This document shows, in pieces, positions 1 through 42,215 of a stretch of 42,215 nucleotides of DNA (within the stretch, counting starts at the first letter, position 1; each line of letters opens with the position of its first letter). A program made the translations under genes and the position numbers. The notes beneath the pieces were generated by a model. That model did no database searches. It worked only from the letters and a program-made list of their open reading frames with translations, and was not told the DNA's origin. Source of the DNA: Verrucomicrobiota bacterium. GTDB taxonomy: Bacteria; Verrucomicrobiota; Verrucomicrobiia; Verrucomicrobiales; DEV007. Where the stretch lies: NCBI GenBank assembly GCA_045046875.1, contig JASFYY010000034.1:1-42215 (forward strand), written 5' to 3'.

Positions 1-164
1 CCCCCATCGAAACCCATCCCACCAACGAATTTTCCACGGTGCTCGCGCAAGGACTGAAAAATGATGGGCATACCTTAACGCTCACCCCGCAATCAAAAAT
101 AAAACTTCCCATCAAAGCCTTCCGCATTTACCGCCCGCCGCTTAAAAGCCCCACAGCTGAATAA
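1..164 (+). CDS. 3' end of a gene entering the window (partial); resembles C-termini of PVC SGNH/GDSL-hydrolase-associated proteins
   Basis: Open frame from position 3: PIETHPTNEFSTVLAQGLKNDGHTLTLTPQSKIKLPIKAFRIYRPPLKSPTAE*, stop TAA at 162-164. Not in the ORF track. The product guess rests on the TVLAQGLxN..HTL..IYRPP pattern. Confidence 0.6.
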   Translation, partial: PIETHPTNEFSTVLAQGLKNDGHTLTLTPQSKIKLPIKAFRIYRPPLKSPTAE

Positions 165-171
165 ACAAAAA

Positions 172-201
172 ATCAGTGCTCATCAGTGAAAATCAGTGGT
201 T
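172..201 (+). repeat. Three-unit, 10-bp-period repeat (family A)
   Basis: ATCAGTGCTC ATCAGTGAAA ATCAGTGGTT. Confidence 0.8.
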
Positions 202-296
202 TAAAAATATCACACCCCTGATTCACTCTGATGCTCCACTCATTTTCTATCAATTTCATTAACTCTCAGCTATTCAGAAAAAGATCTAAACAAAAA

Positions 297-1532
297 TCAA
301 CGAAACTCCCCGTTCGGCTTTTTCCATTTCACCTTGGCCACCCACACCCGGTTATCGGCGCCCATCTTGATCAATTTTTCAGGATCATTGTATTTGGGTC
401 CATTGGTCTGCATCCACTCGGTCACCGTCACCCAGGTTTCATTTTCACTGAATTGCGTGACTGCAAAATTGCCTAATCTCGCACCCTTCTCCGGCACCAG
501 AATTTGCTCACTAGATCTGATCACCTGCAACTTATCAGGATCAACCCGGGCAATAAAAATCGGAGCCCGATGACGCATCACATGATCGTTATTTGCACCT
601 CTCCGTGTATAGACCAAAAACAAAGCATCGCTATGCGCCACCCAATGTTGCTGGGTATTGTAGTTACCTAAAGGCTTGCCATCATCAAAAGTCCATTTTT
701 TGGGAGATGAATAATTCAAACCGTCGTTACTGACCGCCACGTAACCTGCTTGATCATTACGCAGGGTCAAAAAATAACGCCCTTTGAAATGAGTGATGGA
801 AGGTTCAGGGAAACCGCGGTCCACGGGAACAGAGAGCTCACTGCCATGTTCGATGTATTTTAAATCCTTGCCATCAAATGAACAACGCAGCACGGTGCTC
901 GAATAACGTTTGCCCTCCAGCTCCTTATAATAAATAGGCAGCAACACCTCGCCATTGGGCAGATCATAACGCTGCACACTGCCAGCTCCCGAATTAACGA
1001 ATTTTGCCTCTGGTGGCATTTTGATCGTTTTCCATTTTGACCAGGTTTTGGTCTCCGGATCATAAACTGAATAAGGAGTCAAACGCGGCCTTACATGCAT
1101 CACCTTGTTATTTTGATACATCACCGTATGCCCCGTGCCCAATAACTTGCCGGTTTTTTTATGCCAGGCCGGAGTGAAATCACAAACCGTCATTTCTATA
1201 TTTTTCTTCCCTTGAAAAGCAAAAGGCTGACGCGCAAAGGACGGGTGTTCCTTAGGCTCCGTCCAAGTCAGACCGCCGTCCGTCGAACGCATTTCGTTGA
1301 GCGCGTAAAACACATCCGACCCGGAGAGCATCAACTTCTGCAAGGTCATCACCGCCGTCGGCATGCCGCCATCCTTGCCCGGAATGGCCCCTGCTCGAGC
1401 ATGAACCCAACACATTTTTTTATCAAAGCCCTGACGAGCCACTAGCAACTCAATGTCGTAGAGCGGATCCGCTGCGAAGCCTGGAAAAATAACAGCAAAG
1501 GTGAAAAATAAACTTAGGCGCAGGGGTTTCAT
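297..1532 (-). CDS. Secreted sialidase-like / BNR (Asp-box) beta-propeller protein
   Basis: Signal peptide; Asp-boxes STDGGLTW, SFDGKDL, SNDGLNY; EPS motif; family common in PVC. Confidence 0.8.
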   Translation of the reverse strand: MKPLRLSLFFTFAVIFPGFAADPLYDIELLVARQGFDKKMCWVHARAGAIPGKDGGMPTAVMTLQKLMLSGSDVFYALNEMRSTDGGLTWTEPKEHPSFARQPFAFQGKKNIEMTVCDFTPAWHKKTGKLLGTGHTVMYQNNKVMHVRPRLTPYSVYDPETKTWSKWKTIKMPPEAKFVNSGAGSVQRYDLPNGEVLLPIYYKELEGKRYSSTVLRCSFDGKDLKYIEHGSELSVPVDRGFPEPSITHFKGRYFLTLRNDQAGYVAVSNDGLNYSSPKKWTFDDGKPLGNYNTQQHWVAHSDALFLVYTRRGANNDHVMRHRAPIFIARVDPDKLQVIRSSEQILVPEKGARLGNFAVTQFSENETWVTVTEWMQTNGPKYNDPEKLIKMGADNRVWVAKVKWKKPNGEFR

Positions 1533-1598
1533 ATTTTTTAATAACGGGATTCAGCCTCCAATCAAAGCCCAAATCACCCATATCTCAAATCTAAAACA

Positions 1599-2036
1599 TC
1601 ACACCTTTCCACCGTAGCTGGCATAATCATCGACATCGAGCATTTCAAACCAGGTCGCAATGTCTTCTCGCTGCGCAGCTCCAGCCCCGCTGATGATTTC
1701 ACTGACAAAAGCCCGGCTCTCATTGTCAGCAGGTGCCGCCGCCTCGCGAAAAGCCGACCACTGGGCGATCTCCCAATCGTCATGTTGATTCACCGGGTTC
1801 TGTTCCACCCACTTCAAAATCTCACCATCACCCAGCCCCTTCGCCACTTCAGCCTTGAGCGCATCCGCATCGATACCAGTGAAAGCAAAAAAGCGTTGAT
1901 CCAAAGGACAATTGTAATTGTAGTCGCCATTGCTGCCGACAAGCTCCGCCCGGCATTTATCCAACATACGGGCAAGCAAAACATATCCGCCAAGGCGGGT
2001 TCTAGGACTTCGAGGTGGTCTTTCAGTAAGGTTCAT
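1599..2036 (-). CDS. DUF5069 domain protein
   Basis: PPRSPR.RLGGYV.LARMLDKCRA...DYNYNCPLDQRFF.F.GID signature; start placed at ATG 2036 (MNLTERPP). Confidence 0.85.
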   Translation of the reverse strand: MNLTERPPRSPRTRLGGYVLLARMLDKCRAELVGSNGDYNYNCPLDQRFFAFTGIDADALKAEVAKGLGDGEILKWVEQNPVNQHDDWEIAQWSAFREAAAPADNESRAFVSEIISGAGAAQREDIATWFEMLDVDDYASYGGKV

Positions 2037-2115
2037 AATTTTCTTGTGACGCCCTGTCTCGCAAAACCTTTCAACCACTGCTTTTTTTGTTTTCCCTCTC
2101 TCTATTTTTGAGTTT

Positions 2116-2143
2116 TTTCGTGTTTTCCGTATTTTTCGTGGTT
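2116..2143 (+). repeat. Three-unit repeat (family A, 9-bp-period variant)
   Basis: TTTCGTGTT TTCCGTATT TTTCGTGGTT between divergent genes. Confidence 0.65.
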
Positions 2144-2174
2144 CCTCTCCACAGGCAGGCTAACTTTACTCTAC

Positions 2175-3041
2175 ATGCCAGCAAGCAGAAACAGTCCCGA
2201 CTTCCTCATCATTGGTGCGATGAAATGCGGCACCACCACGCTGTATCACGACCTGCTGTGCCATCCCAATATTTTTCTACCCGACAAAGAATCTAACCTG
2301 CTGCTCACAGCTTCACCGGCAGAGGCCTATCAACAAGCCTACCAAAAATCTACTCCCGACCAAATCTGTGGTGAAGTCTGCCCTGACTACAGCAAACTGC
2401 CCGACCAAGCGGAAGCCGTATCGCATGCCAAAAAACTTTTTCCCGATCATCCACCCCGTCTCATCTATCTGATCCGCGAACCGCTCGCCCGCACCCTCAG
2501 TCACCACCGTTTTGTCAGCACCCGTCGTGACACCCGCTTCCCGACCATGCCCCCCGACATCAACCTCTGCCTGAACCAGCATCCGCAACTGCTCAACTAC
2601 AGTCGCTACGCGATGCAACTCAAGCCCTGGATCGAAGCCTTCGGCAAGGATGCCCTGCTAGTCATCCGCTTCGAGGACTACATCAAAAATCGCCAAACCA
2701 CACTCAAGCAAATCACCCGCTACCTCGATTTGCCAAACCTGCCCGCCCTCTCCCATCCTGATCAAATCCACAACGCCGCTCAGTCACGCCCGGTATTAAC
2801 CACCGGCTGGCAGCGCTTCATCACCCATGCTTTCTACCGCCGAGTGGTGCGCCCCATTCTAAACCCCGCCCTGCGCGAAAAATTAAGGCAGCTCGTCTTA
2901 CCTAAAGCCACAGAACAATGCATCCCCCCCACGATTCAAACCCAACAGAACATCGTCGATCAGCTCCGCAGTGATACAGCTGAGCTCCAAACCTTACTCG
3001 AACTCGATGCTCCTCTCTGGCCACCCGCCGCAACAAAATGA
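2175..3041 (+). CDS. PAPS-dependent sulfotransferase
   Basis: 5'-PSB motif PDFLIIGAMKCGTTTL; KE; 3'-PB LIYLIREPLARTLS; IRFED. Confidence 0.9.
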   Translation: MPASRNSPDFLIIGAMKCGTTTLYHDLLCHPNIFLPDKESNLLLTASPAEAYQQAYQKSTPDQICGEVCPDYSKLPDQAEAVSHAKKLFPDHPPRLIYLIREPLARTLSHHRFVSTRRDTRFPTMPPDINLCLNQHPQLLNYSRYAMQLKPWIEAFGKDALLVIRFEDYIKNRQTTLKQITRYLDLPNLPALSHPDQIHNAAQSRPVLTTGWQRFITHAFYRRVVRPILNPALREKLRQLVLPKATEQCIPPTIQTQQNIVDQLRSDTAELQTLLELDAPLWPPAATK

Positions 3042-4480
3042 TCACCACCGGCCAAGCCACTCTAGCCTACCGCTTCGGCACACTTAGCCTCACGCTGGTT
3101 GCCATGGCTTTCACCCTGGCGGCAAGCTTTGCAACGCACGACCACGTCTTCACCGCAATCGGCCTATGGGCACTGGTCATCGTCTTGCTGCCACCCAGCC
3201 TCATCCCCCGCTACGACCTCTTCTCGCCGTGGTCTTTTGTCATTCTAAGCGTGCTGATCGGCCTCACCTTGCGAGGGTTTTATATTGCCTTCCACTATCC
3301 TGATCCGCCAATCATCGACCACCTCTTCCTACGCGGAAAACCTCCTTCCTATTTTGTTTATCCCGGCATCATCCTATTGATGGGACTGAGCGCCTTAAGC
3401 GCAGGTTATTGCTGGAACCCGATCAAAAACAAGGTCCCTACCATCTTAGCGCCGATCCAAAAAAATCGGCTCTACCTCCTTGTCGCCGCCATCCTCTTGA
3501 TCTCTCTGATCAGCACCATCCTCTATATTATTCTCACCGGCGGCTTGGATTCCCGTTTCATCTCCGCCAAACGCACCCCGATCCCCGGCCTTGATCTGGT
3601 TGGGAAAAATTACCAATCCTACGGCAGTTTGCGTTTCCTCTCCTCACTCGCCCTGTTTGCCCATCTGCTCGTTCTTGGCGACTTATTAAAACCCAAAACA
3701 AACGGGCTCGCTTGGAAAATCCCCCTAGCGCTATTTTTATTCCTGCTGGCTTGCAGCCTGCCTTTTTACGCCAGCATCCGTAGCACCATCGTCAACAACG
3801 TCATCCTCTCGGCCGCCGTTTTTTATTATTCCTGCAAAAACTTCCCCATCCTGAAGTTCACCATCGCCGGACTCGCCTTGGTTATCGCCATCTACTTCAT
3901 GACCCTGCTCAGAGCCGAACGCAATGACTCAAATGCCTTGGCGAAATTCAATCCCGGCAGCCAGGCCTTCAACTCCCTCATTCTCAATCGCAATCAAATC
4001 GAACTGGCCAAAACCTCCCACATCATCCAAGCCATCCCTGAAAAACTCGATCATCAATACGGCAAAACCATCGCCCTGTGGCTGATCGCCCCGATCCCGC
4101 GCAGCCTGTGGCGAGACAAACCGCTGATCCAACCCGGCCCCATCATCGGCAATAAAATCTACGCACAAAAACGAGCCGGAGTACCTCCCGCTTTTGTCGC
4201 CGAAATGTACTGGAACTTTCACCTACCCGGCGTGCTGATCGGCGGCCTGTTGCTGGGAATATCCCTACGCTTTCTCCATCAACGTTTTCAACCGCTGCGG
4301 CAGCAAGGAGAGGCCGCGCCCGCCGCTATTTTCCTCTACGTCGCCGCCCCGATGATGTTCGGCTACCAGGCCATCAGCAGCAATCTCGGTTACGCCCTGT
4401 TCTGGTTATTGATGAATTTTCTCATCGCCACCCTGATCCTGAAAATCATCGCGCCCGCAGCCAAACCCAGCGTCACTTGA
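3038..4480 (+). CDS. Wzy-like polysaccharide repeat-unit polymerase
   Basis: About 11-12 hydrophobic segments; periplasmic loop YGKT...IPRSLWRDKP; E.Y.NF motif; 4-bp overlaps with both neighbours. Confidence 0.8.
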   Translation: MITTGQATLAYRFGTLSLTLVAMAFTLAASFATHDHVFTAIGLWALVIVLLPPSLIPRYDLFSPWSFVILSVLIGLTLRGFYIAFHYPDPPIIDHLFLRGKPPSYFVYPGIILLMGLSALSAGYCWNPIKNKVPTILAPIQKNRLYLLVAAILLISLISTILYIILTGGLDSRFISAKRTPIPGLDLVGKNYQSYGSLRFLSSLALFAHLLVLGDLLKPKTNGLAWKIPLALFLFLLACSLPFYASIRSTIVNNVILSAAVFYYSCKNFPILKFTIAGLALVIAIYFMTLLRAERNDSNALAKFNPGSQAFNSLILNRNQIELAKTSHIIQAIPEKLDHQYGKTIALWLIAPIPRSLWRDKPLIQPGPIIGNKIYAQKRAGVPPAFVAEMYWNFHLPGVLIGGLLLGISLRFLHQRFQPLRQQGEAAPAAIFLYVAAPMMFGYQAISSNLGYALFWLLMNFLIATLILKIIAPAAKPSVT

Positions 4481-5598
4481 TGAATCACCTCCTGCACAGC
4501 GTCGATTCCCTTGCTCGCGCCAACGGAGGCCTGCCCTTGGCGGTGTGCGGACTCACCAGCGCACTCGTGCAAACAGGACAAACCCATGCTCTAAAAATAA
4601 GCCTCATTTCCAGCAAAACCGATCTGCCCAGCTTGCCAACTCAACAGCTGGATTTGATCACCACCGACAACTGGATCGAACAACTACAGACCAGCCACCA
4701 GCAGCGGCCGATCAGTCTGATCCATCAACACGGCCTATGGGTGAAGTCAGCTCACACCACCTCCACCTTCGCCGGCAAAAACAGGATCCCCATCGTCATC
4801 TCCCCTCACGGCATGCTCGAACCCTGGGCACTCCAACACCATGCCTGGAGAAAAAAACTGGCGCTCACTCTTTATCAAAAACGTCACCTCAAACAAGCCA
4901 CCGCCCTCCACGCCACCTGTGAAGCCGAAGCCCAACACATCCGTGAACTCGGTTACACGCAACCCATCGCCGTCATCGCCAACGGCGTTACCCTACCCGA
5001 ATCCATCCAGAAAAAAGAGCCTTCGGGAAAACAACGCAGCGCCCTCTTCCTCTCCCGTCTGCATCCCAAAAAAGGCCTGCCGATGCTACTCGAAGCCTGG
5101 GCAAAAATCCGCCCACTCGATTGGAATCTCATCATCGCCGGCAATGATCAAAACGGCCACCTGGCAGAATTAAAAAAACAAAGCCAACAGCTCGGCCTGT
5201 CATCCCAAGTCACCTTCCCCGGCCCCCTCTACGACGAGGCCAAAGAACAAGCCTTCCAGCAAGCCGACCTCTTCATCCTGCCCAGCCATTCAGAAAACTT
5301 CGCCATCGTCATCGCCGAAGCCCTTGCTCACCAGCTGCCTGTCATCACCACCCGTGAAACTCCCTGGCAAATCCTCGAACAACAAAACTGCGGCTGGTGG
5401 GTCGAAGCCCAAACCAATACCATCGCCACCGCCTTAAAAAACGCCACCGAACTTCCCGCCGCCGAACTCCAGTCAATGGGACAATCCGGACGGGAACTGG
5501 TCGCCGAAAAATTTCTCTGGCCAAAGGTCGCCAAACAGATGTTATCGTTTTATCATTGGCTCATCGACGAAGATGATCGCCCCGACTTCGTTATTTAA
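4477..5598 (+). CDS. GT4 family glycosyltransferase
   Basis: HQHGLW, SPHGML, LFLSRLHPKKG, PSHSENFAIVIAEALA (E-x7-E). Confidence 0.92.
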   Translation: MMNHLLHSVDSLARANGGLPLAVCGLTSALVQTGQTHALKISLISSKTDLPSLPTQQLDLITTDNWIEQLQTSHQQRPISLIHQHGLWVKSAHTTSTFAGKNRIPIVISPHGMLEPWALQHHAWRKKLALTLYQKRHLKQATALHATCEAEAQHIRELGYTQPIAVIANGVTLPESIQKKEPSGKQRSALFLSRLHPKKGLPMLLEAWAKIRPLDWNLIIAGNDQNGHLAELKKQSQQLGLSSQVTFPGPLYDEAKEQAFQQADLFILPSHSENFAIVIAEALAHQLPVITTRETPWQILEQQNCGWWVEAQTNTIATALKNATELPAAELQSMGQSGRELVAEKFLWPKVAKQMLSFYHWLIDEDDRPDFVI

Positions 5599-5601
5599 AA
5601 A

Positions 5602-6189
5602 ATGACCGATCTCAGCACATACGACAATCATCACTACGACCCCGGTCCGCTGCCGCGCCGGATATTTTGGTATATCGTCAGTCGACTCTTTTTCGAAACC
5701 CGCCTGCCCTGGCCCTACACCATCAAAAGAAGCCTGCTCGCCCTCTTTGGCTGCCACTTACGCGACGGCCTGATCATCAAACCCAATGTCAAAATCAAAT
5801 ACCCCTGGTTCCTCGACATCGGCACCCACTGCTGGATCGGCGAAGGCGTCTGGATCGACAACCTCTGCCAGATCACCCTCGGTGACCACGTCGTGCTCTC
5901 CCAGGGATCCTATCTCGTCACCGGCAACCACGACTACAAAAAAAGCAGCTTCGACCTCATGCTCGACCCGATAGAAATCAAATCCGGCACCTGGGTCGCC
6001 GCCAAAAGCATCGTCTGCCCCGGCGTCACCATCGGAGAATGCGCCGTGCTGACCACAGGTTCCGTAGCAAGCAAATCCCTAGACAGCCACGCCATCTACA
6101 CCGGTAATCCCGCCACCCTCAAACGCAAACGCCCCCAAACTTCAACTATTCAGGTTTTCACCAGCCGTCTTCGGAAAAAATCAGACTAG
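5602..6189 (+). CDS. wcaF: WcaF-family polysaccharide acetyltransferase (left-handed beta-helix)
   Basis: LL.LFG, IKPNVKIKYPWFL.IG.HCWIGE.VWIDNL, SQG.YL.TGNHDY, GNPA. Confidence 0.88.
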   Translation: MTDLSTYDNHHYDPGPLPRRIFWYIVSRLFFETRLPWPYTIKRSLLALFGCHLRDGLIIKPNVKIKYPWFLDIGTHCWIGEGVWIDNLCQITLGDHVVLSQGSYLVTGNHDYKKSSFDLMLDPIEIKSGTWVAAKSIVCPGVTIGECAVLTTGSVASKSLDSHAIYTGNPATLKRKRPQTSTIQVFTSRLRKKSD

Positions 6190-6339
6190 ATCGCGGATAG
6201 CGCAGATAGGCGCGGATGGGATGAATTGTTTTTATAATTTCGCTATAAATTATGCGGCTTAATTTGAAATTTGAGTCGTCACTTGTTTGAAACTGAATAT
6301 TTTTTATCTTATCCGCGTTCATCCGCGCTATCCGCGGTT
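6189..6339. mobile_element. MITE-like 151-bp element bounded by inverted family-A repeats
   Basis: Left arm 6189-6217 (reverse complement ATCCGCGCCT ATCTGCGCT ATCCGCGATC) matches right arm 6311-6339 (ATCCGCGTTC ATCCGCGCT ATCCGCGGTT); AT-rich interior; no transposase. Confidence 0.6.
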
Positions 6340-6396
6340 GAACTCTTTTGAACTGGATTGTATAAACCTGAATAGTTACCTTCAACTCAAACCTAA

Positions 6397-7260
6397 ACCC
6401 TTCCCGCCATCCGCATCCCACACCCCATCATCATCGTCGGTGCCCCCCGCTCCGGCACCACCCTACTTGGCAAACTCTTCGCCGCCCATCCCGACGTCGC
6501 CTACTGGGAAGAACCGCGCACCGTCTGGAGCACAGGAAACCAAAACCTACCCGACGACCTGCTCAACGAAAAACATCTCACCACAAAAATCGCCACCGAA
6601 ATTGACCAACGTTTTTCCGCCTTCCTCCAGCAAAACGACAAAACCCGCTTCGCCGAAAAAACCCCGTCCAACATGCTGCGCATCCCCTTCATCCACGCGC
6701 TCTACCCCGGCTGCAAAATCATCCACCTCCACCGCGACCCGCGACCCGTGATCGCCTCTGCCCTGCGCATGCTCAACTCCCCACCCGACCTCAATCGCAT
6801 CACCGCCCGCGCCCGCGAAGCCAAACTGCGCGACTGGCCAGGCCTAAGCGCCCTACTTTTCCGCGACACCCTCGCCCGCCTCTTCCGAAAAGGAAACAAA
6901 CCCTTCTGGGGCCCCCGCCCGCCCGGTTGGCAAGACTGGTTAAACCTCCCCCCAGTCACCATGCTCTGCAAACAATGGTGCGCCCTCATCCAAACCGCCC
7001 AACACGACCTGCAACAACTCCCCCCCGATTCCTGGTTAGGACTCCGCTACGAAGACCTGTTAAAAAATCACAAAAAAACAATACCTAACCTATTAGAATT
7101 CGTCAACCTCCCCCCTTCCAGCGAAGTCACTGACTTAGCCAATAAAACCATCCAAGTAGAAAAAAATGATGCTTGGCGTCAAACTTTACCCTCAGAACTT
7201 CAACACGAAATAGAAGCTGAAACAAAAACTATTCTCAACGATCTCCGCTACAACCTCTGA
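6397..7260 (+). CDS. Second sulfotransferase; open frame with no canonical start before the PAPS motif
   Basis: The frame of ORF 6673..7260 is open back to TAA 6394-6396 and encodes PIIIVGAPRSGTTLLGKLFAAHPDVAYWEEP...FAEKTPSN; the 3'-PB motif HLHRDPR.VIAS follows. The ORF-track ATG at 6673 would omit the 5'-PSB motif. Confidence 0.8.
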   Translation, partial: TLPAIRIPHPIIIVGAPRSGTTLLGKLFAAHPDVAYWEEPRTVWSTGNQNLPDDLLNEKHLTTKIATEIDQRFSAFLQQNDKTRFAEKTPSNMLRIPFIHALYPGCKIIHLHRDPRPVIASALRMLNSPPDLNRITARAREAKLRDWPGLSALLFRDTLARLFRKGNKPFWGPRPPGWQDWLNLPPVTMLCKQWCALIQTAQHDLQQLPPDSWLGLRYEDLLKNHKKTIPNLLEFVNLPPSSEVTDLANKTIQVEKNDAWRQTLPSELQHEIEAETKTILNDLRYNL

Positions 7261-7286
7261 GTAATGATATTCACCCCCACAACAAA

Positions 7287-7517
7287 TCACTCATCTTCCT
7301 GCTCTCCTCGATAATAAGGCGTGAGAATATCAATAGCCCCCTGATAATCGCAGTCATCCATCACCCATAGTTCCGGTAAAACCGTATCCAACGGAGTCGT
7401 CCCTTCCGCCGCCGAGATGCAGTCATTCTTAATCAAAGTGCTGATCCCATTGCTCTCCAAAATCGACTGGAAAAAACCAACCTTCTCCTGCTTCCAACTC
7501 TCAAACACCTTCCTCAT
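7287..7517 (-). CDS. DUF2007 / putative signal-transducing small protein
   Basis: QSILESNGI.TLIKND...PELWV.DD.DY..A..IL pattern. Confidence 0.8.
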   Translation of the reverse strand: MRKVFESWKQEKVGFFQSILESNGISTLIKNDCISAAEGTTPLDTVLPELWVMDDCDYQGAIDILTPYYRGEQEDE

Positions 7518-7530
7518 CTTATTATATCCC

Positions 7531-7657
7531 CTCTCCCCTCTTTCTTATTCGACTCCTCCCTCTTTTCTTATCCGTATTTCCCTCTCCCTCTTTCTTATTC
7601 GTGTTCATTAGTGTCCATCTTGACTCGCCTTAGCACTAGCGGCGGCGGTTCGTGGTT
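7531..7657 (+). repeat. Three ~21-bp direct repeats running into an interrupted family-A repeat
   Basis: CTCTCCCCTCTTTCTTATTCG (7531-7551), CTCCTCCCTCTTTTCTTATCCG (7553-7574), CTCTCCCTCTTTCTTATTCG (7582-7601); ATTCGTGTTC ATTAGTGTCC AT[30-nt insert]TTCGTGGTT (7597-7657). Confidence 0.75.
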
Positions 7658-7668
7658 CTCCTCTCCCC

Positions 7669-8343
7669 TCAAAGCTCCTTGATCCTCACATTCCGATACC
7701 AAAGTTTCTTCGCCTCATCCTGAAACCCCAAGTAACCCATCGCCGGTTTCCCCTTCGCTTTGGTCGTCGACAAATCCGCATCGATCACCTGCACTCCGTT
7801 CAACACCACCTTCAGCCGGTTTCCCTTGGCCGTCACGGTCAGGCGGTTCCATTCCCCCGCAGGTTTGGTCACGTTTTTGGTCGGCCCCACCGCCCCAATC
7901 AAACCACCCGAATCATGGGGCGTGATCGCTTCAGGTTTCCCATAAGTGTCCAGAATCTGCACCTCCATGCCCGACTTCACCGGATCCTCCAGACTGCCCA
8001 CCCGAAAAAACAAACCACTGTTACCGGTCGCCTCGTATTTGTATTCCAGATCGATGATAAAATCCCCATACTGTTTCTCCGACCAGATATACGACTTGAA
8101 GCGCTGCCACCCCTTTTCCCCCGGCCTCGGTTTCAACGCCACCGTGCCATCCTTTTCCACCACCCAGTTGCCTTCCGTTTTCCAGCCACTTAGATCCTTG
8201 CCATTGAACATCGACACAAAACCATCGTCATCCTTGTCCGCCGCCCACAACTGCGCGAGTCCCACGGCCAACAACAAAACCACACCAGCCAGAACTGATC
8301 CGCCTACTTTGCCCACATTTTTATAGCTCAGAGTTTTTTTCAT
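7669..8343 (-). CDS. DUF1080 (3-keto-disaccharide hydrolase-like) secreted protein
   Basis: GFVSMFNGKDLSGW, YGDF...LEYK...NSGLFFR, EVQILD, GEWN, GYLGFQD...YRNVRIKEL; start moved to ATG 8343 (signal peptide). Confidence 0.9.
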   Translation of the reverse strand: MKKTLSYKNVGKVGGSVLAGVVLLLAVGLAQLWAADKDDDGFVSMFNGKDLSGWKTEGNWVVEKDGTVALKPRPGEKGWQRFKSYIWSEKQYGDFIIDLEYKYEATGNSGLFFRVGSLEDPVKSGMEVQILDTYGKPEAITPHDSGGLIGAVGPTKNVTKPAGEWNRLTVTAKGNRLKVVLNGVQVIDADLSTTKAKGKPAMGYLGFQDEAKKLWYRNVRIKEL

Positions 8344-8404
8344 TCTATCACAATAACACAAATTTGAGGCACACACCCCAAAAAAGAGATACCCTGTCGA
8401 GCAC

Positions 8405-9166
8405 ATGAAAATCACCATCATCACCGTTTGCAAAAATGCAGCCACCACTATAGGTGGCTGCATTCGCTCGGTGCAGCAACAGAGCCATGATGATGTCGAA
8501 CACTGGATCATCGACGGCGCATCCGATGATGGAACTCTAGAGGAAATCAAGTCCAGCGGTCACCCTGAAGAATTCCTCATCAGCGAAGCTGACAGCGGAC
8601 AATATGAAGCGATGAACAAAGGCCTCGCTCTCGCCGCTGGTGACGTCATCGGCTTTCTCCACGCCGACGATCTCTACGCCAACCCACACGTGCTAAAAAG
8701 TGTGGCCACCACCCTACAGGATCAAAACACCGACGCCTGTTACGCCGACCTGACCTATGTCGATCCCAGTAATCTCGACCATATCATCCGCTACTGGAAA
8801 TCAGAAGACTACCAAGCGGGCCTATTTCTCAAAGGCTGGATGCTACCCCACCCGACTTTTTTCGCCCGCCGCACCATTTACCAAGAGCTCGGCAACTTCG
8901 ACCTCCAATTCACCATCGGTGCCGACTGGGATCTGCTGCTGCGCTTCATCGAAGTCAATCAAATCCGCACCCAATACGTGCCTGAACTTTGGATCCAAAT
9001 GCGCACCGGCGGAGTCTCCAACCGCAGCCTGTCCAATATCATCAGAAACAACCGCCAATGCTGGAAAGCCTTCGCTAAAAACAAACTCCACCCCAGCCCC
9101 ATCTACCCCTTCTACAAACTCTATCACCGCCTATCCCAGTTCACAAAAAAAACTCCAGACATCTAG
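8405..9166 (+). CDS. GT2 family glycosyltransferase (WcaE/WfgS-like)
   Basis: KITIITV..N, IIDGASDDGT, SEAD.G.YEAMNKGL, FLHADD, PHPTFF, GGVSN. Confidence 0.92.
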   Translation: MKITIITVCKNAATTIGGCIRSVQQQSHDDVEHWIIDGASDDGTLEEIKSSGHPEEFLISEADSGQYEAMNKGLALAAGDVIGFLHADDLYANPHVLKSVATTLQDQNTDACYADLTYVDPSNLDHIIRYWKSEDYQAGLFLKGWMLPHPTFFARRTIYQELGNFDLQFTIGADWDLLLRFIEVNQIRTQYVPELWIQMRTGGVSNRSLSNIIRNNRQCWKAFAKNKLHPSPIYPFYKLYHRLSQFTKKTPDI

Positions 9167-9171
9167 CCTCC

Positions 9172-10344
9172 TCACTCCCCTCCAGGGCTTGCCACCCGAA
9201 CCTCTTCGATAATCTCCCGCCCCTTCCATAAACGCTGAGAACCTTCATCTCTCGCCGACAGAATGCTTCGACCCGTTGTATATAGCACCTCTCCATTAGG
9301 TGAAATATCAAAATCCCCCACTCCAGAAAACAACACCTCACCCACTCCAGACTGTGCACTTACTTTAATCAATTTCCAACTCGAAGGAAAAATAGATTCC
9401 CCCTCCCGTTTGGCATCGTAAGCCTTCAATTGAATCAAGCGCCCCTTGATCCAAGCATGCCGCATATCAACTTCTTTGTTCATTCCCGATGCCGAAGTCT
9501 GCAAAGATTCCTTGGCAAAAATCTGCGTCATCATCTCTAAAAAACCATAGGCAGCTTTCAACAAGCGAAAAGGAAACAATACAAAGTCCTTTAGAATTTC
9601 TAAAGGAGACGCCGAGCGCCCCCCGACCTCATAATCCCTACGGATGCAATAGAGATTGCCCGCATCATCCACTTTTGGTGACAGATAATCATAACGTTCA
9701 TCCGACAAAATCGTCTTTTGAGTTTTCCCATCAAGATCCACCTTTTCAATAGAAGATGGTCCCAAACCTACATGATAACCCGCTTGATTTCTACCGATTC
9801 CTGCGCTTTGATAAACAAAACAGTTTTTTTCACCTGGCACCCAAGAAGGAGATTCGTCTGCCGAATCTCCTTCTGTCAGGAAATCGCAATCAAAACGTTC
9901 ACAACTCAGCAAGGCTATATTTTTCACTGCATCCTGAGCAATAGCGCAAAGCAATTTTGCTTCCCTTGGGTGATGGTCAAGGTCACTTGCCAAAAAGTTT
10001 TCCTTGTGAAAAATCCGGCGCTCTGACTGTTCCCTTAAATCATAACGAAACAATCCGCCCACTGCTTCGGTCGTCAGAATATAATAAACCTCATCATCTT
10101 TGAGTCCCATTGCAGCGCTCTGAATACGTATTTGCTCTCGTGGGTTACCATCCTCAGGCACATTCCAAATATTTAGGGCAAACATCCCTTGCTCCGGCCG
10201 AGTTTGGTTTTTCCACTGATTTTTTTCTCGTAATTTCTCTCCCCGCTCAACCACCTTGGCTCCAAAATCACTATCTATTTCCACCGCATCTCCCTCACCA
10301 TCTTTAAGAAATAAATGACCGTTGCTAATATAGAGGTGCTTCAT
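9172..10344 (-). CDS. Hypothetical protein with TolB/PD40-like beta-propeller repeats
   Basis: LTEGDSADESPSWVP, YDYLSPKVD, DFDISPNGEVLY; ATG 10344 preferred over TTG 10362; more AT-rich than neighbours. Confidence 0.65.
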   Translation of the reverse strand: MKHLYISNGHLFLKDGEGDAVEIDSDFGAKVVERGEKLREKNQWKNQTRPEQGMFALNIWNVPEDGNPREQIRIQSAAMGLKDDEVYYILTTEAVGGLFRYDLREQSERRIFHKENFLASDLDHHPREAKLLCAIAQDAVKNIALLSCERFDCDFLTEGDSADESPSWVPGEKNCFVYQSAGIGRNQAGYHVGLGPSSIEKVDLDGKTQKTILSDERYDYLSPKVDDAGNLYCIRRDYEVGGRSASPLEILKDFVLFPFRLLKAAYGFLEMMTQIFAKESLQTSASGMNKEVDMRHAWIKGRLIQLKAYDAKREGESIFPSSWKLIKVSAQSGVGEVLFSGVGDFDISPNGEVLYTTGRSILSARDEGSQRLWKGREIIEEVRVASPGGE

Positions 10345-10449
10345 AAAGTAGAGTGTATTCAATAGGCCTCACAGCAATGAGACTAACACTAGGAATTTTA
10401 CAAAACAGCAAGGCTGTAGGTCAATCATCGAATCCAATAAAAACCCCCC

Positions 10450-11913
10450 TCACCCAAAAACCTCCTTGATCACTTCCCCTCCGAAGTTCGTCGGGATCTC
10501 ATCGCGGTTATTGTGTTTGTAGGTCAACTTGTATTGATCCAATCCCAGCGCATGCAACATCGTCGCATGGAGATCCGAAGGCGAGACCGGACGTTCAACC
10601 GGAACGTAACCCAGATCGTCCGTCGCCCCTATCACCTGCCCGCCCTTCACTCCACCTCCAGCCATCCACATCGTGTATCCGGCAGGCGAATGGTCTCGTC
10701 CCCTTTTATCACGTGCCGGACTGCCTTCCGTAGTTGGCGTGCGACCAAATTCCCCGCCCCACACCACCAGCGTTTCTTCCAACAAACCCCGCTGTTTCAA
10801 ATCCTTCAGCAAAGCTGCGACCGGACGATCAGTCGCTTTTGCCCGTGCCAGATGGTTGCTCTTCAAACTGCCGTGTGCATCCCATCCTCCATTTCTCAAC
10901 TGAATACACCGCACCCCTTTTTCTATCAACCGCCGCGCGGTCAAACATTGCCTGCCAAACTCCGCACAAGCCTTGTTATCCAAACCATAAAGCTCACGGG
11001 TTGCCTTTGATTCAACCGACAGGTCAAAAACTTCTGGTGCCGATGATTGCATCCGGTAGCCCAATTCATAAGAAGCGATCCTCGCCTCCAACTCTGAATC
11101 CTGGCCAATTTTATTCAGATTTTTTTCATTCATCCACTTTATAAATTTCAATTGCTGCCGCCTTTTGCCTCCGCTGTAACTCTTGGGCATTTGAGTATAG
11201 GGAACGCCCGCCTTGCCATCGACCAAAGTGCCCTGGTAACGCGAGGGAAGAAAACCCGGCCCCCAACCGGGTCGCTGCGGCGCCGGCCCTGATGAATTCG
11301 AAAGCATCACTACAAAACCGGGCAAGTTGCGGCTCTCACTGCCCAAACCATAAGTCATCCACGCCCCCATGCTCGGACGGTCGCCGATCGGCGAACCGGT
11401 CAAGGCAATGCACTCCCCCGGACCATGCACGGGAATGCGGTGATTCATCGAGCGGATCACGCATATATCATCCACACAGCGCGCGGTTTCAGAAAACAGT
11501 TCAGACACTTCAATGCCACTCTCCCCGTATTTTTTAAATTTGAAGGGAGACGCCATCAATTTGGAGTTCACCCCCGAACGAGGAATCTTCGGAACATTAA
11601 CCGCAATGCTCTCAGGCACCGGCTGTTCGTCCAGTTTTTGCAACAAAGGTTTGGGATCCCAGGTGTCCGTTTGGCCAGGACCTCCACTCATATAGAGAAA
11701 AATAACATTTTTCGCCCGCGCCGGAAGGTGAGGTCCACCTGGCAGTGCCCGGGGACTTTCTGCGGCAGATAACAACCCGTCATCAGCCAACATCGCCGTC
11801 AGTGCCACCGAACCAAAACCCAGCGTTCCCTGTTGCAACATGGCGCGCCGAGTCAGCTGCTGCTTGAACATCGAACCGGCATAATGATCAACATCGTTTT
11901 TCATAATATTCAT
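10450..11913 (-). CDS. DUF1501 protein (Tat-type signal)
   Basis: [62 protein letters not shown]. Confidence 0.95.
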
Positions 11914-14900
11914 GGGATATAAACAAACTCATTCACATTCAATAAAGCCAGGCAAAGACGAACCAGAGCATCCTCATGCTCTGCTTTTACAACATCCAGA
12001 AAGGCCTTGCCGCTCTTCAACTCCTCCGCATCCGGCCTCCTGCCCAAGGTTCTGAGGAATAATATCTCAACTTGCGAGTCAAGCTCAGCACCCGCCAAAC
12101 TCTTCACTTTGTCTGCCAAAGCCTGTGCCCGGTGTGACATGAATTCGCTGTTCAGCAAATACAAAGGCTGCAGCGCCACCGTCGATACCCCACGCGCCGA
12201 ACAACTGGACACATTCTCCGGACCATCAAACATCTTCATCACCGGCGGCATCTCACTGCGCCGCTGGGTGAGATAAACCGTGCGCCGCAATTCGCTCTCC
12301 TCACGTTCCACGGGAATACTCGGCCCGCCAATTGTGACATCCAACTCCCCCGTTGCCACTAACACCGAATCGCGAATCGCTTCCGCCTGCAAACGGCGCC
12401 TCGGCCAATTCCACAACAAACGGTTTTCAGGGTCGAGGGCGGCATTTTTTGAATCATGTTTGCGCACTTGCTGATAGGTACTCGACATCACGATCAAACG
12501 GTGAATGTGCTTGCTGCTCCATTGATGATCCATCAATTCCGCCGCCAACCAATCCAACAAACGAGGATGAGTGGGTTTGGCTCCCTGGGTTCCAAAATCA
12601 CTGGCCGTCGAAACGATGCCCTCTCCAAAATGATATTGCCACAAGCGATTCACCCACACCCGTGACACCAAAGGATTGGCTGGACTCGCCATCCAGTCAG
12701 CGAGAGCCACCCGCGGCCTTTCCCCCAAAGAGTCCGGAGTCTTGCCCAATACCACCGGCCAGCCGCTATCGAGCTGAGGCCCGGGTTTGGAAACATCTCC
12801 ACGGATAAGCAAGCGCGCACGCACCTGTTTTAATTGCTCTGGCTGATAGTGAATCGGATCACGGTTCACTACCGGCATACGGGTCACCCCGCCATCTCCT
12901 GTCGCCGGTGAATAAAAACCCCAGGTATGCGCTTTTTCACTTTCAGCAAACAAACCTCTTTTAACCAACTTCTTCGCTTCACGCTGATAAAAGGCATAAG
13001 CACCCTTGGACATCCACGACTCGAGATCCCGTGGGGCATAAGCTTTTGCAGTCTGCAATGACAGGTTTCCCAACTGCCCCTTCACAAAAAAGGCCTGCAA
13101 ACGATAATAATCCCGCTGACTCAAAGGGTCAAACTTATGGTTATGGCACTGGGCACACGCCATCGTCAAACCCAATACCGCGCTGCCGGTCGCATTCACC
13201 ATGTCCACCAACACGTCATTGCGCTGCGCCGCTTTATCCATGTTATTGCCGCTGATCCGCGCCGCCGCAAGGAATCCGGTGGCAATGATATTTTCATCCG
13301 CATAAGGCTGCATTTCATCCCCGGCGATCTGTTCTTTCAAAAAACGATCGTAAGGTTTATCCCGGTTAAAACTATCAATCACATACTCCCGGTAACGCCA
13401 GGCAAAAGGGCGCGGGATATCATGCTGGTAACCATGACTCTCCGCCCAACGCGCCAGATCCAGCCAGTAACGCCCCCAGCGTTCACCGTAGTGCGGTGAG
13501 TCCAGCAATCGATCGACCAATTTTCGATAAGCTTCCGAAGAGCTATCATTCACAAAACGCTCAATCTCCTGTGCTGTCGGTGGCAGCCCGATCAAATCCA
13601 GGGACAAGCGCCGGATCAAAGTGCGCCGCGAAGCTTCACCCGCAGGCATGATCCCTTTCGCTTCTTGTTTGGCGGCAATGAAAACATCCACCGCAGTCTT
13701 CACCCAGGTTTTGTTTTCCACCTCCGGCACCAGCGGGCGCGACACCGCTTGAAAGGCCCAGTGATCTGACTTCCCATTAGGCTCTGGCAACAGCTTGTCA
13801 TCCCACTGAAACCCCTGGTCGATCCATGCCATCAACAAGGCGATTTCCCGCTCGTTCAAAGCTTCTCCCTCCCCGTCAGGCGGCATAAGTTTTTCAACAT
13901 CTTTAGCCGCCACATGTTCGATCAATTTGCTCTCAAGACTTTTCCCCGGCACCAACAAAGGCTCCCCCGTGCTGAACCCAAGCAGCTCACTTTTCACATC
14001 CAGTCGATACCCCGACTCGGGATTCTCTCCCTTGTGACACTCAAAACAACGCTTCTTCAACAAGGGGAAAACGTCCCTTGCAAAATTTACCGGCTGATCC
14101 CAGGCCTGGGCTGGCAGGCGCAAATGGCTCTTTGTCAGTTGATCATCCTGCTCAGGTGACGCTGGATTCAACACCCCCTCCCAGCTGCGACTCAAAACCA
14201 GATCATTGACAAAAATCTGATCACTTTTTTCCGTCTTGCGACCAGTCGCAAAACCCACCCATCTGACAAAACTCACACTGCGTGGATGTTTGATCGAAGC
14301 CGCCGGTTGATCCAGATCCGCCAATTGGGGGTCCACCCACAAAGCAAGCTGATCATAATCCGCCCGGGGTGAATCCTCACTTTTACGCAAGCGCGCCACC
14401 ACTTGATAACTCCGCCCTCGTTGCAGTTCCACCGTGCTCCAGGCCGTATGACTCGGCCCGATGCGAACGATGAACACCACCTTGCCCTTTTTCGGCCCCT
14501 GATCCGCCACGTGTATGCCAATGTTCGGCACGTGATCCCCGTGAGTCGCCCGGTCTCCGCCATCAAGCCGGTCCAACCACATCACAAAAAACTCACTCTG
14601 ATCTTCAGCCTTCTTATCAGGATCATAACGAAACTGAAAACGCACAAACAACTCCCGTTCTCGATAAGATTGCGCTAATTCCCGCCGCATCGGATTATTG
14701 CGCCGCGTCGTCCCACTGATCAACACCTCGCGACCTTCGCCCTCGGCATCCACCAAAGTCGCAGGATTCAGCGCCGATAATCTCCACGGTGCCCGCCAAC
14801 CATAACCCGACTTATCCGGAACCCCTGCCGCACCATCAAAAAAATCACCCGCCACCCTATCCTGCCCAAACGCCCCAATCGAGACCGCAAGAAAAAGCCC

Positions 14901-14960
14901 CAAGGTCAACAAAGGTATCAGCGCCCGTCCTACTCTCATAACTCTAAAATCACTCATCAT
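11910..14960 (-). CDS. Planctomycete cytochrome c + PSCyt2 (DUF1549) + PSD1 (DUF1553) protein with an extra N-terminal beta-rich domain
   Basis: Heme motifs CFECH and [68 protein letters not shown]. Confidence 0.95.
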
Positions 14961-14962
14961 TT

Positions 14963-16624
14963 TTATTCTTCCCCCTTCACTTCCACCACCGCTTCCACCG
15001 CAGCCGACAAAGTTTTAGCTACGCTGAACCCATAAACCAACAATTCGTCACTCACTTCGGTGTAAAGACCCATGCGCAGCCCAATATAACGAAATTCAGC
15101 CGTGCCACCCTTTGATCTCTCCGGGCCCACACTACTCGCATCTGGTTCAGGCTCACTTCCTGCTCCCACCACAGGATCCACCCACAGCGCAATCCTTGCT
15201 TTACCCAGCTTTTCATCCCAGACATAGTGACCCGCCAATACAAACTCCTCGCCATCCACGGGGCGCCCAGCGATCGCCACATGCTCACGATGCAAGCGGG
15301 CAAAGTAGCGACCCTCTCGAATGCCAATCGTAGGCACATCCGTATGCGTAGCATCCTCGCGTCCGTGCACATCAATCCACAGAGCAAAAAAATCCTTGTC
15401 ATCCAAACCTCGGTAACGCGCACGAATAGCAAAATAATAGTCATCTGGCAAAACCTCCGCCAACTGACGCCTCACCCGGTTAGCCACAGAAGGTTCAGCT
15501 TTAGCCCTCCCCCTAACCAACAAATAGCCTCCCGCCTTCTCCTTACCTGAATGAGATCTAATTGTCGGAATCATCCGGGTGAAAGCATGATCGATCATCC
15601 ACGGATTTTTACCAAAGCCCATACCCCACAGAGTCCCATCTAAAACTCCTCGCCCCAAGGTGAAATCCTGCCAGGCAATTTTTTCTCCACCACTTGCAGG
15701 TTTATAAGCCAGCGCGCCTTTCGGTTTTAAATTTCCAGATGAATCCCCCAGGTCATTCTTACCCGCAATCGCCAATAACTGCTCCAAAGCCGGTGGCTCG
15801 ACAAACAAAGACGGATCGTTCTCTATCTCGCTGCCTGCAATCGCATTCGCGACAAAGCGCCGCGCCTGCCCTTCCACTAACAACTCCCCTCCCTTTTCAC
15901 CTTTCCCCTTCACCGAAATTTCTCCCTCGAACACATGCACATCGGTGTGCCCTTGTCCATCCACCGATGTTGCAAAACGTGTTCCCAAATCGACAATTTC
16001 AATCTCCGGAGTGATCAGTTTAAAACCAATCGCCTCCTCTGGTGCATAGGCACTCACCTTGCCATGAATGACCCTCACTTCTTGCTCGGACACTAATTCC
16101 ACAGTTGCCGGCCCCTCTAATGCCAACCCGGCATTGCCGTTCATCGCCAGACGCGCGATGCCTGATTTTACCCGCAAAGCCGCTCCACGTTCAAAAGGGT
16201 GACCAAAAAAATGCACCTCTCCATCACTTGCCTGCCAAATGCAATCCTCACTATCGATCAACACCGCAACGATATCTTTTTTCACGTCTACCCCCCCTGT
16301 CCTCTCATCTAATCCCATCACTGCCAGCACCCCCAATAACAAAGTCACACAAGCCGCCAGCATCAATCCCGCACCAGTGAACATCGACGACATCCTACTC
16401 TTTTCATGCCCAGAAAAATCAATCACCCGATCACAGTCAACCTTCCCCTTGCCCTGAAGATTGAGCTGACAGGATAACATCTCATCCATTTCCACCATAT
16501 CCAAATATCTGACAATGCGAGCCTCATCCCCCTTCATCCCCTCACCCAAAGACCGCAAAGTCTCTCCAGACTGATCCCCGTCCAAAACATCCCTCAACAA
16601 ACTGTCAAACTCCTCGTTTTTCAT
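14963..16624 (-). CDS. FecR-like transmembrane anti-sigma factor with a C-terminal sensor domain
   Basis: N-terminal helical domain, single TM (LMLAACVTLLLGVLAV), FecR motifs LEGPA, IVDLGTRF, DVHVFEGEI; overlaps the sigma gene by 4 bp. Confidence 0.88.
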   Translation of the reverse strand: MKNEEFDSLLRDVLDGDQSGETLRSLGEGMKGDEARIVRYLDMVEMDEMLSCQLNLQGKGKVDCDRVIDFSGHEKSRMSSMFTGAGLMLAACVTLLLGVLAVMGLDERTGGVDVKKDIVAVLIDSEDCIWQASDGEVHFFGHPFERGAALRVKSGIARLAMNGNAGLALEGPATVELVSEQEVRVIHGKVSAYAPEEAIGFKLITPEIEIVDLGTRFATSVDGQGHTDVHVFEGEISVKGKGEKGGELLVEGQARRFVANAIAGSEIENDPSLFVEPPALEQLLAIAGKNDLGDSSGNLKPKGALAYKPASGGEKIAWQDFTLGRGVLDGTLWGMGFGKNPWMIDHAFTRMIPTIRSHSGKEKAGGYLLVRGRAKAEPSVANRVRRQLAEVLPDDYYFAIRARYRGLDDKDFFALWIDVHGREDATHTDVPTIGIREGRYFARLHREHVAIAGRPVDGEEFVLAGHYVWDEKLGKARIALWVDPVVGAGSEPEPDASSVGPERSKGGTAEFRYIGLRMGLYTEVSDELLVYGFSVAKTLSAAVEAVVEVKGEE

Positions 16625-17199
16625 TCTTCACTCAAATCCCATTCGTGTTTTTTAGTGTTCATTCGTGGTTCCACACATTTCACCAACCCCTGACGCGCCC
16701 GGTACAAAGTCATCGAAATCGCATCCACCGAGCGTCCCATCAAAGCCGCGATATTAATCACCGATGCCCCCTCCATATAACGCAACTCCACCATCCGCCG
16801 CTGCCCCTGCGGCAACTTCTTGATGCACCCATTCAAGACCTCCAAGCGCTGTTCAAAACTCTCACTGCGCAACTGCGCTTGTTGTGAGATCTGCTCCACC
16901 AATTCTTCATCAAAAGGAACCCATTGATCCTTATACTGCTTTCTAAGATGAACCTTCACCAGATTGGCAGCGATTCCACAAGCCCAAGCCATGAATTTCT
17001 TCGTCTGATCAAATTCTTCCCGCTTCCGCCACAACACCAAATTGGTCTCTTGCAGCACATCGCTCGCATCCGCCTCACGCGGTAACAAACTACGAATCAA
17101 AGTCCGCAAACCCGGCTGCGCCTCGGTCACCAACACCACATAGTGCTCGTTCCCATCTCGATTCGACAATGAATTTTCCTCTGATTTTGATCCCGACAT
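16621..17199 (-). CDS. ECF sigma-70 factor, Rhodopirellula/Verrucomicrobium (TIGR02989-like) family
   Basis: DASDVLQETNLVLWRK...F.AWACGIA; L..CI.KLP..QR..VELRY; ISMTLYRARQ.L.KCVE; ATG 17199 (alternative GTG 17211). Confidence 0.92.
   Translation of the reverse strand: MSGSKSEENSLSNRDGNEHYVVLVTEAQPGLRTLIRSLLPREADASDVLQETNLVLWRKREEFDQTKKFMAWACGIAANLVKVHLRKQYKDQWVPFDEELVEQISQQAQLRSESFEQRLEVLNGCIKKLPQGQRRMVELRYMEGASVINIAALMGRSVDAISMTLYRARQGLVKCVEPRMNTKKHEWDLSEE
16641..16670 (+). repeat. Family-A three-unit repeat inside the 3' end of the sigma gene
   Basis: ATTCGTGTTT TTTAGTGTTC ATTCGTGGTT; the minus strand encodes (E)PRMNTKKHE(W). Confidence 0.75.
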
Positions 17200-17301
17200 A
17201 ACAGCTCTCACTGTATTCTTTACAAAAATCGGATAAATCTAACGCTCTTTTTTCATTTTTTTTCGCCGCGTCAAAAAAACGCAGCTAAAACACCCTGCAC
17301 T

Positions 17302-17326
17302 GTAGCGCGACCGCTCCGGCTGCAGC
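17302..17326 (+). repeat. GTAG-type REP-like imperfect palindrome
   Basis: GTAGCGCGACCGCTCCGGCTGCAGC; shares the GTAGCGCG start with 26590. Confidence 0.4.
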
Positions 17327-17431
17327 ACCCCACCTTCCCACCAGACAAGTGAGGCGCTCACCCCACCATTCACCCCCTTCCCCCCCTAAACAACTACAGC
17401 CTAAATTGCTACAGCCTTCCCCTCAAAACTA

Positions 17432-17911
17432 TTAAATCCCAACATACTCCGCATTAACAGAACCAAATTTCACCACTTCTCCTTTTTTGGGAGTTTTATC
17501 AAATTCGTAAGCTGAGTTGCCCAGCATTTTTTCCTTTTGCGTATCGTAGAGCATCACCGTATCAGCCTTCTCCACCGGCACCGCCACGTAACGCGTCTTG
17601 GGTTTTGACTTTGACTTTGCCGACATCTTACTCTTAAATTTAGCCACTCTTTGCCTGGCAAGAGCTTGTTCACGCTCTGTGGCTTTCCTTTTCTCATAAG
17701 AATAAACGATAACAGCAGTGGTCACCCCTACAGCAGTTCCAATGATCGCCGCCTCTGTGGATGAAAGACCAATGCCACGGGCAATCGCTCCCGAAGAAAT
17801 ACCGCCTATCCCGGATGCCGAGGGAGCTTTGGTAACGCAGGAGGTAAGAGCGAGTGAGGCAAAAATACTCGAAACTACAATTCTATTGAAAATAAGGTTC
17901 ATATAGGACAA
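17432..17911 (-). CDS. Hypothetical lipoprotein with a glycine-zipper-like segment
   Basis: Lipobox LTSC; GIGGISSGAIARGIG...AAIIGTAVG; basic C-terminal domain. Confidence 0.75.
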   Translation of the reverse strand: MSYMNLIFNRIVVSSIFASLALTSCVTKAPSASGIGGISSGAIARGIGLSSTEAAIIGTAVGVTTAVIVYSYEKRKATEREQALARQRVAKFKSKMSAKSKSKPKTRYVAVPVEKADTVMLYDTQKEKMLGNSAYEFDKTPKKGEVVKFGSVNAEYVGI

Positions 17912-18019
17912 ATCGAATCATATGGGAAAGGCTCTGCCAATAGCGCCCTCCCCGCCCCCCCTTATTCTCCCTTATCATTTAACATTTAACGCTCTCCTCA
18001 TTCTTTCAAAACTTCTCCC

Positions 18020-19291
18020 ATGAAAAAAATTTCATTCCCCCTCATTTTGATCAGCCTTTTATCCACAGGACTACTGATGTCCCCCACCTTGCATGCAGAA
18101 CCCGACGACTCCGAAATCGAACCCAATACAAATTTCGAACCCGACACCGAATATGTCGAAGGGGCGGTGGAAGAAGAACAATACGATAAAACCACGCGTT
18201 GGGTATTCAGTGCCGGCAGCACCACCCGTTCGATCAATGCCGGATTCCAACTCAACGGCAACCAGGCGAGGTTTGACTGGTCACGGTTTTTTAAGAAAAA
18301 ATCAGGACGTGGCAATGCCGGGCTTTACCGGGGAGGTTCCAATTCTGTTTTTTATGACAACGGTTACGTCGGCCCGCACAACCTCAACCCGCCTTCCTCC
18401 GGTAGCGCCGGTGGATTCGTGAACAACAACAGTCAGATTTCTTCCCACCCCAACAGCGGTTTACCCGGTGGTGGCAGCCTGCGGATCATTTCATTCCAAA
18501 GCGATGCATACCGCTACGGTTCAAGTTCCTCACAGAATTCTGTCAGTTCTTCGGACTCGGAACAAGGTGTAGGCTCCTACATGCAATGGGGTTACCATTT
18601 ACCCACCATTGACAGCGTGATCGTCAACCTGATCACCGGTTGGAGCTACGTGAGCACGGAACAAAGCTCGGGAGAGCACAACGTCGCCAGTCTATCGGTG
18701 CGAGAGCAGCAGACAAAATACACCTACCAATACGATTATTCCTTTACCGGCTCATCCACGCCATACATCCCGGGGCAGATCAGTGGTTTTAATCAGTTTA
18801 TTATTGCCGACGCAGCAGCTTTCAACAGCGCAGCTAACGTCAGCTCACCCCGCCAAAGCTCCCGCAGCACAGGACGACTAGCCGCCCGCTTCTACGCAGT
18901 GAGCCGCGCCGACCTCGATGTGAAACTCAACGAAATTCCCATCGGTCTGGAAATCGGTCGCAAAGTGGGGCGTAGCGAAGTTTTCTTCACCTGCGGCACG
19001 ACGCTCAACGTCGTCGATTACAACCTCACCAGTTCACTCACCTGGTATCAAAGCGGACGTTCGGGAGCACTCAGCAAACAGCGTTGGCGCGACAGCGGCA
19101 CTCCGGTCAAAATTGGAGCCTACAGCGGACTCAATGTGAAAATCCCCATTTCCCGAAGCGGGCGTTTTTATGCCGAAATCCACAGCTCCTACCGCTGGGT
19201 CGATTCCGTGCACGCCTCCGCAGGCGCTGCGGAGGTGGACATTGACCTGTCCTCCTGGGAAAGCGGACTAGGTATAGGCATCATTTTCTAA
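18020..19291 (+). CDS. Hypothetical exported protein, probable outer-membrane beta-barrel
   Basis: Signal peptide; alternating beta-strands; C-terminal WESGLGIGIIF (terminal Phe, BAM-type signal). Confidence 0.7.
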   Translation: MKKISFPLILISLLSTGLLMSPTLHAEPDDSEIEPNTNFEPDTEYVEGAVEEEQYDKTTRWVFSAGSTTRSINAGFQLNGNQARFDWSRFFKKKSGRGNAGLYRGGSNSVFYDNGYVGPHNLNPPSSGSAGGFVNNNSQISSHPNSGLPGGGSLRIISFQSDAYRYGSSSSQNSVSSSDSEQGVGSYMQWGYHLPTIDSVIVNLITGWSYVSTEQSSGEHNVASLSVREQQTKYTYQYDYSFTGSSTPYIPGQISGFNQFIIADAAAFNSAANVSSPRQSSRSTGRLAARFYAVSRADLDVKLNEIPIGLEIGRKVGRSEVFFTCGTTLNVVDYNLTSSLTWYQSGRSGALSKQRWRDSGTPVKIGAYSGLNVKIPISRSGRFYAEIHSSYRWVDSVHASAGAAEVDIDLSSWESGLGIGIIF

Positions 19292-19412
19292 ACAACAACC
19301 CCTTTTGCACAACCTTTCCCTCCTCTAATTGACAAAATCTGCACAGTGTTTACAGTTTCTTGCAAGCTATTGACTTTCCTTGCGACCTATCAAGAGAACC
19401 GAATCCACTGTA

Positions 19413-20606
19413 ATGCATTTCGACCGCAACTCTGTTGATAAAACCTTTGTTTCCCACGCACCGGGCTATTTTGCCGATACGGATGCCCACCAGTGGAATG
19501 ATCACACCTGGCAGCTCAAAAACCGGGTGACTTCCCTCACCCAGTTGGAAAAGCACCTGAACCTCTCCAGTGAGGAACGCAACGGGGTCTTGCTCTCCGG
19601 CACCAAACTGGCAATGGCAATCACGCCCCATTTCCTGAATCTGATGGATCGTGATGATCCCGAGTGCCCAATCCGACGCCAGGTCATCCCCCGCGCGGAA
19701 GAAGCGCTCGAAGGCGAAGACGAAATGGCCGACCCCTGTGGTGAAGACGCCCACATGCCGGTGCCCGGCCTGGTTCACCGCTACCCGGATCGCGTTCTAT
19801 TTTTAGTCACCTCACGCTGCGCCGCTTACTGCCGCTACTGCACCCGCAGCCGTGTGGTCAGTGGCGCTGGCGAGCAGGAACTGGATACCGACTTCGAAGC
19901 CGCCTACCAGTATCTCGAAGAACACACCGAGATCCGCGACGTATTATTATCAGGTGGCGACCCCCTGCTATTCAGTGATGACAAACTCGAACGCATCCTC
20001 AAACGCCTGCGCTCGATCAAACATATCGAATTTCTTCGTATTGGATCACGCATCCCGATTTTCCTACCTCAGCGCATCACACCCAAGCTGTGTGAGATGC
20101 TGAAAAAGTATCACCCCCTTTTCATCAGTGTGCACGCCAACCACCCACGAGAACTGACCCTGGAAGTCAAAGAAGCTCTCGAACGTCTCGCCGACCACGG
20201 CATCCCTCTAGGCAACCAAAGTGTGCTGTTGCGCGGTATCAACGATGACGTCGATACCATGAAGGCACTCGTTCACAAACTGCTGATGTGCCGGGTAAAA
20301 CCCTACTACCTCTATCAGTTGGATCTCATCAAGGGGTCCCGACATCTGCGCGTCCCCGTATCCAAAGGCATCGAAATTATCGAAGGCCTGCGCGGCCACA
20401 CCACCGGTTACGGCATCCCCCAATTTGTCATCGACGCTCCCGGCGGCGGCGGCAAAGTTCCGATCAATCCCAATTATGTGCTTCAGCACAATGACAAGCG
20501 AGTAGTCATTCGTAACTACGAAGGCGAGGTTTTTGAATATCCGGAAAGCTCTGACCCAGCAGCCAGCCCACTTGAACCCGCTGAAAAAATCGACTGCGAT
20601 TGTTAG
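19413..20606 (+). CDS. kamA: KamA-family radical SAM enzyme (lysine 2,3-aminomutase-like)
   Basis: HRYPDRVL, CAAYCRYC (CxxxCxxC), LLSGGDPL, NQSVLLRGIND, PLP lysine motif DAPGGGGKVP; ATG 19413 preferred. Confidence 0.9.
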   Translation: MHFDRNSVDKTFVSHAPGYFADTDAHQWNDHTWQLKNRVTSLTQLEKHLNLSSEERNGVLLSGTKLAMAITPHFLNLMDRDDPECPIRRQVIPRAEEALEGEDEMADPCGEDAHMPVPGLVHRYPDRVLFLVTSRCAAYCRYCTRSRVVSGAGEQELDTDFEAAYQYLEEHTEIRDVLLSGGDPLLFSDDKLERILKRLRSIKHIEFLRIGSRIPIFLPQRITPKLCEMLKKYHPLFISVHANHPRELTLEVKEALERLADHGIPLGNQSVLLRGINDDVDTMKALVHKLLMCRVKPYYLYQLDLIKGSRHLRVPVSKGIEIIEGLRGHTTGYGIPQFVIDAPGGGGKVPINPNYVLQHNDKRVVIRNYEGEVFEYPESSDPAASPLEPAEKIDCDC

Positions 20607-20791
20607 CTCCCCACCCACGCTATAACACACACATGTGGAACGAAGCGAGCGGAAGTGAAACAAGGGGACTCTAAAGTTCTAGTGAAGCGTGTAAATCAGT
20701 TCGAATGGAAAAACCTAGCGGATCTGAGCAAACACCAAGTCATGCTTTAATTTTGACAATAATGATTTCGCCAAAACAAACTCCTCCCGAT

Positions 20792-20829
20792 GTACCAAAA
20801 ACTTGTCCGCCCGGACAAGTTTTCGGTAC
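20792..20829. repeat. Long palindrome / stem-loop, copy 1
   Basis: GTACC-A-AAAACTTGTCCG-CC-CGGACAAGTTTT-C-GGTAC. Confidence 0.8.
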
Positions 20830-21021
20830 CTTCCACACAAGACTTTATTGAAATGGCATCAGAATTAATATTCTTCAGGTCAAGGTCCCCAGAATTCCAA
20901 AATCGCTACAGCCCCTATTTTTCCTAAATCCCCCCTATTCTACGGCGCTCTTTTCCTGAAATCTGTTTAAAGCCTATGCGAAATATACCTTCCATCGAGA
21001 CTACACCCATATTTACATTTC

Positions 21022-21048
21022 AAATGTCCGCCCGGACATTTTTTCGGT
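21022..21048. repeat. Palindrome copy 2 (possible terminator of tas)
   Basis: AAATGTCCG-CC-CGGACATTT then TTTCGGT; same TGTCCGCCCGGACA core as copy 1. Confidence 0.75.
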
Positions 21049-21062
21049 CACTCACATTAGCG

Positions 21063-22106
21063 CTAAGGGCAAGGGTTCGGATATCGGTTATGCACCTTTT
21101 CAATCTGGCGCTTCACCTCACCATCCAGCTTCACATCGATACTAGCGATGTTATCTTTCAACTGATCCATCGTCGTCGCCCCGATAATATTCGCCGCTAC
21201 ATGCGGACGATCATTGATCCAAGCCAAGGCCATCTGCGCCGGATCCAACCCGGCTGTTTTTGCGATCGACACATACTCGGCAATCGCCGCATCTGAGTTC
21301 GGCCCATGGTAACGGGCAAACCGTTTCCACAAAGTGCAACGCGCACCTTCCGGTTGAGCTCCATTAAGATACTTGCCCGACAACTTACCAAAAGCCAATG
21401 GCGAGTAAGCCAACAAACGCACGTCCTCCTGATAACAAACTTCCGACAAACCGGCATCAAAAGTCCGGTTGATCAGACTGTAGGAATTCTGCACTGTCAG
21501 AATCCTAGGATACCCTTTATCCTCAGCCACCCGGACAAACTGCATCGTTCCCCAGGGCGTTTCATTGGACAGACCAAAATAGCGCACCTTGCCCGACTGG
21601 CGAATCTCCTCCAACACCTCCAACGTCTCTTCAATCGATACGGCGTTTTCCTCTTCCGCCGGCCAGGAAAAATCCCGTCCCCCGAAAATAGGCACTCGAC
21701 GATCCGGCCAATGCAACTGATACAAATCAAGGTAATCCGTTTTTAAGCGTTTCAAGCTTGCCTCCAAAGCCTCCATCAAATGTTTGCGATTCAAACGCAC
21801 CGTCCCTCCACGAATATGACTCACATGATCACCCGGACCCACCGCCTTACTGGCTAAAATCACCTTATTCCGATTTTTTCTCGCGGCAAACCAAGTGCCA
21901 ATGATCTCCTCCGTGCGGTGGCAAGTCTCCGCCATCGGAGGCACCGGATACATTTCCGCAGTATCAAAAAAATTCACCCCCTGCTCCAGAGCATAATCCA
22001 TCTGCTCATGCCCTTCGGCTTCGGTATTCTGTTCGCCCCAGGTCATGGTGCCTAGACAAATCACACTCACATTCAAATCACTACGGGGAATTTTTCGATA
22101 TTGCAT
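21063..22106 (-). CDS. tas: NADP(H)-dependent aldo/keto reductase, Tas-like
   Basis: CLGTMTWGEQNTEAEGHEQMDYA, FFDTAEMYPVPP, LYQLHWPDR, GLSNETPWG, PNPCP; start ATG 22106. Confidence 0.92.
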   Translation of the reverse strand: MQYRKIPRSDLNVSVICLGTMTWGEQNTEAEGHEQMDYALEQGVNFFDTAEMYPVPPMAETCHRTEEIIGTWFAARKNRNKVILASKAVGPGDHVSHIRGGTVRLNRKHLMEALEASLKRLKTDYLDLYQLHWPDRRVPIFGGRDFSWPAEEENAVSIEETLEVLEEIRQSGKVRYFGLSNETPWGTMQFVRVAEDKGYPRILTVQNSYSLINRTFDAGLSEVCYQEDVRLLAYSPLAFGKLSGKYLNGAQPEGARCTLWKRFARYHGPNSDAAIAEYVSIAKTAGLDPAQMALAWINDRPHVAANIIGATTMDQLKDNIASIDVKLDGEVKRQIEKVHNRYPNPCP

Positions 22107-22191
22107 ATTTTTATTCGGACGGGTTATTACTTGATGTTTTACGGCATAACAGTCCATATTCAAAGCTCAATTTAGCCATTCCTCTCAGCCC

Positions 22192-23955
22192 ATGATAGCT
22201 CGCCTCCGCTCCAAGCACCATCAGCACACTGTTGCTTGGTGCCTCTTTCTCGCACTCACCATTCCCACTCTCACCGTCGCCCAGTCTGCGATTTTATCAG
22301 CTCGCTCTGTTCACCACCCTGTGACCGGCTACGGCGGCATGGTAGCGAGTCAGGAAAAACTCGCCACCCAAGCTGGAGTCCAGGTTCTACGCGAAGGCGG
22401 CAACGCCGTCGATGCCGCCGTCACGATTGGCTTCACCTTGGCGGTCACTTTGCCACGGGCTGGCAACATCGGCGGCGGCGGGTTCATGCTCGTTTATTTA
22501 GCCGATCAAAAACAAACCATCGCTATCAACTACCGGGAGAAATCACCCGCAGCTTCACACCGCGATCTTTTTCTCGATGAAAACGGTAATGCTGATGCCA
22601 AAAAATCACGCTACAGTCCCGTCGCGTCCGGCGTGCCCGGAACCGTTTATGGTTTGTGCGAAGCCTTGGAAAAATACGGCACCATCCCACTGCAACGCGC
22701 CTTGCAACCTGCCATTGACCTGGCCAAAGAGGGTTTCATCGTCACTCCCTTCCTCGCCAATGGCTTGAAGTCCGCAAAAAAGCGCATGAGCCAATCCCCT
22801 GCCGCCAAAGCCGTATTCTACAAAAACAAGGGTAGCCTTTATTCTATTGGCGAGAAACTCATTCAAATCGACCTCGCCCACACCTTGCAACTCATTGCCG
22901 ATCAAGGTCCCGCTGGATTCTACCAAGGAGAAACCTCTGACAAACTGGTGCTTTACATGCAAAACAACGGTGGGCTCATCACCCATGACGACCTGTTGAA
23001 CTACCGTCCCAGCCACCGCAAACCCATTTCCGCCTTTTATCGAGGACACCGCATCGTCACCATGCCTCCGCCTAGTTCAGGGATGACCATGCTGCATATC
23101 CTAAAACTACTCGAAACCTTTCCGCTGGAAAAATACGGACAAAATTCCGCCCAATCCATCCACCTGCTTGCCGAAGCCTGCCGTCTCGCCTATTCCGACC
23201 GCGCCGAGTTTCTTGGTGACCCCGACCACTGGGCTGTTCCGCTTGACTACCTGCTTTCAGAAAAATACATCAAACAAAGACGTAACTTGATCGACCTGGA
23301 ACAAGCGGCGCTTAGCAAAAACGTTTCCTCTAGCCGTCAATCCATCCCTTATGAAAGCCCCGAAACCACCCACTTCTCGGTGATCGACCGTTTTGGCAAT
23401 GCCGTAGCCAATACCTACACCCTCAATTTCAGTTACGGAGCCCATCGTATGGCTCCCGGAACCGGCTTCCTGCTCAACAATGAAATGGATGATTTTGTTT
23501 CCAAACCCGGATCGCCCAATGGTTTTGGATTACTTGGAGGAGATGCCAATGCCATACGCGCCGGCAAGCGCATGGCCAGCTCCATGTCTCCAACCATCAT
23601 CTTCCAACCCAATGGCAAACTCTACTTTATCACCGGTAGCCCCGGAGGCAGCCGTATCATCACCACCGTAACCCAGCTTATCAGCAATGTCATCGATCAC
23701 AAAATGAACATCGCCGAAGCCAGCCATGCCCCACGGGTACATCACCAGTGGTTCCCTGATCTGCTGCGTATCGAAAAGGGACTCAGCCCTGATACCCTCA
23801 AATTACTCGAACAACGTGGTCATCGGCTTTCATTACAATCTTCAATGGGATCCACCCAATCCATTCTCACCCTCGACGGCAAGCTCTTCCAAGGATGCTC
23901 GGATCCTCGGCGTCGCAACGCCCTCACCCTCCCCGCCAGCATCCGCTCAAACTAG
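22192..23955 (+). CDS. ggt: Gamma-glutamyltranspeptidase
   Basis: GGNAVDAA, GNIGGGGF, autocleavage site ESPE/TTHFS, LLNNEMDDF, SSMSP, GSPGG, HHQW.PD. Confidence 0.95.
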   Translation: MIARLRSKHHQHTVAWCLFLALTIPTLTVAQSAILSARSVHHPVTGYGGMVASQEKLATQAGVQVLREGGNAVDAAVTIGFTLAVTLPRAGNIGGGGFMLVYLADQKQTIAINYREKSPAASHRDLFLDENGNADAKKSRYSPVASGVPGTVYGLCEALEKYGTIPLQRALQPAIDLAKEGFIVTPFLANGLKSAKKRMSQSPAAKAVFYKNKGSLYSIGEKLIQIDLAHTLQLIADQGPAGFYQGETSDKLVLYMQNNGGLITHDDLLNYRPSHRKPISAFYRGHRIVTMPPPSSGMTMLHILKLLETFPLEKYGQNSAQSIHLLAEACRLAYSDRAEFLGDPDHWAVPLDYLLSEKYIKQRRNLIDLEQAALSKNVSSSRQSIPYESPETTHFSVIDRFGNAVANTYTLNFSYGAHRMAPGTGFLLNNEMDDFVSKPGSPNGFGLLGGDANAIRAGKRMASSMSPTIIFQPNGKLYFITGSPGGSRIITTVTQLISNVIDHKMNIAEASHAPRVHHQWFPDLLRIEKGLSPDTLKLLEQRGHRLSLQSSMGSTQSILTLDGKLFQGCSDPRRRNALTLPASIRSN

Positions 23956-24881
23956 AGCCCCTGCCCGACTACCACCATCCCCCCCTTTGTTTCAGACTCC
24001 CCCTCAGTTTCACCTTCAGGCGCTTCGCCCAACTGCCCTCGCAAAGTCGCCCACCAAAAGCCAATGTATTCGTGCAGGGCAACACTTAATCGAAACAAAT
24101 TTTTGCTGCTCGGAATCAACTGATCATGCTGGTAATTATTGCGCGGCCAACGTTTGATATCCGCAGAGCCCGCGACGGGCTGCAAGCCCTGACCTCGAAA
24201 CAAGCCCATTGCCCGAGGCATGTGGTATCCCGAAGTGACCAGAATGAATGACTTGTCCTGCAAAGTCGCTTTTGCCAAAACCGCATTTTCCTTGGTATCC
24301 CGCGAAGCCTCTTCCAAAATCACCTCGCCTTCATATCCCAACATCTTAGCCATTTCACCCATTTCACTCGCCACTGACGGCCAGCCCTCCTTCATCACTC
24401 CTCCAATCATCACCAATTTGGCCTCAGGGAAATGCCGATGAAGGCGCAAGCCTTCTATCAAACGAGCCGTCGTCGCCCCGGCGAGCCGGGAAGTGATCGG
24501 CCGCTCAGGAAAATAACCATGTGATCCAGACAGAATAACAATGAAGTCCGGACGCAATCCACCAACCTGCTGCTGCTCAATTTGTAAGGGAGGGTACTGC
24601 CGTTCCAAAGCAAAAAACAACTTATTCACCCCCCAACCAATGCTACTGACGTATAAAAACAACGCCGCAAAAAAAGTGAGCAACATAGCCAAAGCACCCG
24701 GCTTACGTCTTTTTTTAGGCACACTGTAGTCGGCCAGAACATCCCCACTATTCTCCAACAGCCCCGACCTCCCCCGTCTGGCCCACAGCAACATCAGCCA
24801 CGCCAATATCAGGATCATCAGCACCACCGGCACCGGATCCAAAAACACTGAAACTATTTTTTTAAACAAAAACCAATCCAT
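23952..24881 (-). CDS. YdcF/ElyC (DUF218) envelope protein
   Basis: Two N-terminal TMs; LERQYP; IVILSG; RL.EGLRL; SRDTKENA; LVTSGYHMPRA; ALHEYIG. Confidence 0.88.
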   Translation of the reverse strand: MDWFLFKKIVSVFLDPVPVVLMILILAWLMLLWARRGRSGLLENSGDVLADYSVPKKRRKPGALAMLLTFFAALFLYVSSIGWGVNKLFFALERQYPPLQIEQQQVGGLRPDFIVILSGSHGYFPERPITSRLAGATTARLIEGLRLHRHFPEAKLVMIGGVMKEGWPSVASEMGEMAKMLGYEGEVILEEASRDTKENAVLAKATLQDKSFILVTSGYHMPRAMGLFRGQGLQPVAGSADIKRWPRNNYQHDQLIPSSKNLFRLSVALHEYIGFWWATLRGQLGEAPEGETEGESETKGGMVVVGQGL

Positions 24882-24930
24882 CTAACACCTCCTACAACCT
24901 AACAAACTAAACCTCCACGCTCTTCCTCCA

Positions 24931-26538
24931 TCACTTCATTCGATAATCCTTCGAATAAGTAGGGCTCCATTTTTTCAAATCACTCCATCGCAGCACCTCT
25001 TGCTGCTTGGCCCACTTCTGCCAACTTTCTTTCATCCCCTCAGCTCGGGCAGTTTCAACCTCGATCAAATTATTCGTCTCACTGCGATCTTCAGCCAGAT
25101 TATAAAGCTCCCACTCCCTTTCATTCTGCGCCACTAACTTCCAATCTCCCTGACGAATCGCCCGGTTGCCCTGATGCTCCCAGAAAATCATCCGCTCGGC
25201 ATCCATTTCCCCACTGCCGCGCAGAACCGGAACCAAACTGCGCCCCGAAACCTTTACATCCACCTTCCCTCCCGCCAAATCCACCACCGTTGGCAACACA
25301 TCGATCACATGCCCCAACTCACTAGTCAGTTCACCTTTTGCTTTTATCCCGGTCGGCCACGAAACGATCAACGGCGTCGAGATCCCTCCCTCGTGCACCC
25401 ATATTTTATGAAACCTAAAAGGCGTGTTCGACGCGTTGGCCCAGCCCACTTCCAAAGTTCGATAGGTGTCGCCACTACCCAGCGCTGCTTTAGGGTCATT
25501 GCCATCACCTCGCAGAATGTACTCCGCACTCGCACCATTATCCGAGAGAAACAAAATCACGGTATCGTCCATTACCTTCATCGATTTCAGCTTTTTAACA
25601 ATCCTGCCAATGCCCACATCGATCCGGTAAATCATCGCCGCGTGCACCGCCATGCGCCCCGACCACTCATCCTTTTCTTCTGCCGAGAATGAATCCCAGG
25701 CCACCGCATCCGGATCACGTGTCGATAGCTTCGCTTTCAAAATCCCCAGCTTCTCCATCTTCGCCAGTCGCTGCTGACGAATCACATCCCAGCCCACCCG
25801 GTAGCGCTGACGAAATTTTGCCACATCCTCGGGCAGAGCATGCAGCGGAAAATGCGGTGCCGTATGAGCCAGATATAGAAAAAAAGGTTCGTCACGGTGA
25901 TAAGTCTGATGTTCGTCGAGGTAATGAATCGTGCGTTCGGTAAAAGCCCGGGTGATATAATAATCGGGATCATTATCACCTGGCCTTTTAATCGTAAAAT
26001 GCTCGTCCGAAATAAGCTTGGGGTTAAAAAAATTATCCTGTCGGCGCACACAATACGAGCGGTCAAACCCCCGGCCTAATGGCCACGAAGCCGCGGCCTT
26101 CCCACCTTTCCCTCGATTCTGAAGATGCCACTTGCCCACGTGGTAAGTCCGGTAGCCCAACGGTTTTAACACTTCAGGGATCATCAGCGCCTGCTCTTTC
26201 GAAGTGCCCTTATAGGCCAGTGGGGCATCACGCCCAAACATCATCGCATGCCCCACATCATGAGGGTAACGCCCCGTCATCAAAGCCGCCCGGGTCGGCC
26301 AACAGCGCCCGGTATTATAAAACTGGGTAAACCGCAAACCACCCGCCGCCAAGCGATCCAGATTAGGCGTATCCACTTCTCCTCCATAACAGCCAATATC
26401 CGAAAAACCCATGTCGTCCACCATGATCAACAACACATTCGGACGCTTCCCCTTCGCCTCCTCTCCCACTAGCTCATGTCCCGCTCCAATCAAAAACAAG
26501 GCACACAGACACAACAGATTACTTTTCACAAATCCCAT
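24931..26538 (-). CDS. Arylsulfatase (formylglycine-dependent S1 sulfatase)
   Basis: RPNVLLIMVDDMG; CWPTRAALMTG (CxPxR); GKWH; APHFPLH; SDNG; HEGGISTP; start ATG 26538. Confidence 0.95.
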   Translation of the reverse strand: MGFVKSNLLCLCALFLIGAGHELVGEEAKGKRPNVLLIMVDDMGFSDIGCYGGEVDTPNLDRLAAGGLRFTQFYNTGRCWPTRAALMTGRYPHDVGHAMMFGRDAPLAYKGTSKEQALMIPEVLKPLGYRTYHVGKWHLQNRGKGGKAAASWPLGRGFDRSYCVRRQDNFFNPKLISDEHFTIKRPGDNDPDYYITRAFTERTIHYLDEHQTYHRDEPFFLYLAHTAPHFPLHALPEDVAKFRQRYRVGWDVIRQQRLAKMEKLGILKAKLSTRDPDAVAWDSFSAEEKDEWSGRMAVHAAMIYRIDVGIGRIVKKLKSMKVMDDTVILFLSDNGASAEYILRGDGNDPKAALGSGDTYRTLEVGWANASNTPFRFHKIWVHEGGISTPLIVSWPTGIKAKGELTSELGHVIDVLPTVVDLAGGKVDVKVSGRSLVPVLRGSGEMDAERMIFWEHQGNRAIRQGDWKLVAQNEREWELYNLAEDRSETNNLIEVETARAEGMKESWQKWAKQQEVLRWSDLKKWSPTYSKDYRMK

Positions 26539-26589
26539 GCCCCAACCTACAGCCTCCCCCCCCTCCAGCAAGTTCAACTATCCCCCCTC

Positions 26590-26611
26590 GTAGCGCGGAC
26601 CTCCGACCCGC
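26590..26611 (+). repeat. GTAG-type REP-like imperfect palindrome
   Basis: GTAGCGCGGACCTCCGACCCGC. Confidence 0.4.
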
Positions 26612-26630
26612 CGAATTCACTCTTCATTTT

Positions 26631-26885
26631 TCACTCTTCTTCATCGCCCGGTCGAGTTCCCCAGAATCCAGGCCAATCATCAAAATGAATCACCACCCGT
26701 CCATTACAGATCAACGAATAAAGGGGCTCAAGAGGAAAATCATTCAAGCGCACCTTCAAATCCAAGCCACTGCTCACAGCTTCAAAAACCATATCCACAT
26801 CATTACCTGAGTAATTTTCCCATATTATGGGAAAATGAAATTCAGAAAAATCCGACCAATTATTAACTACCGAAAAAGGAGGCAT
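26631..26885 (-). CDS. Small acidic hypothetical protein
   Basis: 84-aa ORF with the conserved-looking motif VRLNDFP.EPLYSL...G.....FDDWP..W; AT-rich. Confidence 0.7.
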   Translation of the reverse strand: MPPFSVVNNWSDFSEFHFPIIWENYSGNDVDMVFEAVSSGLDLKVRLNDFPLEPLYSLICNGRVVIHFDDWPGFWGTRPGDEEE

Positions 26886-26925
26886 TTTATTAACCCATTT
26901 GCTTCAAGTTGAATACCCGCACAGA

Positions 26926-28053
26926 TCATTTTTTTCCCACCTTTGAAAGCTGAATTTCTTTTCCTATTTTAGCAGTCGTAATGTTAATCCTTGCCAACTG
27001 ACCTTTTGCTTCTTCAAAATTTCTTTTAGCAACCCAAATAGCACTATATCGTTGAGTCCGGCGTTCGAACGATAATGACAAAAGAATCAATCCCTTCGAT
27101 TGGTAAAGAGCATTCATGCTTCGAACTTTATCCTCAGACTGCAACCAACCATTGTACCACCCCAGCCCCTTAGGTTTTTTATCATAAATGGCCCGCAACT
27201 CCCTCTTGTTATTACTTTCAACATATATTGCATAACGTCCGTCGCCCTCTTCGTCTGCGAAATTAAGCTCAAATTTAGAAAATTCCATCCAATCAGTAAA
27301 ACCTCCCTTCTTCATCTCTTTTACAGCCGCAACCTTTGCCGAACTTTTATGGTCGGCGATTAGTTTTTTTAAAAACTGCTGATCTCCCACACTTAAATCA
27401 GTAATCAAAAAAGGAAACCTCCCTCCTCCCTTCTTAATCAAAATAGCTTTATTTCCGTCTATTTCAGCTAGAGCAGCCACAACCACACGCCCTGATTTAT
27501 CTGTCCATCGACGACTCTCTGCCGTCACAGCGGTAGCTCCATGAGAAATTTCTGCTTGTGAAGCCCTTATTTGAATCTTGGCAGTGGTCACCCCTAAGTT
27601 TTTTAACATCGCAACTGAATCAGCATAACCTCCGCTCTTAGTCCATATTGCACAATAACTCCCCCCTGTTGGGTTCTTTTTCAAAAACAACAATTCATAG
27701 CCCCCCTTTTTCCGTAACGCATGCTTTCGCAATAACTGCTCATCTGAGATATGCGTGCTATACTCTACATTCGCCGCTGCGTTATTTTTTTCCAGATCAA
27801 TGATCATACGAATGGAACCTTTCACATCCCGCTCAACGACCAAAAGAACTTTGCCCTCAAGTTCGGCCTGAATCAATATCTCACCAGCTTTGCCAGCCGG
27901 CATCCATCCCGTAAAAATCGCTTCACGCTTTGGCTTGGATTTCCTATCAAACTCAGACTCTTCAAAACGCCCTCGCACTTGCTGCGAAAATGTCGGATAT
28001 AAACAAAATTGTATAATCGTAAAAACTAGAGCCAGCCTCAATATATTCTTCAT
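26926..28053 (-). CDS. Exported protein with a central SHD1 domain flanked by two copies of an unnamed domain
   Basis: Signal peptide; SD AGGAGG upstream; SHD1-like RRWTDKSGR...LSVGDQQFL; duplicated FTxWM...Y.AIW...TTAKI. Confidence 0.8.
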   Translation of the reverse strand: MKNILRLALVFTIIQFCLYPTFSQQVRGRFEESEFDRKSKPKREAIFTGWMPAGKAGEILIQAELEGKVLLVVERDVKGSIRMIIDLEKNNAAANVEYSTHISDEQLLRKHALRKKGGYELLFLKKNPTGGSYCAIWTKSGGYADSVAMLKNLGVTTAKIQIRASQAEISHGATAVTAESRRWTDKSGRVVVAALAEIDGNKAILIKKGGGRFPFLITDLSVGDQQFLKKLIADHKSSAKVAAVKEMKKGGFTDWMEFSKFELNFADEEGDGRYAIYVESNNKRELRAIYDKKPKGLGWYNGWLQSEDKVRSMNALYQSKGLILLSLSFERRTQRYSAIWVAKRNFEEAKGQLARINITTAKIGKEIQLSKVGKK

Positions 28054-28205
28054 GATGAATCCTCCTGATATCTTTTGAAAGAATCACCACTAACAGTAAA
28101 ACTAAACGACGTCTATAAAATAAACCTCAAAACCCCTCTCCAGGGTGCAGGACAAAAAAGTTAGCCATTGGCTATTAAAAGCTACCTTATCACACATCAA
28201 CATCA

Positions 28206-28299
28206 TTTCGCCCTTTTAGGGCAGGTAATAAAACCGATTTAACCCCAGTGCGAAGCGCTGGGTAAAAAATCCAACTCTTCCAGCCCTAAAAGGACGAAA
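28206..28299. repeat. REP/MITE-like nested palindromic element
   Basis: TTTCGCCCTTTTAGGGC (28206-28222) is inverted at GCCCTAAAAGGACGAAA (28283-28299; 16/17 match); internal hairpin CCCAGTGC-GAA-GCGCTGGG (28244-28262). Confidence 0.75.
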
Positions 28300-28625
28300 C
28301 ACATAGCGGTCAGCAAATTAACTATTTTGTCTTACCCCCATTACCTACCCACTCCAGCTTACGCCGCCCATTGCAAAGCTGTGAATAAAGCTGGCTTCAG
28401 AAAAACATATTCTAATAAAGATCTGGCACTTCTTTTTCTTCAGCTCAATGATCCCCGTGCATCATCTTACAAAACCTGCTGAAAAGCTTCTATAAAAATT
28501 CACCGCAAAAACATCACTTCTCACACTACGCATTTCTTGCCCTATTTCCCCGCATTTCCGACCTCAAAAAGCAAAAAACACAACTTTCTACTGTCATCTT
28601 CTAGAAACTGTCCTACCTTACTGCA

Positions 28626-28644
28626 ATTGAGACTCATTCTCATT
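28626..28644 (+). promoter_or_regulatory. Fur-box-like operator upstream of feoA
   Basis: ATTGAGACTCATTCTCATT; 7-1-7 core TGAGACT-C-ATTCTCA, 11/14 to TGATAAT-N-ATTATCA; 15 bp before the feoA ATG. Confidence 0.75.
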
Positions 28645-28659
28645 AAGCGATATTTTAGT

Positions 28660-28938
28660 ATGAAATCCGATATATCTTTAGGCGAAAACCACACCATCAC
28701 GGAAACCATTGCCGACCTCGAACCGGGAGAGCAAGCAGTGATTCGGGATTTCACCAAGTCCGATGACGCTCTGATCCGCTTCCGCGAACTGGGCATGTTG
28801 CCAGGAACCCCTGTTGCACTGGTGCGACGAGCTCCACTCGGGGATCCGCTCGAACTCTCCGTCCGCGGCTCGTTGCTTTCCGTCCGGGCGCATGAAGCCC
28901 AATGGATCGAAATCGAGCCCCGCACCTGTCTAGCCTGA
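28660..28938 (+). CDS. feoA: Ferrous iron transport protein A
   Basis: RFRELGMLPGT.V.LVRRAPLGDPLELSVRGSLLSVR..EA; ATG 28660. Confidence 0.93.
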   Translation: MKSDISLGENHTITETIADLEPGEQAVIRDFTKSDDALIRFRELGMLPGTPVALVRRAPLGDPLELSVRGSLLSVRAHEAQWIEIEPRTCLA

Positions 28939-28969
28939 TTCTCCTGAAACGGCTACCCTGCTACATGCA

Positions 28970-31039
28970 ATGAGAGATTCAGAGTCTGCAGCTGCATCCG
29001 TCCCCCAAAATCATACGCCCAAATCCAAGCGAGTATTCGCGCTGGTGGGTAATCCCAACTGCGGAAAAACCACCCTTTTTAATGCCCTCACCGGCATGCG
29101 TCAAAAAGTTGGCAACTACCCCGGTGTCACGGTTGAACGCAAAGAAGGCACCTGCTACGGCCAACACGGCGAGGAATTGCGCCTGATCGATCTGCCCGGC
29201 GCTTATTCACTCAATGCCCGCTCCCCTGACGAAGAAATCCTGCGTGACGTTCTGCTAGGCCGCCGCGACGACACCCCCACGCCGGACGCCGTCATCGTCA
29301 TTCTCGATGCCTCCAATCCCGAGCGTAATCTTTACCTCGCTACCCAGGTGCTCGAGCTTGGCTTGCCAACCATCCTCGTTCTCAACATGATCGACGTGGC
29401 AGATTCACAGAATTTGAAACTCAACGTTTCAGCTATCAGTGAAGCTTTTGGAGTACCGGTCATCCCTATGCAGGCTAATAGCCGCAAAGGTCTGCCCGAA
29501 TTGCGCATTGCCATGAGCAAGGCAGACTTACCCTCCTCCTCACTGCGCATCCCCCTGCCAGATGACACCCAGCAATTGCTCGACAAGTTTTCCCGTGACA
29601 ACCCGCAAGACGAGGACAACAACCACAACGAACGGGCCGCGCTCTATCTACTCGACGAAGAGACCAAAAAAAACCATTCTAATAGCGAATGGGAAAACCA
29701 CCTCATTGCGGCGCGTTACGACACCATTCAGAAAATTTGCGCTGATGCGGTCAAACAATCAGCCAACAACGCGCCCTCCCCTACCGACCGCCTCGATGCT
29801 TTTCTTCTCCACAAAATCTGGGGTTGGGTCGCCCTCATCAGCCTCATGACGCTGATTTTTTCGCTGATTTTCTCTTATGCCGAGATTCCCATGGACTGGA
29901 TCGATACGGCTTTCACCGCCCTGGCCGACAAAGTCACCACTCTGATGCCGCCCGGAGATCTACGCGACCTGATCACCGAGGGAATCATCGCCGGAGTCGG
30001 GGGCGTCGCGATCTTCCTTCCCCAAATTCTCATCCTGTTCTTTTTCATAGGCCTGATGGAGGACACCGGCTACATGTCCCGCGTAGCCTTCATGATGGAT
30101 CGCCTGATGTCCAAAGTCGGCCTCAATGGCAAATCCTTTGTCCCCCTGCTCAGCTCTTACGCCTGCGCCATCCCTGGTATCATGGCCACTCGAACCGTCG
30201 AAAACCCCAAGGATCGACTTATTACCATACTCGTCGCGCCATGGGCAAGCTGCTCCGCCAGGCTACCGGTGTATCTACTGATGATCGCCGTACTCATCCC
30301 CGAATCAAAAGTGCCCATATTCACCAAAGTCGGCTTTATGCTCAGCCTTTATATCCTGGGCACTGTTGGCATTTTTATTGCCGCATGGATCTTCAACAAG
30401 ACTTTCCGCCGAAAAGTAAAAACCTTACCCATCATGGAGTTGCCACTCTACAAGGCCCCCTCCTGGTACACCATTGTGTTGCATATGTGGGAGCGCACCA
30501 AAATTTTCATCCGCCGTGCCGGAACCATCATTCTCGGGGTCTCCATCCTCCTATGGGCCGCCGAAAATTACCCCAAAACACCTGGAGCCGATAAAGCCAC
30601 ACAAGTGGAAAACAGCATCGCTGGAAAAATCGGGCACGCCATCGAACCGGTCATCAAGCCGCTTGGTTATGATTGGAGAATTGGCATCGGGCTAGTGGCA
30701 TCTTTCGCCGCACGGGAGTTCTTTGTCTCTGCCATGGCGATCACTTACAATGTCGAACAAGAAGGCGTTGCTGAAAACGTCGCCGCCGAAACCCTGCGTC
30801 AACGAATGCGAGCCGCCAAGCGACCCGATGGCGTTACTCCGGCTTTTTCCCCTTTGGTCTGTCTCAGCTTAATGATTTTTTATCTTTTTGCGATGCAATG
30901 CATCAGCACCACCGTTGTGGTTCGACGCGAAACCAATTCTTGGAAATGGCCGATGTTCCAAATCGCATTCATGACCGGTACCGCCTACTTTGCCTCACTG
31001 ATCGTTTATCAAGGCGGTTTGTTATTAGGCTTCCACTAA
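28970..31039 (+). CDS. feoB: Ferrous iron transport protein B
   Basis: G1 GNPNCGKT, GNYPGVTVE, DLPG, NMID; gate motifs EDTGYMSR, CSARLPVY, MELP.Y; QCIST. Confidence 0.97.
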   Translation: MRDSESAAASVPQNHTPKSKRVFALVGNPNCGKTTLFNALTGMRQKVGNYPGVTVERKEGTCYGQHGEELRLIDLPGAYSLNARSPDEEILRDVLLGRRDDTPTPDAVIVILDASNPERNLYLATQVLELGLPTILVLNMIDVADSQNLKLNVSAISEAFGVPVIPMQANSRKGLPELRIAMSKADLPSSSLRIPLPDDTQQLLDKFSRDNPQDEDNNHNERAALYLLDEETKKNHSNSEWENHLIAARYDTIQKICADAVKQSANNAPSPTDRLDAFLLHKIWGWVALISLMTLIFSLIFSYAEIPMDWIDTAFTALADKVTTLMPPGDLRDLITEGIIAGVGGVAIFLPQILILFFFIGLMEDTGYMSRVAFMMDRLMSKVGLNGKSFVPLLSSYACAIPGIMATRTVENPKDRLITILVAPWASCSARLPVYLLMIAVLIPESKVPIFTKVGFMLSLYILGTVGIFIAAWIFNKTFRRKVKTLPIMELPLYKAPSWYTIVLHMWERTKIFIRRAGTIILGVSILLWAAENYPKTPGADKATQVENSIAGKIGHAIEPVIKPLGYDWRIGIGLVASFAAREFFVSAMAITYNVEQEGVAENVAAETLRQRMRAAKRPDGVTPAFSPLVCLSLMIFYLFAMQCISTTVVVRRETNSWKWPMFQIAFMTGTAYFASLIVYQGGLLLGFH

Positions 31040-31072
31040 AAGCTACAGCCAACTCTTAAACTATTGCATCCC

Positions 31073-31240
31073 ATGTCTTCCGACTGGCAATCCTGGATCA
31101 CCCTGGGGATCATCATCCTCACCGTAGCCATTTTCATAGCCCGCAGCATCGCCAAACACCGCAAAAAAGGTGACGGCTGCGGCTCCGACTGTGCCTGCCC
31201 CTCCTCTCCCCCTTTAAAAAATAAAAAACCTGAAAAATAG
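31073..31240 (+). CDS. FeoB-associated small Cys-rich membrane protein (55 aa, not in ORF track)
   Basis: MSSDWQSWITLGIIILTVAIFIARSIAKHRKKGDGCGSDCACPSSPPLKNKKPEK*: one TM, basic stretch, CxxxCxC; 33 bp after feoB. Confidence 0.85.
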   Translation: MSSDWQSWITLGIIILTVAIFIARSIAKHRKKGDGCGSDCACPSSPPLKNKKPEK

Positions 31241-31245
31241 CCCCC

Positions 31246-31270
31246 TTCTGACTTCTGAATTCTGAATTCT
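31246..31270 (+). repeat. Short heptamer tandem repeat
   Basis: TTCTGAC TTCTGAA TTCTGAA TTCT between convergent gene ends. Confidence 0.65.
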
Positions 31271-31280
31271 TCCCCCCCCT

Positions 31281-32492
31281 TCACATTCCCATCATCGGAG
31301 CCGGCACTAGAAAAGCGTGTTGCTCCAACAAACTCATACTGCCATTCTGAGCCAAGTACTGAGTCAGATAAACAATCAACACATACGCTAAAGCCACCGG
31401 CAAAAACGCCAAGCGACCGGTCCACCTGAAAAAACGACCACGCAACTCTTCGCGTTTCACCGCTCGACTCATCGCCCAGCCAGCTAACAAACGTGCAGGG
31501 AATATAAACGCTACAAACAACAAACTCGGCAGCCACGCGACATCACGCGGCGCCAGTTCGATTTTCAATAAATACAGGGGCACCGCAAACAACAAGGTGA
31601 TAAAAAATGCCAACCAAAAAGCAATGGGTGCCCGGTTGAACAATCTGCGAATCTCCCCCAATTCAAACATCGCACCAAAACGTCCGACCCGCGCAAAATG
31701 CGCCTGTAAAAAAGGCAACCACATCACCACGGGAGTCAACAACAACACTCCAAACAAGGACAAAACACCCCCTGCCACCGGTGACCGATCCGCGGCTAGA
31801 ATCAACAAGCCCACCGGCACCAGCAACCAAATCACTGCGCCCAGGAATCCGCGCGCTCCCAACCATATATAATAAGGCAGATTCAACCCCACCACATAAG
31901 TCCACCAGCCCTTCCATGCTGTGCCCAGCTTGCCGGGCTGTCCCAACCATCTCCACAAACGCAGTGGAGCCGGCCACAAAAAATGCCATGGCCGACCACC
32001 TCGAATACACGCCCAGATAATGTGAAAAAACACTAATACCGAAAGAACAATCAATCCACCCCTCCACGCCCCCGCTGTAGCTCCACCGGGAGAGATCAGC
32101 TCCGCATCTCTCCACATTCCCCACACAAACCGCAGAGGCAACAGCATGACCCATATCCCGATCACGGCACTGCCAATCCGTGAAGCCTTTCTGATGCCAA
32201 CAAAACCACTGCGCAATTTTCCCGTTCTAGCGACTCGCCCGCTGACTTCGAGCAAATACCCCAGGCTCAAAAAATTCAATATCGGTATCACCGATAACAA
32301 AGCCAAACCTCCTGCGATCGCCAACAAACCAAAAACCCAATCAAGCGCAGAAACCAGCCCGGCAAAACATCGCTTCAGCCACGAAGGAGATTTCGTCACC
32401 CCTTCTATCCCTCCTCCATTTTCCATCAACCGCCCAGCCTCTTCTGACAAAGGCGCAGCTACCATAACAGTTTCAATCGTATTCGCTTCCAT
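31281..32492 (-). CDS. Polytopic membrane protein of unknown function (DUF4013-like, PVC family)
   Basis: About 9-10 TMs; LSVIPILNFLSLGYLLEVSGRVAR; PLYLLKIE; QHAFLVPAP. Confidence 0.75.
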   Translation of the reverse strand: MEANTIETVMVAAPLSEEAGRLMENGGGIEGVTKSPSWLKRCFAGLVSALDWVFGLLAIAGGLALLSVIPILNFLSLGYLLEVSGRVARTGKLRSGFVGIRKASRIGSAVIGIWVMLLPLRFVWGMWRDAELISPGGATAGAWRGGLIVLSVLVFFHIIWACIRGGRPWHFLWPAPLRLWRWLGQPGKLGTAWKGWWTYVVGLNLPYYIWLGARGFLGAVIWLLVPVGLLILAADRSPVAGGVLSLFGVLLLTPVVMWLPFLQAHFARVGRFGAMFELGEIRRLFNRAPIAFWLAFFITLLFAVPLYLLKIELAPRDVAWLPSLLFVAFIFPARLLAGWAMSRAVKREELRGRFFRWTGRLAFLPVALAYVLIVYLTQYLAQNGSMSLLEQHAFLVPAPMMGM

Positions 32493-32615
32493 AGGACTCT
32501 CTTCTGCCTAACTATGACGCAAGCCTCTGAGAGCAGGTTACAAAAAAATCAGCGCTTATCACCGAATCAATGATTACCCAACAACCATCAAGCAGCCTTC
32601 CTAAGATTTTTCCTA

Positions 32616-33965
32616 CTATTTGCTGCGCTTCGCCGCATTAGATCGCATGATGCTGATAGCTCCCCAATCCACGGTGAAATCTCCTTTCTCAATCCGTGGT
32701 TTGCTTTCAAAGTCGATCGCAAAACCTACCGATTTCCAGCGATTGAAAACCGCCGCTTCCAGTTCCTGATAACTACGCCCCCTCAGCAAATGTCTCATTC
32801 TCGCATCCTCCTCAGGCGCTCCACTCAACACCGCTTCGAGATAGTGCCTCATCGGCTCACCATTCTTGCCGTCGGCGTGAAAAAAATAATCCACCAACAC
32901 CAGCGCCATATTGTATTGCAACAAACCTGCGGCTCCTCCCTCTTGAACCACACCATTCCACTCCTGCAAATGCCGTCCCATGAACTCATCCATACGATAA
33001 AAGTGTAATTTACGATCCTTAAAACCGCGCTCGGCTTTCACGCTTTTATTGATATGATAACGCACCGCCGCGTAACTGGTTTTAAACTGATAATTGCCAG
33101 GCGAAAAATGCATCGCCGACAAATACTCGGCAATGCCTTCGGGGATCCAGGCAGGCATATCGAGCATCAACATCGATACCATCGCCTGGTGCGTTACCTC
33201 ATGCACAATGGTATCGTATTTCTGACGTTTCTGCGGCTTATCAAACTCAAAAACGATCAAGTCATTGGATCGCTCGACCAATTGACTGGTATCGATATGA
33301 ACCCTACCCGTTCGGCCATCAAAAAAACCAGCCAACTTATCTTTTGCGCTGCCCTTGAACATACCCTCCAGAATAATGTCACGCCGTGCATCGGCGGGAC
33401 GCCCCCAATCGAGAGGCAAAGGCAGTGATTTCAATGCCCCGTCCACTGATTCACAGATCCCCGCGATCGCCTCCAAAGTCTGGTGGTTAACCTTGGCGTC
33501 ATTGTATAAATCAAAATGCTCACTACTCCACGCTTCTTCTTCCGCAGACCAAGTCAGTTTTGCCTCCCCTTCCATTTTCCAGCTTCGAGGCCAGGCATCG
33601 GCACGCAAGCTGACCGGATGTCCCAGCACCCCGTCCTTGCCCCATTTCTCCAGACGTTTTTTCACTCGTTGCTGATCTTCCGCCGACAACGCTTCCATAT
33701 CAAGATAATGAACCCGTTGGGTTTCGGGCAGACGGAACTCGACCCGCTGATGGTTCGCCGACACCAAAACCGCTTTCATTGATTTACCTGCACGACCTGT
33801 CCAGGTTTCCACTTTATCAGGTAAATCATCCTTGAAAACCAAACCCGAAGGCAATCCTCCAGCTCGCTGAAAAACGGTATCGGTCAAACCCGGTTTGCGG
33901 AGGAAAAAAGCCAATACAGCCCCCACCATCAATAAAATTACTACTAACAAAAACCGATTCATCAT
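32616..33965 (-). CDS. Membrane-anchored SHD1-like + gluzincin (HExxH) metallopeptidase-like protein
   Basis: N-terminal TM; ETWTGRAGKS...LSAEDQQRV; IVHEVTHQ followed by PAWIPEGIAEY. Confidence 0.78.
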   Translation of the reverse strand: MMNRFLLVVILLMVGAVLAFFLRKPGLTDTVFQRAGGLPSGLVFKDDLPDKVETWTGRAGKSMKAVLVSANHQRVEFRLPETQRVHYLDMEALSAEDQQRVKKRLEKWGKDGVLGHPVSLRADAWPRSWKMEGEAKLTWSAEEEAWSSEHFDLYNDAKVNHQTLEAIAGICESVDGALKSLPLPLDWGRPADARRDIILEGMFKGSAKDKLAGFFDGRTGRVHIDTSQLVERSNDLIVFEFDKPQKRQKYDTIVHEVTHQAMVSMLMLDMPAWIPEGIAEYLSAMHFSPGNYQFKTSYAAVRYHINKSVKAERGFKDRKLHFYRMDEFMGRHLQEWNGVVQEGGAAGLLQYNMALVLVDYFFHADGKNGEPMRHYLEAVLSGAPEEDARMRHLLRGRSYQELEAAVFNRWKSVGFAIDFESKPRIEKGDFTVDWGAISIMRSNAAKRSK

Positions 33966-34025
33966 TCCCTCAATATTAGACTAAGCCCATTAAACTTCGT
34001 TCACGTCTGTTCGATACCTCGGTAC

Positions 34026-34057
34026 AAAAAAGTGGACGGATTGCAAACAACCCGTCC
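34026..34057 (-). terminator. Rho-independent terminator downstream of tpsB
   Basis: Minus strand GGACGGGTTG-TTTG-CAATCCGTCC-ACTTTTTT, about 35 bp after the stop codon. Confidence 0.7.
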
Positions 34058-34090
34058 TCCTTAATGAGCTTTAATCTAAACTCGCGATGA

Positions 34091-35932
34091 TTAGAAATTT
34101 GCTGTCGCACCAATGTGAATACGACCACCGGAATCAAGTCCGTCCAAGTTTTTGGTCGAAACAGGATAACCATAATCCAGACGAACACGGAACCAATCAC
34201 TGTAACGCCAGCGCAAACCTGCACCCACACTAGACATTTGGAACGAACTAGGTTCATCCTCTAGGCGATGTTTATTGCCCACATTGCCATAGTCAAAAAA
34301 ACCTAGGAAGCGCAATTCATCCGTTTCGTTTTTCCACTTCATGAAACGTCCCACCGAAGTCGCCGGAGTGAATATCTCAACGGTTCCCCAGAATCCCTGG
34401 TCGCCACGAACCAAACGGTTATCAAAACCACGAATCGTGTCGTAACCACCGATACCGAGCTGCTCACTGGCAAGCAGGTTTCCATCGGAAATCTGCCCCT
34501 GACCGCGCATACGCAGAGTCCAGTTTTCAGGTAAACGTTGCTGACGTTCGATTCCCAGTGTTCCATAGGCATACTGGGAGCTCGCTCCATTTCTGGTTTC
34601 CTGAAAAGCTTCATCCGAATTGTTTCCATCAACCCCACCCGGGCTGTAATAACCGACAATATCGGCTTTGGTCACTCCCCAGCGATCCTGGGCAAGAATA
34701 TTGTAACCCATGCTTAGCTGGAAAATCTCCGTAGTGGTATCAAACACTTCGTCCCCGCCAAAAGCCAGGTTGTTATTGGTTGATTTGAAGTCAAATCCAA
34801 GCTGCAACTCGTGCGTTTGGGATTTGAATGCAGCCATGGGGATAGAATAACGCCCGCTGCCTTGAACGTTCTTTCCTCCAGATTGCAAAGTGGTTCCACC
34901 CGCTTCAGTGCCGGAATCCACCGTTGCATACGAACCTGCGATGGTCAGATAATGCTGCCAAGGCAAGGATGCCATATAAGCTCCTGAATGAGCTTGCACG
35001 GTGCTGAAGTCGTCACTCGTTGTGTATTGGTAACTCAAGCCCTGATCCGGGCCAAAAGCATCACCCCAGTTAAAGCCAGCCAACCAGCGGCTGCGGCCGA
35101 GAGCCTCGGTGCCTGAATCTTCATAACCCATGTAGAAAAAGGTCGGATCGGATTCAATCGTATTAAGAATGATATCCGTGGTGCCAAACTCATAACCTGG
35201 TGCGTAAACCAAGTCGACCTTGCGGTAAGGGCTGCGGTTCAACCAGTTAAGGTTTCTCAACACGTCCCGGTTATTGATCACCTGGCCTTTTTCGAGATCC
35301 ACCTGGCCTCGCAGGTATTCTTCGGTTTTGGCATCCACCCCTTCCACACGAATGCGGTTCAATTTACCTTCGACCACCACCAGTTGCACCACACCTGAGG
35401 TGATGTCCTGCTCGGGCAGCAATACGTCCACCACCGGACGATCAGAATTACGGTAAGCACGAATCGTGGCTTTGATCATTTCGTCCAGAGACGCCAAAGA
35501 CACCGAACTGCCCAAATAAGAAGTCAGCACATCACCCACCTTTTGTGGAAAATCATCATAGTCGTGCCAGATACCTTCCACACCCGGCCAACCATCGGCA
35601 CGAACATCGCCCGGAGTTGGCACGATCACGATACCTCTAAGGTTATCGACCAATGGCGCATCACTCACCCCACGGGGCGATTCCGGAGCCAATACCACAG
35701 AACCTCCTTGCACTTTCAGTGGGCCTTCTCCCCCCATCTCAATGCTGTTCTGGGTTTCCACCACCTTGCGCTGCGTATCAGGCGGCAAAACATCAATTAA
35801 AAATTCGGTTCCAAATTCATCGGTAACCACGCGTTGGGCCAAGGAATCCGTGGTCGTCATCATCCACGCAGCCGCTCCGGCAGCCATAAAAGCAACAGTC
35901 TTAGTAGTCCGTCTCATCTTTTTAAATAACAA
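34091..35932 (-). CDS. ShlB/FhaC/HecB (TpsB, Omp85-family) outer-membrane transporter
   Basis: Signal peptide; POTRA motif LPEQDITSGVVQLVVVEG; EQLGIGGYDTIRGF (VRGY-like loop); SSVGAGLRW...DYG; terminal Phe. Confidence 0.92.
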   Translation of the reverse strand: MLFKKMRRTTKTVAFMAAGAAAWMMTTTDSLAQRVVTDEFGTEFLIDVLPPDTQRKVVETQNSIEMGGEGPLKVQGGSVVLAPESPRGVSDAPLVDNLRGIVIVPTPGDVRADGWPGVEGIWHDYDDFPQKVGDVLTSYLGSSVSLASLDEMIKATIRAYRNSDRPVVDVLLPEQDITSGVVQLVVVEGKLNRIRVEGVDAKTEEYLRGQVDLEKGQVINNRDVLRNLNWLNRSPYRKVDLVYAPGYEFGTTDIILNTIESDPTFFYMGYEDSGTEALGRSRWLAGFNWGDAFGPDQGLSYQYTTSDDFSTVQAHSGAYMASLPWQHYLTIAGSYATVDSGTEAGGTTLQSGGKNVQGSGRYSIPMAAFKSQTHELQLGFDFKSTNNNLAFGGDEVFDTTTEIFQLSMGYNILAQDRWGVTKADIVGYYSPGGVDGNNSDEAFQETRNGASSQYAYGTLGIERQQRLPENWTLRMRGQGQISDGNLLASEQLGIGGYDTIRGFDNRLVRGDQGFWGTVEIFTPATSVGRFMKWKNETDELRFLGFFDYGNVGNKHRLEDEPSSFQMSSVGAGLRWRYSDWFRVRLDYGYPVSTKNLDGLDSGGRIHIGATANF

Positions 35933-36152
35933 ATCGATATAGTTACAAATAGTTAATCCCTCTTAAAGACCTCATAAAAAGTCATACAAGAGTTATGCAG
36001 TCTAAGCGTTTAACACAAGTATGGGGGTGCAGGAAAGCATTTTTCTCAAAAAAACCGTTTTTTTTTGCATTTACGATTCTTACCAAAGCGTAAAAAAACC
36101 ATTTTTCCGTCAAAATAAGGCTCTTAATCGGTCCTGATCCCCCTGAAACACC

Positions 36153-36983
36153 CTATTGAATCCCCCCCGCTCCAGGCCCAATCGGCATTTGTCGTTGCTG
36201 GAATCCCTCTGGTATTTCAAACAAAGCCGGATCCAGCCCCTTGTTTGAGATCTCTGTCAGCTGATCCGTGCGTTTGAGTTTCGAGTTTTCAAAATGATCC
36301 GCTTTGACCGGCAGTTGATTACCCTTGGCCAGCAACATCTGAATTTTCATTTTCTGCTTCATCGGCCCCGGCAGACTTTTCATCAATTTGCCCAGAAACG
36401 CCTGGAACTTCTGCAAGGTGGCATACTCCACATCACCGATTTCCAAATCCGCACGGTCAATCAGGTAATAATCAATGGTCTTTTTGCCATCTTCCAGCAC
36501 CTCGACCACCTGCGTTTGATAATCCCCGACTTTTTCCTTCCTTCCGGTTTCCACATATTTGATCACCGGCGTTTTTCCCCCGCCCAACAAACCTGCTCCC
36601 ATTTTGCTCATCATCGCCCGCATCTGCTCGCGCTGGGCTTCAGGCATGTTGGCCATTTTGGCTTCGAGCTGCGCTTGCAAACCCGTCAACGCACCCATCA
36701 TTTTTTCCATCATCGCCGGATCCATGGTCATGTATTTTTTTTCGCTCATCTGAAGGATGAAAACCTTGTCGGCCAACGCATCGTAAATCATCGCGTTTTT
36801 ACCGTCCGGCATATCGATCCTCATTTTGCCGGCACGAATCAACATCTTCTGGGACTCCCCCGGCGATCCGTCTTTACTGGTTTTGCTGTAAACCAACGTA
36901 TTATCGGCATGCGCCGAGCCCAGCAAAGCCGCGCCGACCGCCAGAACGCTCGCGATGGATAGTATCAGTGTTTTGTTTTTCAT
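36153..36983 (-). CDS. DUF4412-like exported protein
   Basis: Signal peptide; KMRIDM...MIYD...KKYM; Met/Gln-rich helical insert; TGRKEKVGDY; LDPALFEIPEGF. Confidence 0.75.
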   Translation of the reverse strand: MKNKTLILSIASVLAVGAALLGSAHADNTLVYSKTSKDGSPGESQKMLIRAGKMRIDMPDGKNAMIYDALADKVFILQMSEKKYMTMDPAMMEKMMGALTGLQAQLEAKMANMPEAQREQMRAMMSKMGAGLLGGGKTPVIKYVETGRKEKVGDYQTQVVEVLEDGKKTIDYYLIDRADLEIGDVEYATLQKFQAFLGKLMKSLPGPMKQKMKIQMLLAKGNQLPVKADHFENSKLKRTDQLTEISNKGLDPALFEIPEGFQQRQMPIGPGAGGIQ

Positions 36984-36985
36984 CT

Positions 36986-37708
36986 TTATTGTTTTTTGAT
37001 CTCTTTTAATTTTTCCGGGCTCACCGGACGTAAGAAAAATTCGGTCCCCTCAGGCACGCTGATACTGGGATCCTCTTGGAACAAACGCTCGTCATACAAC
37101 AGCCACACCGTCCCATCCGCTGCTGCCTTGAGTTTACGTGAACCGAATTTCAAATGAACCGTCAGCCCCCCGGCTCCGGTCACACACTGCACCGCCAACT
37201 GCTGATTGCCATCCTCTCCAAAACGAGTATCCACCTTTTTCATCGCCTGCTTGAACTTCACCAATGACTGGAACACCTGCCGGTATTTCACTTTCCCCTC
37301 CACCACTTTGGGAGGTTCAACCTTACCCATTTCCGGAACCGACAAGGTGAACTTCAAAGACAAGGACCCGCGCGGCTGATTGGATACCATCAGTGGATTT
37401 TCTTCCATCAAGCTTTCGGAAAAAGGCAGAGAAAAATGCCCCTTGTCATCAAGCGGCAAAGTCAACGGCCCCTTTTTTAACTGCAAGGTCAATACAATCT
37501 GATCCAGAGGCACTTGATTATTACTGGCCAGAACAAAAGTCAGTTGCCCTTCCATCTTGTTTTGGCTGGAATCACTTTGCGCGATTTTGACCAATTCATG
37601 ATATGGCAGTTGAGCCACCGCAGCTTGTTTCTCTGCCGAAGCCTGGTTTTGGCTAAAACCAAAACCGGCCATCCCTACCATGCAAAATATAAAAATCCAT
37701 TGACGCAT
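36986..37708 (-). CDS. Exported hypothetical protein (DUF2987-like, weak)
   Basis: Signal peptide; LPLDDKGHFSLP....L.EENP...SNQPRGSL; 2 bp upstream of the next gene. Confidence 0.65.
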   Translation of the reverse strand: MRQWIFIFCMVGMAGFGFSQNQASAEKQAAVAQLPYHELVKIAQSDSSQNKMEGQLTFVLASNNQVPLDQIVLTLQLKKGPLTLPLDDKGHFSLPFSESLMEENPLMVSNQPRGSLSLKFTLSVPEMGKVEPPKVVEGKVKYRQVFQSLVKFKQAMKKVDTRFGEDGNQQLAVQCVTGAGGLTVHLKFGSRKLKAAADGTVWLLYDERLFQEDPSISVPEGTEFFLRPVSPEKLKEIKKQ

Positions 37709-37763
37709 CACGGAGAAACATTGCTGGTTTTACGCACCGCGTCGAATCAAAAAACACGAATTT

Positions 37764-38657
37764 TCAACCGTCCTGCTTGCCCTGTTGATAAAGCCGCAAA
37801 CCATCGGCACACATCGAAGTCGGGTTAGCCACTTGATAATCTGTCCAAACTTCCGCAGGCACCCCCGCCTTGAACGCCTGTTCCATTTGAAAAGCTTCAT
37901 ACAAAATCTGTAAAGAGCTTTCATCCACCCCTTCTTTAAAACGAGCGGCGACAAACTCATCCGCCGCTTTCACCGCAACTTTATACCGCTGCAAATGATC
38001 CTCAACATCGTCCACCTGCCCAAAATGAGTAAGATACATTTTTGAATACCCGCCCCGCAACAGCAAATCCAACGATTGTAAATAAGCTGCCGCGTCAAAT
38101 TGCGGCGGCGCACTGGCTACAGATATATACGACTGCCCGGCCAAACGCACCCCCGCCACATCTCCCGAAAAAACCACATCGTCGGAGGCAAAAACATGGT
38201 GATGCCGAGCGTGCCCCGGGGTGTCGAGCGCCACCAGCAAACTATCCCCTACCGGCACCTCATCCCCGTCTTTCACGATCACCACCCGCTCGGCAGCCGC
38301 AGGCAACATCTCTCCCCACAGCTCATCCATGCGATCACCGTAAACCATACGCGCGCTTTCCATCAGACGGGTAGGGTCGATCAAATGCCGCGCCCCCTTG
38401 TTATGGACATACACCGTAGCGCCCTGCCCCGCCCACCACCCGGCGGCTCCGGCATGATCCAGGTGAATATGAGTGACCAGGACCTTTTTCACATCGGCGA
38501 CACAAAAACCCAAAGCCTCTATCCCCTCCCGCAATACCGGCAACGTCGAACCCGGCCCTGTCTCGACCAAGGCCAGCTCTCCCCCGCTTTCGATCAAAAA
38601 AGCGGCGATCACTCCCTCCACATTCTGAAACTTTAAATCAATCGTATGCACTTTCAT
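37764..38657 (-). CDS. MBL-fold metallo-hydrolase
   Basis: LVETGPGST; THIHLDHAG (HxHxDH); TPGHARHH; FSGD; LTHFG. Confidence 0.92.
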   Translation of the reverse strand: MKVHTIDLKFQNVEGVIAAFLIESGGELALVETGPGSTLPVLREGIEALGFCVADVKKVLVTHIHLDHAGAAGWWAGQGATVYVHNKGARHLIDPTRLMESARMVYGDRMDELWGEMLPAAAERVVIVKDGDEVPVGDSLLVALDTPGHARHHHVFASDDVVFSGDVAGVRLAGQSYISVASAPPQFDAAAYLQSLDLLLRGGYSKMYLTHFGQVDDVEDHLQRYKVAVKAADEFVAARFKEGVDESSLQILYEAFQMEQAFKAGVPAEVWTDYQVANPTSMCADGLRLYQQGKQDG

Positions 38658-38671
38658 AAAAATATCTCCTT

Positions 38672-40555
38672 CTAATTCTTATCTTTCAAGTTACTCTCAG
38701 TCTTCGATTTTGAGCGTGCGCCCGAACGAACAACCAAATCAGTGATCAGTTCAATATCCACAGCAAGATCCCCCGCCAACATCAGCGCCGATTTTTCGGC
38801 CAGAAGCTTCAGTGTTTGTGACGACGGCTCCCGGCCCGCTTCGATAAAACAGCGCAAGCGAATTTGATCTGCTTCGAACTGCAAAGGCGCAAAACGAAGT
38901 TTCGAATGATCGAGTCCCGCTGATTCAAAAATCGCCTCAAATTCCTGCTTCAATTCGACCGGCACACGACGCGGTTGATGAAAAAAACGATCCGCCAACT
39001 TGGAAACCACGGTAGAACCCAGTGGAACCACCAGCAAGGCCAACAAGAGAATCAAACCCGCCAGCGAGCGCGTCACCCACAATCGGCTATTTTTTTCCTT
39101 ACTCGGCCGAATGCCCGCCACATAGAAATTCAACGCCGCGCCGAGAATGATCGCCACCACATTGGTGGTGAACAAAAGCGAAGCCCCCTGGGCATTCGCC
39201 CCATCCCCCAAAGCGACCGATATCCCCACCGTTGCGATTGGTGGCACCAAAGCCGCAGCGATCGCCACCCCCGCCAAGGCTGACGACAAGGTCGGTCGTG
39301 CGATGCAATACGAAGCGGCAATGCCCGACAAAAAAGCCACCCCCATATCAAGTAAAGTCGGCCCTCCACGATTGAGCAATTCAGCAGTGAGCTCGGTGAT
39401 CGGAGCCAACAAACCCGCCACCGCACCAACCCCCACCGCCGCAACAAATCCAAACAAAATCGAGCGGAAACACGTTCGCATCAGCGGAAAATTGCCCTGC
39501 ACCAAAGCCAAACCCGCCCCTAACAATGGCGTCATCAAAGGCGCCACCAACATCGCTCCGATCACCACTGCCGTGCTATTTTGGATCAATCCCAAAGCTG
39601 CAATCCCCGTCGACAGCAATATCAATACCATGAAATCAAAACTCCACCGTGACTGGGTGTGCAAACGCTCGAACAAGGCAATGCGCTCCTCACGAGCCAG
39701 TTGCGGCACTCTCAACCGGCAAAACTGCTCAACCCGATTACGCAAACGGTGGGTCAATGAGCGACCGGAACGCATCACCGCCACCGCCAGAGGATCATCC
39801 GCAGCCAGCAACCGGTTAGGCACCGTGCCAAAAAGTCGACGCCGGAGGAAGCTGCTGTTGGAGGCACCGATTATGAGCAAATCATGTTTTCCCTCTTCAG
39901 CCAAATGGGCGATCACCTGATTGAACTGATCGCTGTTGACCACCTGCAGTTGAACGTGTTGTTCATCCCCCGGATCGATGTCCGCCTCTTTGAGATTGCG
40001 CTGCAAAATGCGTTTACCCACTTCCTCACCATCCTGGTCAGCCATACCCGACTGGATGAACAGTGCCGTCAACGATCCCTGCCAACGGTGCGCCAGACGG
40101 TTGGCTACTTTAAGGGCCGACCGGGCGTGGGGTCCACCTGCCGTAGGAACCAGAATGGAATCACATTCACTGGGCAAATGCGGGCCGATGCGCAGCGCCA
40201 GAGTATCACAACAAGCCCCGTCAAACACCTCGCGTGCGATTTTGTCCGCCTGACCATCCGGCAACGGCGACTCCGTGCGGTTTTTATCGACCAATAACAA
40301 AGTCGGAGAACAGCGGTCCACTTGAATCAATGCCCAATCAGAGGTCAATGTCCCATCACTCTGCAAACGTTTGATCTCTGGCAACTCAACTTCCCGCTCC
40401 TGCCATTTTTGCAAACAGGCTTCAATGCCCTCAAGCGCCGCTTGCTCAAAAATCAAAATGAGCTCCGGCTCCATCTCCGCCAAAGCAAAAAGCAGCGCCC
40501 AATGAGTGATGCGCTCCGCTTCAGCAGGATTACAGATAATAACAGCTACAGCCAT
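38672..40555 (-). CDS. Universal-stress-protein domains fused to a DUF389 membrane domain
   Basis: ILVPTAGGPHA, DLLIIGAS...LFGTVP; IAALGLIQNSTAVVIGAMLVAPLMTP; LAGVAIAAALVPP. Confidence 0.88.
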   Translation of the reverse strand: MAVAVIICNPAEAERITHWALLFALAEMEPELILIFEQAALEGIEACLQKWQEREVELPEIKRLQSDGTLTSDWALIQVDRCSPTLLLVDKNRTESPLPDGQADKIAREVFDGACCDTLALRIGPHLPSECDSILVPTAGGPHARSALKVANRLAHRWQGSLTALFIQSGMADQDGEEVGKRILQRNLKEADIDPGDEQHVQLQVVNSDQFNQVIAHLAEEGKHDLLIIGASNSSFLRRRLFGTVPNRLLAADDPLAVAVMRSGRSLTHRLRNRVEQFCRLRVPQLAREERIALFERLHTQSRWSFDFMVLILLSTGIAALGLIQNSTAVVIGAMLVAPLMTPLLGAGLALVQGNFPLMRTCFRSILFGFVAAVGVGAVAGLLAPITELTAELLNRGGPTLLDMGVAFLSGIAASYCIARPTLSSALAGVAIAAALVPPIATVGISVALGDGANAQGASLLFTTNVVAIILGAALNFYVAGIRPSKEKNSRLWVTRSLAGLILLLALLVVPLGSTVVSKLADRFFHQPRRVPVELKQEFEAIFESAGLDHSKLRFAPLQFEADQIRLRCFIEAGREPSSQTLKLLAEKSALMLAGDLAVDIELITDLVVRSGARSKSKTESNLKDKN

Positions 40556-40753
40556 GACTTCGGCTTAAAGCATCTCTCATAAAACCCTCACACTTAAAAG
40601 GTTTTTTTATGTTAAGACAACGCACAAAACCTGCGGTTAAGGTGAAATTCCAGGAAAATCCCATTATCCGCGAAAATCCCTACAAGCTTCAGCCAACTAC
40701 GCGCTTTGAAATGCCTGTAAAGATTTGCCGACCAATCTAGCCGACCGGCTAGC

Positions 40754-41173
40754 CTACCACCACGAACGGTAAGGTCCCCAGGCTCCCCATGCACTAGTGG
40801 CCACCATATTCAAATCTACCGCTTCATTCACAGCTGACTGATGATTTTGTTCAGCCCGGTTCATGTTCGCATCAAGGCCTGAATATCTCAGATAATTGTC
40901 GACCCTGCCCACATACAGGCTTTTGGAAGCAATGCCATCAGCATAAAAATAAAACAGCTCCCCATCCCGATAACGTTTGGTCACCACCAACTGCGGCAAG
41001 GCTTTTAAGTGAGCGAGTTTTTTCGGCGTGTCCGCTTCCAACTTTTTGAAGCCTGCCCGCGAGAGCTCTCTCCTTGTATCTCGGACATTAACCTCTGCCA
41101 CTGACTTACACCCAGCTAGCCCAAGACTGGTCAAAACCAGCATGGTCATTGAAACCCATAGATACTTTTTCAT
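40754..41173 (-). CDS. Hypothetical lipoprotein
   Basis: Lipobox LAGC; LSRAGFK...ADTPKK...L.ALP; YFYAD...LYVG; Trp-rich tail WGAWGPYRSWW. Confidence 0.78.
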   Translation of the reverse strand: MKKYLWVSMTMLVLTSLGLAGCKSVAEVNVRDTRRELSRAGFKKLEADTPKKLAHLKALPQLVVTKRYRDGELFYFYADGIASKSLYVGRVDNYLRYSGLDANMNRAEQNHQSAVNEAVDLNMVATSAWGAWGPYRSWW

Positions 41174-41295
41174 ACTATTTTCCGTTTTTACAATTTAATT
41201 AGCTCGATTAAGCTTGTTTCCAAGCTGAACGACTCACCGTTATTTGCAAACTCTAAATCTTTTTCCATCCGGACCCTCAGCATACGAAAACCACC

Positions 41296-42215
41296 ATGAA
41301 CCCAGACCGCTCCCTCCCCACCAGCACTCGACGTCGATTTCTTAAAACTTCGCTGATCACCGCCGCCTCTTCCCAACTGCTGCCGCCCCTTTTTGCCGCT
41401 GAGCCCAAAAAGAAATCGAGCAAAAAACCTGCAGCGATGCAAAATCAAGTCTGTGTTTTTAATAAACCGCTGCAACACCTGTCCTACGACGAGCAGGCCG
41501 CCCTGGTCGCAGAAATGGGCTTTGCCGGCATCGAAGGCACCGTTCGCAAGGGCGGACACGTCGAGGCAAAAAACGTCGAACGCGACCTGCCCAAACAAAT
41601 CGAAGCGCTCAAAAAACATGGTGTCGAAATGACTCTGATGACCTCCGACATCAACAACATCGACGAAGCCATCAACCGCACGGTTCTCGAAACCGCCGCC
41701 AAGCTCGGTGTGAAACGCTTCCGCATGCGCCCCTACAAATATGACTACGCCCAAGCCATCCCCGGGCAAATCAAAAACTTCCGCCACACCTATCAAGAGC
41801 TGATCAAATACTGCGCCGACCTCGGCATCCGGCCACTCTACCAGAACCACGCCGGAGCCAAATATTACGGCGCCTCGATCTGGGATCTCTACCTGCTGAT
41901 GAAAGACGAACCCAAAGACCAGGTCGGCATGTGTTTTGACATCCGCCACGCCACCGTCGAAGGCGGTCTCTCCTGGCCGACCGAGTTCCATTTGACGAAA
42001 CCCTGGTTCGGCATGGTTTACTGTAAAGACTTTGACTGGGACAAAAAAAAGAAAAAACCTTTCAACGTTCCCCTCGGTACCGGTATGGTCGACTACCCCA
42101 GATTTTTCTCCATGTTAAGAAAAATAAACTACCGCGACCCGATCTCCCTGCACATCGAATACATCGACCACCGTGACCCCAAACTGCAACAGCAATCCAT
42201 CGCCGCCGTGCGCCA
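41296..42215 (+). CDS. Tat-exported sugar-phosphate isomerase/epimerase (xylose-isomerase-like TIM barrel), partial
   Basis: Not in the ORF track because it runs off the window end. MNPDRSLPTSTRRRFLK (Tat); VFNKPLQHL; GIEGTVRKGGHV; YQNHAG; FDIRHATVEGGLSW; KDF; VPLGTGMVD; ISLHIEY. Confidence 0.9.
   Translation, partial: MNPDRSLPTSTRRRFLKTSLITAASSQLLPPLFAAEPKKKSSKKPAAMQNQVCVFNKPLQHLSYDEQAALVAEMGFAGIEGTVRKGGHVEAKNVERDLPKQIEALKKHGVEMTLMTSDINNIDEAINRTVLETAAKLGVKRFRMRPYKYDYAQAIPGQIKNFRHTYQELIKYCADLGIRPLYQNHAGAKYYGASIWDLYLLMKDEPKDQVGMCFDIRHATVEGGLSWPTEFHLTKPWFGMVYCKDFDWDKKKKKPFNVPLGTGMVDYPRFFSMLRKINYRDPISLHIEYIDHRDPKLQQQSIAAVR

Follow-up and report, generated by a model that had tools for sequence, protein, structure and literature searches.

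The DNA analysed here, a window of 42,215 nucleotides on contig JASFYY010000034.1 of a Verrucomicrobiota bacterium (GCA_045046875.1), raises the question of why an anti-sigma factor and the cytochrome encoded next to it should carry the same domain, and whether the two copies recognise the same ligand. Four genes are tightly packed at this locus: those for an ECF sigma factor, a FecR-like membrane anti-sigma factor, a PSD1-type cytochrome c protein and a DUF1501 protein (Table 1).

Table 1. Features of the cassette and of its upstream region, with window coordinates.
Feature	Position	Strand	Basis or remarks
Candidate ECF promoter	17219..17243	-	-35-like GTTAGATT at 17236-17243, 11-nt spacer, -10-like TGTAAA at 17219-17224
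ECF sigma factor, TIGR02989 family	16621..17211	-	Pfam Sigma70_r2/r4_2
FecR-like single-pass anti-sigma factor, 553 aa	14963..16624	-	Pfam FecR, E 1.5e-5, above cut-off
FecR-type beta-domain of the anti-sigma factor	15845..16270	-	Gly214-Thr215 within DLGT
Anti-sigma C-terminal domain, residues ~316-546, sensor-type subfamily	14987..15679	-	Predicted ConA/L-lectin beta-sandwich
PSCyt1-PSCyt2-PSD1 cytochrome c protein, 1016 aa	11910..14960	-	Pfam PSCyt1, PSCyt2, PSD1 above cut-off
PSD1 protein N-terminal domain, residues ~36-262, effector-type subfamily	14175..14855	-	Predicted ConA/L-lectin beta-sandwich
DUF1501 protein, 487 aa	10450..11913	-	Pfam DUF1501, E 1e-144

The sigma factor scored 156.2 bits against TIGR02989, above the curated cut-off of 124.55, and the true start of its gene is possibly the ATG at 17199. 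Sigma stop and anti-sigma start share 4 nt, the PSD1 gene starts 2 nt past the anti-sigma stop, and PSD1 stop and DUF1501 start again share 4 nt. A single hydrophobic segment at residues ~84-105 appears in the hydropathy profile of the anti-sigma factor. Its FecR-type beta-domain (Pfam FecR above cut-off; weak profile match to the anti-sigma structure 4m0n, E 0.05) contains a DLGT motif of which D, G, T and the next F do not vary across the 12 anti-sigmas aligned. The Gly-Thr pair in this motif resembles the GT self-cleavage site of FoxR and may, by analogy, be equivalent to it. The PSD1 protein has a signal-like hydrophobic stretch at its N-terminus, judged by hydropathy, and two CxxCH motifs (14034-14048 and 13143-13157); the N-terminal sequence of the DUF1501 protein is of the twin-arginine type. 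The locus has all four elements of the PSD1/DUF1501 module, namely PSCyt1, PSCyt2 and PSD1 with a DUF1501 gene next in line. TonB-receptor families of Pfam were matched by none of the 32 proteins scanned in the window, and the DUF1501 protein had no meaningful match among PDB sequences. Scans for sigma-70 promoters and terminators stayed at shuffle level.

The anti-sigma factor's C-terminal domain and the N-terminal domain of the PSD1 protein are homologous. The initial annotation had aligned them collinearly by eye and proposed pairwise and HHalign comparisons, which confirmed the alignment as significant. BLASTP gave 49 identities in 178 positions (28%, E 9e-12), the Smith-Waterman score was 131 as against 33.5 +/- 5.3 (maximum 56) in 1000 shuffles, and HHalign of the two subfamily alignments returned a probability of 99.6 and an E value of 1.4e-24 over 222 columns. 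All of the motif pairs read by eye are present in the translations, and the global alignment places them in register. The source genome has 14,712 ORFs, of which only these two contain the domain. Neither copy matched a Pfam or NCBIfam family, and a profile search of PDB sequences was without a match up to E 10.

In twenty-one columns one residue is shared by 75% or more of the members of each subfamily. At four of these (PSD1/sensor) the residue is much rarer in 85 copies of neither type: Y112/Y404 (98/100% vs 6%), T243/T522 (100/100% vs 15%), E244/E523 (98/95% vs 26%) and N89/N382 (100/86% vs 49%), a contrast that is inflated because the 85 copies are more diverse (mean identity 32% vs 42-44%). 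Other conserved positions are unlike between the subfamilies (H150/R436, P90/R383, T84/R373 and I164/F441), and the residues common to both types are mostly family-wide, recurring in single-domain PEP-CTERM proteins. Both domains retain conserved polar and aromatic residues and are therefore not the generic spacer that had been considered as the counter-case.

AlphaFold2 modelled the PSD1 domain with a mean pLDDT of 95.0 and the anti-sigma domain with one of 90.6, and likeness of fold was judged by matching each model separately to solved structures. The PSD1 model matched calnexin 1jhn with Z 16.4 (rmsd 3.1, 193 aligned), calreticulins and sialidase lectin domains tying with it within 1 Z. 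For the anti-sigma model five top structures were tied at Z 14.6; its superposition on glucuronan lyase 2zzj had an rmsd of 3.2 (188 aligned) and that on calnexin 1jhn one of 3.5 (199 aligned). Both domains are predicted to be ConA/L-lectin beta-sandwiches of the two-sheet jelly-roll kind, in agreement with the lectin-like sandwich suspected at the outset. ESM Atlas neighbours fall into polysaccharide-lyase-like and sialidase-CBM clusters (score 0.94-0.96), which is a lead only. A predicted ConA fold in common in itself says nothing of function. Many families are tied structurally.

The sensor-type domain was found at 19 loci, and at 18 of them a PSD1 gene with the effector-type domain follows directly. 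At the nineteenth (G093) the sigma/anti-sigma and PSD1/DUF1501 pairs lie on separate contigs, and the PSD1 form is co-present in 19 of 19 genomes or contigs with the sensor form. The cassette occurs in two phyla, Verrucomicrobia and Planctomycetes, and is carried by the complete genome of Kolteria novifilia Pan216 (L152). The domain is rare, these queries matching ~2-7% of the sampled genomes: the sensor query matched 20 of 301 order-level genomes, and the PSD1 form was present in 9 of 401 Planctomycetota. None of 61 PSD1 genes adjoining other sensor families possessed it. The 17 clade sigmas form a single branch among 206 (FastTree, SH 99), and the 19 loci count as one origin because all of them descend from this one sigma clade. 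For sixteen domain-bearing PSD1 genes the genome yielded no such sensor. One such copy (G167) is 61% identical to that of the window, and a Planctomycetota locus (G1108), at which no sigma pair was detected, has kept the PSD1/DUF1501 pair and a number of shared neighbours. The PSD1 domain is conserved even in the absence of the sensor and so has a role independent of it. A by-eye reading of the neighbours of the cassette revealed no conserved glycoside hydrolase or lyase gene.

The element upstream of the sigma gene may function as the promoter of the cassette. Its octamer GTTAGATT lies upstream of 9 of 11 clade sigmas as against 4 of 188 other sigmas, and it is present at 4 of 5 further Planctomycetota loci left out of the motif definition. 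The strict motif (GTTAGATT-N10-12-DGYWAA) has two matches in the source genome where 0.67 are expected (three shuffles); around the second (C6) there is no ORF of >120 aa within 300 nt. The 6.4 Mb of G093 contain just two strict matches, one ahead of each of the separated gene pairs, although the motif was picked out by eye with the region upstream of the G093 PSD1 gene among the sequences inspected. When gapped words were scanned automatically, the result was only 5 of 9 vs 3-4 in shuffles, and L153 and L358 lack the motif or have an altered form of it. None of the 16 PSD1 genes from genomes in which no such sensor was detected has the octamer before it (220 bases being available for one). 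Extra strict matches in the source genome (C6), in G221 (over a gene start) and in G714 and G715 (near unrelated genes) look like chance, and one more occurs in G089. A loosened promoter pattern produced fewer matches than a reversed control in five of five genomes, and none at the cassettes. The pattern of strict matches suggests that the clade sigma switches on the PSD1 gene, even where this is unlinked. Because the sensor has a paralogous domain and the motif ties the PSD1 gene to this sigma, the sensor is likely to respond to the sort of molecule on which the PSD1 protein acts.

It might be supposed that the sensor obtained its domain from the gene next to it. Identity between sensor and PSD1 copies is 24.0%, and that between sensor and other copies (PEP-CTERM) 23.7%; cognate pairs, at 23.3%, have no advantage over non-cognate pairs, at 23.4% (p 0.62 by permutation). 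In domain trees (FastTree, SH-like support, midpoint root) the sensor copies cluster with the second domain of three tandem-domain PEP-CTERM-type secreted proteins (SH 99) and the PSD1 copies branch on their own (SH 100). Within a single chain, three secreted proteins (P0034, P0036 and P0041) combine a copy of the effector-like type with a sensor-like one. Many of the 140 domain matches are PEP-CTERM or other secreted proteins, and the Pfam PEP-CTERM model matched 31 of 69 aligned domain members. Recent copying from the neighbour at the window locus is rejected on the tree grouping and the lack of excess cognate identity. Judged by their sequences, the sensor and PSD1 copies are old paralogues that belong to different subfamilies.

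The survey of other cassettes used 208 dereplicated sensors, of which 177 lie outside the clade and have a downstream gene. A domain family common to sensor and downstream gene was found for 5 of these 177, strongly for 2, and among PSD1-adjacent sensors outside the clade for 3 of 58 (1 strongly, 2 weakly). When 102 sensors in 100 loci were chosen on FecR score alone, none matched its neighbouring PSD1 protein by BLAST; one of them (L045) did so weakly by family HMM. A single generic LamG-like family makes up 109 of 228 sensors. Two further independent recruitments of neighbour-like sensor domains were detected, at 43-48% and 62% identity: in C49/L028 a LamG-type sensor is placed among effector-type domains, and in L166 a DNRLRE sensor is 62% identical to the next gene, which encodes a PEP-CTERM protein. 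Sensor-effector pairing is real yet uncommon, and it does not amount to a general code. The initial annotation had expected accessory domains of sensors and neighbouring PSD1 proteins to match across genomes, through a swappable domain copied into both; neither the rarity of such matches nor the identities of cognate pairs agree with this.

Several known systems resemble parts of the cassette. The available text of PMC7826278 describes ECF46 anti-sigmas of Planctomycetes and Verrucomicrobia with ConA-like (Laminin_G_3) domains as proposed carbohydrate sensors. Like these, the window anti-sigma is encoded at +1 and has one membrane helix, a FecR domain and a (predicted) ConA-like outer domain. 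The latter, however, belongs to an unnamed ConA-fold family with no Laminin_G_3 match at E 0.01; ECF46 promoters are described there as not conserved, whereas the window clade has a conserved motif, and that text does not mention the domain sharing with a neighbouring effector seen here. PMC3542564 and PMC5615132, in the parts available, report the PSCyt1/PSCyt2/PSD1 and DUF1501 module with accessory domains of carbohydrate-binding type and ascribe no function to it. The gene pair and domain order are those of the window, but its accessory domain is not in the published list as far as available, and the words 'FecR' and 'sigma' are absent from the main text of PMC3542564. In Clostridium thermocellum, according to PMC4711584, the GH10 sensor of RsgI6 is 57% identical to the regulated xylanase Xyn10D and binds polysaccharide. 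There too the outer domain of an anti-sigma is paralogous to a domain of the regulated protein. The sigma-I/RsgI system is an analogy only, since the window pair is of the TIGR02989 and FecR-like types; moreover, the window paralogues are far more diverged (28%) and the predicted target is a haem protein. [quoted passage not shown] An ECF sigma, a FecR-type anti-sigma with GT and a C-terminal domain homologous to the N-terminus of the regulated partner are common to both. In the window the small STN is replaced by a ~230-aa all-beta domain, ConA-type in the model, and the next gene encodes a PSD1 cytochrome (18 of 19 loci) rather than a TonB-dependent transporter. Our literature search turned up no publication in which sensor and effector of such a cassette share a domain, the group descriptions of PMC7826278 being covered in part.

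The explanation that we tentatively prefer, while granting that it could well be wrong, is one of matched sensing, in which the anti-sigma binds the kind of ligand bound by the cytochrome copy and frees the sigma factor to transcribe the cassette. The outer domain of the anti-sigma and the PSD1 protein would both be periplasmic, the former binding a ligand, probably a glycan or sugar acid, and the homologous domain of the cytochrome the same kind of ligand. Release of the sigma factor may proceed by FecR-type self-cleavage and proteolysis, with transcription from the predicted promoter, and the PSD1/DUF1501 pair would carry out redox or hydrolytic chemistry on the ligand. As the copies are old paralogues of different subfamilies, their ligands may be related, as substrate and product are, and not identical. 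It is conceivable, though on balance doubtful, that the domains are unmatched: each gene of the operon would have taken up a common secreted-protein domain long ago, and the sensor, although its sigma factor would still govern the cassette, would answer a cue other than the ligand of the cytochrome. The promiscuity of the domain among secreted proteins, the separate branches, the lack of excess identity between the two types and the 16 PSD1 genes found without such a sensor are all in accord with this. It fits less well that so rare a domain stands in two adjacent genes and has been kept in both across two phyla, that four positions are specifically conserved in both types, and that two further lineages have neighbour-derived sensors.

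A third reading, which we regard as rather improbable, dispenses with a free sugar: the anti-sigma domain would bind the cytochrome domain directly and report the presence or state of the cytochrome. The layout is that of PupR and FoxR, for which binding between homologous domains has been shown (PMC7186176, PMC11637429), three secreted proteins hold both types of copy in one chain, and the sensor form is always accompanied by the PSD1 form. However, the PSD1 domain is strongly conserved without the sensor in G167, and G1108 retains the PSD1/DUF1501 pair with no sigma pair found. Moreover, the shared residues, being mostly family-wide, fit a ligand site or fold core better than a partner interface. 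Prediction of a complex between anti-sigma residues 115-548 and the PSD1 domain twice scored 0.00, the mark being 0.32, with unfolded controls, and weighs on neither side of the question of binding. That one domain, copied into sensor and effector, sets specificity across cassettes in general is very unlikely. The three independent lineages (the window clade, C49/L028 and L166) speak for such a code, but it is largely refuted at the sequence level by the scarcity of shared families outside the clade, PSD1-adjacent sensors included, by the 102 FecR-chosen sensors with their one weak HMM match, and by the dominance of one generic LamG-like family.

These bacteria are very rich in DUF1501/PSD1 pairs, the source genome alone having 55 PSD1-like and 69 DUF1501-like ORFs. 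The initial annotation had hoped for a handle on their substrates; as a general rule this does not stand, but for one DUF1501/PSD1 subfamily the clade is a usable handle. Its candidate promoter could be placed in a reporter, its two domains are small and well modelled for ligand screens, and Kolteria novifilia Pan216 is a named carrier. A positive result would hold for this subfamily and for a small number of independent cases but not for every cassette. In a wider sense it is possible, if less than probable, that in both phyla new sensors arise repeatedly when a FecR-type anti-sigma gains, at its end and instead of the STN, a domain taken from the secreted protein under its control, giving a transporter-independent form of signalling that reads the ligand of the effector or the effector itself. 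If so, the window cassette would be an old case common to two phyla and, because it would have a defined promoter, the inducer of the cassette would name the first DUF1501/PSD1 substrate.

The four genes of the cassette are tightly packed, with junctions that are either overlaps of 4 nt or a gap of 2 nt. The anti-sigma's C-terminal domain and the N-terminal domain of the PSD1 protein are homologous, as the initial annotation had claimed from an alignment by eye. BLASTP aligned 178 aa of the two at 28% identity (E 9e-12), their alignment score of 131 compares with 56 or less in 1000 shuffles, and HHalign of the two domain subfamilies gave 99.6% (E 1.4e-24).

Genes of the cassette (window coordinates)
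Feature	Position	Strand
ECF sigma	16621-17211	-
FecR-like anti-sigma	14963-16624	-
PSCyt1-PSCyt2-PSD1 protein	11910-14960	-
DUF1501 protein	10450-11913	-

Neither domain had a sequence match in Pfam, NCBIfam or PDB. The structure prediction that the same annotation had called for gave confident AlphaFold2 models, each resembling the sandwich of ConA/L-lectins; since the folding alignments had members in common, full independence of one model from the other cannot be assumed. Many of the model matches were tied, among them calnexin, calreticulin, sialidase lectin domains and polysaccharide lyases. When 1.84 billion representatives were searched, 140 matches were obtained: PSD1 N-terminal domains, numerous secreted proteins with just one domain (PEP-CTERM or of other kinds), some proteins with the domain in tandem, and three anti-sigmas. 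Three of five consecutive PEP-CTERM-type genes in genome G848 (L350:5634-13433) also encode the domain. When 164 domains, each at least 150 aa long, were placed in a tree (FastTree, midpoint root), the sensor copies shared a branch with the second domains from three tandem proteins (SH 99); the PSD1 copies had a branch of their own (SH 100). Domains of the sensor and PSD1 types, for which the labels of some fragments were set by hand, are on average 24.0% identical to each other, and 23.7% and 25.1% identical to other copies. The rank of a sensor's own partner spanned 1 to 15 in 15 cognate pairs (p 0.62). Sensor and PSD1 copies are as similar to other copies as to each other and cognate pairs have no advantage, so the two are old paralogues and do not stem from a recent local duplication.

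The sensor-type domain was found in 19 loci, each counted once: nine from Verrucomicrobiota, eight from Planctomycetota (including Kolteria novifilia, L152) and two on short contigs from metagenomes that differ little from L151. A domain-bearing PSD1 gene lies directly next in 18 of them, counting one split into two frames and several cut by contig ends. The split orthologue (G137, L039:3679-6741) consists of frames of 346 aa and 667 aa, reflecting either an assembly error or a real break. The sigmas of these loci fall on one branch (17 of 206 rows, SH 99); the loci therefore have one origin. Nesting of three Planctomycetota-type loci among verrucomicrobial ones hints at possible transfer. The domain is also present in 16 more PSD1 genes (14 from the order-level genomes and 2 from the Planctomycetota search) whose genomes gave no sensor of this type with our queries. 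Locus L354 (G1108) keeps PSD1 and DUF1501 and shares several neighbours with L357, L359 and L360; no sigma or anti-sigma was found there, an apparent secondary loss of the regulator.

A pattern spotted by eye lies 5' of the clade sigmas: GTTAGATT, a spacer of 10-12 nt and DGYWAA. The octamer precedes 9 of 11 clade sigmas but only 4 of 188 others, and among the loci examined the full pattern is confined to the clade. Of five Planctomycetota loci added later, four show the octamer, in these cases next to a second box that varies; it is absent at L153 and L358. Four sigmas with generic LamG sensors (L104, L124, L134, L139) also have the octamer, followed by boxes different from those of the clade, two of each kind. 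In genome G093 the sigma/anti-sigma and PSD1/DUF1501 pairs are on separate contigs, and the genome has two occurrences of the pattern, one 5' of each pair, with differing spacers (reversed control, one occurrence); the PSD1 upstream region was already in view while the pattern was being defined. The octamer is missing 5' of all 16 PSD1 genes without a sensor. Because the motif marks the clade sigmas and both G093 pairs and is absent before the sensor-less PSD1 genes, the sigma likely drives the PSD1/DUF1501 pair.

Other genes surround the cassette. Beyond DUF1501 lies a 396-aa ORF (9172-10362, minus strand) with no Pfam or NCBIfam match and no paralogue in the genome; it is absent at the equivalent place in G137, where a DUF1080-like gene comes after DUF1501. 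Sulfotransferase, glycosyltransferase and acetyltransferase genes (2175-9166, plus strand), interleaved with an opposite-strand DUF1080 gene, look like a surface-polysaccharide cluster. Elsewhere in the genome (C73:58379-62696) the gene immediately after an ECF sigma encodes a PSD1 protein of 1247 aa. Judged by eye, the N-terminal part of this protein resembles an anti-sigma domain plus membrane helix, a possible anti-sigma/cytochrome fusion.

The initial annotation had further proposed that specificity would be set by a swappable domain with copies in sensor and effector. A FecR survey covered 100 of the 150 matches listed (41 family genomes; omitted were the own genus, two loci already known and certain others), and none of its 102 sensors matched a neighbouring PSD1 protein by BLAST. 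The sample was enlarged with own-genome, GTDB and metagenome loci to 228 complete sensors (208 after 90% dereplication); it is not random, since patterns from the clade served to retrieve the GTDB and metagenome loci. Outside the clade, 5 of 177 sensors with a downstream gene share its domain family, two of them strongly; among the PSD1-adjacent sensors the count is 3 of 58. These comparisons used sequence methods, which would overlook very remote matches. The earlier interpretation holds in part; it fails as a general rule, and a general code of this kind is highly improbable. The two strong matches are independent of each other. One is a second own-genome cassette (C49:31373-36679; L028:4374-9680), in which the LamG-type sensor shares 43-48% identity with the N-terminal domain encoded by the PSD1-like gene that follows. 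Its effector family has a match in 87 of 134 family genomes; among the matches listed, a clear sensor form occurs in the own genus only (6 genomes). In the tree this sensor lies among effector-type domains, apart from other sensors and not beside its own neighbour. At the other (L166:7332-10192) the DNRLRE sensor of an anti-sigma and the PEP-CTERM protein of the next gene share 62% identity; a second anti-sigma, in L159, has 58% identity to that PEP-CTERM protein.

Precedents exist both for the individual parts and for sensors that are paralogues of what they regulate. Published work describes ECF46-type anti-sigmas with ConA-like domains (PMC7826278), which our cassette resembles in its predicted fold, and PSD1/DUF1501 modules with extra domains of carbohydrate-binding type (PMC3542564, PMC5615132). 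It also describes sensors paralogous to their targets in RsgI6/Xyn10D (PMC4711584) and in PupR/PupB and FoxR/FoxA (PMC7186176, PMC11637429), as the sensor domain here is paralogous to a domain of the PSD1 protein. Literature searches, with incomplete coverage of Planctomycete work, returned no paper on this domain, its sensor-PSD1 pairing or the motif. By analogy with PupR/PupB, sensor and cytochrome might pair directly, which we consider unlikely. It is somewhat unlikely that the two are simply unmatched domains inside one regulated operon. An identical residue is kept in both types at 21 columns, four of which are much rarer in 85 other copies, and the shared residues may line one pocket. 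Our preferred reading, to which we give a little less than an even chance, is that the sensor domain would bind a periplasmic ligand, probably a carbohydrate, of the kind bound by the cytochrome's copy, and that the sigma would be freed by FecR-type processing.
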